In this document: piece by piece, positions 1 through 64,000 of the stretch
Layout of the letters: each line of letters starts with the position of its first letter
Position numbering within the stretch: position 1 is the stretch's first letter
Notes under the pieces: model-generated
What the model saw: the letters and a program-made list of their open reading frames with translations, nothing else
Database searches by the model: none
What the model was told of the DNA's origin: nothing
DNA from: Octopus sinensis
Taxonomy: Eukaryota
DNA length: 64,000 nucleotides
Direction: 5' to 3'
Assembly: GCF_006345805.1 (NCBI RefSeq)
Contig: NC_043003.1
Span: 15,934,001-15,998,000, forward strand
Program-made: the position numbers and the translations under genes

Positions 1-321
1 CAGTGCATACCAACACCTAGCATCGGGCCGGGGAGTATAACATCTAAATCTATGGCGAAAATAATTTCCAGCTTCAACAATTATATGACTTCTGATTCTG
101 ATAATATAACGGCCCTTGTTTCGCAATGAGAACGTTCCATCCTCGTAGCTACCACGTAATCTGCATTCTTCCGGTTGTTAGTATATCGCATGTCAGACGT
201 TGATAAGAAAATATATGCGGAGTAGCATAGTCGTTTGAGTTCGTTACACATTTCCGTAAATATGATTTTTACCTACGTTAAAAATAATGTTTATCATTAT
301 CTATCACTGGCACAAATTTAT

Positions 322-1256
322 TTCCTACTCTAGGTACACGACCCGAAATTTTCGGGGAGGGAGGCAGTCGATTAGATCGACACCAGTACGCAACTGGTAC
401 TCTATCGACCACGAAAAGAAGAGGAGCAAAGTCGACCTCAGCAGAATTAGTACTCAGATCATAAAGACAGACAAAATACCGCTAAGCATTTAGCCCGGCG
501 CGCTAACGTTTCTTATTTCTTTATTGCTCACAAGGGGCTAAACATAGAGGGGACAAACAAGGACAGACAAAGAGAATAATTCGATTACATCGACCCCAGC
601 GCATAACTGGTACTTAATTTATTGACCCCGAAAGGATGAAAAGCAAAGTCAACCTCGGCGGAATTTGAACTCAGGGCGTAAAGACAGACGAAATACCTAT
701 TTCTTTACTACCCACAATGGGCTACACACAGAGGGGACAAACAAGGACATACAAACGAGTCAAGTCGATTATATTGACCCCAGTGCGTAACTGGTACTTA
801 ATTTATCGACCCCGAAAGGATGAAAGGCAAAGTCGACCGCAGCGGAATTTGAACTCAGAACGTAGCGGCAGACGAAATACCTATTTCTTTATTACCCACA
901 AGGGGCTAAACACAGAGGGGACAAACAAGGACAGACATAGGTATTAAGTCGATTACATCGACCCCAGTGCGTAACTGGTACTTAATTTATCGACCCCGAA
1001 AGGATGAAAGGCAAAGTCGACCTCGGGGGAATTTGAACTCACAACGTAACGCAGACGAAATACCGCTAAGCATTTCACCCGGCGTGCTAAAGTTTCTTAT
1101 TTCTTTATTGCCCACAAGGGGCTAAACAAAAAGGGAACAAACAAGGACAAACAAAGGGATTAAGTCGATTACATCGACTCCAGGGCGTAACTGGTACTTA
1201 ATTTATCGACCCCGAAAGGACGAAAGGCAAAGTCGACCTCGGCAGAATTTGAACTC
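322..1256 (-). mobile_element. Tandem multimer (~5 units) of tRNA-derived SINE family A (GGCGGCGAGCTGGCAGAA... family; probably one of the octopus OK/OR SINEs)
   Basis: Repeated ~165-200 bp unit containing cgaccccgaaaggatgaaaggcaaagtcgacctcggcggaatttgaactcag, whose reverse complement carries a B-box-like GAGTTCAAATTCC. The same unit recurs more than 20 times in the window. Confidence 0.9.
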
Positions 1257-2291
1257 CTACGACACGTACTTTTTTGTGAAGAGTATAACGAACTTCACCC
1301 TGATGGCCGTATCATTTGATCAAACTTGAAAGTCCCACACTTTTAAGCATGGAAACCATTTCATATATTTAAAATATTTTTTATTCACATTTATTATTCA
1401 TTCACTCAAAAATATTCTTCTAATGGTCAAGATCTATAAACAATTATTATACAACATCATATTTTTGTACACACACACACACACACACACACATAAATAT
1501 ATTTACACACATACGAGCTTACAAATGCATATATATGTTTATGAGTATCTGTCTATGTATATCTAAGTATATGTGTATCTACATAGCACTTGCTTTTGTG
1601 CGTATGTATATATATCTATATATGTGTGAATGTGTGTGGGTATGTGTGCGTCTGTGCATGTGTGTACATTTATGTATGATTGAATAATGCGTGTGCTTTT
1701 GTATCTGACATATGGACAACTAGGTTATTACACACACACATACACACACACACACATAAACACGCACACATATGTTCCGATTCGCATCTTGTAAAAATAC
1801 ATGTGTAACATTTTGGCCCCTATTGAGTCCTTATCCAATTAATGTACTTTTTATTATACACATGAATAAAAACATTTATCGTATTGCATAAATATATGTG
1901 TGTGTGTGTGAATATATATATATATATATATATGTTTGTACATATATGTGTGTATATATATATATATGTATATATGTGTGTATATATATGCATATATGTG
2001 TGTATACATATATGTATATATATACATATATATGATTGTATGTAAATATATATATATATATATGTATGTATATACATATATATATACATGCACATATATA
2101 CATATATATATGTGTGTGTGTGTGTGTGTGTATGTATATATGTATATCCATTGACTAACATATACATATATATATATGTGTGTGGGTATATATTTCGAGC
2201 TTATTCAATATGGCACAATTTGTAACATTAAACAATTTCTGTATTCAATAATTCGACAATTATTTTGTATTCTGCGAAATAATATATAATG

Positions 2292-2353
<62 letters not shown>

Positions 2354-2752
2354 TATCTATATAGAGAGAGGGAGAGAGTATGATATACGACCGCTTATAT
2401 TCATGTATTCAGAGTCTATGAATACTTATATTGCATCGGGAAAGCAGACAGCTACTTACACAAGAATCACACATAAATATGCGCAGATTGACATTTTTTA
2501 CATAAAGGCAGACATATTCATATTCATTATGTATTTGCATATACTTACAAATATGTATATGAACGTACGCACACACGCACATACAAACATAAATTGGGTG
2601 GCGGATGGTGTGGGAGATAAGTGTGTATATAAATAGCTGGATCGATCGATCGATAGATACATACATACACCACTAAATAGATAGATATATACACACATAG
2701 AGGCACAGGGGCAGACAAACAGAAACAGAGACACACACAGAAAAATGATAGA

Positions 2753-2970
<218 letters not shown>

Positions 2971-3626
2971 CTATGCATATATATATGCGCGCATACATGC
3001 ATACATACATAAAACATACATAAAACATGCATACAAACATACATACATTTATACATACATAGGTGAAAGGAAAATATAACAAGCCAAGCAAACATTATGA
3101 GTTAAAAAAGGGACATAAAAATGAATAAAAAATATATGAAGTTAGACAAATAAAACACATGATAGAAAAAGCGTAGAAATATATAACTAAACAACAACAA
3201 TCAAAGTTTGGCTAAAATCAAAATTAATTTTTCAAATAAAATGAAAAGAAAGAAAAAAGTGGTTTTGTTGAATATTTCTGTGTTCATAGATTTCTCATTC
3301 TTCCGCTAGGTTAATTCCTGCACAGCAATATGTAAAAGACAATCTTACTAGGTATTATAAGCAGATTATTGACCCTCTCATCCGATCCATTTATATGAAA
3401 GCAAATACATGGATTATGTGTCAACACGTACACATAGATCACACACATATACAGATGCTCATTACAGATACATGCACAGACATAGGGATATGTATATATA
3501 TGCGTGTGCATGTGTGTGTATGTGTTTGGATGTATGGATGTGTATGCGTACGTGTCTACATAGAAGTAGTACATACACAAGTAGAAAATATATTGCTTCG
3601 TTACATACTGTTTGTTTTTGTTTAAT

Positions 3627-3669
<43 letters not shown>

Positions 3670-3901
3670 ATGCATGATATGCATATATGCATATGTATTA
3701 TTATACCCATATATGTAAGATATATATATGTGTGTGTGTGTAAATAAGTGTACACACATATATATGAACGTGTAAATATAGACATATATGTGTATATATA
3801 TAAATACATATGTGTATATATGTATTTGTATATACATAGATATATATATGAATATGTATGCATATATATGTAAATATATAAATATATATGTAAATATATA
3901 T

Positions 3902-4098
3902 GGAGGCGCAATGGCCCAGTGGTTAGGGCAGCGGACTTGCGGTCGTAGGATCTCGGTTTCGATTCCCAGACCGGGCGTTGTGTGTGTTTATTGAGCGAAA
4001 ACACCTAAAAGCTCCATGAGGCTCCGGCAGGGGATGGTGGTGATCCCTGCTGTACTCTTTCACCACTCTAAAGGCGGTGCTCCAGCATGGCCGCAGTC
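3902..4098 (+). mobile_element. tRNA-derived SINE family C head fused to the 3' end of SINE family B
   Basis: Head ggaggcgcaatggcccagtggttagggcagcggac...ggtttcgattccc (A/B boxes) is shared with 9594. From ~4048 the sequence is ctaaaggcggtgctccagcatggccgcagtcaaatgactgaaacaag, the family B terminus. Confidence 0.8.
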
Positions 4099-4119
4099 AA
4101 ATGACTGAAACAAGTACAA

Positions 4120-4158
<39 letters not shown>

Positions 4159-4657
4159 CGTGTAAATATACATTTGCGTGTGTGTGTGTGTGTGTGTGTG
4201 CGTGAATCTTTGTATCTATTTTTGAATGCATACATATATAAGTATACATATATAAATTTGTGTATGAGGGTGTGTGTACTAGAGAAGCGTGGCTCGGTGG
4301 TTAGGGTGTTGCACACATGATTGTTAGATTGTGGTTTCAATTCCTGGGCCCAGCAATACGATGAATTCTTGGGCAAAAGAAACCGGTCTTATAAACCTAT
4401 ATCTCAGGAAGGAACATTAATTTTTTATACATACATAAATACATAGATAAATACATACATACATACATACTTATTCAACGAATAGAATTTATAAATATTT
4501 TGATGCATCACTATGCACGTTTCCACAAATTACAGATCGGTACGACCCCAGAAAACTGCTACTGTAAGTTGGTATCACTAAGCTGTAGCCGTCATAATAG
4601 AATAGGAGATTTTTGTATATCTACTCAAAAATGTTTTCCGTAAACGAACTTAAATCG

Positions 4658-4740
<83 letters not shown>

Positions 4741-4885
4741 TGTATTGATGTTATATATGATCAATACGAGAAGATACTAAAATGATATATTAATATATAT
4801 TAACATATATTAAATACATTATAGTATGCGCGGCTAGTAATCCATAACAAAAAAGGAATTGATAAATAAATGATGCAGAATAGAG

Positions 4886-4916
<31 letters not shown>

Positions 4917-5310
4917 CACATTGCTAAAGGGCAAATAACGTGAAACTAGTCTGTGGGTGTCTGAACCAGCATGGTGAAGCTGATGACCTCCCCTGTTCGA
5001 TGATTGTAATGGACACAGGTTTCTGTGTCACATAGCTAGCTAGATACGGTGGCCTCTTGGAGCTAATCAATGACATCATTCGTCTTATTTTTCTGGGCTA
5101 CCATGTTACCTTGGCTATAGCTATTAATACCCAGTACTGCTGCCGTAGTCTCCTTTAGAGAGATTTATAAATAATATTTCTACACACACACACACACACA
5201 CACACACAAATATATATATGATTTTTGATTTTGATTTTTCCAGTTTCAGCTAATGAGCTGTGGCCATGCTGGGGCACCGCCATTATATATATATATATAT
5301 ATATATATAT

Positions 5311-5589
5311 AAGAATTTTTTGTGTAATAAGATGAAAAAACCAAGGCTGCATAGATATTAAAGCATTTATAGATAAACCTTCTATCAATAAATGCTCTAA
5401 TATCTATACAGCCTTGTTTTTTTTTATCTTATTACGCAAAACATTCTTATATACACACGCTGACATAGAACCAACGTTGAACCATTTATTCGCAATATTA
5501 CCGAATCTGGAACTTAACTATGGTCTGTCTATAGCACTTATTCAGCATTACCTTGCACCTTTTTGTCTCAATGACACCATTATCTCTCT

Positions 5590-5590
<1 letters not shown>
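5311..5590 (+). mobile_element. Fold-back 3' fragment of a Penelope-like element (same family as 43362-44282), flanked by (TA)n
   Basis: 5311-5375 is an inverted copy of ~5383-5448. 5376-5590 matches the reverse complement of 43362-43572. Confidence 0.75.
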
Positions 5591-5623
<33 letters not shown>

Positions 5624-7390
5624 CACATATACATATGTAGATATAGATGCATATATACGCTTATATATTTGTCTGTCTCTCTGTACGTATGTATTATGGG
5701 TGTGGGTTTAAGTGTGTATATGTATTGAAACTCCGAATACACTTTTGTCAGGCTTCGAATATCAATACATTTTATCTAATAGTACATCATGCAATATCAC
5801 TTGGCTAGCCTCCGTCTCATCTGCGCTCTCTCTCAGGTATTCTTTCAGCCTGTCACAATTGCGTCAAAAACTGTTCTATTCACGTAAAGTGAAGGAAAAG
5901 TTCGTGCTGCAACAATAATATCAGATGTACTATTAAGTTTGTGCTGTGAACGTCGAGAGTCATCGTATTTTGAAGCAAATTCTGTAAATACGTAATCCGT
6001 AACGTAACTTAATACAAGCTCCAGGCGTTTTTTGTCTTTGATGGATTGCATTCAATTGCAAATATTTCCCATCAGATCTTACGTCTTCGGATAATCTAAG
6101 AATAGTTGATACTTTCTTTCCTACTAAATATTCTCAGCACTTCTCTCTGTATATGGTTGCGATTTCATGTATATAATTTGTAGGGTATTCGGCTCATGAT
6201 CATAGAGTCACGAGTTTGATACCTTCCAAAGCGTTGTGTCCCTGAGTAACACATTTTATTTCACATTGCTTCACTCCACTCAGCTAGCAAAACTGAGTAG
6301 CACTTGTAGATCAAAGGGCCAGTCTTATCACAGTCTGTGTCAGCCTGAATCTCTCTCTGTGAACTACAAAAGGGCATGCGTGTCTGTGGAATGATCAGCC
6401 ACTTGTACGTTAATATCCTTTGATAGGATCGGCTGGAATTGCCATCATCGTAACCGAGGGAGAGCCAGTTACTTAAGTATGAGATATTTTGCACATTATG
6501 TTAGATCACATACTGTCTTAACAACTGTTTCTGATGGACGTGTTTTCACTAGCCAAATCTGGCACAACTTTTCGTCTTGTTCCCATTTAAATATGCTTCA
6601 ACACAGCACGTCCATAACAGATATTGTCTCAGATAAGTACCGCAGTAACTTGCCTGTCAACGATGTATATACGTCAGATATAATACATTCTTTTACTCTT
6701 TTACTTGTTTCAGTCATTTGACTGTGACCATGCTGGAGAACCGCCTTTGGTCAAGCAAATCGACCCCAGGACTTATTCTTTGTAAGCCTAGTACATATTC
6801 TATCGTTCTCTTTAGCCGAATCACTAAGTTACAGGGACGCAAACACACCAGCGTCGGTTGTCAAACGATGTTGGGGGACAAACACGGACACACAAACATC
6901 CCACCCCACCCACACACACGCATATATATATATATACATACATACGACGGGCTTCTTTCAGTTTCCGTCTACCAAATCCTCTTACAAGCCTTTATAGAAA
7001 CCTACAGAAAAGGAATGAGTCGGGACGATATTCCTGAATAATGGTAAATGCAATTTCAGGGTGGATCGAAGGTAACAGGGGTGGCGAGAAATGAAGTGAC
7101 ACGTGCTCGGGGACTACATGCATAAATTTACGTTCTTTCATTTTTCATTTCTAATTCACCCGAGATCGACTTTCTCTTTCTCTTTTTCATCACTTCTGCA
7201 TGAATAAAATGCAAACTTATCTTATACTAGAATCAATGCTCTTCGACTATATTTCTTCTCTACAAATTTGTAAACTTGTGATAATCTCTGGCCTAACGAT
7301 CAAACACACATATTGCATATATCCGAAAGATACACTCGTGCTTCAAACAGTTAGCCTTTCTTTCTTTGTCCCTTTTACCCTATTCCTTAC

Positions 7391-7430
7391 AGTACTTTGA
7401 TAAAGGGTTCCCCTGAAACATCAGTCTACT
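7391..7430 (+). ncRNA. Degenerate hammerhead ribozyme motif
   Basis: agta-ct-TTGATAA-aggg ttc ccct-GAAA-catca-GTC-tact. P1, P2, GAAA and GUC are intact; the first core segment is mutated from CTGATGA. Confidence 0.45.
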
Positions 7431-7557
7431 TATTTTCCTGGGTTTTTTTTTTGTTTTCGGCGTACACTATGCACAATTTTGTTAATTTTGTGTGGGTGTA
7501 TGATTATAATTTCTCCATCGCTTTTCAAATTTTTATCTACCTATTCTAACCTTCTGT

Positions 7558-7810
7558 GGAAGCTCGTGGCTTAGTGGTCAGGATGTCAGCATCAGGATCG
7601 TAAGGTTGTGGTTTCGATTCCTGGACCGAGCGACACGTTGTGTTCTTGAGCAAAACACTTCATTTCACGTTGCTCCAGTCACTCACTTGGCAAAAAGGAG
7701 TAACGCTGCGATGGACTGGCGTCCCGTCCATTGGGGAACACATACGCCATTGAAACCGGGAAATCTTGCCCATGAGCCTGGCTAGGCTTTAAAAGGGCGC
7801 ATTCATTTAT
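7558..7810 (+). mobile_element. tRNA-derived SINE family D variant with CORE-like central segment
   Basis: A box tggcttagtggtca, B box ggtttcgattcc, then gttcttgagcaaaacacttcatttcacgttgctccagt shared with 21808-22138 and 33363-33746. Confidence 0.7.
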
Positions 7811-8814
7811 TCATTCTAACCTACAAGTTATCCAACTATCTATCTCTTTGCTTGTGTGTTATTTTATCTATTTAAGTAAAACCAGCCTTTTATTAGGATT
7901 TAAGTGTCACGAATCAGACTTCCAGATATTGGTTTGAGCCACATTCCTATCAGTCGTATCTATCAACGCCAAATCAATTATCTACTCCAGGCTTTTGCTG
8001 AGATGTAATCAAACCTCGAAATCTGAGAGCACAGTTTTTGACTTGCATTAAAAGAAGACATTTTGATTGCGAGTTGTTAATCACATCCTTTTGACATCCA
8101 TATTGCAATAAGAAAATGTTTATTTAATTTTGTTTATATTTCCCTGTTTCTTATTATTTGATTTAGATTTATCGACATTTTGTAACCCACCGTTTCATGC
8201 AGAATGTCAATAGTTAACCAGCGAACTATAGGAAATAACCAATATTTATATGGAGGTAGTTCGTCGTTTGATCAATATAATATTTGTATCTCCCAATCAG
8301 GATGATATTTCCATAGAACTCACACACACATACACACACACACGCACATGTATATGTTTAACGGATCGAAGTTATATCATTATATCTGCCTACATTGGTT
8401 GACTTGAGTCGATGAAATCAAGAAATAATTATATGCCGCTGCGGGCGCGCATGTGTATGTGCGTGCGTGTATGTCACTCAAACTCACACAAAGCCAGACA
8501 CAAATATCTGAATGCGCACAGACGTACGCATACACAGCATGCACGCACACATACATATGTTCTTCTGAGTTCAAAATCCCGCCGAATCCAACCTGGATTT
8601 TCCTCTTTTCGGGGTCGATGAAATAAAACATCAGTCGAGAACACCTAAAAGGAATAATTTCCTTGAACTCAGGAATAGACCTGTATTCCATTCAGTGAGT
8701 ATTTTGTGATCTCGATGAGTAATACGCCATGGAAACCGAGTCACTGGCCTCAAGAGGAGGTCTAGATGAAAACAACGCATATTGTCCATAGCTACGATAG
8801 TCACCTCCATGGTT

Positions 8815-9218
8815 ATGTGTAGTAAGTAGCTTGCTTACGAACCACATGGTTCCGGGTTCAGTCCCACTGCGTGGCATTTTGAGCAAGTGTCTTCTACTAT
8901 AGCCTCGGACTGACCAAATCCTTGTGGGTGGTTTTGGGAGACGGAAACTGAAAGAAGCCCGTCGTATATATGTATATATGTATATATATATGTATGTATA
9001 TGTGTGTATATGTTTGTGTCTGTGTTTGTCCCCCAATATCGTTTGACAACCGATGCTAGTGTGTTTACGTCCTCGTAACTTAGCGGTTCGGCAAAAGAGA
9101 CCGATAGAATAAGTACTAGGCTTACAAAGAATAAGTCCTGTGGTCGATTTGCTCGACTAAAGGCGGTGCTCCAGCATTGCCACAGTCAAATGACTGAAAC
9201 AAATAAAAGAGTAAAAGA
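8815..9218 (+). mobile_element. tRNA-derived SINE family B with internal microsatellite
   Basis: Near-identical to the copy at 18053-18460. Confidence 0.85.
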
Positions 9219-9593
9219 GCAATTCAACTAACTCATTCAAAAATATATACTGGACAATTATTTACAGCGCTTGGTCATGTTATTTCTATTAACTCCATTT
9301 ACGATCAGGTTTTGTCGGCAAGCTTTGAAAGGTGATGGAATAGTGGCTCGTTAAGAAGCAAGCACGGCGTGACCGTTGGTTACTCATTGTAACTATCGAC
9401 CTGATATAGGTAATCGAATCGGGTAGCACAAATATGCAATAACTTCGGCTTTCCCATTGATATCACATAAGGCTGGAAGCATCTCAAGGCATTCAAAATA
9501 TGAGTTAAATACAACAACGTTTTATAAAAGTAAGAATTAAGACACGGATAGGAAGGAATTAACAGATTTGGTTGTCTATATAGAAGGATATGT

Positions 9594-9895
9594 GGAGGCG
9601 CAATGGCCCAGTGGTTAGGTCAGCGGACTCGCGGTCGTAGGATCGCGGTTTCGATTCCCAGACCGGGTGTTGTGAGTGTTTATTGAGCGAAAACACCTAA
9701 AGCTCCACGAGGCTCCGGCAGGGGGGGGGGGCGATCCCTGCTGTACTCTTTCGTCGCAAATTTCTCTCACTCTTTCTTCTGTTGGCCTGCTCGCTTAGCC
9801 AGCTGGGTGGCGTCATTTGAAGGCTAAAACAATGCGAAGCGCATTGTGACCAGTTATGTGTAGCAATATCTGATAGCCTGGTCGGTCACGGTGAT
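9594..9895 (+). mobile_element. tRNA-derived SINE family C
   Basis: tRNA-like head with A/B boxes, matching 3902. Its own tail ends ...ctggtcggtcacggtgata. Confidence 0.8.
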
Positions 9896-10110
9896 ATAGA
9901 AGGATACAATCAGAAGTGTACAGCATGACGTCGAATGATAAAGATGTTCAGATCTACCACACACAGACACACACACAGACACTCACGTGTGAATGTAATA
10001 TAATATACATGTTTGTATATACATAGATGTATATGCGTGTGTGTGTCTTTGTGTCTGTGTTTGTCTGACCAGCACCGATTGTCAAACGGCGTACCTTTGT
10101 TGATGTTACC

Positions 10111-10341
10111 TATTTCTTTATTACCCACAAGGGGCTAAACATAGAGGGGACAAACAAGGACAGACATAGGTATTAAGTCGATTACATCGACCTCAGTGCG
10201 TAACTGGTACTTGATTTATCGACCCCGAAAGGATGAAAGGCAAAGTCGACCTCGGCGGAATTTGAACTCAGAACGTAACGACAGACGAAATACGGCTACG
10301 CATTTCGCCCGGCGTGCTAACGTTTCCGCCAGCTCGCCGCC
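10111..10341 (-). mobile_element. Full-length SINE family A monomer with ~14-bp TSD, inserted in a family B remnant
   Basis: Flanked by ttgttgatgttacc (10097-10110) and ttgttgacgttacc (10344-10357). Confidence 0.9.
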
Positions 10342-10438
10342 TATTGTTGACGTTACCGTAACTTAGCAATCCGACAAAACAGACGGATGGAATAATTTCC
10401 AGACGGATAGGATAACTTCCAGGCGGTTAGAATAATTT

Positions 10439-10590
10439 ATGAGCCGCACACAAGTGTACAAGTGGCTCAGACGTTTCCAAGATGGTCGAAAAAAATGTCG
10501 ATAGTGACGAACGTTCTGGGAGACGCGCAACCGGCAGAACTGAGAAAAACATCGCAGATGTGAGTGCAGCTCTGAGGGGAAATCATAGGT
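10439..10590 (+). pseudogene. mariner transposase N-terminal HTH remnant
   Basis: With one frameshift it translates to MSRTQVYKWLRRFQDGRK-NVDSDERSGRRATGRTEKNIADV, matching the mariner W..RF..GR....D..RSGRP pattern. Confidence 0.75.
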
Positions 10591-11852
10591 GAGTTATTAG
10601 AGGATGTGCAGATTATCACATAGTCATGCATGAGCCTAAATGTGTGTGTGTGTTTCAGCGTGCGTGCTTGTAACATATGCAAAGGTTAAAATTGCCAATA
10701 AATCTATGAGGTAAAATTTTTCAGGGTTACAATATTAGTCTATATGATTATATACACACACACACACAAAAAAAAATCGGAAATTTCACCAAAACAAACA
10801 AATACGTGTTCAAATTTCCTATAATCGCCAAGACAAGATTCTCCTTCATACAGGTAAATTGTACGCAGCCAACACAAGTTACACTAGGCTTTCTATATTC
10901 CTACTAACGTTAGAATTACTCTGAGAGAATTCAAGTGTGTTACAATTACAGTAGTGCAGAAATGTAGGAGTCGAGATTCATGCGTCTATTTAGAGATACA
11001 TAATTGTATGAGCATCTAATGATGAGGTGGCAATTTTTAGAACCACAACATTGGTAGTCGTGATTATTATGAAACAAATTTAAGAAAAATCTCGGAATCT
11101 CTATGGAAAATTATATAAATATACACATTACCGAAAATCGTCTCAACGATCGGTATTTACCGACAATTTTCGTCACCAAAGATTGAAAAAAGTGAAGCAG
11201 TAGGGTAGCAGTTTTCTATGAGGAGAAAATGACATTGTCATTCAATATATATATACATATGCGTGTGTGTGTGTGCATGCATGCATACATAGATACTTAT
11301 ATGCTTATGTGAGTATATATGTGTCTGTACAACCATCTCTCTGTCTCGTGTAATGTGAAGTAAGTTTTGAACTGTTCTGAATCAAAGATTTTATCTAGTT
11401 TTAACACACAATAGAATTCATGCATTTCCTTCCCTCTCGATTCGATAAGCTGTCTCCTGTTGATGCAGGTGAAGTCTTTTAGAGGTGTATGAAACTAAAT
11501 AAATTGATTGGCAGCTTATTTTACTGTACTTTTCTCATAGGATCCCTCACCCTATTTCCACGACTTATACGTGACCGAGGTTGCCACACACCCCTATGAA
11601 CGAGGCACCAGTCTGTTACAGGGTTGAAAGCCAGCAATTTCTGAGAAGAAGGAAAAGTCGATTACGTTGACTCCACTACTTGATTCGTACTTTATTTTAT
11701 CAACCTCGAAAGGATAAAAGGCAAAGTTGACCTTGGCAGAATTTGAACTCAGAAAACAAAGAGCCTTATGAAATGCAGTTATGCATTTTGTCCGATTCTG
11801 CCGCTTATGTTATTGTTATTTATTGTTATTTATTTATTATAACAACAACGAA

Positions 11853-12451
11853 GGCGGCGAGCTGGCAGAACCGTTAGCACGCCAGGCGAAATGCTAAGCA
11901 GTATTTCGTCTGCCGCTACGTTCTGAGTTCAAATTCCGCCGAGGTCGACTTTGCCTTTCATCCTTTCGGGGTCGATTAAATAATTACCAGTTATGCACTG
12001 GGGTCGATGTAAATGACTTAATCCGTTTGTCTGTCGTTGTTTGTCCCTTGTGTTTAGCCTCTTGTAGGTAGTAAAGCAACAGGTATTTCGTCTGCCACTA
12101 CGTTCTGAGTTCAAATTCCGCCGAGGTCGACTTTGCCCTTCATCCTTTCGGGGTCGATTAAATAAGTACCAGTTACGCACTGGGGTCGATATAATGAACT
12201 TAATCCGTTTGTCTGTCCTTGTTTTTCCTCTCTCTGTTTAGCCCCTTGTGGGTAGTAAAGAAATAAGTATTTCGTCTGCTGTTATGTTCTGAGTTCAAAT
12301 TCCGCCGAGGTCGACTTTGCTTTACATTCTTTCAGGATCGATAAATTAAGTACCAGTTATGCACTGGGATCGATGTAATAAAATTAATTTCTTTGACTAT
12401 CCTTCTTTGTCCCCTCTATGTTTAGCCCCTTGGGGGTAATAAAGAAATAAG
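11853..12451 (+). mobile_element. SINE family A trimer (one head plus reiterated body)
   Basis: Head ggcggcgagctggcagaa at 11853. The body restarts at gtatttcgtctg at ~12083 and ~12267. Confidence 0.9.
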
Positions 12452-13894
12452 AATTTTTAGCGCATAGTATAGAGGGCTTAGCGACATTTGTTTCGGATCT
12501 TTACCTTGTATATTTGACTGTCACCGCCGAGGTCAACTTTGCTCTTTACCATTCCGAGATCGATAAAATAAAATACCAGTTAAGTATTGCGGTCGATGTA
12601 ATCTACTCACTCCTTCCCCAATGTTGCTGCCCTCTATCAAAGTTAGACAGAAATTCACCATATCGAAACGATAGATTTAAACTTCGAAAATCGAATGCTG
12701 GGACCAAATATTATTATGCATTTTTCTACAGCTGCCTTTTGCTGTGATTAATATATTATAGTGTTAAAGAGGCGAGCTGGCAGAATCGGGAGCACGCCGG
12801 GTGAAATGCTTCATGGCATTTCGTCCGTCGCTATGTTGAGTTCAAATTCCGCCGAGGTCAACTTTGTCTTTCATCCTTTTGGGGTTGATAAAATAAGTAC
12901 CAGTTAAACACTGGGGTCCATGTAATTGAATTATCCCCTCCCAGGAAATTGCAGGCCTTGTGTCAATATTTGGAATCACTATGATTATATGATATCACAT
13001 ATTATATGATTATACGATTACGATATTACATATTATATGATTATATGATATAACATAAAATTATATGCTTATATGATTTATTTCAAAACAGGAAAATAAG
13101 TTCAATGTTAATAAATTTCTGATTTGATACTAATTTAAGGATAAATAGGAGCATAAAACAAAATCACTTGTACAAGATTTCCATGAAACTAGAATGAAAA
13201 GTTGTTTTTAAAGAAATAGGTCAATATCTATAACTAGCAGTAACAAAGATTCTTTTGATAGAAATTTTCATTAAAGCTTATATATTCATAACCGTATAAA
13301 TAAAACCCGATAAACAACTATTTAAATGTATGCTTCGAAGTCTATTTAAAATTTATTGACTAAGCGTTATTATTAAGTCAAACCATAGAAAATCTTCAAA
13401 CTTATCACAAAAGACATTACATGCCTTTTGTCGAACTGTATTACCAGTGGGCAAAATCTTTATTTTGAACTGTGATGAGAATTATTGTCTAAGTGCTGAT
13501 ATCACATAAAGACCTCTGCGACATTTTGGTGCCGAATTTACAACTGTTGGCCGATGGTATCTCGTAATCTGTTACAACTTCAAATATATTATTCGGAAAA
13601 TAAAAGCCGCAGCTGTATCATTCTTCTGTTATCTGTAGGCAGTACTTTCATCACAATCAATGAGTATACACTTTGTATTACACTATTATTCAATCAGATT
13701 TAGTCATATGTTATACAGACTTCCTTAAAACTTCTAAACTTTCGTAAACACATTAGAAAATTCCGAAATTCCACAATTCAACATATTAATATATATTACC
13801 CAAATGAAAAAGTTAACATTAATACATTATCTATTAATTATGTTGATTTCTCTGTCAACATCCGCTTTCGTTTCCTTACAGCTAATTGATATTC

Positions 13895-14304
13895 TTTTCT
13901 ACTCTTTGGGGGAGAGGGCCGGTCGATTACATCGACCCCAGTGCGTAATTGGTACTTAATTTATCAACCTCGAAAGAGTAAAAGTCAATGTCGACCTCGA
14001 CGGAAATTGAACTGAGAACGTAGCAGCAGACGAAATACCGCTAAACATTTCGCCCGGCGCGCTAAAGTTTCTTATTTCTTTATTGCTCAAAAGGGGCTAA
14101 ACACAGAGGGGACGAACAAGGATAGACAAAGGTATTAAGTCGATGACATCGACCCCAGTGCGTAACTGGTACTTAATTTATCGAACCCAAATGGATGAAA
14201 GGCAAAATCGACCTCGGCGGAATTTGAACTCAGAACGTAACGACAGACGAAATACCGCCAAGCATTTCGCCCGGCGTGATAACGTTTCTGCCAGCTCGCC
14301 GCCT
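13895..14304 (-). mobile_element. SINE family A dimer
   Basis: Two body units. Flanks ttacagctaattgatatt and ttacagccaattgatatt look like a TSD. Confidence 0.85.
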
Positions 14305-15392
14305 TCTTACAGCCAATTGATATTGTAAAAGATTTAATGCGCTCAACATATATTGATTTGTTGCTTCATGGGTCCCCATCCGTGGCAAAGCCAACATCTT
14401 TGTTAAGTATAATATTACATCTGATTAGATCAACGGGTGCTAATTGGTTTCCATTAAAAATTTTGGTGTTAAAAACTTATGCGCAATGAATTGGTTATAT
14501 TTTTGTTATACACAAAATATTTTAACAATTTTTAATGCAATTCTCAATAATATTTAATTACAAAAATACGATAGGATTTTTCAAACATGGAATGGTTATG
14601 AGGTGTCCGTCCGATTGAAATAGTAGTCAAAGTTGTCTATAGGCAAAAAAGGTTACTACCCACTGGATTAGATCATCATTATCTCCGCCACACACGATAA
14701 GGCTCTGTAGCTTGGCTTAGAGAACAGACGGCTAATTTTCCTTAATATTGCCTAGCTCTTGTTTAGTCTAATTGGTCGAAGGCGTTCTTCGATGCTCAGT
14801 TTGTTTTAATATATCTTCCGAAATATGGTAAGGAATGAGACATAAATAAATCCAAATATTAAATAAGATGATATGGCAATATATAATACTTTTACTATAG
14901 TTCCTCGAGTTCCCAACATAAAATTGAGCCAATATTGATTCTAACATTTTGAATTGGAGAAAGTGATAACAACTATAAGCATTTTCTTGTTGAAATATTT
15001 AGTTTCTGGCGTGTGAACAACTTTCAAATAACAGCTGGAACTCTGTATACGACTCTTGAGACCAAACTTCTCGATTATCCTAGCCTCTACAACTACAGTC
15101 AAGTAACTATGTTTTGTAAATTATACTCTTTGCGGACAAGTCATTATCTAAATTTGTGTCACTCTAAAATTACATACAAAAAGAAAGCTAGGTATCGCCG
15201 TAAAAAGTCCCTTTTTTACAATAGGACAAATTTATATTATTTGCTCTCAACCGAAGCAAGGCTCTATGACCTCACTTTGTCATCTCTTCAATTAGAGTTC
15301 GTTAACGTTTACCAGCAGAATTTCATCTCAGTATAAAAGTGCCATGTACACGTTGCTTTTTATCTTTTAGCATTAAAGGCTACCGGCAAGGA

Positions 15393-15842
15393 AGGCGAGC
15401 TGGCTGAATCGTTACTGCGCCAGGAAAAAGGCTTAGCGGCATTTCTTCTGTCTTTAGGTCCTGAGTTGAAATGCCGCCGGGGTCGACTTTGTTTTTCATC
15501 CTTTCGGGGTCGAGAAAAATAAGTACCAGTTGAGAACTGGGGGTCGATAAAATCGTTCTACTCCCTTCCCTGAAATTGCCGATTTTATTCCAAAATTTGA
15601 AATCAATATATATTTCTTTACTACCCACAAGGGGCTAAACATAGAGGGGACAAACGACGACAGACAAATGGATTAAGTCGATTACATCGACCCCAGTGTG
15701 TAACTGGTACTTAATTTATCGACCCCGAAAGGATGAAAGGCAAAGTCGACCTCGGCGGAATTTGAACTCTGAACGTAACGGCAGACGAGATACCGCTAAG
15801 CATTTCGCCCGGCGTGCTAACGACTCTGCCAGCTCGCCGCCT
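15393..15842. mobile_element. Two oppositely oriented SINE family A copies (older + at 15393-15600, younger - at 15611-15842)
   Basis: The younger copy is flanked by the duplication ttgaaatcaatata (15598-15611 and 15842-15855). Confidence 0.85.
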
Positions 15843-17069
15843 TGAAATCAATATAGGTTACCGATCATCAGACAACGACTGTGTCTTACTTTTATCGATG
15901 CTAACGTTTGTCCATGATCAAGAAGATCTTAAACTTTCGTCGACACATTATCAACAGAATATCGAAAACTCTGTACAGCGTTAGGTAATAAAGAACAGAT
16001 ACGACACAGAAGATTATAAAATATCTCCCCGATCCCGAAGTCGAGGGTTATTGTTTTACGACGTTTGTTATGTGATATCTTAGAGAACGGCATTGAATAA
16101 TCTCTGAGAACGAAACTAAGAACTGATCAATTTAAATCTTAGATAGGTAGGGGTGAAGTTTATTATTACTTTACACTTTCTAGCTTATGCTGCCAGTTAG
16201 AATTTTCTTACACGACAATGAATAAGTTTGATAGTCGAGGGTTCGTCGGAATATTTCGCTTACTTATTAATGAAGGTCTAGATTAGATTATAGATAAGTA
16301 GATTCTATTTTGCTTCACTGAATTTATCTCAATTAATTCTGACAACGTTACTGAATAAATGAAAAAATGTTAAATACCTTACGGGAAATTTCGATTTCGT
16401 TTTACCTTTACTCTCATTATCTAACATTTTTCACATTTTTCACTATTTCTCTCTATTTCTTTTCACTCTGGTATTTCTCTCATTCCATTTCTCATCGTAC
16501 CATCCACACACAGATATATCTATTGTTTCACACTCAATTTAAAGAAGGAGTCCCAATGCGGCCGCTCGGCTTAACAAAATTGTTGCCAAATCTCCTTCAA
16601 ATTCTACCCTGCCTACATAAAAGTCAATGAAATAACATAGAGAAATATACGTGTATCAAATACCCTACAATCTAAATTCGTGATTTATTAAAATTATATC
16701 CGTCTCAAGATGATGTATCATAATTACCAAGAGGCAATTAAAACCAAATCCACTTGAGAAGCTTAGAGATTCAAGTTTTCTCCAAAACTATCATGCCATT
16801 AGAAAATGGATATGCTTGTTGTCTGATCATATAAAGTAATTGTGATTATAATATGTCAGAAAATAAAACAAAGTGACGTCGGCTTCAATGCCGGCCGCAC
16901 GATGTGAGTTCGTTACCCAAATATTTTCTCCGTATTCCTGTGCCATTGGAATAAGGCGTGACTAGTAATTCTACACGAAACTAAACTTGATTCTTTCTAC
17001 CTTTTTGTGTATATGTATCTGCGTACGTCTACCATCCCCATTTCTGTGCAGTTATTCTTTTATTTTTTA

Positions 17070-17263
17070 TTTGTTTCAGTCATTTGACTGTGGCCATGCT
17101 GGAGCACCGCCTTTAGTCGAACAAATCGACCCCAGGACTTATTCTTTGTAAGCCTAGTACTTATTCTATCGGTCTCATTTGCCGAGCCGCTAAGTTACAG
17201 GGACGTGAACATACCAACATCGGTTGTCATACGATGGTGGGGGGACAAACAGACATAAACATG

Positions 17264-17349
<86 letters not shown>

Positions 17350-17511
17350 ACAGGCTTCTTTCAGTTTCTGTCTACCAAATCCACTCAGAAGGCTTTGGTC
17401 GGCCCGAGGCTATAGTTGAAGACACTTGCCAAAGGTGCCAAGCAGTGGGACTGAACCCGGAACCATGTGGTTCGTAAGCAAGCTACTTACTACACAGCCA
17501 CTCCTGCGCCT
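17070..17511 (-). mobile_element. Full-length SINE family B with internal (TA)(TG)(AG) microsatellite
   Basis: Reverse complement of 18053-18460. Confidence 0.9.
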
Positions 17512-18052
17512 ATACGAAGATGTTATAAATTACCTCCTCAGTTTTGTCTGGAAATATACTGCGTTAAAATTGTCAACTGAATTCTGCTGCAATCTTTCAA
17601 AGAAATGTCGTATCGGACGATAAAACTTTTTTTTAAATATAGATTTGAGACTTTCATGGAAACAATTTTGTTTTTATTTTATTTTTTTTTTTTTCGGTAA
17701 AACATATATAAATAATGTGTATTTGAATTATTCGAGCTGGCGATAGTATCACTACATGGTTATTCTGCTTGCTAAAAATACGTGCCAAATGTTTCTAGAA
17801 TCATATCTACCACCTTTTAAAAAAATGGTCAAGCAAAATATTGAGTCGTCGATAGCTTTATTGAGACAAGATGGCTGCAGCTAAAGTGTCTTCATATCAT
17901 AAACGTAGTGGACAAAGACTGATCGTGTGTCGACCAGCAACATCCACGACTACGTAAGCAATTATTTGACATTTTAATATTTTACTATTAAAATGGCGTG
18001 TGATGGGTACAAGTAGCAGAGCGTTGGATTAAAGAAGGTAATATATTAAGTT

Positions 18053-18215
18053 AGGCGCAGGAGTGGCTGTGTGGTAAGTAGCTTGCTTACCAACCACATG
18101 GTTCTGGGTTCAGTCCCACTGCGTGGCACCTTGGGCAAGTATCTTCTACTATAGCCTCGGGCCGACCAAAGCCTTGTGAGTGGATTTGGTAGACGGAGAC
18201 TGAACGAAGCCCGTC

Positions 18216-18257
<42 letters not shown>

Positions 18258-18460
18258 GTGTCTGTGTTTGTCCCCCCAACATCGCTTGACAACCGATGCT
18301 GGCGTGTTTACATCCCCGTAACTTAGCGGTTCGGCAAGAGAGACCGATAGAATAAGTACTAGGCTTAAAAAGAATACGTCCTGGGGTCAATTTGCTCGAG
18401 TAAAGGCGGTGCTCCAGCATGGCCGCAGTCAAATGATTGAAACAAATACAGAATAAAAGA
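18053..18460 (+). mobile_element. Full-length SINE family B
   Basis: tRNA-like head ggcgcaggagtggctgtgtggtaag...gggttcagtccc, internal (TA)n, and tail ...gcagtcaaatgattgaaacaaat. Confidence 0.9.
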
Positions 18461-18564
18461 ATTCTTTCTATATTAAAATCTTACCAAGTCTAATTCGTCT
18501 TGCATATTTCTAGGTTGAATGAAAATTGTTGCAGTTAAGTACTGGGATGGATCTGATCAAGTAT

Positions 18565-18976
18565 TTTCACTTAAGCCCTTCGCTCCCTATGGAGCATACG
18601 TCAACGATTTTCACGCCTATTCTCGATTCTGCACCAGCTTCCTACTTCTCTCCAGTTGGTTCCCTGCCTTTTCACTTCTGCTTCATTATCCCGCCTCGTT
18701 TGTGAGCTTATTTTTCCCTGGGAGAAGGTCGCCCTCTCCCTAGTCTTGTTGGCTTCGAATTCTCATTGATTCCTTTGTAACTTTGCTTTCTTTCTAGATT
18801 GGAGTGTTGGTCCTACACAGACCCGTTTTTACTTCTGGGATGAGGTGGTCCATATTAGTCTGGGCTCTGTCATTTGATCTGTCCATCATGGAAAGTCATA
18901 CCATGACCTTGCGTTCCGCTGGCATAGGTCTCGAGGTCATTGAGGCACACAAACCACCACAGCACGACACGGTCTG
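18565..18976 (-). mobile_element. Old RTE-derived bipartite non-autonomous retroposon (RTE 5' UTR plus RTE 3' end)
   Basis: Minus strand begins ccgtgtcgtgctgtggtggtttgtgtgcctcaatgacctcgagacctatgcc...cccagactaa, resembling Expander/BovB-type 5' regions. It ends tatgctccatagggagcgaagggcttaagt, resembling RTE 3' ends. Confidence 0.55.
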
Positions 18977-19233
18977 ATACCTCTGTTGCGATCAAGTACA
19001 CACACCCATTCAAAATATCTAATCTTCTGACTACGTTTGATATTAATGTGTTGCCAGAATCGTTAGAATATCGAACAAAAAACCTGTCCTTATATAGTTA
19101 CGGTTCTTTCCGATCTGAGTTCAAAACGTGCTTAGTTTTATATATATACATATATATTATATTAAATTAGAGATAAAACCACTATTAGGCAAATCATACA
19201 ATGAAAAACTTAAGCCAATACATAAGATTATAC

Positions 19234-19289
<56 letters not shown>

Positions 19290-19292
<3 letters not shown>

Positions 19293-19560
19293 GAGGGGGA
19301 GTTCACGAAAAAAACAAAAGACAGGTGGTGTATAAAACAAACAGATGTATTAATATAACGCTCAGGAAATTGAAAAAAAGTATTTTACGTTTCAAGCCTA
19401 CGCTCTTCTACAGAAAGGGTCACAGAAAAAAACAAGGAGAGAAGCAAGGAGAGAAAAAAATGTGTGTAGTGGCTACCGATCTATCATGGCGACTGCCGGG
19501 CAGAAGGGTCACACAGGAGTGCGAAGAAGTAGGGGAGATAACAAAGTAAAGATGCCCCCC
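19290..19560 (-). mobile_element. TA-adjacent Penelope-like terminal repeat with hammerhead-like motif at 19381-19416
   Basis: Minus strand reads tttctg-TAGAAGA-gcgtaggctt-GAAA-CGTA-aaa. Stem III is the palindrome ACGT, but the 5' core is non-canonical. Confidence 0.4.
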
Positions 19561-19678
19561 CAACACGAAGGTGCGTGTGTGTATAAGAGAGTATGTATGT
19601 ATCGACTGCGCCCCCCCCACAAATTTCAGGCCTTGTGCCTAAAGTAGAAAGAATTTTATGGATACTGAAAGGCCATCG

Positions 19679-19723
<45 letters not shown>

Positions 19724-20373
19724 GTGTGGTGTGTGTATGTATGTGTGTGTGTGTGTGTGTATGTATGTGTGTGTGTGTTTTGTGTTTGTCATCTCATACC
19801 ACTTCACAGCAGACGTTTTGTTTACGTAACTTAGCGGTTCAGCATAAAGAGACCGATAGAATAAGTACCAGGCTTTTGAAAAAGAAAATACGAACTGGAG
19901 TTTGCTTGGTTCGACTAAAGCCTGTAAAGGCATACTCCAACATGGCCATAGCCCATTCACTGAACCACGTAAAAGATTAAAGGAATGATAAACGATAAAA
20001 CGGAGATAGATAGGAAGGGAAAAAGAAAGAAAGGAAGGAAGAAAGAAAGGAAGGAAGAAAGAAAGAAAGGAAGGAAGGAAGGAAGAAAGAAAGAAAGAAA
20101 CAAGGGAAAAAGGAAATTAGATCATAGACGTTACATGCAGTAAAATGGCTAAAGATTTAAGAGATCAGAATTTTATCAGATTTTCTAACTTTTGGAGTTA
20201 AATTTAGTTGTTAATATAAGTTATCCAAGCAAGGAAACAAGATTATTGGTTATATAATAGCAAGATAAATTTAACACCGTTATTTAATCATAATAAAATA
20301 TCGAGATTATATTCTCTATCTGCCGCCATATATACAAATATATATGGCGGTATATGTGTGTCTGTGTATATAC

Positions 20374-20416
<43 letters not shown>

Positions 20417-20536
20417 TTCGTATCATATCATATATCATATGTTAATATTTATGTCATTCACATTTGCGCTTCGGGCATATTTGCAGCAAAACCTCACAAA
20501 ATTTCTCGAAGCTTATTTCAACGATCTTTCCATTAA

Positions 20537-20578
<42 letters not shown>

Positions 20579-20857
20579 ACACACACACATACACAGACAC
20601 ACACACATACACGGACACACACACACATACACGGACACACACACACACACACACATACACGGACACACATACACAAGCACACACACATACAGTACTCGTG
20701 AATGTTGGCGTTATGTTATAGGAATATGTATTGAGGCAATAGGTTCCAGCGAAGTATGGATATAGCGTTCACTCGGCAAGGAAGCATAGGTAGTGTCCAC
20801 TTCTCTGCAGATTAAACACGCATAAACACGCAACATATACGTATATACATACATACA

Positions 20858-20905
<48 letters not shown>

Positions 20906-21661
20906 ATATATAATATTATATTATATTATATTATATTATATTATATTATATCATATTATATCATATTATATATGTTCGGAGGCATATTTACGTGCACTCT
21001 TATCAAATTACACTATTCTGTTTAGCCACCAAGTACACACACACACACAAACACACAAAAAAACACACATTCTCTCTCACTCTCCCTCTGTATATATACA
21101 CACACACACAAACATATGCACATATATTATAGAAAGACTTTCGCCGGCCCGAGGCTATAGAAGATATCTGCTCAAGATTCCATGCAGTGGAACTGAACAC
21201 AGAACCATGTACTTTGGGAAACAGACTTCTTACCACACAGCCACACCTGTTTAATTTAGCATGTGTTACCCAAAGTGATTACACCAGGCTTGAAAAAACC
21301 GTTAATGCATAGTTACCAGAAAACAGGTGTTGTACCTGTGTATATTTGTGGTTTCCTCGTTATTGCTTTACTTGTTTCAGTCATTTGACTCCGGCCATGC
21401 TGGAGCACCACCTTAAAGGGGTTTTCAGTTGAAGAAATCTACCTCAGAACTTATTCTTTGTAAGCCTAGTACTTATTCTGTTGCTCTTCTTTGTCGAGCC
21501 GCTAATTCACGGCGACGTAAACACACGAACATCGGTTGCCAAGCGAAGGTGTGTGGACAAACACAGACACAAAGACACAAACTCATTAACATATATATCT
21601 TCCATTAGGTACGTTTTGCTTTCGTATCGCTTCACACCTCTTGGCTGCATAGTTCCAGCCA

Positions 21662-21703
21662 CGCCTGATGAACGTACTTCTGTACGTGAAACTATTAGTA
21701 GCG
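21662..21703 (+). ncRNA. Minimal type-I hammerhead ribozyme, canonical core
   Basis: cgc-CTGATGA-acgtac ttct gtacgt-GAA-act att agt-A-gcg. P1 3 bp, P2 6 bp, P3 3 bp; predicted cleavage after GUA at 21700. Lies in a ~170-bp island bounded by TA runs. Confidence 0.85.
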
Positions 21704-21763
21704 GATATAATGCATGTAATATGAAGCATTTATAGTTATATAAATGAATTACAACCCTTACAC

Positions 21764-21807
<44 letters not shown>

Positions 21808-21808
<1 letters not shown>

Positions 21809-22138
21809 GGAGACCCTCTTCGGTCATGAATGACCATGGGATTGCACCTAGAAAGTTACCCTCCGAGGCACAAATCCAGGCAAGGTTGTTTATGGAAGAC
21901 TAGCAGTCGCCCATCTCCACGCCACTGATGTTATCCAAGGGAAAGGCAAAGGGGCCGATACAGCTTGGCATCAGTGACACCGCAACTCATGTCTACAGCT
22001 GAGTGAACTGGAGTAACGTGAAATAAAGTGTCTTGCTCAAGAACACAACACGCAGCTCGGTCCGGGACTCGAACTCACAACCTCACGGTCGTAAGATCGA
22101 CGCTCTAAACTCTAACCACTGAGCCATGCGCCTTCACC
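21808..22138 (-). mobile_element. tRNA-derived SINE family D
   Basis: Minus-strand head ggtgaaggcgcatggctcagtggttag...gagttcgagtccc; homologous to 33363-33746. Confidence 0.85.
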
Positions 22139-22204
22139 AAATATGTATGTATATATATATCTATGAGATATTTAGAAATTTAATATTTCTGATATATCTA
22201 TATC

Positions 22205-22250
<46 letters not shown>

Positions 22251-22265
22251 ACACACACACACACA

Positions 22266-22329
<64 letters not shown>

Positions 22330-23489
22330 TGTGTGTGTGTGTGTGTGTGTGGTGTATATATATATATATTATAGAGAGCATTTATGTATAGTAATGCCCT
22401 CTATATATATAAAATTGGTGAATTTTTCTCTTATGAGCTTTTTCACGCTAACTACTTGATAAATTCATATATAGATTTTATCCTATTTTAAAATTATATA
22501 TATATATATATATATCCCCACTGCCTCCACCCACAGCTTCCTATTCAGGGTTATATAGCAGATCCAAAAGTGCTGTTCCTTTGAAAGCATTGCTCGAGGC
22601 AGACCGCCTCTATCTCTCCCCGCTCCTAGCTATATTAATGATTTAGTTACAGCTCTTTGTGTTCTGTGTTCAAGTCCCGCAGAGTTCAACTTCGTCTTTC
22701 ATATTTTCAGAGTCGATAATACAATGAAGTATCAATCCAGCACTAAACTCTCTCGCCCTATTTTGAACCTTGTATCTATGTAAGAAACAAATATTTACTT
22801 CGGACCACTTGCTACATTTAGATATGTATCTGAGAAAATGTCTGGAAACAGTCTCTATTTATTGAAAGAGAATTATTACACAAACAGAATAGAGAACAGA
22901 CTAAATATCAGCCTTTTTAACATACAGTTAGTGGTTTATTTAAGACTGTCGCTGTTGGATTTAGGCACAATAAAGCTCTTATAAAAACCGATTTTTCTTT
23001 ATTAACGGAGTTGACCAATATAGTGTAATATCAACCCTAAGAATTGGGGAAATCACTGATACATTGCGAGATGCGAGGGTTATTGCATTTGAACTATGAA
23101 GTTAACCACATCAGCTGTATAGAAAGCCATAGAAGGGGAATAAATTAATACGGTTAACCAGTCGAGCCGTATGATTTGGATGAAGTGGTTGAATAAACAA
23201 ACGCTTTTGTAATAATAATTACAGTTATTTGAAGAAATCTGATAGCAAATCTGGAGGAAAATGATACACGAGGGAAGAAACGGAAAGAATAGTGAATGAG
23301 TGAAGAATATGAAGAAAACAGAAGCTGAGAATGGACGAGTAAAGCTAGAAGAATGAGACGGGATTTTGAAAAAGAGGTACAGAATAGTAGAAAGAAGCAA
23401 AGTATATTTCCAGACTTCTGGGAGATTTGAAAGACAAAGGAAGACGTTGAGGTGAAAAAGTGATGGAGGAAATAGGGTAGTTCTTTTAT

Positions 23490-23719
23490 TCTTTTATTCT
23501 TTTATATGTTTCAGTCATTTGTCTGCAGCCATGCTGGAGCACCGTCTTTAGTCGAACAAATCGACCCCGGGACTTATTCTTTGTAAGCTTAGTACTTATA
23601 CTATCGGTTTCTTTTGCCGAACCGCTAAGTTACCAACTTCGGTTGTCAAGCGATGGTAGGGGGACACAAACACAGACACACAAACATACAAACTTTCAAA
23701 CACACACACACATACATAC

Positions 23720-23760
<41 letters not shown>

Positions 23761-23945
23761 CACATATATATATACACATATACAACGGGCTTCTTTCAGT
23801 TTCCGTCTACCAAATCCACTCACAAGGCTTTGGTCGGCCTGCGGATATAGTAGAAGCCACTTGTCCAAGGTGCCACGCGGCGGAAGTGAACCCGGAACCA
23901 TGTGGTTGGTAAGCAAGCTACTTACTTCACAGCCACTCCTGCGCT
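23490..23945 (-). mobile_element. Full-length SINE family B
   Basis: Homologous to 17070-17511. Confidence 0.85.
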
Positions 23946-24324
23946 TATATATATGTGTGTGTGTGTGTGTGTGTTTGGAGAGATAGAGAGAGAGAGAGAA
24001 AGAAAGAGAGACAGACAGATAAACAGACAGTCAGACAGAGGGAGATAGAGAAAGAGTTAAAGAAAGATGAAAACATAAAGAGACAAAAAATGAGAAATCA
24101 AAAAAAAACAAATAAAAAAGGAAACTAGAAGCGAAATTCGTGGAAAGGTTTGAGTCTCTGTTCGCCTTCATTAAATTATCGTTAGAAGAAAACGGTAGGT
24201 ATTCGAAGCCTAAGAGTCCATTGATGTAATTTCAGCATCGATTTAAAAGGTAATTCTCCTACAAATAAAATCACGATACATTACTTCGATTACATTTTTT
24301 ACCAGTTCTATGAATGTTTTTAAA

Positions 24325-24710
24325 TGTGGCTGCGTGGTAAGAAGCTTGCTGCCAAACCACAAGTATCTGGGTTCAGTCTCACTGTGTATCACCTTGAGCA
24401 AGTATCTTCTATTATGGTCTCGGGCCGACCAAAGCCTTGTGAGTGGATTTGGTAGACAAAAACTGAAAGAAGCCCGTCGAGTATGGATAAATGTATGTGT
24501 CTGTCTGTCTGTGTTGGTCCCCCATCACTACTCGACAACCGGTGCTGGTGTGTTCACGATCCCGTAAGCCAGCAGCTCGGTAAAAGAGACCGATAGAGTA
24601 AGTACAAGGCTTAAAAAATAATTAAGTATTGAGCTCGATTCGTACGGCTAAAATTCTTCTAGACGGTGCCCCAGCATGGCCGCATCCTAATAACGAAAAC
24701 AAATGAAAGA
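24325..24710 (+). mobile_element. Diverged SINE family B
   Basis: Homologous to 18053-18460. Confidence 0.8.
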
Positions 24711-25777
24711 TATAATGTTTGACGATATTTTTTTTAAAAAGACGTGTGTCTGAACTGAATATTATATTCAATATTATAAAATATTAGCTAACAGAGGAAG
24801 CTTGTACGCGGCTGCTCAATGTGCCGACATCTAGATCTTTCTACTCTAGGCAATTGATTAGATCGACCCAGTACACAACTGATACTTAATTTAGAGAGTC
24901 CTGCTGACATCTAAATGAAATACCAAAACATAATATATAATGTAGTCCTACGTATTCTATGCCTCCATAAAAAAACCATTAACATAGTTTGAATATCTTT
25001 GACAATATCACTGTTGTATCGAGCTCAATTAAGACGAATCTGCAATTGTTTTGCTGAAGTTGGTGTGAAACTGACTCAAAAGCAGAACTAAGTATTCGTT
25101 ATATTTTTTTCCAATATCAATGTGTTTTCACGTTAAAAAATACTGTTGTTTAAGTTGGTGAGCCGGCAGAATTGTTTTACACACCAGGCAAATGCTTATT
25201 TCGTCCGCCTTTATGTTTTGAGTTCACATTCCGCTCAGGTCACCTTTGTCTGTGTTTGAAATCAATAATATTGTCCCCTATATTTAGGTTTTGTTTTTGC
25301 TTTTTCCTTTAGTCCTAGGTTTCATGAGGTCACTTGTCCGGTTTCCATAACGTTTAAGTGAATGAGATCATAACATTCTCTAGAAAGGGACACAGGCCAG
25401 CAACTTTGAGAGGAGGGGGACGCATTGATTACATCGCCCCCGCCCCGCCCAGTACTGGGCTCATCCTTTATTTTACCGATTCCAATAGAATGGAAGGTAA
25501 GTTAACCTCGGTAGAATTCGAACTCAGAAAGTAAAGATCCGGAAGAAGTGCTACTGAGCATTTGGTATCACTAGTTAATGAATCTTCCAGCTCACCGCTT
25601 CATTTATGTTGCGATTACCAGAATCTAATCCCAAGGTCACTATTTATGTTATCACTCATCATTCATGGTTGTGACTGAGCAAATGAACGATAAAAAGCTC
25701 CCCAAACTTCACCGTCTTAGCATTTTCTTGAAGATATAGACTACCAAGAACTACATTACTCAATGTGCTCTTTCTTA

Positions 25778-27081
25778 CTGAGAGTGGAACAGAGAGGACG
25801 GAAGTTTTTGAAAATTTCACAAAATGATTAATTTTAGCTGTAAACAAATTTTATTGACATCAATGTGTTTTTACTGAATTAACATTTGTCAAAATCAAGT
25901 GTGGAAAACAACATCCATCATGTGATGGCCTTTTTCATCGATGCATTTCCGAAGGCGTTATTGGAAGTTGGCCTCCACTCTCTCCAGCCTTGCTCTGTTG
26001 ATTTGGGCGATTTCCACGCGAATAGCTACCTTTATATCATCCAATGTACGGGGCTTGTGCGCATACATACGTGCCTTGAGGTTTCCCCACAAGAAATAAT
26101 CACACATCAGGGGATTGAGGGGGCCAAGGAATGTCAGCAAACCTGGAAATGATGCGGTCACCGGAGAGAGGGCGAAGAACGTCTACTGATGCTTAGGTTG
26201 TGTGATCCGTTGCCCCATCCTGCTGAAACCACAAGGCATACGTTTTCGTTGTCATTCAGGCACAAAGAAGTTGTTTATTATCTCGATGTAATGCTCGGAA
26301 TTCACAGTTACAGCATTTCCATTATTGTCTTCAAAAAAGGTAAGGACCAATGACGAGAGCTTTTCAAACAGCACACCAGACCGACACTTTTGTGCTGTAC
26401 TGTGGTCTTTCGTGCATTTTCCTCGGATTTTCAAGAGCCCAATAACGATTCACCAGGCCATTGAGAGGAAAATGTGTTTCATCACTCATTAAAAAAAGGA
26501 GGTTGTCATTTGCCTCAAAAATTGCTTCCATCTGACGTCGAAGTTAAGCCGCTGCCCATAGTCCCATGGTTTTAACTGTTGTCCAATGGCCAATTTGTAC
26601 GGGTGGAAATGCAGGTCTTCGTGCAAAATACGCCTTACCGATCGATTAACGAAGACAAGTTCAGTGGAATGCCTCCGAACAGAACGATTCAGATTCCGTA
26701 TCAAAGCTCGTCTGACGCGTTCCACATTTTTTGGACTCCGTACCGTTCGTGGCCCCTTCACCAGTTTCCTGTGTACCTCGTGTACGAAGTGCACTCACCC
26801 AACGTAAGATTGTGTTACGGGTGGGAACAGCTTTATTCCGGTGCATGTTGAAGTGGCGCCGAAACTCACGTTGAACTGCTGTGACAGACTCGATATTCTT
26901 CACGTAACTGTCGTAGGATAACACGCAATGCTCCATCATCCATAGCACCATGGTCTTACCTGAAAAGAAGAACAAATGCTAAGAGACCACGGACCGAATG
27001 GTACCTGTCGAACGTATTTCTCTCTCCCTGGGGCTGAATAATAGCCATTTCAAAAACGTCCGTTCTCTCTGCTTCACCCTG
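25778..27081 (-). mobile_element. Full-length (1.3 kb) decayed Tc1/mariner transposon, DD41D (rosa/Visitor-like) type, with pseudogenised transposase
   Basis: TA-flanked imperfect TIRs (ctgagagtggaacagagaggacggaagtttttgaaa versus cagggtgaagcagagagaacggacgtttttgaaa). Minus-strand motifs in order: SVTAVQREFRRHF..PTRNTILRWV (HTH), HEDLHFHPYK, MSDETHF, FFEDNNGNAVTVNSEHY, WFQQDGATDHT, WPPQSPD..CDYFLWG. Multiple stops and frameshifts. Confidence 0.92.
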
Positions 27082-27541
27082 TATATAAAACGACAGGTAG
27101 GGATTTGAAGTATATTTACCTGCTATTTCTAGCAGGTCTAGCGAAAAGTTTTCAGTTTGACCCGATTTTATTGTTCCCAATGCCAAATTAGCCAATATTA
27201 AGTGGGATTATAATCAAGGATGTGACCATTCTATTTCTACCAGTTTAATATGCTTAATTACAATGTCTGATCTTCCTTCATATTTTAGACAGCAGAGTGT
27301 GATTCGAGAGAATCTTCTAGCAGACAGCTTTAACGGTTGTGTAAAGGATCTCTCATTGGTTCTTCCTACTGATGATGTTTGTGAGGTTAGCTGAAAAAGA
27401 TATTATTTATTAACAAGATCTGTGCACAATTAATTCTCAATTTTCACTGCTGAATACTTAGAACTGACACGTAAATGAAATGAAATTTTCCATTTCTTCG
27501 CTCAAATTCTTTCTTTCTTTATTATTATTATTATTTTTATT

Positions 27542-27576
<35 letters not shown>

Positions 27577-28079
27577 TATCAGGAGGGGAATGGAGAAAGG
27601 ATTTTGTCGTTTTCTTCTTTTTACATTTTAAACGATTAAATGCATGTATTTTCTCAAAGGATTTTTTTTTGAAAAAAGAATTTAAATGCTTCATTCCTAT
27701 AAAGAATACAACACTGTGAAAAACACAACACAAATCTTGTTATTTCAAGATAATTTTACAGGTTAATCGGCAAAGACAGTTGCAATTATCGAAGCAGTAA
27801 CACAATTTGCGAAGCTCTAGATCGGCAACGAAATATAACTTGAGCAGAACAACCGGACAGAAAGTCAATTTAACCAAAGCAAATTTAACAGCCGAATACA
27901 AATGATGCATTAAGAGTGTTTGCTCCTTACAGTTGCATTGGCGTGTTATAGGTGGACTTAGGATTTCTTTAAGCAGGGTTTCAAATCCTGTTATTGATGT
28001 TGCTCTGCAAAACAAATTGAAAATTTAACCCCAATATTGGCACAAACACATGACACACACATACATTCATGCATGCATT

Positions 28080-28329
28080 AAATAAACTTGATATAGTGAC
28101 TTGGGATAGAGAAGAGAAACTGTGTACACCTCTGAAAACCAGCTACCCAGCGGATGTTTAAAAAAAACAAAGATCAACGAAAAATAAAATACCTACGCCG
28201 AACTACTGAGGAATCTACAGGTATTCTACCCAGATTACAAGTTGAGGTTTATACCAGTAATTATTGGTGCACTAGGATGTGTAACATACTGCCTAAGTAC
28301 CAGTCTTAAGAAATTAGGCTTCTCAAAAT
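28080..28329 (+). pseudogene. Restriction-like endonuclease (RLE) remnant of a Dong/R4-like non-LTR retrotransposon
   Basis: NKLDIVTWDREEKLCT...YPAD..KINEK*NTYAELLRNLQVFYPDYKLRFIPVIIGALG fits the PD..D..K..KY..PIIIGALG pattern. Confidence 0.75.
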
Positions 28330-28429
28330 ATTTTACGCCGCGGGAAAAAAGTGTTTTGTTGAGAATCCAATAATCTAACAACCTAGAAACAAAGGTAGGT
28401 AACAATTTGTCAGTGAATTACACAATATA

Positions 28430-28861
28430 AATGGGTAAAATTTCCGAGGCTCCACCACACCCTACCCCGTTTCTCGGACCACAAAAAGGGTTTTGCAGCA
28501 TATTAGGAGGCTAGAGTAGTTGATTCCACGTAAAAATCATTTTTTTTTCTTAGTTAAAATCGTGCGAATGTTATCTAAAAATTTGCCTGGAGTTTTTCAT
28601 AGTAAATTTGAGATTAAAAATAAATGTTTTCCATAGTCTTAATCTCCGCATTTTCCCACGTACATTGAAAGATAGATGGTGAAAAGATCAATGGGTATGG
28701 GGGTAAAATTTCGGAGGTTTCCACCACACCACACCCCGTTTTTCGAAACCACAAAAAGAGTTTTGTAGCATATTAGGAGGCGGGGTCGTTGATTCCACGC
28801 AAAAGATCCGTGTTTTTTTTTCTTAGTGAAAATCGTGCAAGTGTTAATCCAAAAATTTACC
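28430..28861. repeat. Two diverged ~160-bp direct repeats about 270 bp apart
   Basis: gggtaaaatttccgaggctccaccacac...aaaatcgtgcgaatgtta at 28433 versus gggtaaaatttcggaggtttccaccacac...aaaatcgtgcaagtgtta at 28701. Confidence 0.8.
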
Positions 28862-29269
28862 AACCTTTTTCCATTCATTTCTGTTTATGAAATTCTCTGT
28901 ACGTAATTTTGCTTTCTCGGTGGTCAAGGCAAATGATGACTTGCAAAGCAACAGTGCCTTAATGCTGACATTGGATACAATGACCTGCAAGTAATCTATA
29001 AATGGAAGAATAAAAGTATGTAAGACCTTTCTCAAGTTCAAAATATGAATTTGTTTTTGTTATCTATATCCCAAAAACGGAGCCATGTTTCGCTGAGAGA
29101 ACAGCTCGTTTCTTACAGAAAGATTTCAAATGAAAAAATAAGAGAACATTCATGAATAACGTAATACATATTTATAAATACATATATATACATACATACA
29201 CAAATGCAGATATATATCACTCTCAATCGTGAAAGAAAGTTCATAGAAAAGAAGCTTAGACTTAAGACT

Positions 29270-29480
29270 CAGCGTGAAAAACTCTGTTGTCGAAAAAAGA
29301 AAATTTGCACGAACCAGTATAAACCACAAGTTTGATTCCAATCCACAAGCTGTGTGGGAGAGTGATAAGAAACGATATCTTAGCAAAAGAAGGACTTCCC
29401 AGGGTGATCTAAGATCATTCAGGTATGGGATCTGGAACGAAAGGAAAGATTTTAACTGGAAGAAAGCATGACTTGATACA
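29270..29480 (+). pseudogene. Possible pre-RT region remnant of a Dong/R4-like LINE
   Basis: INHKFDSNPQAVW...FRYGIWNERKDFNWKKA resembles the N..F..NP..V....FW..IW.....N..A.W pattern. Confidence 0.4.
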
Positions 29481-30897
29481 ACAAACAAGAATACTGTATT
29501 GAGATCGACATTAAAACCTGTACGATTGAAACGGAAATTTTAATCAAAATTGTGGGGAAGCTGCATACAGGGACCGCACAGTTAGTCTTTCTTCATTTAA
29601 TAATACAAAATTTGTTATTTTTGTCGAGACTAATATATATATATATATATATATATATAGGGATTGGACAACGTATAGACATTTATAATTAACTTTCGAT
29701 TACATCAAAAACATTTGTATTCTTAATGAGTTTATTAAATTGTAATTATTCTGTGTATAAACTGAAAATTGACTTATTACATTGATCGATTGAGAATCGA
29801 TAAAATGTGAAAATAACAATCGAAGTCTAAATAATTTCAGCTTAAAATCATATAAATATAATTATATGTATATATGTATGTATGTATATTTGTGTGCATG
29901 TATGTGTGTATGTATGTAATTATTCAGTTGTATTTCAAAATTTCTTGCCAATAGAGAAAGAGCTGGTTTCTAACCTAGGTTCAAGGCTCCTTCATTGGTA
30001 TTTCAATATCAACAACAGGGTTCTTTTGTATGTATGTATGTATGTATGTATGTATGTATGTATGTATGTATGTTTGTGTATGCTTTGTTTTATATATGTT
30101 TTCTCATGTATGTATGTCTTTTCATGTATGTATGTCCTCTCATGTATGTATGTATGTATTTATGTACGCATGTATGTATGTGTAAGTGTACACATGTGCG
30201 TGTATATGTATGTTGTCCGAGTGTCTGTGATGAGGAATTATATACGTTATCATTGGTCAACCAGAATCACATCTAAGTAGTATATATGATAATTACAAGA
30301 AGAAAAAATGTCAAATATCCTTTTCTACTCTAAGCACAAGGCCCGAAATGTTGGGAGAGGGGGCCAGTCAATTAAATCGACCCCAGTTCGCAACTAGTAC
30401 TTAATTATCGACCGCGAAATGCTGATAGGCAAATTCGACCTCGGCGGAATTTGAACTCAGAACGTAAAGAGAGACCAAATATCGCTAAGTATTTCGTCCG
30501 GCGTGCTAACGTTTCTGCCAGCTCGCCACCTTAAGAATATCAAATTTCATCTAAAAATTGGTTTAAAAATGGAATTGTAATAACTCTTTTTTTACTACAG
30601 GCGCAAAACCTGAAATTTTGGAGGAACGTGACAGTTGATTACATCGACCCCAGAAACCAACTGGTACTTATTTCATCGGGCTCGATAGGACGAACGGCAA
30701 AGTCGACATCGGCGAAATTTGAACTCAGAACTTAAAGCCGGTAACAATGACACAAAGCATTTTGCCAGAGGAATACCCTAAATTAGAATTGTAATAATCT
30801 GATCTACTATAGGCATAAGGAGTGAAATTTGGAAGGAGGAGTGTGTCAAGGCGGGTGACAGCGTCCTTAGTAGTTGACTGGTATTTATTGCATTGAA

Positions 30898-31366
30898 GGG
30901 CGGCGAGCTGGCAGAATCGTTAGCACGCCGGGTGAAATGCTTAGCTGTATTTCGTCTGCCGTTACGTTCTGAGTTCAAATTCCGCCGAGGTCGACTTAGC
31001 CTTTCATCCTTTCGGGATCGATTAAATGAGTACCAGTTATGCACTGGGGTCGATATAATCGACTTAATCCGTTTGTCTGTCCTTGTTTGTCCTCTCTGTG
31101 TTTAGCCCCTTGTGGGTAGTAAAGAAATAGTCCTTGTTTGTCCTCTCTGTATTTAGCCCCTTGTGGGTAGTAAAGAAATAGGTATTTCGTCTGCCGCTAC
31201 GTTCTGAGTTCAAATTCCACCGAGGTCGACTTTGCCTTTCATCCTTTCGGGGTCGATTAAATGAGTACCAGTTATGCACTGGGGTCGATATAATCGACTT
31301 AATCCGTTTGTCTGTCCTTGTTTGTCCTCTCTGTGTTTAGCCCCTTGTGGGCAGTAAAGAAATAGG
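30898..31366 (+). mobile_element. SINE family A multimer with internal tail duplication
   Basis: Head at 30899, duplicated tail at 31130-31180, second body at 31182-31366. Confidence 0.9.
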
Positions 31367-31939
31367 CATTTACTGCATTGATACCGAAAGGATGAAAGAC
31401 AAAATAGAAGAAGAAGGAGAAGAAGAAGAAGAGAAGAAGAAGAAGAAGAAGAAGAAGAAAAAGAAGAAAAAGAAGAAGAAGAAAAAGAAGAAGAAGATAG
31501 CGTAAAGTGTTTTGAATAAACAAAAGAAAGAGGGAGCGAAGAAAGAAATAAGAATGGAACACTTGAGAAGGCAATCTCTAGAGTAAGATGTTTCTCGATG
31601 GCAGTTTCGTGGGGGTAGGGACGTTAGAGACAGAATTACTCCCACTTACTGTTTTCTTTACATATAACTTATCATTGAGAAAGGTAAATCTGTTATACAA
31701 TATTTCCACAAAGCACTCATTTAATTTTAAAGGAGGTTTTTATTTCAGAAAAAATATTAAACCACATTCCCTTTAAAACAAACTTAAATGTAGCTAGAAC
31801 GAATGATCTAGGTAGCTAAAATCGAAATTTATATAGAAATAATTACTTTTGTGATATGTTTTATATAAGTTTGTTCTGTGCTTTCAGAGGTGCATATTAT
31901 AATTCAAAATAGCTCCTTAATACCCTGTACATATCGTAA

Positions 31940-32400
31940 ATAAAAACAGAGGCAAAAATCTTTTCAAGGACCTTTATTTATAGTTTTAAAAGGACTGGTT
32001 TGCTTTGTATTATCAGAGAGTTTAACATTTGAAACAGCTCTTAACATTATGTTCACGTATAGAGACGAAAATCTTTAGGATTCTAAATAACTGAAAGCAA
32101 GAAGGACAGAAATAAAACGTGTATCACAGGACTTTATTGTTTTTAGTCTTAAAGGTTATTTATTTACACTTTGAAAAAGGGATATATTGCTCTCAGTATC
32201 GTAAGAGAGAGATTTCCAGTCGAAGTATCCCATAATACTATATTTACATATAAATAAGGCAGAGACGGAAATCTTCCAGAATGCAAATATTCCAGATCAG
32301 AAAAGCAGAAATAAAATGTACATCGCATCACAGGGATTTACTGCTTTTAAGTCTTAAAGAAAATTTATTTACAGTTTCAAAAAAGGGGATATTTTGCTCT
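31940..32400. repeat. Diverged ~200-bp tandem repeat, about 2.5 copies
   Basis: Recurring agagacg(a/g)aaatctt...agaaataaaa...tcacagg...agtcttaaag...atttatttaca...aaaaggggata..ttgctct. Confidence 0.65.
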
Positions 32401-33362
32401 GTTCACATATAAATTGATTGTAAATAATGAAAAACAAAAAAAAAACAGATTGCATCGAAAAGATAATTTAAGTGCAACTGCCACGAAGCTAGTCCCTAAG
32501 AGTTAGATTATGTTCGCGATTGTTGACTACATCTTTGAATTCTTGTATTACGGTAATTAACTTCCTTTACTTTTCTAGGGAATGGTTCTCGTCAAGAATT
32601 TTTGCTCGCGTTCATTTTCAACGTGGTAGTGTTGTGTTTTTCTTAATTCTTGTATAATTCTATGGGCGCCTGAATTAGAATTCTAATAAAATACTACTTA
32701 TCTTCATCATCATCATCATTATCGTCGTCGTCATCGTCATCTCATCATCTTCATCAACATCACTACAATCATCATCAACCGCTGTGCATTACTGTCTCGA
32801 GTCTTAGGATCAATAGGCATTACTCAAAAACACAACACACCACCCAGTACGGGAATCGAAACCGCGACCTCGAGATATTGTTTGCTCTCACCTAACCATT
32901 AGTTGTTTTTTTTTCTTATATAATTTTGTTGGGTGTTGAGGATACACAGATATCCATTCTTCATTGCATACCAAAAAACTATGTCGAAAATAATATCAGT
33001 GATCGATGTCCAAGGCATATATTTTCAAGTTTCTGATTGTTTAGACGTACGAGGCATTAATTCATAAAAAGCCAGATTTCATAACATGGGACAGATGCCA
33101 AACTAGTTTAACAAAACTAGAATTTTCATCGTTGCTGAATCGCATGGTCCATCCATTTGTCTCAGTTTACCGCTAAAAGCTTTGACATAAATAGCAGAAA
33201 AGACTAATTACATTACCCTGAAATTCGCTTTTAGAAGCCCTGATCACATCTAAATGAAACTCTGCCATCGTTGCATAAGGATTTAATTCCGATTCATGTT
33301 CTTCTCCAAAATCTACTAACTCTTCAAATAAGTTTTATAAAGCATTTTGGATGTTTGTACTC

Positions 33363-33746
33363 AGGCGCATGACCCAGTGGTTAAAGCGTCGGGTTCACAA
33401 CCATGATGTAGTGAGTTCGATTCCCAGTCCAGGCTGTGTGTTGTGTTCTTGAGCAAGACACTTTATTTCAAATTTGCTCCAGTTCACTAAACTGTATAAA
33501 TGAGTTGCAACGTCACTGGTACCTAGATATATCGGCCTTTGCCTTTCCCTTGTATAACATCGGTGGCGTGGAAAGGGGAGGCTGGTCCGCATGGGTGACT
33601 GCTGGTCTCCCATAAACAACCTTGCCCGGACTTGTGCCTCGGAGGGGAACTTTCTAGGTGCAAACACATGATCATCTGAGAAAATTTCTCGCTTTACTTT
33701 CTAGGTATATTTTCTTGGTCATTCGTGACTGAGGGGGGTCTTTACC
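33363..33746 (+). mobile_element. tRNA-derived SINE family D with a small insertion near the 3' end
   Basis: Homologous to the reverse complement of 21808-22138. Confidence 0.85.
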
Positions 33747-33824
33747 CTTTAATAAGAGGATAGGTAAAACAATTACAGTTCCAACAGGAACATCAATAGT
33801 ATACAGTTCATAAAAAGTTCGCAA

Positions 33825-34055
33825 AGGCGGTGAGCTGGCAGAAACGTTAGCACGCCGGGCGAAATGCTTCGCGGTATTTCCTCTGCCGTTACGTTCTGAG
33901 TTCAAATTCCGCCGAGGTCGACTTTGTCTTTCATCCTTTCGAGGTCGATAAATTAAGTACCAGTTTCGCACTGGGGTCGATGTAATCGACTTAATCCCTT
34001 TGTCTGTCTTTGTTTGTCCCCTCTATGTTTAGCCCCTTGTGGGCAGTAAAGAAAT
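33825..34055 (+). mobile_element. Full-length SINE family A
   Basis: Complete head-to-tail monomer; atacagttcataaaaa occurs on both flanks. Confidence 0.9.
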
Positions 34056-34521
34056 ATATACAGTTCATAAAATAACATGCAGCTGAAGAGAGCTGTGAAA
34101 GTGCTAACCAAGTATTTCACTATTAGGTGATATTTTGTATCAGGGGCGTAGGCAAAACTGTATGATTAAGAAGCCCGCTTTGCAACAACGGCATTTGGGA
34201 TTCAATCCGACTGATCGACACGTTGGGCAAGAGTCTTTTACTATAACCCTGGAGCCGAACATTGCTTTGTGAATGAATTTTGTTGGCGGAAATTGTGTCG
34301 AATCCCGTCGCATGTGTATGTGTGTGTCTTCGTGTCTGTATTTGTTTCCTCACCTACATCATTTAACAACCGGTGTCGATTTGTTTACATCCATATAAAT
34401 TAATGGTTTAGCAAAAGAAACTAATAGAATAAGCACCAAGCTTAAATAGTACACAGTGAAGTCGATCTATTCGACTAAGTCCCTTCAAGGCGTGGCCGCA
34501 GTCCAATGGCTGAAGCAAGTG

Positions 34522-34870
34522 GCACTCCGTCGGTTGCGACGACGAGGGTTCCAATTGATCCGATCAACGGAACAGCCTGCTCGTGAAATTAACGTGCAAG
34601 TAGCTGAACATTCCACAGACACGTGAACCCTTAATAGAGTTCTCGGGGAGATTCAGTGTGACATAGAGTGGGACAAAGCTGACCCTTCGAAATACAGCAA
34701 TAACAGAAATAGAAAGAAAGAGTGAGAGAAAGTTGTGGTGAAAGAGTACAGTAGAGTTCGCCACCAGCCCCTGCCGGAGCCTCGTGGAACTTTAAGTGTT
34801 TTTGCTAAATAAACATTCACAACGCACGTATGGGAATCGAAACTGCCAGTCCGCTGCCCTAACCACTGGA
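34522..34870 (-). mobile_element. Chimeric SINE: family C head plus the tail type seen at 6300-6468
   Basis: 34705-34870 matches the reverse complement of 9600-9780. 34522-34700 matches the reverse complement of the tail of the family D-like copy at 6190-6468. Confidence 0.75.
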
Positions 34871-36349
34871 CTATGCTGAAGCAAGTAACAGACAAAAGAA
34901 GCAGAAGCGAACTTCTATAGCAACAGGTGTCTGTTCAAGAGGTCTCTAAGCTAGCTATAATTTTTTATTTTAATTCTGATGATATCAGACGCCACCATGA
35001 TCAAGAAAATATACATGCAAATATTTGAATAATTTCACAAAGGAGGTGTTTTGTATGTTTTGACTGTGTTTCTAAATCGAAATAATTGCTGCGCAAGTAA
35101 TTGGAAGATGCTTGACTTTTACAATATTTTTGCTAAATGCTTCCCAATTGCAAGTCTACATACAACAGGGTTGTCGTAATCATGTGGCTGTTACTGTTTC
35201 CTCAGTACCAACAATAATAATATTCTTTCAAAATATATTTTGTTTTTATCTCTAACCATTAAGAATCCTCGTACATCTAACACATAACAGTTTTTATGTG
35301 ATACCACGATTTTACAGATCTCTTTCAATTTGTGTTGAATATGAGAACAACACCTCAACTGTTTTCCTTATATTGCAGAGCGTTGGAACAATTTCGAAGA
35401 TCTTTTTATACTGCGGCAAAGCCTACAATAAAATATATATAGTGATGGATAAAACTGGGGCGAGCAATAAACCTTAGAAAGATAAAGCCCTCGGATAAAA
35501 GAACTGGATATATATTAAGCTTTTTAACAGAAGCAGCAAACAGAGTAATCGACGCTTAGGGTAAAAATAAAAGGAAAGTCAAAAAAGAAATGATCCGCAA
35601 GGTGAACGTCTTTTATCCGATAACCGCATGGTTAATGTATGAACTGAGGCGTGTTTATATTAAAGCTATACGGCGAAAAGGTGGAAAAGGTGATCATTCG
35701 GTATTTTGAGCTTCTGGCATTAGGTTGGTCCGAATGTTGTTTGTAATAAAATGAATTATACGATAAGGAAGCTGTTTGGATTGCCGGTTATGTCTTCAAA
35801 GTAATGGGAACGGTGCTTAAATATCAAATACAAGTTTTTATACTCTGATACATACACACACACACTCTCTCTCTTTCTCTTTCCCTCTCTCTTTCTCTCT
35901 CTCACACACACACACTCATGTCTGTGTAGTATTACATGAATATATTTCGCTACTGCCCCTGTCACTTCCTCTCCTGAAGCTTTCAGTCATACTGTAACAT
36001 GTTTTATCCTTCACTCGCCCTAGGACACTGGGTGTATCTCGGCAAGTGATTGTAAGAAGAAGAAGAAGAAGAAGAAGAAGAGGAGAAGGAGGAATACAAG
36101 CGCCGCCATGATAAAGTATATATATATATATACTTAGCGGTTCGGCAAAAGAGACCGTTAGAATAAGTACTGGGCTTACAAAGAATAAGTCCCGGGGTCG
36201 ATTTGCTCGACTAAAGGCGGTGCTCCAGCATGGCCGCAGTCAAATGACTGAAACAAGTAAAAGAGTAAAAAAGAGTATATATATGATGGATTCTTTAAGT
36301 CATGAAAGACAAATGAAGATTCAGTAAAATAAAGCGGTAATCATGTCCT

Positions 36350-36786
36350 ATGCTTGCTTGCTTGCTTGCTTGAGACAGCATTCACCCGGGGTGGGTTAAG
36401 CTGGCTTCATTCAACCTCAATGCTGCATCTCTCACAAACGCCGACCGGGCCTGGCGATTTGAGGCTAATGACCACGTGATCTCCAGCCACTCCTTATTCC
36501 AGCGGCGAACGCCGTAGACATGGGAACCTAGGTTGGGTTCCAGATCAGCCTTGACTGTCATCAGCCAGGTTTTTCGTTGTCTCCCACATCGTTTTCGCCA
36601 ACCCCGAAGGGAAGCTGGGGCAATTGCTTCGTAGATTAATTCTCCTGGTTGACGACAGAGGGCATGACCCAGCCAACGCAGATGTCTCGTTAGGATGACT
36701 TGTTGGAGGGAGGTAATTTTGCACTGGTGTCGCACTGAATTGTTGGAGACAAAGTGATGCCATCGGACACGAAGGACATCAATCAT
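36350..36786 (-). mobile_element. 5'-truncated RTE-clade LINE: ORF C-terminus plus (CAAG)n tail
   Basis: RHLRWLGHALCR...GWRKRCGRQRKTWLMTVKADL...W..LASNRQA matches the RTE C-terminal R.LRW.GH / GR....W motifs. Tandem (caag)n tail at 36350-36372. Confidence 0.88.
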
Positions 36787-37679
36787 ATCCTATGGACACG
36801 AATGTGTCTCCTGAGGCCTGCTGGTGCCTAGCAAACCTTTTGGAAAATGGGATAAGTTGAGGGCAAGTTTGCCTGAATGCTTGTGGATCATTTCTTACGT
36901 GTTTTCTTGAGTGGACGGAATTTTTATGTCAACCAAATCCATCCACGAGGCATTATTTGGCCCGGAGCCATATAAGAACACACATGCTTGAGGTGATATG
37001 CAATGGGACTGAACGCAGAATCGTTATTCCCCAGAATCCTCTCACAACACAACCACACCTCCGCCTATGTGAATACCGTATAGAGAAAATGGGTTTATTG
37101 TAAACACACAAATCAACTTATTTCTAGATAATATAAGACAATGAGCCAAAAACGGAAACAATTCTCACCAGATTCAGAAGCCTTTTTTGTCGCCTCCGAG
37201 CAGCATTTGATTACGTAATGAGATCTGAATAAATTACCAAACAACGAAATCAAGCTAATTTAATTGTAGCTGACATGACATGTTAAATGAGGGATAGGTT
37301 TGATTTATATACGCAGCACGGGAAATAGCCTGGCATTATATTCCATGTGTTAGCTTTCTGTCAAATCTCTGGTTGATTCATCCAGATTATAATATTTAAA
37401 CTAATATTATACATACATATGTGTGTGTGTGTATGTGTGTGTGTTTATAGATACACGTGTGTGTACGTATGTGAGGGTGTGCATACATTCACTTGAACGG
37501 TTACAAAATCGCTGACTTCTCTGTGAGTATGGAAACATGGCTGCCAGATTATTAATTTAGTTTCGATTCTAGAATTTATTATCCTTCTTTCCGTAACTGA
37601 GCACTCCTTCTTCCGGATAGTTATTGAATTACTCTCTCACTCTCTCTCTCTCTGTCTATATATCTTTATCTCTCTCTCC

Positions 37680-37754
<75 letters not shown>

Positions 37755-37764
<10 letters not shown>

Positions 37765-38169
37765 TATTAGAGACAAAACCACTATTTTGCAAAACAAACA
37801 AGGAAAGACTTAATCAATACATAAAATTTTAATAAATAGTCAAAAAAACCGCCACTACAATTGTTCTTGTCTTGATCGACAATCTTCAGGTGGACTTCCA
37901 ATAAGTCAGTTTCAAATTATGAAGTCATAATTTGAAACTGACTTATTGGAAGTCCACCTGAAGATTGTCGATCAAGACAAGAAACAATTGTAGTGGCGGT
38001 TTTTTTGACTATTTATTAAAATTTTATGTATTGATTAAGTCTTTCCTTATTTGTTTTGCAAAATAGTGGTTTTGTCTCTAATAATATTTTATAATATTTT
38101 ACTATAAAATTGGATTTAATCCTAAATCTGATTTTTTCCCTGTAAATTTGGATTTATCCCTAATATTTA

Positions 38170-38175
<6 letters not shown>
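37755..38175 (+). mobile_element. Fold-back Penelope-like terminal fragment: palindrome 37755-38093 plus unique 3' extension, embedded in (TA)n
   Basis: Arms 37755-37922 and 37925-38093 with a 2-nt spacer and only two differences seen. The 3' part is homologous to 45081-45315. Confidence 0.85.
37954..37996 (+). ncRNA. Minimal type-I hammerhead ribozyme with palindromic stem III
   Basis: ccac-CTGAAGA-ttgtc gatcaa gacaa-GAA-ac aatt gt-A-gtgg; predicted cleavage after 37992. The mirror copy on the minus strand (37852-37893) lacks one A of GAAA. Confidence 0.88.
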
Positions 38176-38248
<73 letters not shown>

Positions 38249-38883
38249 TACATACATATATACATACACACACATATATATATATATACATGCACATATA
38301 TATGCATATGTATTAGTATATATATAAGTATATACATATATATATATATATATATATAACACACACACGCACACATATATATATATACATATATACATAT
38401 ATGTATATATACATATATATATATAAATATGCATATACATGTTTATATGTATACATATATACATATATATGTACGGATATATATTTGAGTGTGTGTATGT
38501 ATGCATGTATGTATACATGCATGGTCACATTAATCTAGGGATTATAATACAGCAAAACCTACTATTCAATTCTACTGGACTAGACATGAGAAAAGTTATA
38601 ATATTATAATAACAATTAATACTAACATTATATATATATTTTTTCTATTTCATAACTATCACCGCGGGATTATCCAGCTTCACTGAATTTCAAAAATAGA
38701 TGTAAAAATATACTCAAATCCCAAAAATAAAACATGTAAATCACACAATCCGAATCAATAAACTTAAATATATATTTCCGTCTTTGTGAAATAAAATATT
38801 TGTTTTACTTCAAATAGACGTTTTACAGTAATATTGTATAATTAACTCCATTCATTGCTTAAGCTATCTTTTTATTTTAATAA

Positions 38884-39277
38884 CTAGCAGTATCGCCCGG
38901 CGTTGCTCGGGTTTGTTTCGACCATTTAGAATTGAAATTTTTGAAAAATAAAAAGTTTGCATTATGTAGCTTGTTATTCTCTTTAAGTGTACATTTTTTG
39001 GGATGAAATACACCGAAAAATGGCGACACAGTAGTCAAAAAATCGTAAAAAATAGGGATTGTCATAGAAAAAAAGCACCTTTTTGATGTAAATAATTTTT
39101 GGTCTTAACATGGTCCGATTTGAATTTTTTTTCTTCTACGGAAGGAAGAGAAAGCCTTCTTCTATCATACTCTCAATTTTGGTCAACTTACGCCGCAGGG
39201 TCTTGGAGGAGATAGTGTTAGTTGAAGGCTACCAAATATGCTATACACAGACAACTTCAGCTTTATATATTGAGAGA
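38884..39277 (-). mobile_element. Non-autonomous Helitron
   Basis: Minus strand starts TC(TCTCAATATATAAAGCTG) and ends with hairpin cccgagc-aac-gccggg followed by CTAG; inserted between A and T. Confidence 0.85.
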
Positions 39278-41179
39278 TTAACTCCATTCATTGCTTAAGC
39301 TATTTTATTTTAATAATCGTGTTGTTTTTCTTCTACTTGTTTCAGTCATTGGACTACGACCTTGCTGGGACACCGCATTGAAGGGTTTAGTTAAAGAAAT
39401 CGATCCCAGTTTGAATGGTTTATTTAGCTTGGTATTCGTTTTATTGATCTCTGTTGCTGAATCGTTATGTTACGTGAACGTAAACAAACCAACCCCAGTT
39501 TTCAAGGGTGGTGCGGTGACAAATACAGCTACAAAGACACACACACGCACATGAAAGGTTTCCATGCAATTTCCGTTATCAAATTTATTGATTATTTGGG
39601 GGCTTAAATAAAAGACACTTACCCAAAGTGTTGGGTTGTGCGATTGAGCTTGAACCCCTGTGTTTCCAAATGCTCGACCTTCAGTACTTATTGATAGCAT
39701 CAGAGCATACAACATGAGAAGTTAGTTTGCTGTCATCAAACTGTACATAAACACTATATGTATGTATGTATGTATGTATGTACGTATGCATGTATGTATG
39801 TATGTAGGTGTCTGTGTGCGTGTGTACTCCTTGTATCAAGCTAAGAAGCGGCCCGCGATTCCATAATTTTTTATCCGAGTCAAATGGAACAAACTGCTAC
39901 TCATCTTTGTTAGAGTATCTGTGTAAATGGAGTTTCGACCTGATAGTTTGTACTAGCATTAATTGACATAAGTTGTAGTAATGAAGTCCAAACCAAATAG
40001 TTATATTTTGAGAACATAAAATATGTATGTTTCAGGCTTGTGTAATGTATAATGGTTTCAAATTTTGCCACAGGGGCAGCCATTTTGAGGGAGGAGATAA
40101 GTCGTTTACATCGACCTCAGTGTTCCACTTGTACTTAATTTATCGACCCTGAAAGGATGAAAGGCAAAGTCAACCTCGGCGGAATTTGAACTCAGAACGT
40201 AACGGCAGACGAAATACGGCTACGCAATTCGCCCGGCGCGCTAACGTTTCTGCCAGCTCGCCGCCATGCCTGCGTAATATATGATAGAAAATGCATTTGT
40301 GTATTCAAAAATGTGTGCCTAATTGTTTGTAACTTAGGCACAATGCCAGAAATTTGAGAGTATGTGAGGTACAGTAGACCATCTCGAACTTGTCCCTTGA
40401 CTGTCACATGAAATTATTGAACAGGAACTGTTGAAGGACAAAGCGAACACCACAGGACTTGAACTCAGAATATAAAGAAGCCAATTACACAGTGTAAAGC
40501 GTTTTATCTGTCGCTCTAACTACACCGTCAATCTACCGTCATATTCATACCCGGTTAATGAAAAAGTCCCTTCGGATTAAATTGCCTTTGCAGTGAGAAG
40601 CATTTAGAGAATTACCTTCCATTTTTTCTTAATCGAGAGAAAATTTAGCTGTCAAAATAACTCAAAATGTAGTCCCACTCATTAAATTTTTTTCCTCAAA
40701 ATATCGCCCACCTTTGCTCTGCAGACATTTATCATAAAATCATAATCCAAATGGAAGAGTCAGAAGACAGTAACAGTTACTTAAAACGAGAGGAATGTAT
40801 AACAGAAATAAACGAAATAAACGCCACAAATGTTTTCTTTTTAAATATATATTCCAATCGTCTCAGATACATGATGAAAAATTACAAAAATATTCTACAA
40901 TATGCAATTAAAACTAATCTTACACAATATATATTCTCGTTCTTCATATAGTTTAAACGCTTTAATATATTGGTTTAAATTTTGGCACAAAACCACTGAT
41001 TGACGGGTGGGGTTAGTTGATTATATTGACCCCTCTGCTCAATCGATACTTATTTTATCTATCTTGAAAGGATGCAAAGCAAAGCCGACTTTGGAAGAAT
41101 TTGAACGCAGAGCGTAAAGACGGACAAAATGCCACTAAACATTTGCCCGGCGTGCTAACGATTCTGCCAGCTCGCCGCC

Positions 41180-41237
<58 letters not shown>

Positions 41238-41288
41238 TAATAATAATAATAATAATAATAAAATAATAATAATAATAATAATAATAAT
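41180..41288. repeat. (AAT)n microsatellite abutting the head of a minus-strand SINE family A
   Basis: Read directly. Confidence 0.95.
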
Positions 41289-42376
41289 CCTCACTACTTT
41301 TAGCACAAGGTCAGAAATATTGGAAAAGAAGTTTTCAATGTAAATATTTACAAGGCATTATTTATCGTTTTATAGGCCGTGGTTTGAGACATTCCACCCA
41401 CTCCTACACATATACGTGCGCGTAAAAAATATTAGCCCACGCTGTCTGGAAAGTTTATAAAATTCTGTATGGCATCGACAATATGAATGTTTATATCTAT
41501 ATAAATACAACATATGCGTATATGCTTGTGCATTTTTGAGCGCGAGTGTGCATATATATATATACACATATATATATAGGTATGTATGTGAGTGTATGTT
41601 ATGTTTATGCATGGGCTTATACGTCGGTACATCCGTCGCACACTTGTTTTCAAGACGGTCCACTTCCTGTCATCAAGTCTAATATACAAACAAACTGGAA
41701 TTACCGAGGCGTGTCCCATAATTTCCTGCAATAAGCTGTGTCTGTCTACCTCCCCCCCTCTCTCTCTCTCTCTCTCTCTCAAATTATCTGGTATTTTCTT
41801 CAATCAATTTCCCAATATTTCTTATGATATTTCACACCTAAAAAACACTGCGAAAACAATGCATCTCTCCACCCACCGCACCCCAACACACACACACACA
41901 CACACATACACAATATTCGGTAAACATCCATTTCATAGTGAAAACACTATAAGAGACTTGTTTTCCTGAATGTATCACCACAAGCGGAGGCTTGGTGATT
42001 ATAATTGATAACAATTATTTTCCCGTCCTTAATTATCATTAGAGCTATGTTTAAGCTCAGCTCATTCTAGCTCACGTTTATCTAATCGGAATACTAAGAC
42101 TGAGACCGAAACGGTGACGAAAATTTTCCCTTCGTCTTTTAGTCTAATTAGCGGCTAAAAGCAGGTGTGTTAGCGGCTGGAATAACGTAAATAACGGTTT
42201 GGAGTTTGTCGTGATGTAGGTTGTCTACTAATTAAGTGGTTTCTTTAACAATTTGTCTCGTCTCGTTATCTGTAACAGTTACTGGTCGATGTTGAGTTGT
42301 TGCGTTGGAAACCTTCCTGTGGATCGACTCTGAGACTCGTAATTGAATCCGTTATACATAATTCGAGATTGCAATA

Positions 42377-42672
42377 CAGTAATCACCAGACTATCGCGGG
42401 TGTTACGTTCTAGAAACCCCCTGCGATAAGCCATTTTTCTCTCTCTTCTACTTGGAAGTATTTTCATGTTTGTAAATGTAAAATTTGCGAAGTAGAAACA
42501 GAAAAGTACTGCATATTTTTTTTTATTTTTGTAATTTGTATGTGTTTATTTGATTATAAATGCAAAACAACACCACAGAGGAATCGACGTAAGCTTAAAC
42601 AATAAACCGCGATTGGTAAACCGCGATAGGTGAACCGCGATAGGTGAACCGCGATGTGGTGGGCTATTACTG
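42377..42672. mobile_element. pogo/Tigger-like MITE with TA TSD and subterminal 14-bp tandem repeats
   Basis: ta|cagtaatcaccagactatcgcgg ... ccgcgatgtggtgggctattactg|ta; four copies of (a/g)aaccgcgat(t/a)ggt at 42604-42660. Confidence 0.7.
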
Positions 42673-42813
42673 TAGTCTCAAATAACAGAATTACAGTATT
42701 TCTCTGATTGTTTCACAGCAACGTAGTTTTGAGTTGAGTCCCACAGCACGGCATCTTGGAAAATTTCTTCTACCATAGCCTCGAGGTCGAAAAATGTGAG
42801 TGTGCGTGTGTGT

Positions 42814-42865
<52 letters not shown>

Positions 42866-43135
42866 ATCAAAATAAGCAACAGGATATCAAGAGGTGATGC
42901 AGAACGACCGTTTGAAGTGAATCCATTTAATTGAACAATGCAATCATTACATCTATTTAAATGCAGGGCTAACCTTTTCAATTAAATGGAGTCGTTTGCA
43001 ACGATTGTACTGCATCACCTCTTGATATCCTGTTACTCATTTTGATTTGACTAGTACCGATAGTCAAATTTTGAGTAGTACCGATAATACCGCACTGAAT
43101 TGGTGCTTCAACTTAAGTACCTAATTCAACCGAAT

Positions 43136-43136
<1 letters not shown>
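42866..43136 (+). mobile_element. TA-flanked fold-back element (inverted ~70-bp arms plus 3' extension), probable Penelope-like terminus
   Basis: atcaaaataagcaacaggatatcaagaggtgatgcag...ccatttaattgaa (42866-42935) is inverted at 42977-43047; (TA)n on both sides. Confidence 0.6.
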
Positions 43137-43180
<44 letters not shown>

Positions 43181-43314
43181 AGTTAATAAAAGGAGTTGAA
43201 CGAAGATGTTATTAAAATTCTTTTACTTTCGACATATGTAACATATGGTAGCTGTTTATTGAATTTTCCATGTTAACGGTAAACAAAGGATAATTCATTC
43301 ATCCATTTAAATAT

Positions 43315-43364
<50 letters not shown>

Positions 43365-43571
43365 AGATAATGGTGTCATTGAGACCCAAATGTGTCAGGT
43401 AATACTGAATAAGTGCCATAGGCCGACCATAGTTAAGTTCCAGATTCGGTAATATTGCGAATAAAGGGTTCAACGTTGGTTCTATGTCAGCGTGTGTATA
43501 TAAGAATTTTTTGCATAATGAGATAAAAAAACCAAGGCTGTATAGATATTAGACCATTTATAGATAGAAGG

Positions 43572-43621
43572 TCTTACAGCTGTTTCTAGGATATTAATTA
43601 ATAATATCCCTTCATCGGAGA
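43572..43621 (-). ncRNA. Hammerhead ribozyme motif, U4C core variant
   Basis: Exact reverse complement of 44161-44210. Confidence 0.7.
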
Positions 43622-44160
43622 AGGTGTGAGAGGAAAAGTTAAGTCAAAGCTAGATTAGATGTGATACAAATAGAGAGTGAGGTGGAGGAAAGAAAATAGA
43701 TGTGAGATATGTAGGGATATTGAAGTTGTAAATGCATTTTATAGGCAGAATGGTATATATGCAATATTCCAATATCCTTTGAGTAAAATCCAAAAGTCCA
43801 ACAGAGTTTAAAATAGGTCCTTCGAAATATAGAGTTTAAATACAAGCCTTCGACTCTGCAACACTGTATATAAATTCTCTACTGGGAATAACCAAGTTTA
43901 AAAATCTGCTGGATCTCACTCATAAGAGAATCTTATATTGCTTATAAACTTTATATTTGAAAGAACTCATTTTAAACTCTGTTGGACTTTTGACTTTACT
44001 CAAAGGATATTTGAATATTGCATATATACCATTCTGCCTATAAAATGCATTTACAACTTCAATTCCCATACATAACTTACATCTTTTTTCTTTCCTCCAC
44101 CTCACTCTCTATTTGTATCACATCTAATCTAGCTATGACTTAACTTTTCCCCTCACACCT

Positions 44161-44210
44161 TCTCCGATGAAGGGATATTATTAATTAATATCCTAGAAAC
44201 AGCTGTAAGA
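44161..44210 (+). ncRNA. Hammerhead ribozyme motif, U4C core variant
   Basis: tct-CCGATGA-a gggatatta ttaat taatatcct a-GAA-ac agct gt-A-aga. Palindromic stem III ACAGCTGT; predicted cleavage after 44207. Confidence 0.7.
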
Positions 44211-44310
44211 CCTATCTATAAATGGTCTAATATCTATACAGCCTTGGCTTTTTTATCTTATTACGCAAAAACTTCTTATATATATACATACATATACATA
44301 TGTATATATA

Positions 44311-44388
<78 letters not shown>

Positions 44389-44811
44389 ATATATGTGTAT
44401 GTATGTATATGTGTGTATATTAGACCATTCGGACACATATGACAGCTAAAAACAACCACGTGGATCCTGTTGATACCAGTTAGAAACAATTATGAACTTT
44501 TTTATTACGCTTAACTTTAAATTTACACCTAGTATGCTTACTCCCCACATAACACCACCACCTGGATTCTGTTGAGACTAGTAAGAAACAATTATGAAAT
44601 TTTTATTACACTTAACTTTTTAAAATATTTTTGATAAGGTTCGTTTTTTCAAGAAGAACCAAAACATGTAAAAGTTCTAAGAAAATAAAAATTTATCTTA
44701 TATACTGGCGTTTTCAAACTTCTTTTTTATAAATATATACCCACTCGTATACGATCTACACTTATTATAAATATATATATATACTTACATACAGACATAT
44801 ATGTGCATGTG

Positions 44812-44847
<36 letters not shown>

Positions 44848-45080
44848 AAAAGGAGATGTGGAACACGAGTTGTGATATATAAAAAAAGGAAATGAAGAAA
44901 ATGCTGACAAAATAATTTAAGTAATTTAATTAGGTGAGAGTTCTTATTACCGGTTACGCATTTGTTATGCTTATCAAAAATATTTTTTTAAGAGAGATAG
45001 AGTTCCTTTCTGATAGATTTTATAGTTTTAGTCATTTTAAATTTATATCTTAAAAATATTGATTTTTTTAGATCTGAAAT

Positions 45081-45126
45081 CCACCTGATGAATGTCCTTT
45101 GAAGAGACATGAAACAATTGTAGTGG
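45081..45126 (+). ncRNA. Minimal type-I hammerhead ribozyme (same family as 37954)
   Basis: ccac-CTGATGA-atgtc ctttgaaga gacat-GAA-ac aatt gt-A-gtgg, followed by ~190 bp homologous to 37997-38175 and then (TA)n. Confidence 0.88.
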
Positions 45127-45310
45127 CGAATTTAATTTTATTTACTTTATATTAAATTTTTTTATGAATTGTATTAAATCTTTCTTTGTTTGATTTGCAA
45201 AATAGTGGTTTTGTCTCTAATTAATATTATATAATATTTTACTATATAATTGGATTCAATCCTAAATCTGATTTTTCCCTGTAAATTTGGATTTATTCCC
45301 TAATATTTAT

Positions 45311-45357
<47 letters not shown>

Positions 45358-45889
45358 TACACACATATACATATATATATATATGTATGTATGTATGTAT
45401 ATATTCGTGTGTGTGTGTCGGTGTATGTGCTTCATTAAATACACGACTATGTTCAAGTTTTTATTTTTACTTTTGTATAAGTTTCCATATTATTGGCTTT
45501 TTACACTTGGTTTGGAATACTATAATACCTGAATCCATACATGGCGTTACTAAGCCTTCGTAGTCGTATTTTCAATAATTGTATTGAATATATTTGGTTA
45601 TTTTAGACTACAATTACTAGAGTCATACATTGGAAACAGAAATGGGTGGGTGGGTGTCTGAGTAAGTGACAACAAGAGAAATTGTTACTAAAATGGTTGG
45701 CACGACGGACAGTGTGCCTTATCGGCATTGTACCCGTGTTTACGTTCAGAGTTCAAATTCCGTCAAAGGCGTCTTTGCCTTTCATCTTTTCAAGATCGAT
45801 AAATTACGTACTAGATGGGTACTGGGGTCGATGTAATCGACTAGTCCCCTCCCCCAAAATTTCAGGTCTTGTGTCTATAGTAAAGACTA

Positions 45890-46350
45890 CTACTACTACT
45901 ACTATTGTCATTATTGTCTTTGCAGAACTTCTAACGCTGGGGATGTACTACTGAGCCAGCTGTTCACTACAAGTGAACTAAGGTAACACCTCTTATTTTT
46001 TGAGCACCTTCCGGAGTATTCGAGCGTTTCTAAGCAGTGCTGTTTTCTGCAAGTGCTCCACCCTTATTGCAGCCCCTATTTGTTCCATGTACTTCTCAAG
46101 ATTTTTACTCAATATTGCCAGGGCTCCGACAGTTATTGGTACTACTACTACCTTTTCCAGCGACTACAACTTCTTAACCTCCCAAATTAACCTATCATAT
46201 CTATCGACTTTTCTTTCTTCCTTATCGTATACCTTGTTGTCAGCTGGGCATGCTATATCTATGATCCAACATAGTTTGTTTTCTTTCTCAATTAACACTA
46301 TGACTGCTTTCCTATTCTCTATCTCATGGCCGCACTGAATCATATTCCAT
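45890..46350 (-). mobile_element. 3' fragment of a Dong/R4-like RLE non-LTR retrotransposon
   Basis: Minus strand IQCGHEIENRKAVIVLIEKENKLCWIIDIACPADNKVYDKEERKVDRYDRL..EVKKL*..VVVVPITVGALA...LQKTALL..ARILRKVL*, then a short 3' UTR and a trinucleotide tail. Confidence 0.88.
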
Positions 46351-46567
46351 ACATTCTGAGTTCAAACCCCACCACCGAAGTCAACTTTGTCTCTCACCCC
46401 TTATAGATAGATAAAATGAAGTGTCAGTTGCGCATTGGGCTGGATTGTACAGACTCAAATTTCAGTTGCGCATTGGGCTGGATTGTACAGACTCAAATTT
46501 CATTAGCTATATCAAAACAATTATTATTGTTGTTGTTGTTTTTGGTGGCGGTAGTGGGGGGAGGTGT

Positions 46568-46644
<77 letters not shown>

Positions 46645-47184
46645 TGATTAGCAATCGTTGATAAAAATAAAAAGCTTAGAAATTTGTAGCTTCAGTGGTT
46701 TTGTGATAATAGAACAGACAGAAATCTAATCAATCAGAAAAGAAAGGAAAGAAACAATGAAGGTAACATACAAGTATTATATAAAGAAACAAGAAGAACT
46801 TTCGGAGGGTTACTAGCCAGGGGGCGGTAACTCTTGTTTATATATTGATTAAAAACTGAACTTTATTTTAATTATTATAAACTTTTGTTAAGACCAGACA
46901 AAGAAAATATTTACTGTTATTGCCCGAGGCTTTATTCTACTTTATTTAAGTTTTGTTGGGTACGTCTCTGTGTCCAATTATGATAATAAATATTTAACTC
47001 TCAGTTATGTTTGTTTCTGCAGAAATTTTGATCTATTAGTAGATTTGTTTTGTCGTTGATAGTGTACAACCCTATCTGGGGTAACTCAACATACGGCCAC
47101 ACGTTACTTTTTGTTTTTTGTCCTTTACTTGTTTCAGTCATAGGACTGCGTCAATGGTAGGGCACGACCTTGATGGGTTTAGTC

Positions 47185-47515
47185 CAGGCCTGGCCAATTC
47201 GAATTACATTGCGTGCCACTTTAATCACAGAAAGCTCTCCGAGGGTCGCTTGTATACTGACAGAATTAAAAGCATTTTGCTTTCTCATACTATTATTACG
47301 ATAATAAATTAATGATTATTGATACAACATGAAATATTATCGTTGCAAAAACAGTGCTATCTTTCTTTTTTTACTTTTTATTAAAATCCTTAATTTTTGA
47401 TAAAATTTTTAAAATGTTTGTTTAAATAAACCCATTTCAAGAAAGTATCAAGTGGACCGCTAGATAAAAGTCTGCGGCTACATGCGACCCGCGGACCTCA
47501 AGTTGGCCAGCCCTG
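47185..47515. mobile_element. hAT (Buster/Charlie-like) MITE with 8-bp TSD, inserted into a SINE family B copy (47120-47980)
   Basis: TIRs caggcctggccaatt / agttggccagccctg; TSD gtttagtc / gtttaatc with central TA. Confidence 0.85.
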
Positions 47516-48361
47516 GTTTAATCGAACGAATCAACTTATTTTTATTTTTATTTATTTGTCTTATCTGTCACAATTCTATCGCACACTTGCCGAAATGTTA
47601 AGTGACGGGGATGCAAGCAAACCGAAACCGGTTGTCAAGCTGTGTGGTGGGTGACATACACGAACACATACACACACATAGCACATACATACACACCTCA
47701 CACACCACACACATGCATACTGCATACACACCACACACACACATACACATCCACATGCACACCACGTACACACATACACCACACACAAACACACTCACAC
47801 ACACACGTACGCATGTGTATGTTTATACGAAGGTCTTAGTTTCCGTTTAGCAAATTCATTGACAGGGTACCGGTCTTGCCGCGGATATTGCAGAAGTCAC
47901 TTGCCCAAGGTTGCGCGCCATGGGACCAAACTCAAAATCACGTGTTTGCAAGGGAAGCTTCTGAACCACTCAACCGTACTCTTCTTCGATATTGCTTAAA
48001 ACTCCACACTTCAGTAAAATCTTGTTAAATAGTTAGATCTCTCATTAGAAGGATTTCAACTGTGACAGTTCCATCATTTTTCTGACACTGTTAGAAAAAT
48101 TCCATTATCTAAGGAGTCGTTGAAATTTTATTAACGTTAGGTTGTATTTAGGAGTTAGGTGGCAGCCATTTCCTGTAGGTCAGCAATCAACGTGATGAAA
48201 GCAGATGTAGCCATGAAAATCTAACAAATCATTCTGTAACCAGTAGCGTTGTTAATCTCTACGTCACACACACACAAATGCATACGGAAATACGTACGTA
48301 CGTACATACATACATTCTGTGAATGTATGTACGTTTGTAGGTTATTATCTTCAGGACATAA

Positions 48362-48470
48362 AGTGGTTTCGACGTCTGCGCAGCTCTTTTTATAGCAGGC
48401 AGTTCGTGAATGTGTATAAATATAAGGCGTCCGCTATTAAAAAGAGAGCAGCGCAGAAGTCAAAAACCAC
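48362..48470. repeat. Short imperfect inverted repeat (MITE remnant?)
   Basis: agtggtttcgacgtctgcgcagctctttttatagc pairs with gctattaaaagagagcagcgcagaagtcaaaaaccact. Confidence 0.55.
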
Positions 48471-49098
48471 TCATCTGCAAAATTAAAACTAGATATCCTG
48501 GAAGTGCTGCATGAGTCTGTTGTGTAAAATACTCGATTATCAAGCATGCGAGCTGGTAAAATCGCTGCAGCATCAGTAAAACAAATGCTTTGTGACCTTT
48601 GCTTTGGCTCTCATATATTCTGAATTCAAATGTCGCCAAAGTTGACCTTACCTTTCCCCCTTTTAGGGTTGAGAAAATAAGTACTAGTTGAGCACTAGGG
48701 CCTTGTGCTTATATTAAATAGATTTATTATTAATACTATTAGTTATTTCTTTATTTCCCACAGGGAGCTAAACATAGAGGGGATAAACAAGACAGACAAA
48801 GGGGTTAAGTCGATTAGATCAACCCCAGTGCGTAACTGGTACTTATTTAATCGACCCCGAAAGGATGAAAGGCAAAGTCTACCTTGGCGGAATTTCAACT
48901 CAGAACGAAATACCGACAGACAAAATACGTATTTCTTTACTACCCACAAGAGGTTAAACACAGAGGGGACAAACAAGGACAGACAAACGGCAGACGAAAT
49001 ACTGCTAAGCGTTTCGCCAGGTGTGCTAACAATTCTGCCAGCTCACCACTCATTATTATTATTATTATTATTATTATATTATTATTATTATTATTATT

Positions 49099-49452
49099 GA
49101 GTGAGAGAGAGAGAGAGAGAGAGCAGTGGATGCCATCAAAGTGACACTGGGCTAAAATATACGAAGCCCAATATACCCATCATGACTACCCGTCTGATAA
49201 GGGTACACCAGGCACATGCATCACAACCATATGTGCGCGACATGGTGATCTCATATCAAGATAAACAGCACATGACCTTGCAGGTGGGGCCCAGTTAGAA
49301 TTTTCTTCAGGTTGAGTAGCCCATCCCGCTCAAAAGGTCCCTGAATAAGGGTTGTTTAAGGATGTTGAAAGAACCACCCATGTTTCCAGAGGTGAATTAT
49401 TCAAACCCCAAAGAATCCCTCTCAACACATGGCTATGATGCTCCCCCACTAC

Positions 49453-49453
<1 letters not shown>
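49099..49453 (-). mobile_element. ~350-bp complex element inserted inside an (ATT)n tract, probably the 3' UTR of a (TAA)n-targeting LINE
   Basis: Non-coding, relatively GC-rich block with (att)n on both sides. Orientation and family are inferred. Confidence 0.55.
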
Positions 49454-49515
<62 letters not shown>

Positions 49516-49699
49516 TTAAACTGCGGAGCTGTCAGAATCGTTACCAATGCGGACAAAATGCTTAGCAGCATTTCGGCCGTCACTATGTTCTGATTTCAAA
49601 TTCCACCGAGGTTGACTTTACCATTCTTCCTCTCGGGGTCGATAAAATAAACACTAGTTGAACTCTGGGGTCGATGTAATTGACATATGCCCTCCCGCG

Positions 49700-49810
49700 G
49701 ACTGCTGGACTATTCCAATCTCCTTCAACCATTTGCCTATACCTTTGCTTACAGTTCCAGATGCTCTAATTATTATAGGCACAACCTTTACAATTTTCAT
49801 ATTCCAAATG
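49700..49810 (-). pseudogene. Small Dong/R4-like RLE fragment
   Basis: IWNMKIVKVVPIIIRASGTVSKGIGKWLKEIGI. Confidence 0.65.
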
Positions 49811-50199
49811 TTAACATGCCGGACAAAATGTTTAGCGTCATTTAATACGTCTTTACGCTTAGAGTCCAAATTCTTCCGAGGTCGGCTGTGTCATTCATCC
49901 TTTCGGAGTCGATAAACAAATGCTAGTTAAGTACTGGTGCTGATGTAATCGACTCCTTTTTCTCAAAATCTGCCGGCCCTGTACGAAAATTTAAACGTGC
50001 CCCAGCATGACCGCAGTCTAATGATTGAAACAAGTAATGGGTAAAAGATTGTCAACTGAAGGTTCATGTTTCGAGTAGGATGCTACATTAATGTACTCAA
50101 AGCATTTATTGTAAGGCGTTTCAGGAAATGTGCGGTTAGACGTTGTCATAAGTTACCTCTCTGGGTCCAGCGGACAAAACGGAAGGCGAGGGGGACACG

Positions 50200-50655
50200 C
50201 TGAAACAGTCACTCTAACTCACAGGGCTCACACTTGCAGACAGCCATCTCCACAACGGTAGCGGTGAGCAGGGATATGGTCCGGGGGTCAAGAACATCGG
50301 AGGTTTCCACTGTCGCAGGCTCGACCATAAACTTGTCGGAGAGTGACAGATACTTAGACAGCAGGCTTTTCTCAGCTTGACGAACAGCAAAACCTGGGTG
50401 GTTAGTTGACCGCACCAAGTTCTTGCTGGAAAAGGTACCACAAGATGTGGCATTTCAGATTAGGAATCTGCCACCAGGGAACAAGAAAATTGTCATACCG
50501 TCCAGTCTTTTACCATCCCCTCGTTCTAACTCCTCTGGCTCGAGCTGGGAAGGATAGCCTGCGGTGTCTAGGCCATGCTCTATGATCTTGCTGAGGGCGA
50601 CACGTCGTGACAGTGGGTGGAAGCCGGCATGACAGTGAGTGGAAGCCGAAAGAAT
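50200..50655 (-). pseudogene. CRE-clade non-LTR retrotransposon RLE domain remnant
   Basis: ALSKIIEHGLDTAGYPSQLEPEELERGDGKRLDGMTIF..GGRFLI*NATS..T.....PGFAVRQAEKSLLSKY......EPATVETS matches the EP..L.R.DGKRPDG / WDAT / AE..K..KY / VET pattern. Confidence 0.8.
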
Positions 50656-51410
50656 ACAGAGTGGACCCGTAGCGATTTTTATAAGGCTCACAGATCTGGA
50701 TGGTAAAAGGTATATTATTGTCCTTAACCGTATTTCAGAAATTATGATCATATTTAATATCGTTTTGACTTCACAATTCTGTTCCAGGATTATAAAATAA
50801 TCGACGTCGGGTGTAATCGACAGAGAATGGACAGTATATCTTTATCGATCAATTAAATCGATAAGGTTTTCATATTCTCGGTCTTACGCTTTCCTGACGA
50901 TTCAACAAACAACCAAAAGAATGAAACAAGAGAATATATCAATGATGACGCAATTAAATATAAATTTTGTTCAATTTTCTGTTAAGACTCAGAAATCGAA
51001 GCAAATTGCAGCATTTTATATAATCAAAATATCGTAATAGCTTTTAGGAGAGCAAGTTTGTTAAATCATACCCTACGGGGAGAAAGGTTTAAAAATATAA
51101 TGTTCCAGGGAGTCCACGTGATGACATTTCACTACTTTGCGGCAATTCATAATTGATGATGCAAGCATTATTTTGTGTGTGTGTCTTAGTCTGAGTGTGT
51201 AAGTGTTTGTGTATTTGTGAGTCAGAGAGGGAGAAAGAGGGAGGGTTCGTGTCTCCTTGTATATTTACGCTTGTGAATGAGTGCTTGAATACATACACAC
51301 ATGCTTGCATAAATACAGATATACAAACATCCATATATATATATATGTGTGTGTGTGTATGTGTGTGTGTGTATGTGTGTGTATGCATATACATACATAT
51401 ATATATATAT

Positions 51411-51477
<67 letters not shown>

Positions 51478-52171
51478 CATGTGTGTGTGTATCCATGTAC
51501 GTATGCATGCACGCAAGCATATATGAATAGGTCATACTTTGTAATTGCGTTTAGAATTAGAAAATAAGTCTTATTCATATCTATTATTTATATTATATGC
51601 ACACACACACACACATATACACACACACATATATACATACACACACACACATACAAGATCAAGTGGATCTTGAGTGCTAAAGATAACATGTTACCCAGTA
51701 CAACTTGTTGCATATTCGGGTCGTCGGTGATTATAACGGCAACATTACCAAAGCTCTTTGATGCGTAGTGTAAATTTTCTAACGCCCACCCTGCAGGATA
51801 AAAGGTGGATGGACTCAGACGAACCAACAGCTATTGAACTACATAATATACATAAATGCTTGACGTCTTGGTATTTGTCTTGGTACCTAGGCAAACTTTT
51901 ATCATGGTAAGCTGAGTTGACTTTAAACTCTGGAGAACGCAGGTAGATTAGCAGCTGGAGAACTCTAAGAGAAAACTGCGTAGGTGTGCTGGTCATTCGG
52001 TTTGTGGTTCACATTTTCATCAACTTTCGGCAATTTCCCTAACTGCGTCGCTCTTACCGGTAAACACGAATCATCAGTGTAGGTGGCATAACAGCTATAC
52101 GCTGTTAGACCAGCCGCCCATACGTTTAGATTGACAAAAGAATCCCCCTCTCTCTCGCTCTCTCTCTCTCG

Positions 52172-52203
<32 letters not shown>

Positions 52204-52429
52204 TTATCTTCACCTCACATTATACTGACCACCAGCTAACACTCCTTTTCTCACTTCTTTCACCCGTCACTTTTTTTCATATTTTCATATTTTCTCCTCT
52301 CTCTCTTTTCTCTCTTTCTTCCTCTCATTTTCTCTTCCTGTTTTCATTTTGACCTATCTCCTCATTCTAATCATACACATCTTCTCCTCCCCATCTATCC
52401 ACAAACACTACCAATACATTATCAAATTT

Positions 52430-52748
52430 TCATTTTCACCACAAGACCCTTTCGAATGAGCAACATAGAATCCACGGCTCCATACTTTTGAAAGACTAAA
52501 CATGAACTACTATTGGAACTTACATACCATGTACAGGAAACTTTTTACGATTTCTATACACCACATCCCTCGAATAACGGAAATCCATCCACAATATCTT
52601 TATATATTTTTTATTTTATTTCTACTTTCATTCTCTTGCTTTCCTCTATATTCCCTATCCCCTCTTTTTCTATGATAATTCCTTACTTGGAACTCAAATA
52701 TTTACTTCTATTTAACCATCTCACATCGTCTCTGATGAAGAGATATCC
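52430..52748 (+). mobile_element. Decayed Penelope-like 3' end with truncated hammerhead (related to the 44161 family)
   Basis: ctcacatcgtct-CTGATGA-agagatat (52720-52746) aligns to ctcacaccttct-CCGATGA-agggatat. The upstream EQHRI/RLHTFERLN loosely resembles a GIY-YIG C-terminus. Confidence 0.5.
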
Positions 52749-53782
52749 ATAACACCATATATATCTATACGTTTTTATTTATACATGTCCTAAAACTCCT
52801 CACAGCCTTGTCTTTGTTATCTCATTTTGTCTATATACATATATATCTATATATACATCTCTCTTTCTCTCTATTTTTCTATCTATCTTTATATACGTGT
52901 TTGTATAAATTTGAGATCATATATATGTATTATATATGTATATATATATTACACACACACACACACATGCATACATATATAAGAATATGTATGTATGTAT
53001 TATGCCAAGTCGCTCTTGGGCGCTGATGGTAACATGTAACCCAGTACAACCTGTTGCATGGTGGAGACATCTGCGACTAAACTGGCAACCCCGTCAGACT
53101 TGCTTGGTGAGGAGGGTGATTGTTGGACACCCTGCAGAACGAAAAGTAAAACCTGCCAAAGGGCAGAAGAGCTCATAAGCAGTCAACGACCATCTAAGAA
53201 TATATGTACAAGTGTGTGCGTATGCATGTAAGCATGTATGTATGCGCGGGGACGTGAAAATACCTGGATTGGTGTCAAGGGGGGCGATGTCCAGAGGCCC
53301 CTCTGTTGTTGTCACAACATCTCTATAGGAGAAGGAAACACCGAGATAAAACCTGCGACACTGACAATATTCGATGATGTACACTAGTTCTTGTTTTCGA
53401 GTTTATGCTGTCCATGTTCAGAGAGTGGGACTGGATTTCTGCAAATCTTTTCTCCTCTATAAAAATATCATCGTGGTCAGGTACCGTTTGCAAATATTAA
53501 GACCTGTCATAAAAATGGCTGATGGTAGCCTTCGCAAGTATAGGACTTATGATCAGGCGATGGCAACACTCGAACATGAATTTGAAGCCATCATATATGT
53601 ATGTATATATGTATGTATGTATTATGTACGTATGAAAGTATGTATGTATGTATATATGTATTTATTATGTATGTATGTATTATGTATGTATGTATTATGT
53701 ATGTATGTATTATATATGTATGTATGTATGTATGCATGTATGTATGTATGTATGTATTATGTATGTATTACGTATGTATTTA

Positions 53783-53813
<31 letters not shown>

Positions 53814-55657
53814 TGTATGTATGCATACATGTATGCATGTATGTATGTATGTATGTATGTATGTATGTATGTATGTATGTATGTATGTATGTATGTGAAT
53901 CCAGCAAATCTACTTTGTATAGCACAGTTTATACATTATTTTTGTATGCGTAGACGAGTTTCCATTTTTGCTTTCAGAAAGGTTCAATCGCTTCCGGCAA
54001 AATCAGTTGATAAAATAACGAACAGTTATCCCTCTCCGTCATCGCTACTAGCATGAACTCATATCGGAGTTATATCTAAAATACCCCCAAAATATACGTA
54101 TATGTTTCCTTCACTAATGATACTGAGCTGGCAATCGAAATCCAGCAGCGTTTATAGAGTAAAGTGGCAAAGATTTTATTACTAAGTCTCGAAATTGCTA
54201 TTGTATTGTGCGTGCATATCCACTATTATATCTATTTCATTGCAAAAATTGCCAGTTCTCTATTATTCCAATTAAAATCAATACGAAACTGCTACCTCTC
54301 ATTTTGAGATTGCATTACTGTCACGATATCTACAGCTTGCAGTATTTGATATTGAATATTAAAACGATTTGTTAAAACGATTTATCTAAATATTCCGTCA
54401 TTCCAGAGAAAACTTAAGACTCTAAATATATTTATCTATGACTAACTTATTATAAATATAACAACAAAAATTAACACTCACAAATATATACATTATTTAA
54501 TCATAAAACAGAGACTATTTCTGAAAAACATCTTTAGTTAATTATTATTCATTAATATAATGCTAATTTTTAATTGCAAGCAATAAATATTTTCCTTTTC
54601 AGCTTTCGTTTTAAATCAAGATAATCTATTATATTAATATTCAACTTTTACTTATGAAACTATACGAATTAAAATTGTTTAAAAAGTAAATACATAAATT
54701 AATTACAATTCACTGCTTATCACAAACGCATCTGGTTTGAGCAGCAGAAAAGAGCGTCAATTAAGAATTTACCACAGCAAACATCTTTTGTTGAAAAGCC
54801 GGATGTAGCTTTCAAAGTGTTTCTTTGTTAATGATTAATATGGCGCAATGAAACCACAGCTAACGTCCTCCTGATTGGTTGAGATTTGATATTGAGAAGA
54901 ATGGCGTCATACTCAGCAGAATTTGAGGAGTATTTAACAGAAGTTGAGAATATAATTATGTAGAATGAGAAGCCTTACTGGCCTCAAATTGCAGAACTTG
55001 ATGGAGACATTCTTCATGTTTGTATTGATCAAATAAAGATATCAGCAACGCTAATTTGCAGTCTCATTTATAATACAGAGAATACAAACAAAAAACATGG
55101 CAAATGAATATAATCTAAGTAGCTGATTTGATGCTGTTTCAGACGTATTTCGAATAGAATAATACAAAGATGAATAAAGAGCTGTAAGTAGGAAGAAAAC
55201 TGTTATCATTGTTGACGTATTTTTATTGTTATTGTAAGTTGAATTTTTTACAGTCGTCTTTTCAACGAATTTATGTTATTTTCTACAACACATCCAGATG
55301 TGCTCTTAGTGGGTGTGTACGAGTGTGTGCATGTGTATATGTGTATACGTATGTGCTTGCGCGTGTGTATGTTTGCGTGTAGTATTGTATTGTTTTTCGA
55401 GAATGCAGGATTCTGTTTATTTGCTAAATCTACAGGTTTTATTTTATAGGAAAATGTTTCTTTGGCTGTTTCTGTGTTGCTTAAGTATTTCATTTGCTTA
55501 TATAAAATATATTACCTGTTATACTCAATTGTTTACTGATTGTATTTTGCATTCGTTATGCCAGTTGTATTATCTCAGTTATAGTTTCTAGTTGTGATCG
55601 TAAAGAATATGTGCTGCCTAGATTTATAGTATAGGGTAAGAATTATGCAAAATAAAT

Positions 55658-55874
55658 ATTTCTTTACTAACCACAAGAGGGGACAAACAAGGACAGACAA
55701 ACGGATTAAGTCGATAATATCGACCCCAGTGCGTAACTAGTACTTAATTTATCGACCCCGAAAGGATGAAAGGCAAAGTCGAATTCTGCGGAATTTGAAC
55801 TCAGAGCGTAACGGCAGACGAAATACCACTAATCATTTCGCCCTGCGTGCTAACGTTTCTACCAGCTCGCCGTC
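55658..55874 (-). mobile_element. SINE family A monomer
   Basis: Homologous to 10111-10341; aattatgca on both flanks. Confidence 0.88.
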
Positions 55875-56094
55875 TTAATTATGCAGAACATAGGTTGAGT
55901 GAGGTTAAAGTATTATGTGTGAGGAGATAAAATGTCGTTTATAATGTAAACTATCTATTGTGTGGAAATATATCAAACGGTACCAATTGTGCAGAATGTT
56001 AAGTGATGACTGAAAGAGTAGGGAAGCAAGTACAAGCGACCGAAATTGAACCCTTCAGAAAGGATCTCTGGTGTAACATTACTTGACAACGTAT

Positions 56095-56245
56095 GTAGCA
56101 TGGAGTTCAGGAAGTCTCTTCACATCGAGCCTCTATTTTCTGTGCAGTGAGAGATCACAATTGTGGAATGATAGACTTGTGATTAGAATGTCGCAGGAAA
56201 GGATAGCGAGACAGATTCTTCCGGTCAAGCCAACCAGCTTGGCAA
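56095..56245 (+). pseudogene. RTE LINE C-terminal remnant
   Basis: SERSQLWNDRLVIRMSQERIARQIL resembles IERSQLRW.GHV.RM..ER. Confidence 0.6.
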
Positions 56246-56456
56246 CCCGTGACAACAGCTTGACAACCGGTGTTGTTTTCTATACGTCGCCGTAACAAAG
56301 CGATTCGGCAAAAGAGGCCTATAGAATACGCACCAGTATTAAAAGACTAAGTACTGGGGGTCAATTTATTCGACTAAACCCTTCAAGGTTGTACAACAGC
56401 ATGGACGCAGTTCAATGACTAAAACAAATAAAAGATGATATATTTATACATATATA

Positions 56457-56504
<48 letters not shown>

Positions 56505-56505
56505 C

Positions 56506-56568
<63 letters not shown>

Positions 56569-56587
56569 CATATAAATATCAATATGT

Positions 56588-56644
56588 ATGCTATATCCCA
56601 TTGTAAATTGAATGTTAGGGTTTATATCATTTAATATGGAATTA
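56588..56644 (-). pseudogene. Penelope-like reverse transcriptase fragment inside a (TA)n tract
   Basis: [18 protein letters not shown] matches the LN...P.I.FT.E motif that follows YxDD in Penelope-like RTs. Confidence 0.65.
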
Positions 56645-56785
56645 TATATATGTATATATATATGTGCGTGTGTGTATATATATATACATACATATATATA
56701 TATATATATATACATATATATATACGTACGTATATGTCTGTGCGTATATGTGTGTGTATATATATATATATTATATATATATATA

Positions 56786-56826
<41 letters not shown>

Positions 56827-57194
56827 ATATATATATACTCACGAGTGCGCACACATACCGCCCTAGATATATATTTTCTCTTCTACTCGTTTCTGTCATT
56901 AGACGGCAGTCATACTGGGCCACCACCTTGAAGAATGTTAGTCGAATTTATCGACGCCCATAACTTATATTTCTTAAAGACTGGTATTTGTTCTATCGGT
57001 AGTTTTTGGGCCGGGCGTCTTAGTTATACGGACGTAAACTCAACAACACCGGTTGTCGTGCGGTGATGAGGGATAATCACACACATATAGAATATATATA
57101 TACATATATATATATAATATGTATATATATGTATATATGTATATATATATGTATATACATATATATATATGTGTATATATATATATATATATAT

Positions 57195-57257
<63 letters not shown>

Positions 57258-57260
57258 ATA

Positions 57261-57980
57261 CATAATAGAGAGTGACCACTATATGGTCGACTCTGGCGCT
57301 AAAAATAGATCCGCTATGGTATTAGCCACTAAAAAATTGTTTCCAAGGAAAGTCAGCACAACATTTAACGTAAACGAGCAGGGCACTTGAAAAATAACAA
57401 AAAATATAGATTAACTCTGGGCAATTGTTTCGCTATTAATGTAAATGCAATTTTACTTACACAACATCTATAGTTCATCAGCAGGATTTGTCTAGAATGC
57501 AATTTCTTAAACCGCTCGCCGAATTTCAACACAACGTTAAACACATGTGTTGTTCAATCGATTATATTCGAAGTTATGTTTCAAACTCCCTCGCTAAAAG
57601 CGCGCTAAAGACTTCCGGAAATAAATACTGCATAAAAGATTTACTGCAGTATAATTAAAATCAAAAAATAAGGGTGGAAAGTTGGATATTAATTTAATAA
57701 TACCATGAATTTAACACCAAGTGGCTTTTTTGTTATTTTTCAAGTGCCCTGCTCGTTTACGTTAAATGTTGTGCTGACTTTACTTGGAAACAATTTTTTA
57801 GTGGCTAATACCATAGCGGATCTATTTTTGGCGCCGCCAGAGTCGACCATATAGTGGTCACTCTCTTATGTATGTGTATATAAATTTTTATTGTATCCCT
57901 GGTTTTTATGCGCTAAGCCACTTGGTGTTAAATTGATGGTATTATTAAATTAATATCCAACTTTCCACCCTTATTTTTTG

Positions 57981-57984
<4 letters not shown>
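57261..57984. mobile_element. TA-flanked Penelope-like element with two interleaved inverted repeats
   Basis: IR1 57261-57404 versus 57727-57872; IR2 57659-57727 versus 57916-57984. Confidence 0.8.
57417..57484 (-). ncRNA. Hammerhead motif with long stem II, mutated at the cleavage triplet
   Basis: Minus strand ctg-CTGATGA-actat...atagc-GAA-ac aatt gc-C-cag; GCC in place of GUC. Confidence 0.6.
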
Positions 57985-58018
<34 letters not shown>

Positions 58019-59750
58019 CATACATAATAAATACATACATACATACATACTATACATATTATATATATATATATATATTATATATATATATATTAATATA
58101 TATATATATATATATATAATGCTTAGCGGTATTTCGTCTGTCTTTACGTTCTGATGTCAAATTCCGCCGAGGTCGACTTTGCCTTTCCTCTCCTTTCAGG
58201 GTCGATGAATTAAGTACCAGTCGCGTAATCGACTGGCCTCCTTCCCCAAAATTTTGGCCCTTGTGCTTAGAGTAGAAAAGGTAAGAAATTTTATATCCAT
58301 TTGCTCTGGATATACTGTACTCTTATTTAATTAAATATTTTATTCAGGAAAATACTGGAAAAAAGCGTTATCGCTTAAGGAGACGTAAGGAAAGTTATGT
58401 TTGCAGAGAGCTTTTGAATATAATTTTCAAGATTGAAATCTTTAAATAAATTAATCAGTTATTCCCTAAATATATTTGTTGCTTATTATTCCTGTATTTT
58501 TTTGTTTTGTTTTTATTTGTTTTGTTTTTCTCGAACCTTTGGACCCATAAGGCCGGTTACTCGGTCTCCATATATAAGTAACCGAGCTCATATTCTCTTT
58601 GAGCGGGATGCCAGTCCGTTATGGGGTTCAAGGCAGACATTTTGAGGGAAGGGGTAAGTCGATTATGTCGACCCTAGTTCATTACTGGTATTTTATTGTA
58701 TAGACGCTGAAGGGATGAAAGGCAAAGTCGACCTCAACGGGATTTGAACTCAAATCGTAAGGAACCTAAAATAAAACCGCCAATCATTTTGTCCGATGTG
58801 CCAACGATTCTGCCAATTTACCGCCTTTATTATTTTTTTTATAAAGCTATCGACACGGTACATTTCTGTTATTTAATTACAAATGTTATCAACACTGTAT
58901 CACCAGCTCTGTACAAAATTCTTTTTATTAAATTTAATTCAGTTTTGTGAGCATTATGGGTAAAATATAGTAACTAATTACTCTGAAAACTTCAATTTTT
59001 TTTATCCAGAAAACCCCAATAAAAATTTTAAAACATATTCAATCAAGATGTTTTTTTAAACGATATAAATATGGAAAAAAGGAGATATCGTTTTATGTAT
59101 CACAGTTTATTATATACAAATGAAAGAGATTTTCTTTTCTAATTTGTTTAACATACGGAATTCCAGTATGGCCACAACCAACGGACTAAAACTAATTAAA
59201 AAAGATAACAGCGGGACAGACTAGTTTTAATACGAGAATATGGTGATTAGAGACAGTTAATGATCCGGTGAAGAAGTTAGTAATACTCAGATAATACTCC
59301 ATGATAACAAACCAGATGAAATTGTATTGTCTCTTAATCCTCTTTATGACGGAAATGTTTTTGTCCTGTAATAGATAAACCAGAAACGTCATTAAATTTA
59401 AGGAATATTTCCTCTAAAACATCTTCACAAACAATACCAAATTGACTTTTGTATCGATTGATGAATTTAGGAGATAACTATCTGGAAATTAGAGGTATTA
59501 CTCTCACAGTCCTTTTAAAGTTGATATAGAATTTGCAGCGTAGTGTAATACAATTACATCCCTATCGTCTAATCGTCTACAAGCTAAGTACAATCGCTTT
59601 AGCTCTAGAGTTAATGGAAGCTAAATGTGATCTTGTATATACCCCTATGTGTACAGACATAGATGTATATAATACATACACACACACAGATATATAAATA
59701 AATACACACACACACACACATATATATATACATAAATATGTGTATGTATG

Positions 59751-59787
<37 letters not shown>

Positions 59788-59799
59788 ATGCATAAGTAC

Positions 59800-59835
<36 letters not shown>

Positions 59836-60472
59836 AATATGTATATATGTGTGTATGTATATCTATCTCTCTACATATATGTGTATGTATATGTGTGTGA
59901 GTGTGTTTGTATGTATGTATGTATGTATGTATGTATGTATGTATGTATGTATGTATTGCTATTAGGCAGAAATGTTTGGTACACACAAAAGTTGGTTTTA
60001 TAAAGATTACAAATTACTATAATGAGGTACTATCACGAAGTATTTTTGCGAATAAAATAAATACATTAGAAATAATGATAAAAACATTCGTAAACAAAAA
60101 AACAATACACATTATAGAAAACTATATATTATGGTACATCACCCCTTGTAATCGACAAGTAAGTAATTGCATTAGTAGAAATTTCCTAAATTATGAAGAC
60201 AAACATTTCCGCAACTATCGGAAATAGTATAAAAATTTCAACAATCAAAATATTAAAGTTAAGTATTCTACAGCTTGTAAGTGTAACTTTACCTTTGTCT
60301 ATGCACACAAGATTCGCCCGTTCAACAATTGATACTCCCATTCAAATAAGTAAATGTATGAACACTAACAGATATCATTTCAATGAAAAATATTTGACCA
60401 GCGCTAGGATTTGTTGTGTTAAGTGTTATGTATACATAACAACGTATTAATGAATATATATATACAACGGGA

Positions 60473-61200
60473 AGGCGGTGAGCTGGCAGAAACGTTGGCA
60501 CGTTCTGAGTTCAAATTCCGCTGAGGTCGACTTTGCCTTTCATCTTTTTGGGGTCGGGTCGATAAATTAAGTATCAGTTATACACTGGGGTAGATGTAAT
60601 CGACTTAATCCCTTTGTCTGTTCTTGTTTGTCCCCTCTATGTTTAGTTCCTTGTGGGCAATAAAGAAATAAGAAACGTTTGCTCGTTCTGAGTTCAAATT
60701 CCGCTAAGGTCGACTTTGCATTTCATCCTTTCGGGATCGATAAATTAAATACCAGTTGCGTACTGTACTCGATCTCATCGACTGGCCACCTCCCTCAAAA
60801 TTTCTAGGCCTTGTGTCTAGAATAGAAAAGAATATATTGCATGTTCCAAGGCGGGGAGCAGGCAGAAACGTTAGCACGCCGGGCGTAATGCTTAGCGGTA
60901 TTTCGTCTGCCGCTACGTTCCGCCGAGGTCAACTTTGCCTTTCATCCTTTCGGGGTCAATTAAATAAGTACCAGTTACGCACTGGGGTCGATATAATCGA
61001 CTTAATCCGTTTGTCCTTGTTTGTCCCCTCTGTGTGTAGTCCCTTGTGAGCAGTAAAGAAATAGGTATTTCGTCTGTCTTTACGTTCTGAGTTCAAATTC
61101 CGCGGAGGTCGACTATGCCTTTCATATTTTCGGGGTCGATAAATTGAGTACCAGTTGCGTACTGGGGACGATGTAATCGACTGGCCCCCTCCCCAACAAT
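60473..61200 (+). mobile_element. Cluster of two SINE family A dimers
   Basis: Heads at ~60474 and ~60850, each with a reiterated body. Confidence 0.85.
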
Positions 61201-62744
61201 TTTCTAATTAATTTATACCGTCACAATTAATTCTTTGAAATCTTTTATCCTTTCCATTCTGACTTCACCTCTTTCTATATTCTCCTTCTATCTATCTATC
61301 TTTCTATCTATCTACTAATCACTAGATAAATATTCTTATATCACAAATTGTTATATAGTTTACCGTAAAGAAATCCTTCTTATGCCTTTATGATTTATCG
61401 CCAGCACCCTTCCCTCTTCGTCTTTCAATCACTAATATATCGCTGCTATTATGCAAAAGTGTCTTAAGTCCAAAACAATGCTTTTCAGAAAACGAACAAA
61501 TAGTTTCACCATTCCATTTCTTTTTTACATTAGCAAAACCCTTGTACTACACTTTGACAATTTTCATCTGAAGCAAAGAATGAGAACGAAATAGAGAAGA
61601 AAGAGAAAATATGGGTTATAAGGCAATTTCAGCTGCTACTGGCATTCGGATTTCATCTGTCACTCAACGAACTTTTGTTATTTAGCTGTGCGTTTCCATT
61701 GGTTAACTATATTAAAGGTCTCCAAAACAAAGTTGAAAATAGCTGACTCACCTCCAAGTTTTAATGAAAAGTGTGAGTCAATCTAAGCTTATGAAACTGG
61801 ACTTCCTATGGCCTAAGTGAATCAAAACTCAACCATCAGTAATCACTATTCCCCCGTGGAACACGTACCTTAAAATCCGGCGAGGCGTCCACACAGCCAT
61901 GATCGTGTAGCTAGTTTTTTGTATAGTTTTTTGTATAGTTGTCTCGAATTTCCTTCCAGTTAGTTCAGGAATTCCGGAGCAAATGAAGTGGATGTCCAAT
62001 TTAATCCTTCTATAATTCGAGGGAAACAGAAGTCAGGACTCGAACAGAGATGGCAATTTTTCAGTTGATTCTCAAAGCGTAGGATTCTACCGCACATAAC
62101 TGCATGGAGTAATGTCGCTGTTTTAAATTCATTCCCATAAAGAGAGATTTCAGAATTTGGAAGTCTGTTCTTGCAATGTTTAGGTAAAAGACAAAAAATG
62201 TGTTTCCCTATGCAAATATTTTTCACAGTTTGTCTGCCTACAGAAAAATGTCCATGAAAATTCCCCTTCGCATTCCACGAAAGAAACAAAATTCTAAACA
62301 ATATTATTACCAGAACAAGTGTATAAAGAAGTGTATAAAAACGCACGTACGTTATAGAAAGAAAAAATGAATGTAAAGTTATTCTTATTTGAAACAGTAC
62401 CATTAATATATAGAAAAAACTAATAGTGTTTCCTGGTGTCAACAACATCAGTGACATTCATATAGACATGATTATAACGCCATGCTAGGAAAAAGAATAA
62501 TTTTCAGAATGGCAGTTTTTCATGCATAAACATGTACAAGACAGACAGACTTTATATAACTAACCTCAAAGGAAAAAGCGGTGCATTGACAAAGGTATAT
62601 TAGGCAACAAATTTCTTGAATGTATCATCTATTTATGTATCGTTAGAAATGGCATGTTCTTTCAGTTGTTCTCAAAACAACCGGAAGACGCCCACCGTGA
62701 GCGTTGTAAGGTTTACGTTATTCTTTGAGTGCTCTGGAAATTTA

Positions 62745-63300
62745 TGCCTCAACTAAGTTAAAACTGAAAGTTATATGCCTTGCCGCGGATTTGTGTCCAG
62801 TACGTGGGCAGAATGATATTCGGGGGCATCGGTAACGAATTTCATCACTAGTTCGTTGTAGCCTTCGGGTTGTAATAGTGCAAAGTCGATGCACAGATAA
62901 CAAACAGTGATAAGTCATGATGGGCAACATAATAAACTTACAATTAATAATGAGTCTCGAAAATGAAAAGTTCACAAACGAGCATTGAGCATATGAGCAG
63001 AGATAAATAGAGTGGGATTGATAGTTAGATGGAAAAGGCCTGTCGCTGTAGGCTCGATAGTATGAGATACTTGAAAGACCTTTTGCTTCGAAAGCTCGAG
63101 AAGCGATAGAAAGGATGGAGAAGAACAACAGGTTCAAGTCTTTAGACTTTCACTAGTTACAGGTATCGGAGCTGGAATTCTTATAGCGTCTCTACCGCAT
63201 CACAGTTTGCAGCTTTGAGTGTAGGCTGAAATTCCACCCTTAACTCACTCCTAAATGAGAAAAGGTAAGATAGCATCCTCCCAGTAGCACTTCTCCATCG
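62745..63300 (-). pseudogene. Possible very old LINE (jockey/L2-like) ORF2 C-terminal remnant
   Basis: Only weak motifs: GLSSISYYRAY and SFCPRT (compare SFFPRT). Confidence 0.3.
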
Positions 63301-64000
63301 TCTTGTGGAGAAGGAAGAATAGCAAGCTCATTTAGGGGCCAAGCCAAGGATTAAAAGCATTAAGGATAACTATAAAAATAGGAAACTCTTAGTCTCTTTA
63401 AAAAAAAGCAATGTGTGGAATAAAAATTTACCTGAAGCAAGTGAACACTTAATTCATACGCACACCAAGTCATTCATCTATAACTTCCATCAATATTCCA
63501 GTTAATCCGTAGTACTATCATTATGTACACTTGTTTACCTACTATGCATTATTATATCAACTATTTATCAAAGTTTTGAAACAGCTGTAAAGATATGTTT
63601 AACTCCTGTAAGATATATGTAACATCCCCAATAACTGATTACTTTACATGTACAGTTCATCATCTTTTTTTATTATATGTATACATACAGAAATAGATTA
63701 ATAAAGAAATAGAGAAATAAATATAGATACGCGAATATATACACATACACATACGAACAAACATACAAAAATACATACACAAGTATAGCAGACGCAAGTA
63801 CATATGGTATGTGCTTGCATATGTATATGTCAGTTTTCGCGTGTTCAAGTGTGTATATATCAGTTGTACATCTATCCATAAGCAAAGATACAAATCAATG
63901 GAATATAAATAAAAAGACGGCGATATTTGAGAAATTCCGATGCTATTTTATTAGAGAGACTATAAAAAGATGTAATTTAGCGTCATTAAATTTCGATTCC

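What the first reader, a model, noticed from the sequence alone, without database searches (positions are those of the whole stretch)
5311..5590. Insertion junction coincides with the predicted ribozyme cleavage site
This fold-back copy belongs to the 43362-44282 family but lacks the ribozyme. Its sense arm starts at a(a)accttctatc (5375/5376). The full copy reads ...cagctGTA^agaccttctatc, so the 5' junction lies within 0-2 nt of the predicted scissile bond. Inference: the template RNA was the 3' product of self-cleavage, which would be genomic evidence that the ribozyme was active in vivo and that reverse transcription folded back at the RNA 5' end. It is a single case.
Basis: partly seen in the sequence, partly recalled or inferred. 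Interest (0 to 1): 0.75.

Follow-up and report, generated by a model that had tools for sequence, protein, structure and literature searches.

The report
Ribozyme-edge junctions in Penelope retrotransposon copies
This is a short mirror-image copy of a likely Penelope-type jumping gene; across the genome its relatives begin unusually often at two exact spots of a predicted self-cutting RNA, the predicted cut site and a spot seven bases upstream, so a minority of copies were likely made from RNA that the ribozyme had cut.

Summary
5311-5590 is an inverted arm plus a sense arm that starts 0-2 nt from the predicted hammerhead cut; it equals a recurrent junction with one G>A change, and its true end is ambiguous over +1..+4. 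I ran the family test. In 220 insertions, 5' ends are twice as dense at +1..+20 as upstream. A genome-wide list shows two discrete ends: +1 (10 of 63 arms, background 2.2) and a stronger one at -6 (21 of 63) that cleavage does not explain. With microhomology modelled, +1 was not significant in the smaller set (7 vs about 4). A younger sister family with the same ribozyme fold has 0 of 78 ends at its cut and piles up 30 nt below a TATA-like box. Simple fold-back is disfavoured: the inverted arm outruns the sense arm in 68 of 151 copies, and solo inverted-type arms exist. Verdict: twin-primed Penelope-like insertion; cleavage of some templates about even odds; this copy alone proves nothing. The scan noted Penelope hammerheads elsewhere in this genome, none on this sequence.

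The parts
5284..5310 (.). (TA)n target, left flank; its last bases are shared with the TATATA at family +72..+77
   Evidence: sequence; inverted arms end at +77 in 107 of 151 copies and abut TA repeats in 108 of 151
5306..5375 (-). Inverted arm, family +77 to +9; inferred product of a second reverse transcription primed at the internal TATATA
5375..5377 (+). Arm junction; matches the recurrent [AGA] microhomology junction with G>A at 5376; sense start +1..+4
5377..5590 (+). Sense arm, family +3 to +218 (3' part of the pseudo-LTR, downstream of the predicted cut)
   Evidence: 92% over 211 nt
5448..5453 (+). Internal TATATA (+72..+77), inferred second priming site; defines a 141-nt 'tail'
   Evidence: solo insertions ending here between TA runs
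5591..5625 (.). (TA)n-rich right flank; no target-site duplication can be read
43362..44282 (-). Longer twin-arm copy of the same family; arms join at about -264/-373
43571..43621 (-). Minimal type I hammerhead motif, sense arm (CCGAUGA core, palindromic ACAGCUGU helix III); predicted cut between 43575 and 43574
44161..44211 (+). Same hammerhead motif in the inverted arm; predicted cut between 44207 and 44208

Best explanation
The stretch is a two-armed, tail-to-tail insertion of the terminal repeat of a likely Neptune-type Penelope-like retrotransposon, likely made by two reverse transcriptions primed from the two ends of a cut (TA)n target, on RNA whose 5' end likely lay at the hammerhead. 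One cDNA would start at the element's 3' end (+218), the other at an internal TATATA (+77); their 3' ends would be trimmed by 0-20 nt and joined at short microhomologies. The family shows two exact 5' ends, -6 (first base of the palindromic loop 3) and +1 (the predicted scissile bond). I infer that +1 ends come from a minority of templates cut by the ribozyme, probably as a dimer, and that -6 is a separate RNA 5' end, most likely a transcription start. Shown: anatomy, end distribution, arm concordance. Inferred: twin priming, cleavage, the nature of -6. For this one copy, descent from a cut RNA is about 0.35-0.4.
For: Arm-end rate per 1000 nt: 2.7 (+41..60), 6.8 (+21..40), 20.4 (+1..20), 10.9 (-19..0), 9-11 upstream; 371 arms of 220 insertions (arms are correlated, rho 0.37, so its p values are overstated). 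Microhomology weight is flat along the element, 0.7-1.2. Genome-wide list, all 94 rows: 63 junction arms end at +3:8, +2:5, +1:10, 0:3, -1:2, -2:0, -3:1, -4:4, -5:1, -6:21, -7:0, -8:2, -9:3, -10:3 (by eye, 29 of 30 held rows agree with the script); the filter also hid the [AGA] class, at least 3 more at +1. In joins without microhomology, +1 and -6 have 6 arm ends each and -5..0 have 3 together (one of each six is a doubtful call). +1 follows an A, not a pyrimidine, unlike the family B start (T/A at -81/-80), which argues against a transcription start there (initiator rule recalled). Twin priming: inverted arm longer by >10 nt in 68 of 151; solo +77 insertions exist (6 loci shown); both arms carry the same subfamily alleles (site +33: 6 of 104 discordant, 43.5 expected). 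Ribozyme fold: five sequence families keep stem I and a palindromic helix III with different letters; the dimer minimum-energy fold pairs helix III (8 bp) and stem I.
Against: -6 is the larger peak and no hammerhead chemistry predicts it. Against a microhomology-aware null, +1 was 7 vs 3.9-4.3 expected (p 0.09-0.15) while -6 was 11 vs 2.7 (p 0.001); both peaks begin with AG, which the inverted arm offers often. +1 against +2 alone is not significant (12 vs 5, p 0.07). Family B, young and with 39 of 78 arms carrying the canonical CUGA core, has 0 of 78 ends at -2..+4. In tail-anchored copies without an inverted arm there is no hot zone (6 of 49 vs 56 of 106, p 1e-6). The core carries U4C and lacks the G10.1-C11.1 pair; U4C lowers activity in vitro (PMC3088659, passage). 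In the anole element ribozyme mutants did not affect insertion in vitro and no reads began at the cut (PMC11167929). The link of this family to a coding element rests on one locus.
Confidence: 0.5

Rival explanations
1. Both -6 and +1 are transcription starts of an internal promoter, and the ribozyme does not cut; AG microhomology sharpens the peaks and the match to the scissile bond is coincidence.
For: Family B shows that 5' ends mark a likely start site: 31 of 83 arm ends fall in -81..-62, beginning 30 nt below a TATTTATA box, tenfold above background. -6 is a C|A dinucleotide in ACAG, like family B's start. A TATA-like TATTATTA/TATAATTA lies at -31 in loop II. +1 was not significant with microhomology modelled.
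Against: +1 is A|A, not pyrimidine|purine; position 0, which the TATA-like box would favour, has only 3 of 63 ends. No TATA box 30 nt above -6. A better TATAAAA at -169 gives only a modest pile at -142..-123 (9 ends, 8.1 vs 2.5-3.4 per 1000 nt). No extra-G cap mark seen at either peak (read by eye), nor clearly in family B, so this mark is uninformative.
Confidence: 0.27
2. The RNA is uncut; reverse transcriptases stall at the folded or dimerised ribozyme (stem I at +1..+4, the 8-bp palindromic helix at -8..-1), two enzymes meeting there, and the cDNAs are then joined.
For: The hot zone is confined to twin-arm copies in the tail-anchored set. A recurrent 3-nt deletion at +5..+7, the foot of stem I, appears in one arm only in 14 of 46 insertions and in both in 1, as slippage at a pause would give. 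Family B has a weaker 6-nt palindrome and no hot zone.
Against: No pile at the foot of the longer stem II (-12/-13). Stalling on entry would peak at +5, not +1, and -6 is near the far end of the helix. Solo insertions also end at -6 and about +1.
Confidence: 0.18
3. One reading: one cDNA runs off the cut 5' end and folds back on itself (TCT pairing with AGA six bases away) to make the inverted arm.
For: This copy's geometry allows it (inverted arm shorter than the sense arm, 3-nt homology). Arms share alleles. Snap-back junctions are described for R2 proteins (PMC11331408, passages).
Against: Snap-back cannot give an inverted arm longer than the sense arm (68 of 151). The fixed outer end at +77 also occurs in solo insertions and has a counterpart at +142 in family B. 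The 3-nt deletion is almost never shared by the two arms.
Confidence: 0.05

Closest known systems
EN+ Penelope-like elements, Neptune type (PMC8557442; passages read)
   Same: 5'-truncated copies, an inverted 5'-truncated copy next to the 5' end, a tail on one arm, (TA)n targets, hammerhead in the pseudo-LTR, Cys-rich linker before GIY-YIG.
   Different: Tail is 141 nt, not 30-40 (family B here has about 30). Most long copies continue into at least 1.8 kb of shared non-coding sequence, so the family may be largely non-autonomous. That paper calls hammerhead function unclear.
Minimal type I hammerheads of metazoan PLEs (Cervera and de la Pena 2014, PMC4209133; parts 1-2 of 4 read)
   Same: 4-bp stem I, long stem II, palindromic helix III suited to dimers; cleavage of precursor RNA proposed there without in-vivo evidence.
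   Different: U4C core and A.A in place of G10.1-C11.1; here a genomic 5'-end map is added.
PAc of the green anole (Frangieh et al. 2024, PMC11167929; parts 1-2 of 4 read)
   Same: Both target strands cut and extended, two internal start sites defining the tail, AT-rich targets, predicted protein dimer, protein-assisted ribozyme.
   Different: There uncut RNA was the main template in vitro and no RNA-seq read began at the cut; here genomic ends pile at +1 and -6, and priming sites are TA homologies to the target.
R2 retrotransposon HDV-like ribozyme (Eickbush et al. 2013, PMC3774820; abstract and outline read)
   Same: Ribozyme cut position is reflected in genomic 5' junctions.
   Different: Different ribozyme class and element; in R2 the cut defines the element's 5' end, here at most a minority of templates.
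L1 twin priming
   Same: Second primer from the other target end anneals inside the RNA, giving an inverted 5' segment joined by microhomology.
   Different: Here the two arms overlap, so the same stretch is copied twice (one RNA twice, or two RNAs from one source).

Membership tests
EN+ Penelope-like element (Neptune type) | RT plus C-terminal GIY-YIG endonuclease with Cys-rich linker joined to this terminal repeat | tested here: inconclusive
   One locus (L285) joins the repeat to a broken ORF end with KCGDPRCG and NLIYCATCPECKEYYI, 42% identical over 53 aa to an intact 777-aa frame that hits RVT_1 (E 2e-6, below cut-off) and GIY-YIG (E 6e-5, above cut-off). The 9 nearest ORF relatives lack this repeat within 1.5 kb. 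No RT domain was seen joined to this family.
EN+ Penelope-like element (Neptune type) | Inverted 5'-truncated copy and one-sided tail | tested here: met
   151 of 220 copies have an inverted arm; its outer end is +77 in 107 of 151 while sense arms run to +218
EN+ Penelope-like element (Neptune type) | (TA)n target preference | tested here: met
   108 of 151 inverted arms abut TA repeats
EN+ Penelope-like element (Neptune type) | Partial tandem pseudo-LTR / ORF / pseudo-LTR | tested here: inconclusive
   Seen for family B in 3 of 6 loci; not found for this family in 8 long loci
EN+ Penelope-like element (Neptune type) | Phylogenetic placement of the RT | not tested
   No tree built; 'Neptune' rests on the linker motif and target
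Minimal type I hammerhead ribozyme | Topology: stem I, core box, stem II, GAAA, palindromic helix III, UH cut, kept by covariation | tested here: met
   Five families with different letters keep stem I and the palindrome; columns conserved in the family. No hammerhead among the 150 of 212 Rfam rows shown.
Minimal type I hammerhead ribozyme | Canonical core CUGANGA and G10.1-C11.1 pair | tested here: not met
   CCGAUGA in 57 of 68 arms; A.A at the base of stem II in most arms. Family B: CUGA 39, CCGA 39, with U.U
Minimal type I hammerhead ribozyme | Self-cleavage | not testable with these tools
   No assay; no raw RNA reads offered
Animal non-LTR retrozyme | Head-to-tail tandem units each with a hammerhead | tested here: not met
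   The 120 loci mapped are single or inverted, not head-to-tail arrays of ribozyme-bounded units; definition from bioRxiv 10.64898/2026.07.22.740005 (part 1 of 5 read)

The most novel reading that the evidence does not exclude
This family records hammerhead cleavage of a Penelope-like RNA in vivo: a transcript starting at -6 carries only the substrate strand (loop palindrome, GUA, stem I) and is cut in trans by a partner RNA's catalytic half, even with a U4C core, so that genomic copies preserve both the uncut (-6) and the cut (+1) 5' ends; RNA pairing through the palindrome would also position the two reverse transcriptions that build the inverted repeats typical of these elements.
Probability: 0.2. 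Interest if true: 0.8.

Novelty: new variant of a known kind. Interest (0 to 1): 0.5.

Why it matters
What hammerheads do in Penelope-like elements is stated to be unclear (PMC8557442), and the one in-vitro system found cleavage dispensable (PMC11167929). Junction mapping gives a genomic read-out: one family shows an end at the predicted cut, a sister family shows none and marks its promoter instead. That points to family-specific, partial use of cut RNA and gives two exact positions (+1, -6) to test by 5'-end chemistry. The data also favour twin priming at TA homologies as the origin of the inverted arms and tails. My searches listed no paper mapping genomic 5' junctions to a Penelope hammerhead cut; the library lacks most subscription papers, and I saw no supplements.

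Tried and rejected
Rfam scan of the window: no hammerhead among the 150 of 212 rows shown. RNA: no RNA holder listed, no raw reads; contigs of four runs gave no usable ends. Monomer folding of the ribozyme is not better than shuffles (z -1.4 and -0.7). Idea that the two arms come from unrelated source loci: rejected, subfamily alleles are concordant. Idea that +1 or -6 copies descend from one re-mobilised master: not supported, pairwise distance 0.083 and 0.077 vs 0.082 overall. Fixed inverted-arm length of 60-80 nt: not seen in family B. Erosion of palindromes after insertion: disfavoured because family B junctions stay at -80. Microhomology density as cause of the hot zone: flat. Small piles at +44 and +55/56 are probably alignment artefacts of T/A runs. 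One family B pattern search returned 1 hit and was uninformative. An anchoring bug was fixed. Dropped rows: 223 copies to 220 (2 duplicates, 1 second arm of one insertion); 28 read-through rows, 1 internal deletion, 2 duplicates of 94. Only the first 100 of 324, all 55 and the first 100 of 411 tail hits were sampled.

Full report
Numbering: +1 is the first base after the predicted cut (GTA^AGAC), 0 is the scissile A. 'Family A' is the finding's family; 'family B' is a younger relative used as a control.

Observation. Window 5306-5375 is an inverted copy of +77..+9 and 5377-5587 a sense copy of +3..+218, between TA runs. The ribozyme core is absent; the 43362-44282 copy carries it in both arms. 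The junction equals the recurrent form TATAGAT[AGA]CCTTC (7 of 46 junctions, by eye) with one G>A; such changes occur at 87 of 3673 non-CpG G sites. Because AGA belongs to both arms, the sense start is only fixed to +1..+4.

What the element is. The first look found 4569 candidates in the genome. One locus joins the repeat to a broken ORF end with a Cys-rich linker and GIY-YIG-type motif, related to an intact RT/GIY-YIG frame. The 9 nearest ORF relatives do not carry this repeat, and several long copies run instead into at least 1.8 kb of shared non-coding sequence. So it is likely a Neptune-type Penelope-like terminal repeat, perhaps mostly non-autonomous. The hammerhead fold is real by covariation across five families but deviates: CCGAUGA in 57 of 68 arms and no G10.1-C11.1 pair. 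U4C lowers activity in vitro yet allows viroid infectivity (PMC3088659, passage). The dimer fold pairs the 8-nt palindrome and stem I, as proposed for minimal PLE hammerheads (PMC4209133).

The family test. I sampled copies by exact tail motifs, blind to their 5' ends (fetched in 18-20, 28-31): 220 insertions, 151 with an inverted arm. Arm ends per 1000 nt at risk were 2.7 at +41..60, 6.8 at +21..40, 20.4 at +1..20, 10.9 at -19..0 and 9-11 further up (the arms are correlated, so p values there are too small). A separate list of 100 of 589 arms gave 28 ends in +1..+19 and 4 in -20..0, or 25 and 7 if ambiguous ones are moved (by eye). Microhomology supply is flat along the element, so the hot zone is not its product.

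Single bases. In the 220 set the furthest-reaching arm ended at -6 in 12, +9 in 9 and +1 in 7. Against a null that keeps microhomology preference, -6 stood (11 vs 2.7, p 0.001) and +1 did not (7 vs 3.9-4.3, p 0.09-0.15) (75 junctions). A genome-wide filter for arms ending in -10..+3 gave 94 rows and 63 junction arms: 21 at -6, 10 at +1, mean 2.2 at the 11 other positions excluding the edge at +3; 7 of the 10 are new to the tail set, and the filter hid at least 3 [AGA] cases. +1 exceeds that background (p about 1e-4) but not +2 alone (12 vs 5, p 0.07). Some +1 joins are blunt, one insertion has both arms ending at +1 with one base between, and a few lack an inverted arm. So +1 is probably a real end, second to -6.

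Control family. Family B has intact frames and the same fold with other letters, half of its arms with CUGA. Of 83 arm ends, 31 fall in -81..-62, starting 30 nt below TATTTATA; 0 of 78 end at -2..+4 (also none at +1 among 100 of 194 arms listed). A differs from B at the cut (24 of 199 vs 0 of 75, p 0.0005). Thus 5' ends can mark RNA starts, and use of cut RNA is not general.

How the arms arise. The inverted arm outruns the sense arm by more than 10 nt in 68 of 151 copies, which fold-back cannot give. Its outer end is the TATATA at +77 in 107 of 151, and solo insertions ending there lie between TA runs. Family B has equivalent ends at +142 and about +170. Arms share subfamily alleles, so both come from one source. 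This fits twin priming from both target strands, as the anole protein extends both strands in vitro (PMC11167929). Against a simple 'RNA ends here' reading, tail-anchored copies without an inverted arm show no hot zone (6 of 49 vs 56 of 106).

Reading. Most likely (0.5): twin-primed insertion; a minority of templates cut at +1; -6 a separate 5' end, perhaps a transcription start that would yield only the substrate strand. Rivals: two transcription starts (0.27), stalling at the paired ribozyme (0.18), snap-back (0.05). Cut-to-junction correspondence is known for R2 (PMC3774820, abstract); my searches listed none for Penelope hammerheads. Also seen: PMC8557442 and PMC11331408 (passages), bioRxiv 10.64898/2026.07.22.740005 (part 1 of 5). 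No supplements were read; those of PMC11167929 (Fig. S2) bear on RNA ends at the cut. The names twin priming, initiator rule and TATA spacing are recalled. Earlier scan notes describe other hammerhead-bearing Penelope families in this genome; none matched this sequence, and none changed my reading.

Noticed in passing
family A position -6 (window 43581 on the minus strand): Strongest exact 5' end of the family, 21 of 63 arms; first base of the palindromic loop 3; unexplained.
   Followed up: partly
L300:2852-5890 (G000:C7:75817000-75824500): Young Penelope-like family with near-intact RT/GIY-YIG frames, CCAAT and TATA-like boxes, 5' ends piling at TATA+30, priming ends at +142 and about +170, and a hammerhead with CUGA and CCGA subfamilies.
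   Followed up: yes
family A +5..+7 (e.g. window 44211-44212): Recurrent 3-nt deletion at the foot of stem I, in one arm only in 14 of 46 insertions and in both in 1; may be per-arm slippage.
   Followed up: partly
L282:7860-9300, L283, L284, L286-L288: At least 1.8 kb of shared pyrimidine-rich non-coding sequence upstream of the repeat, ending in a splice-acceptor-like CTAG|G; possible retained intron or non-autonomous master.
   Followed up: partly
family A -169 and -142..-140; -48: TATAAAA at -169 with a modest pile of ends 27-29 nt below; three single-arm copies start at exactly -48.
   Followed up: partly
window 21665, 37958, 45085 (plus strand): Three more hammerhead-like motifs with CUGA cores; 37958 and 45085 share stem I and an ACAATTGT palindrome.
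   Followed up: no
window 427-1330, 10024-10343, 11849-12463, 13888-14305, 15524-15843, 30895-31377: Abundant repeat family of about 184-270 nt, partly in head-to-tail arrays, on both strands.
   Followed up: no
ends at +1: The base before +1 is C in 6 of 10 arms; may be a non-templated addition or chance.
   Followed up: no
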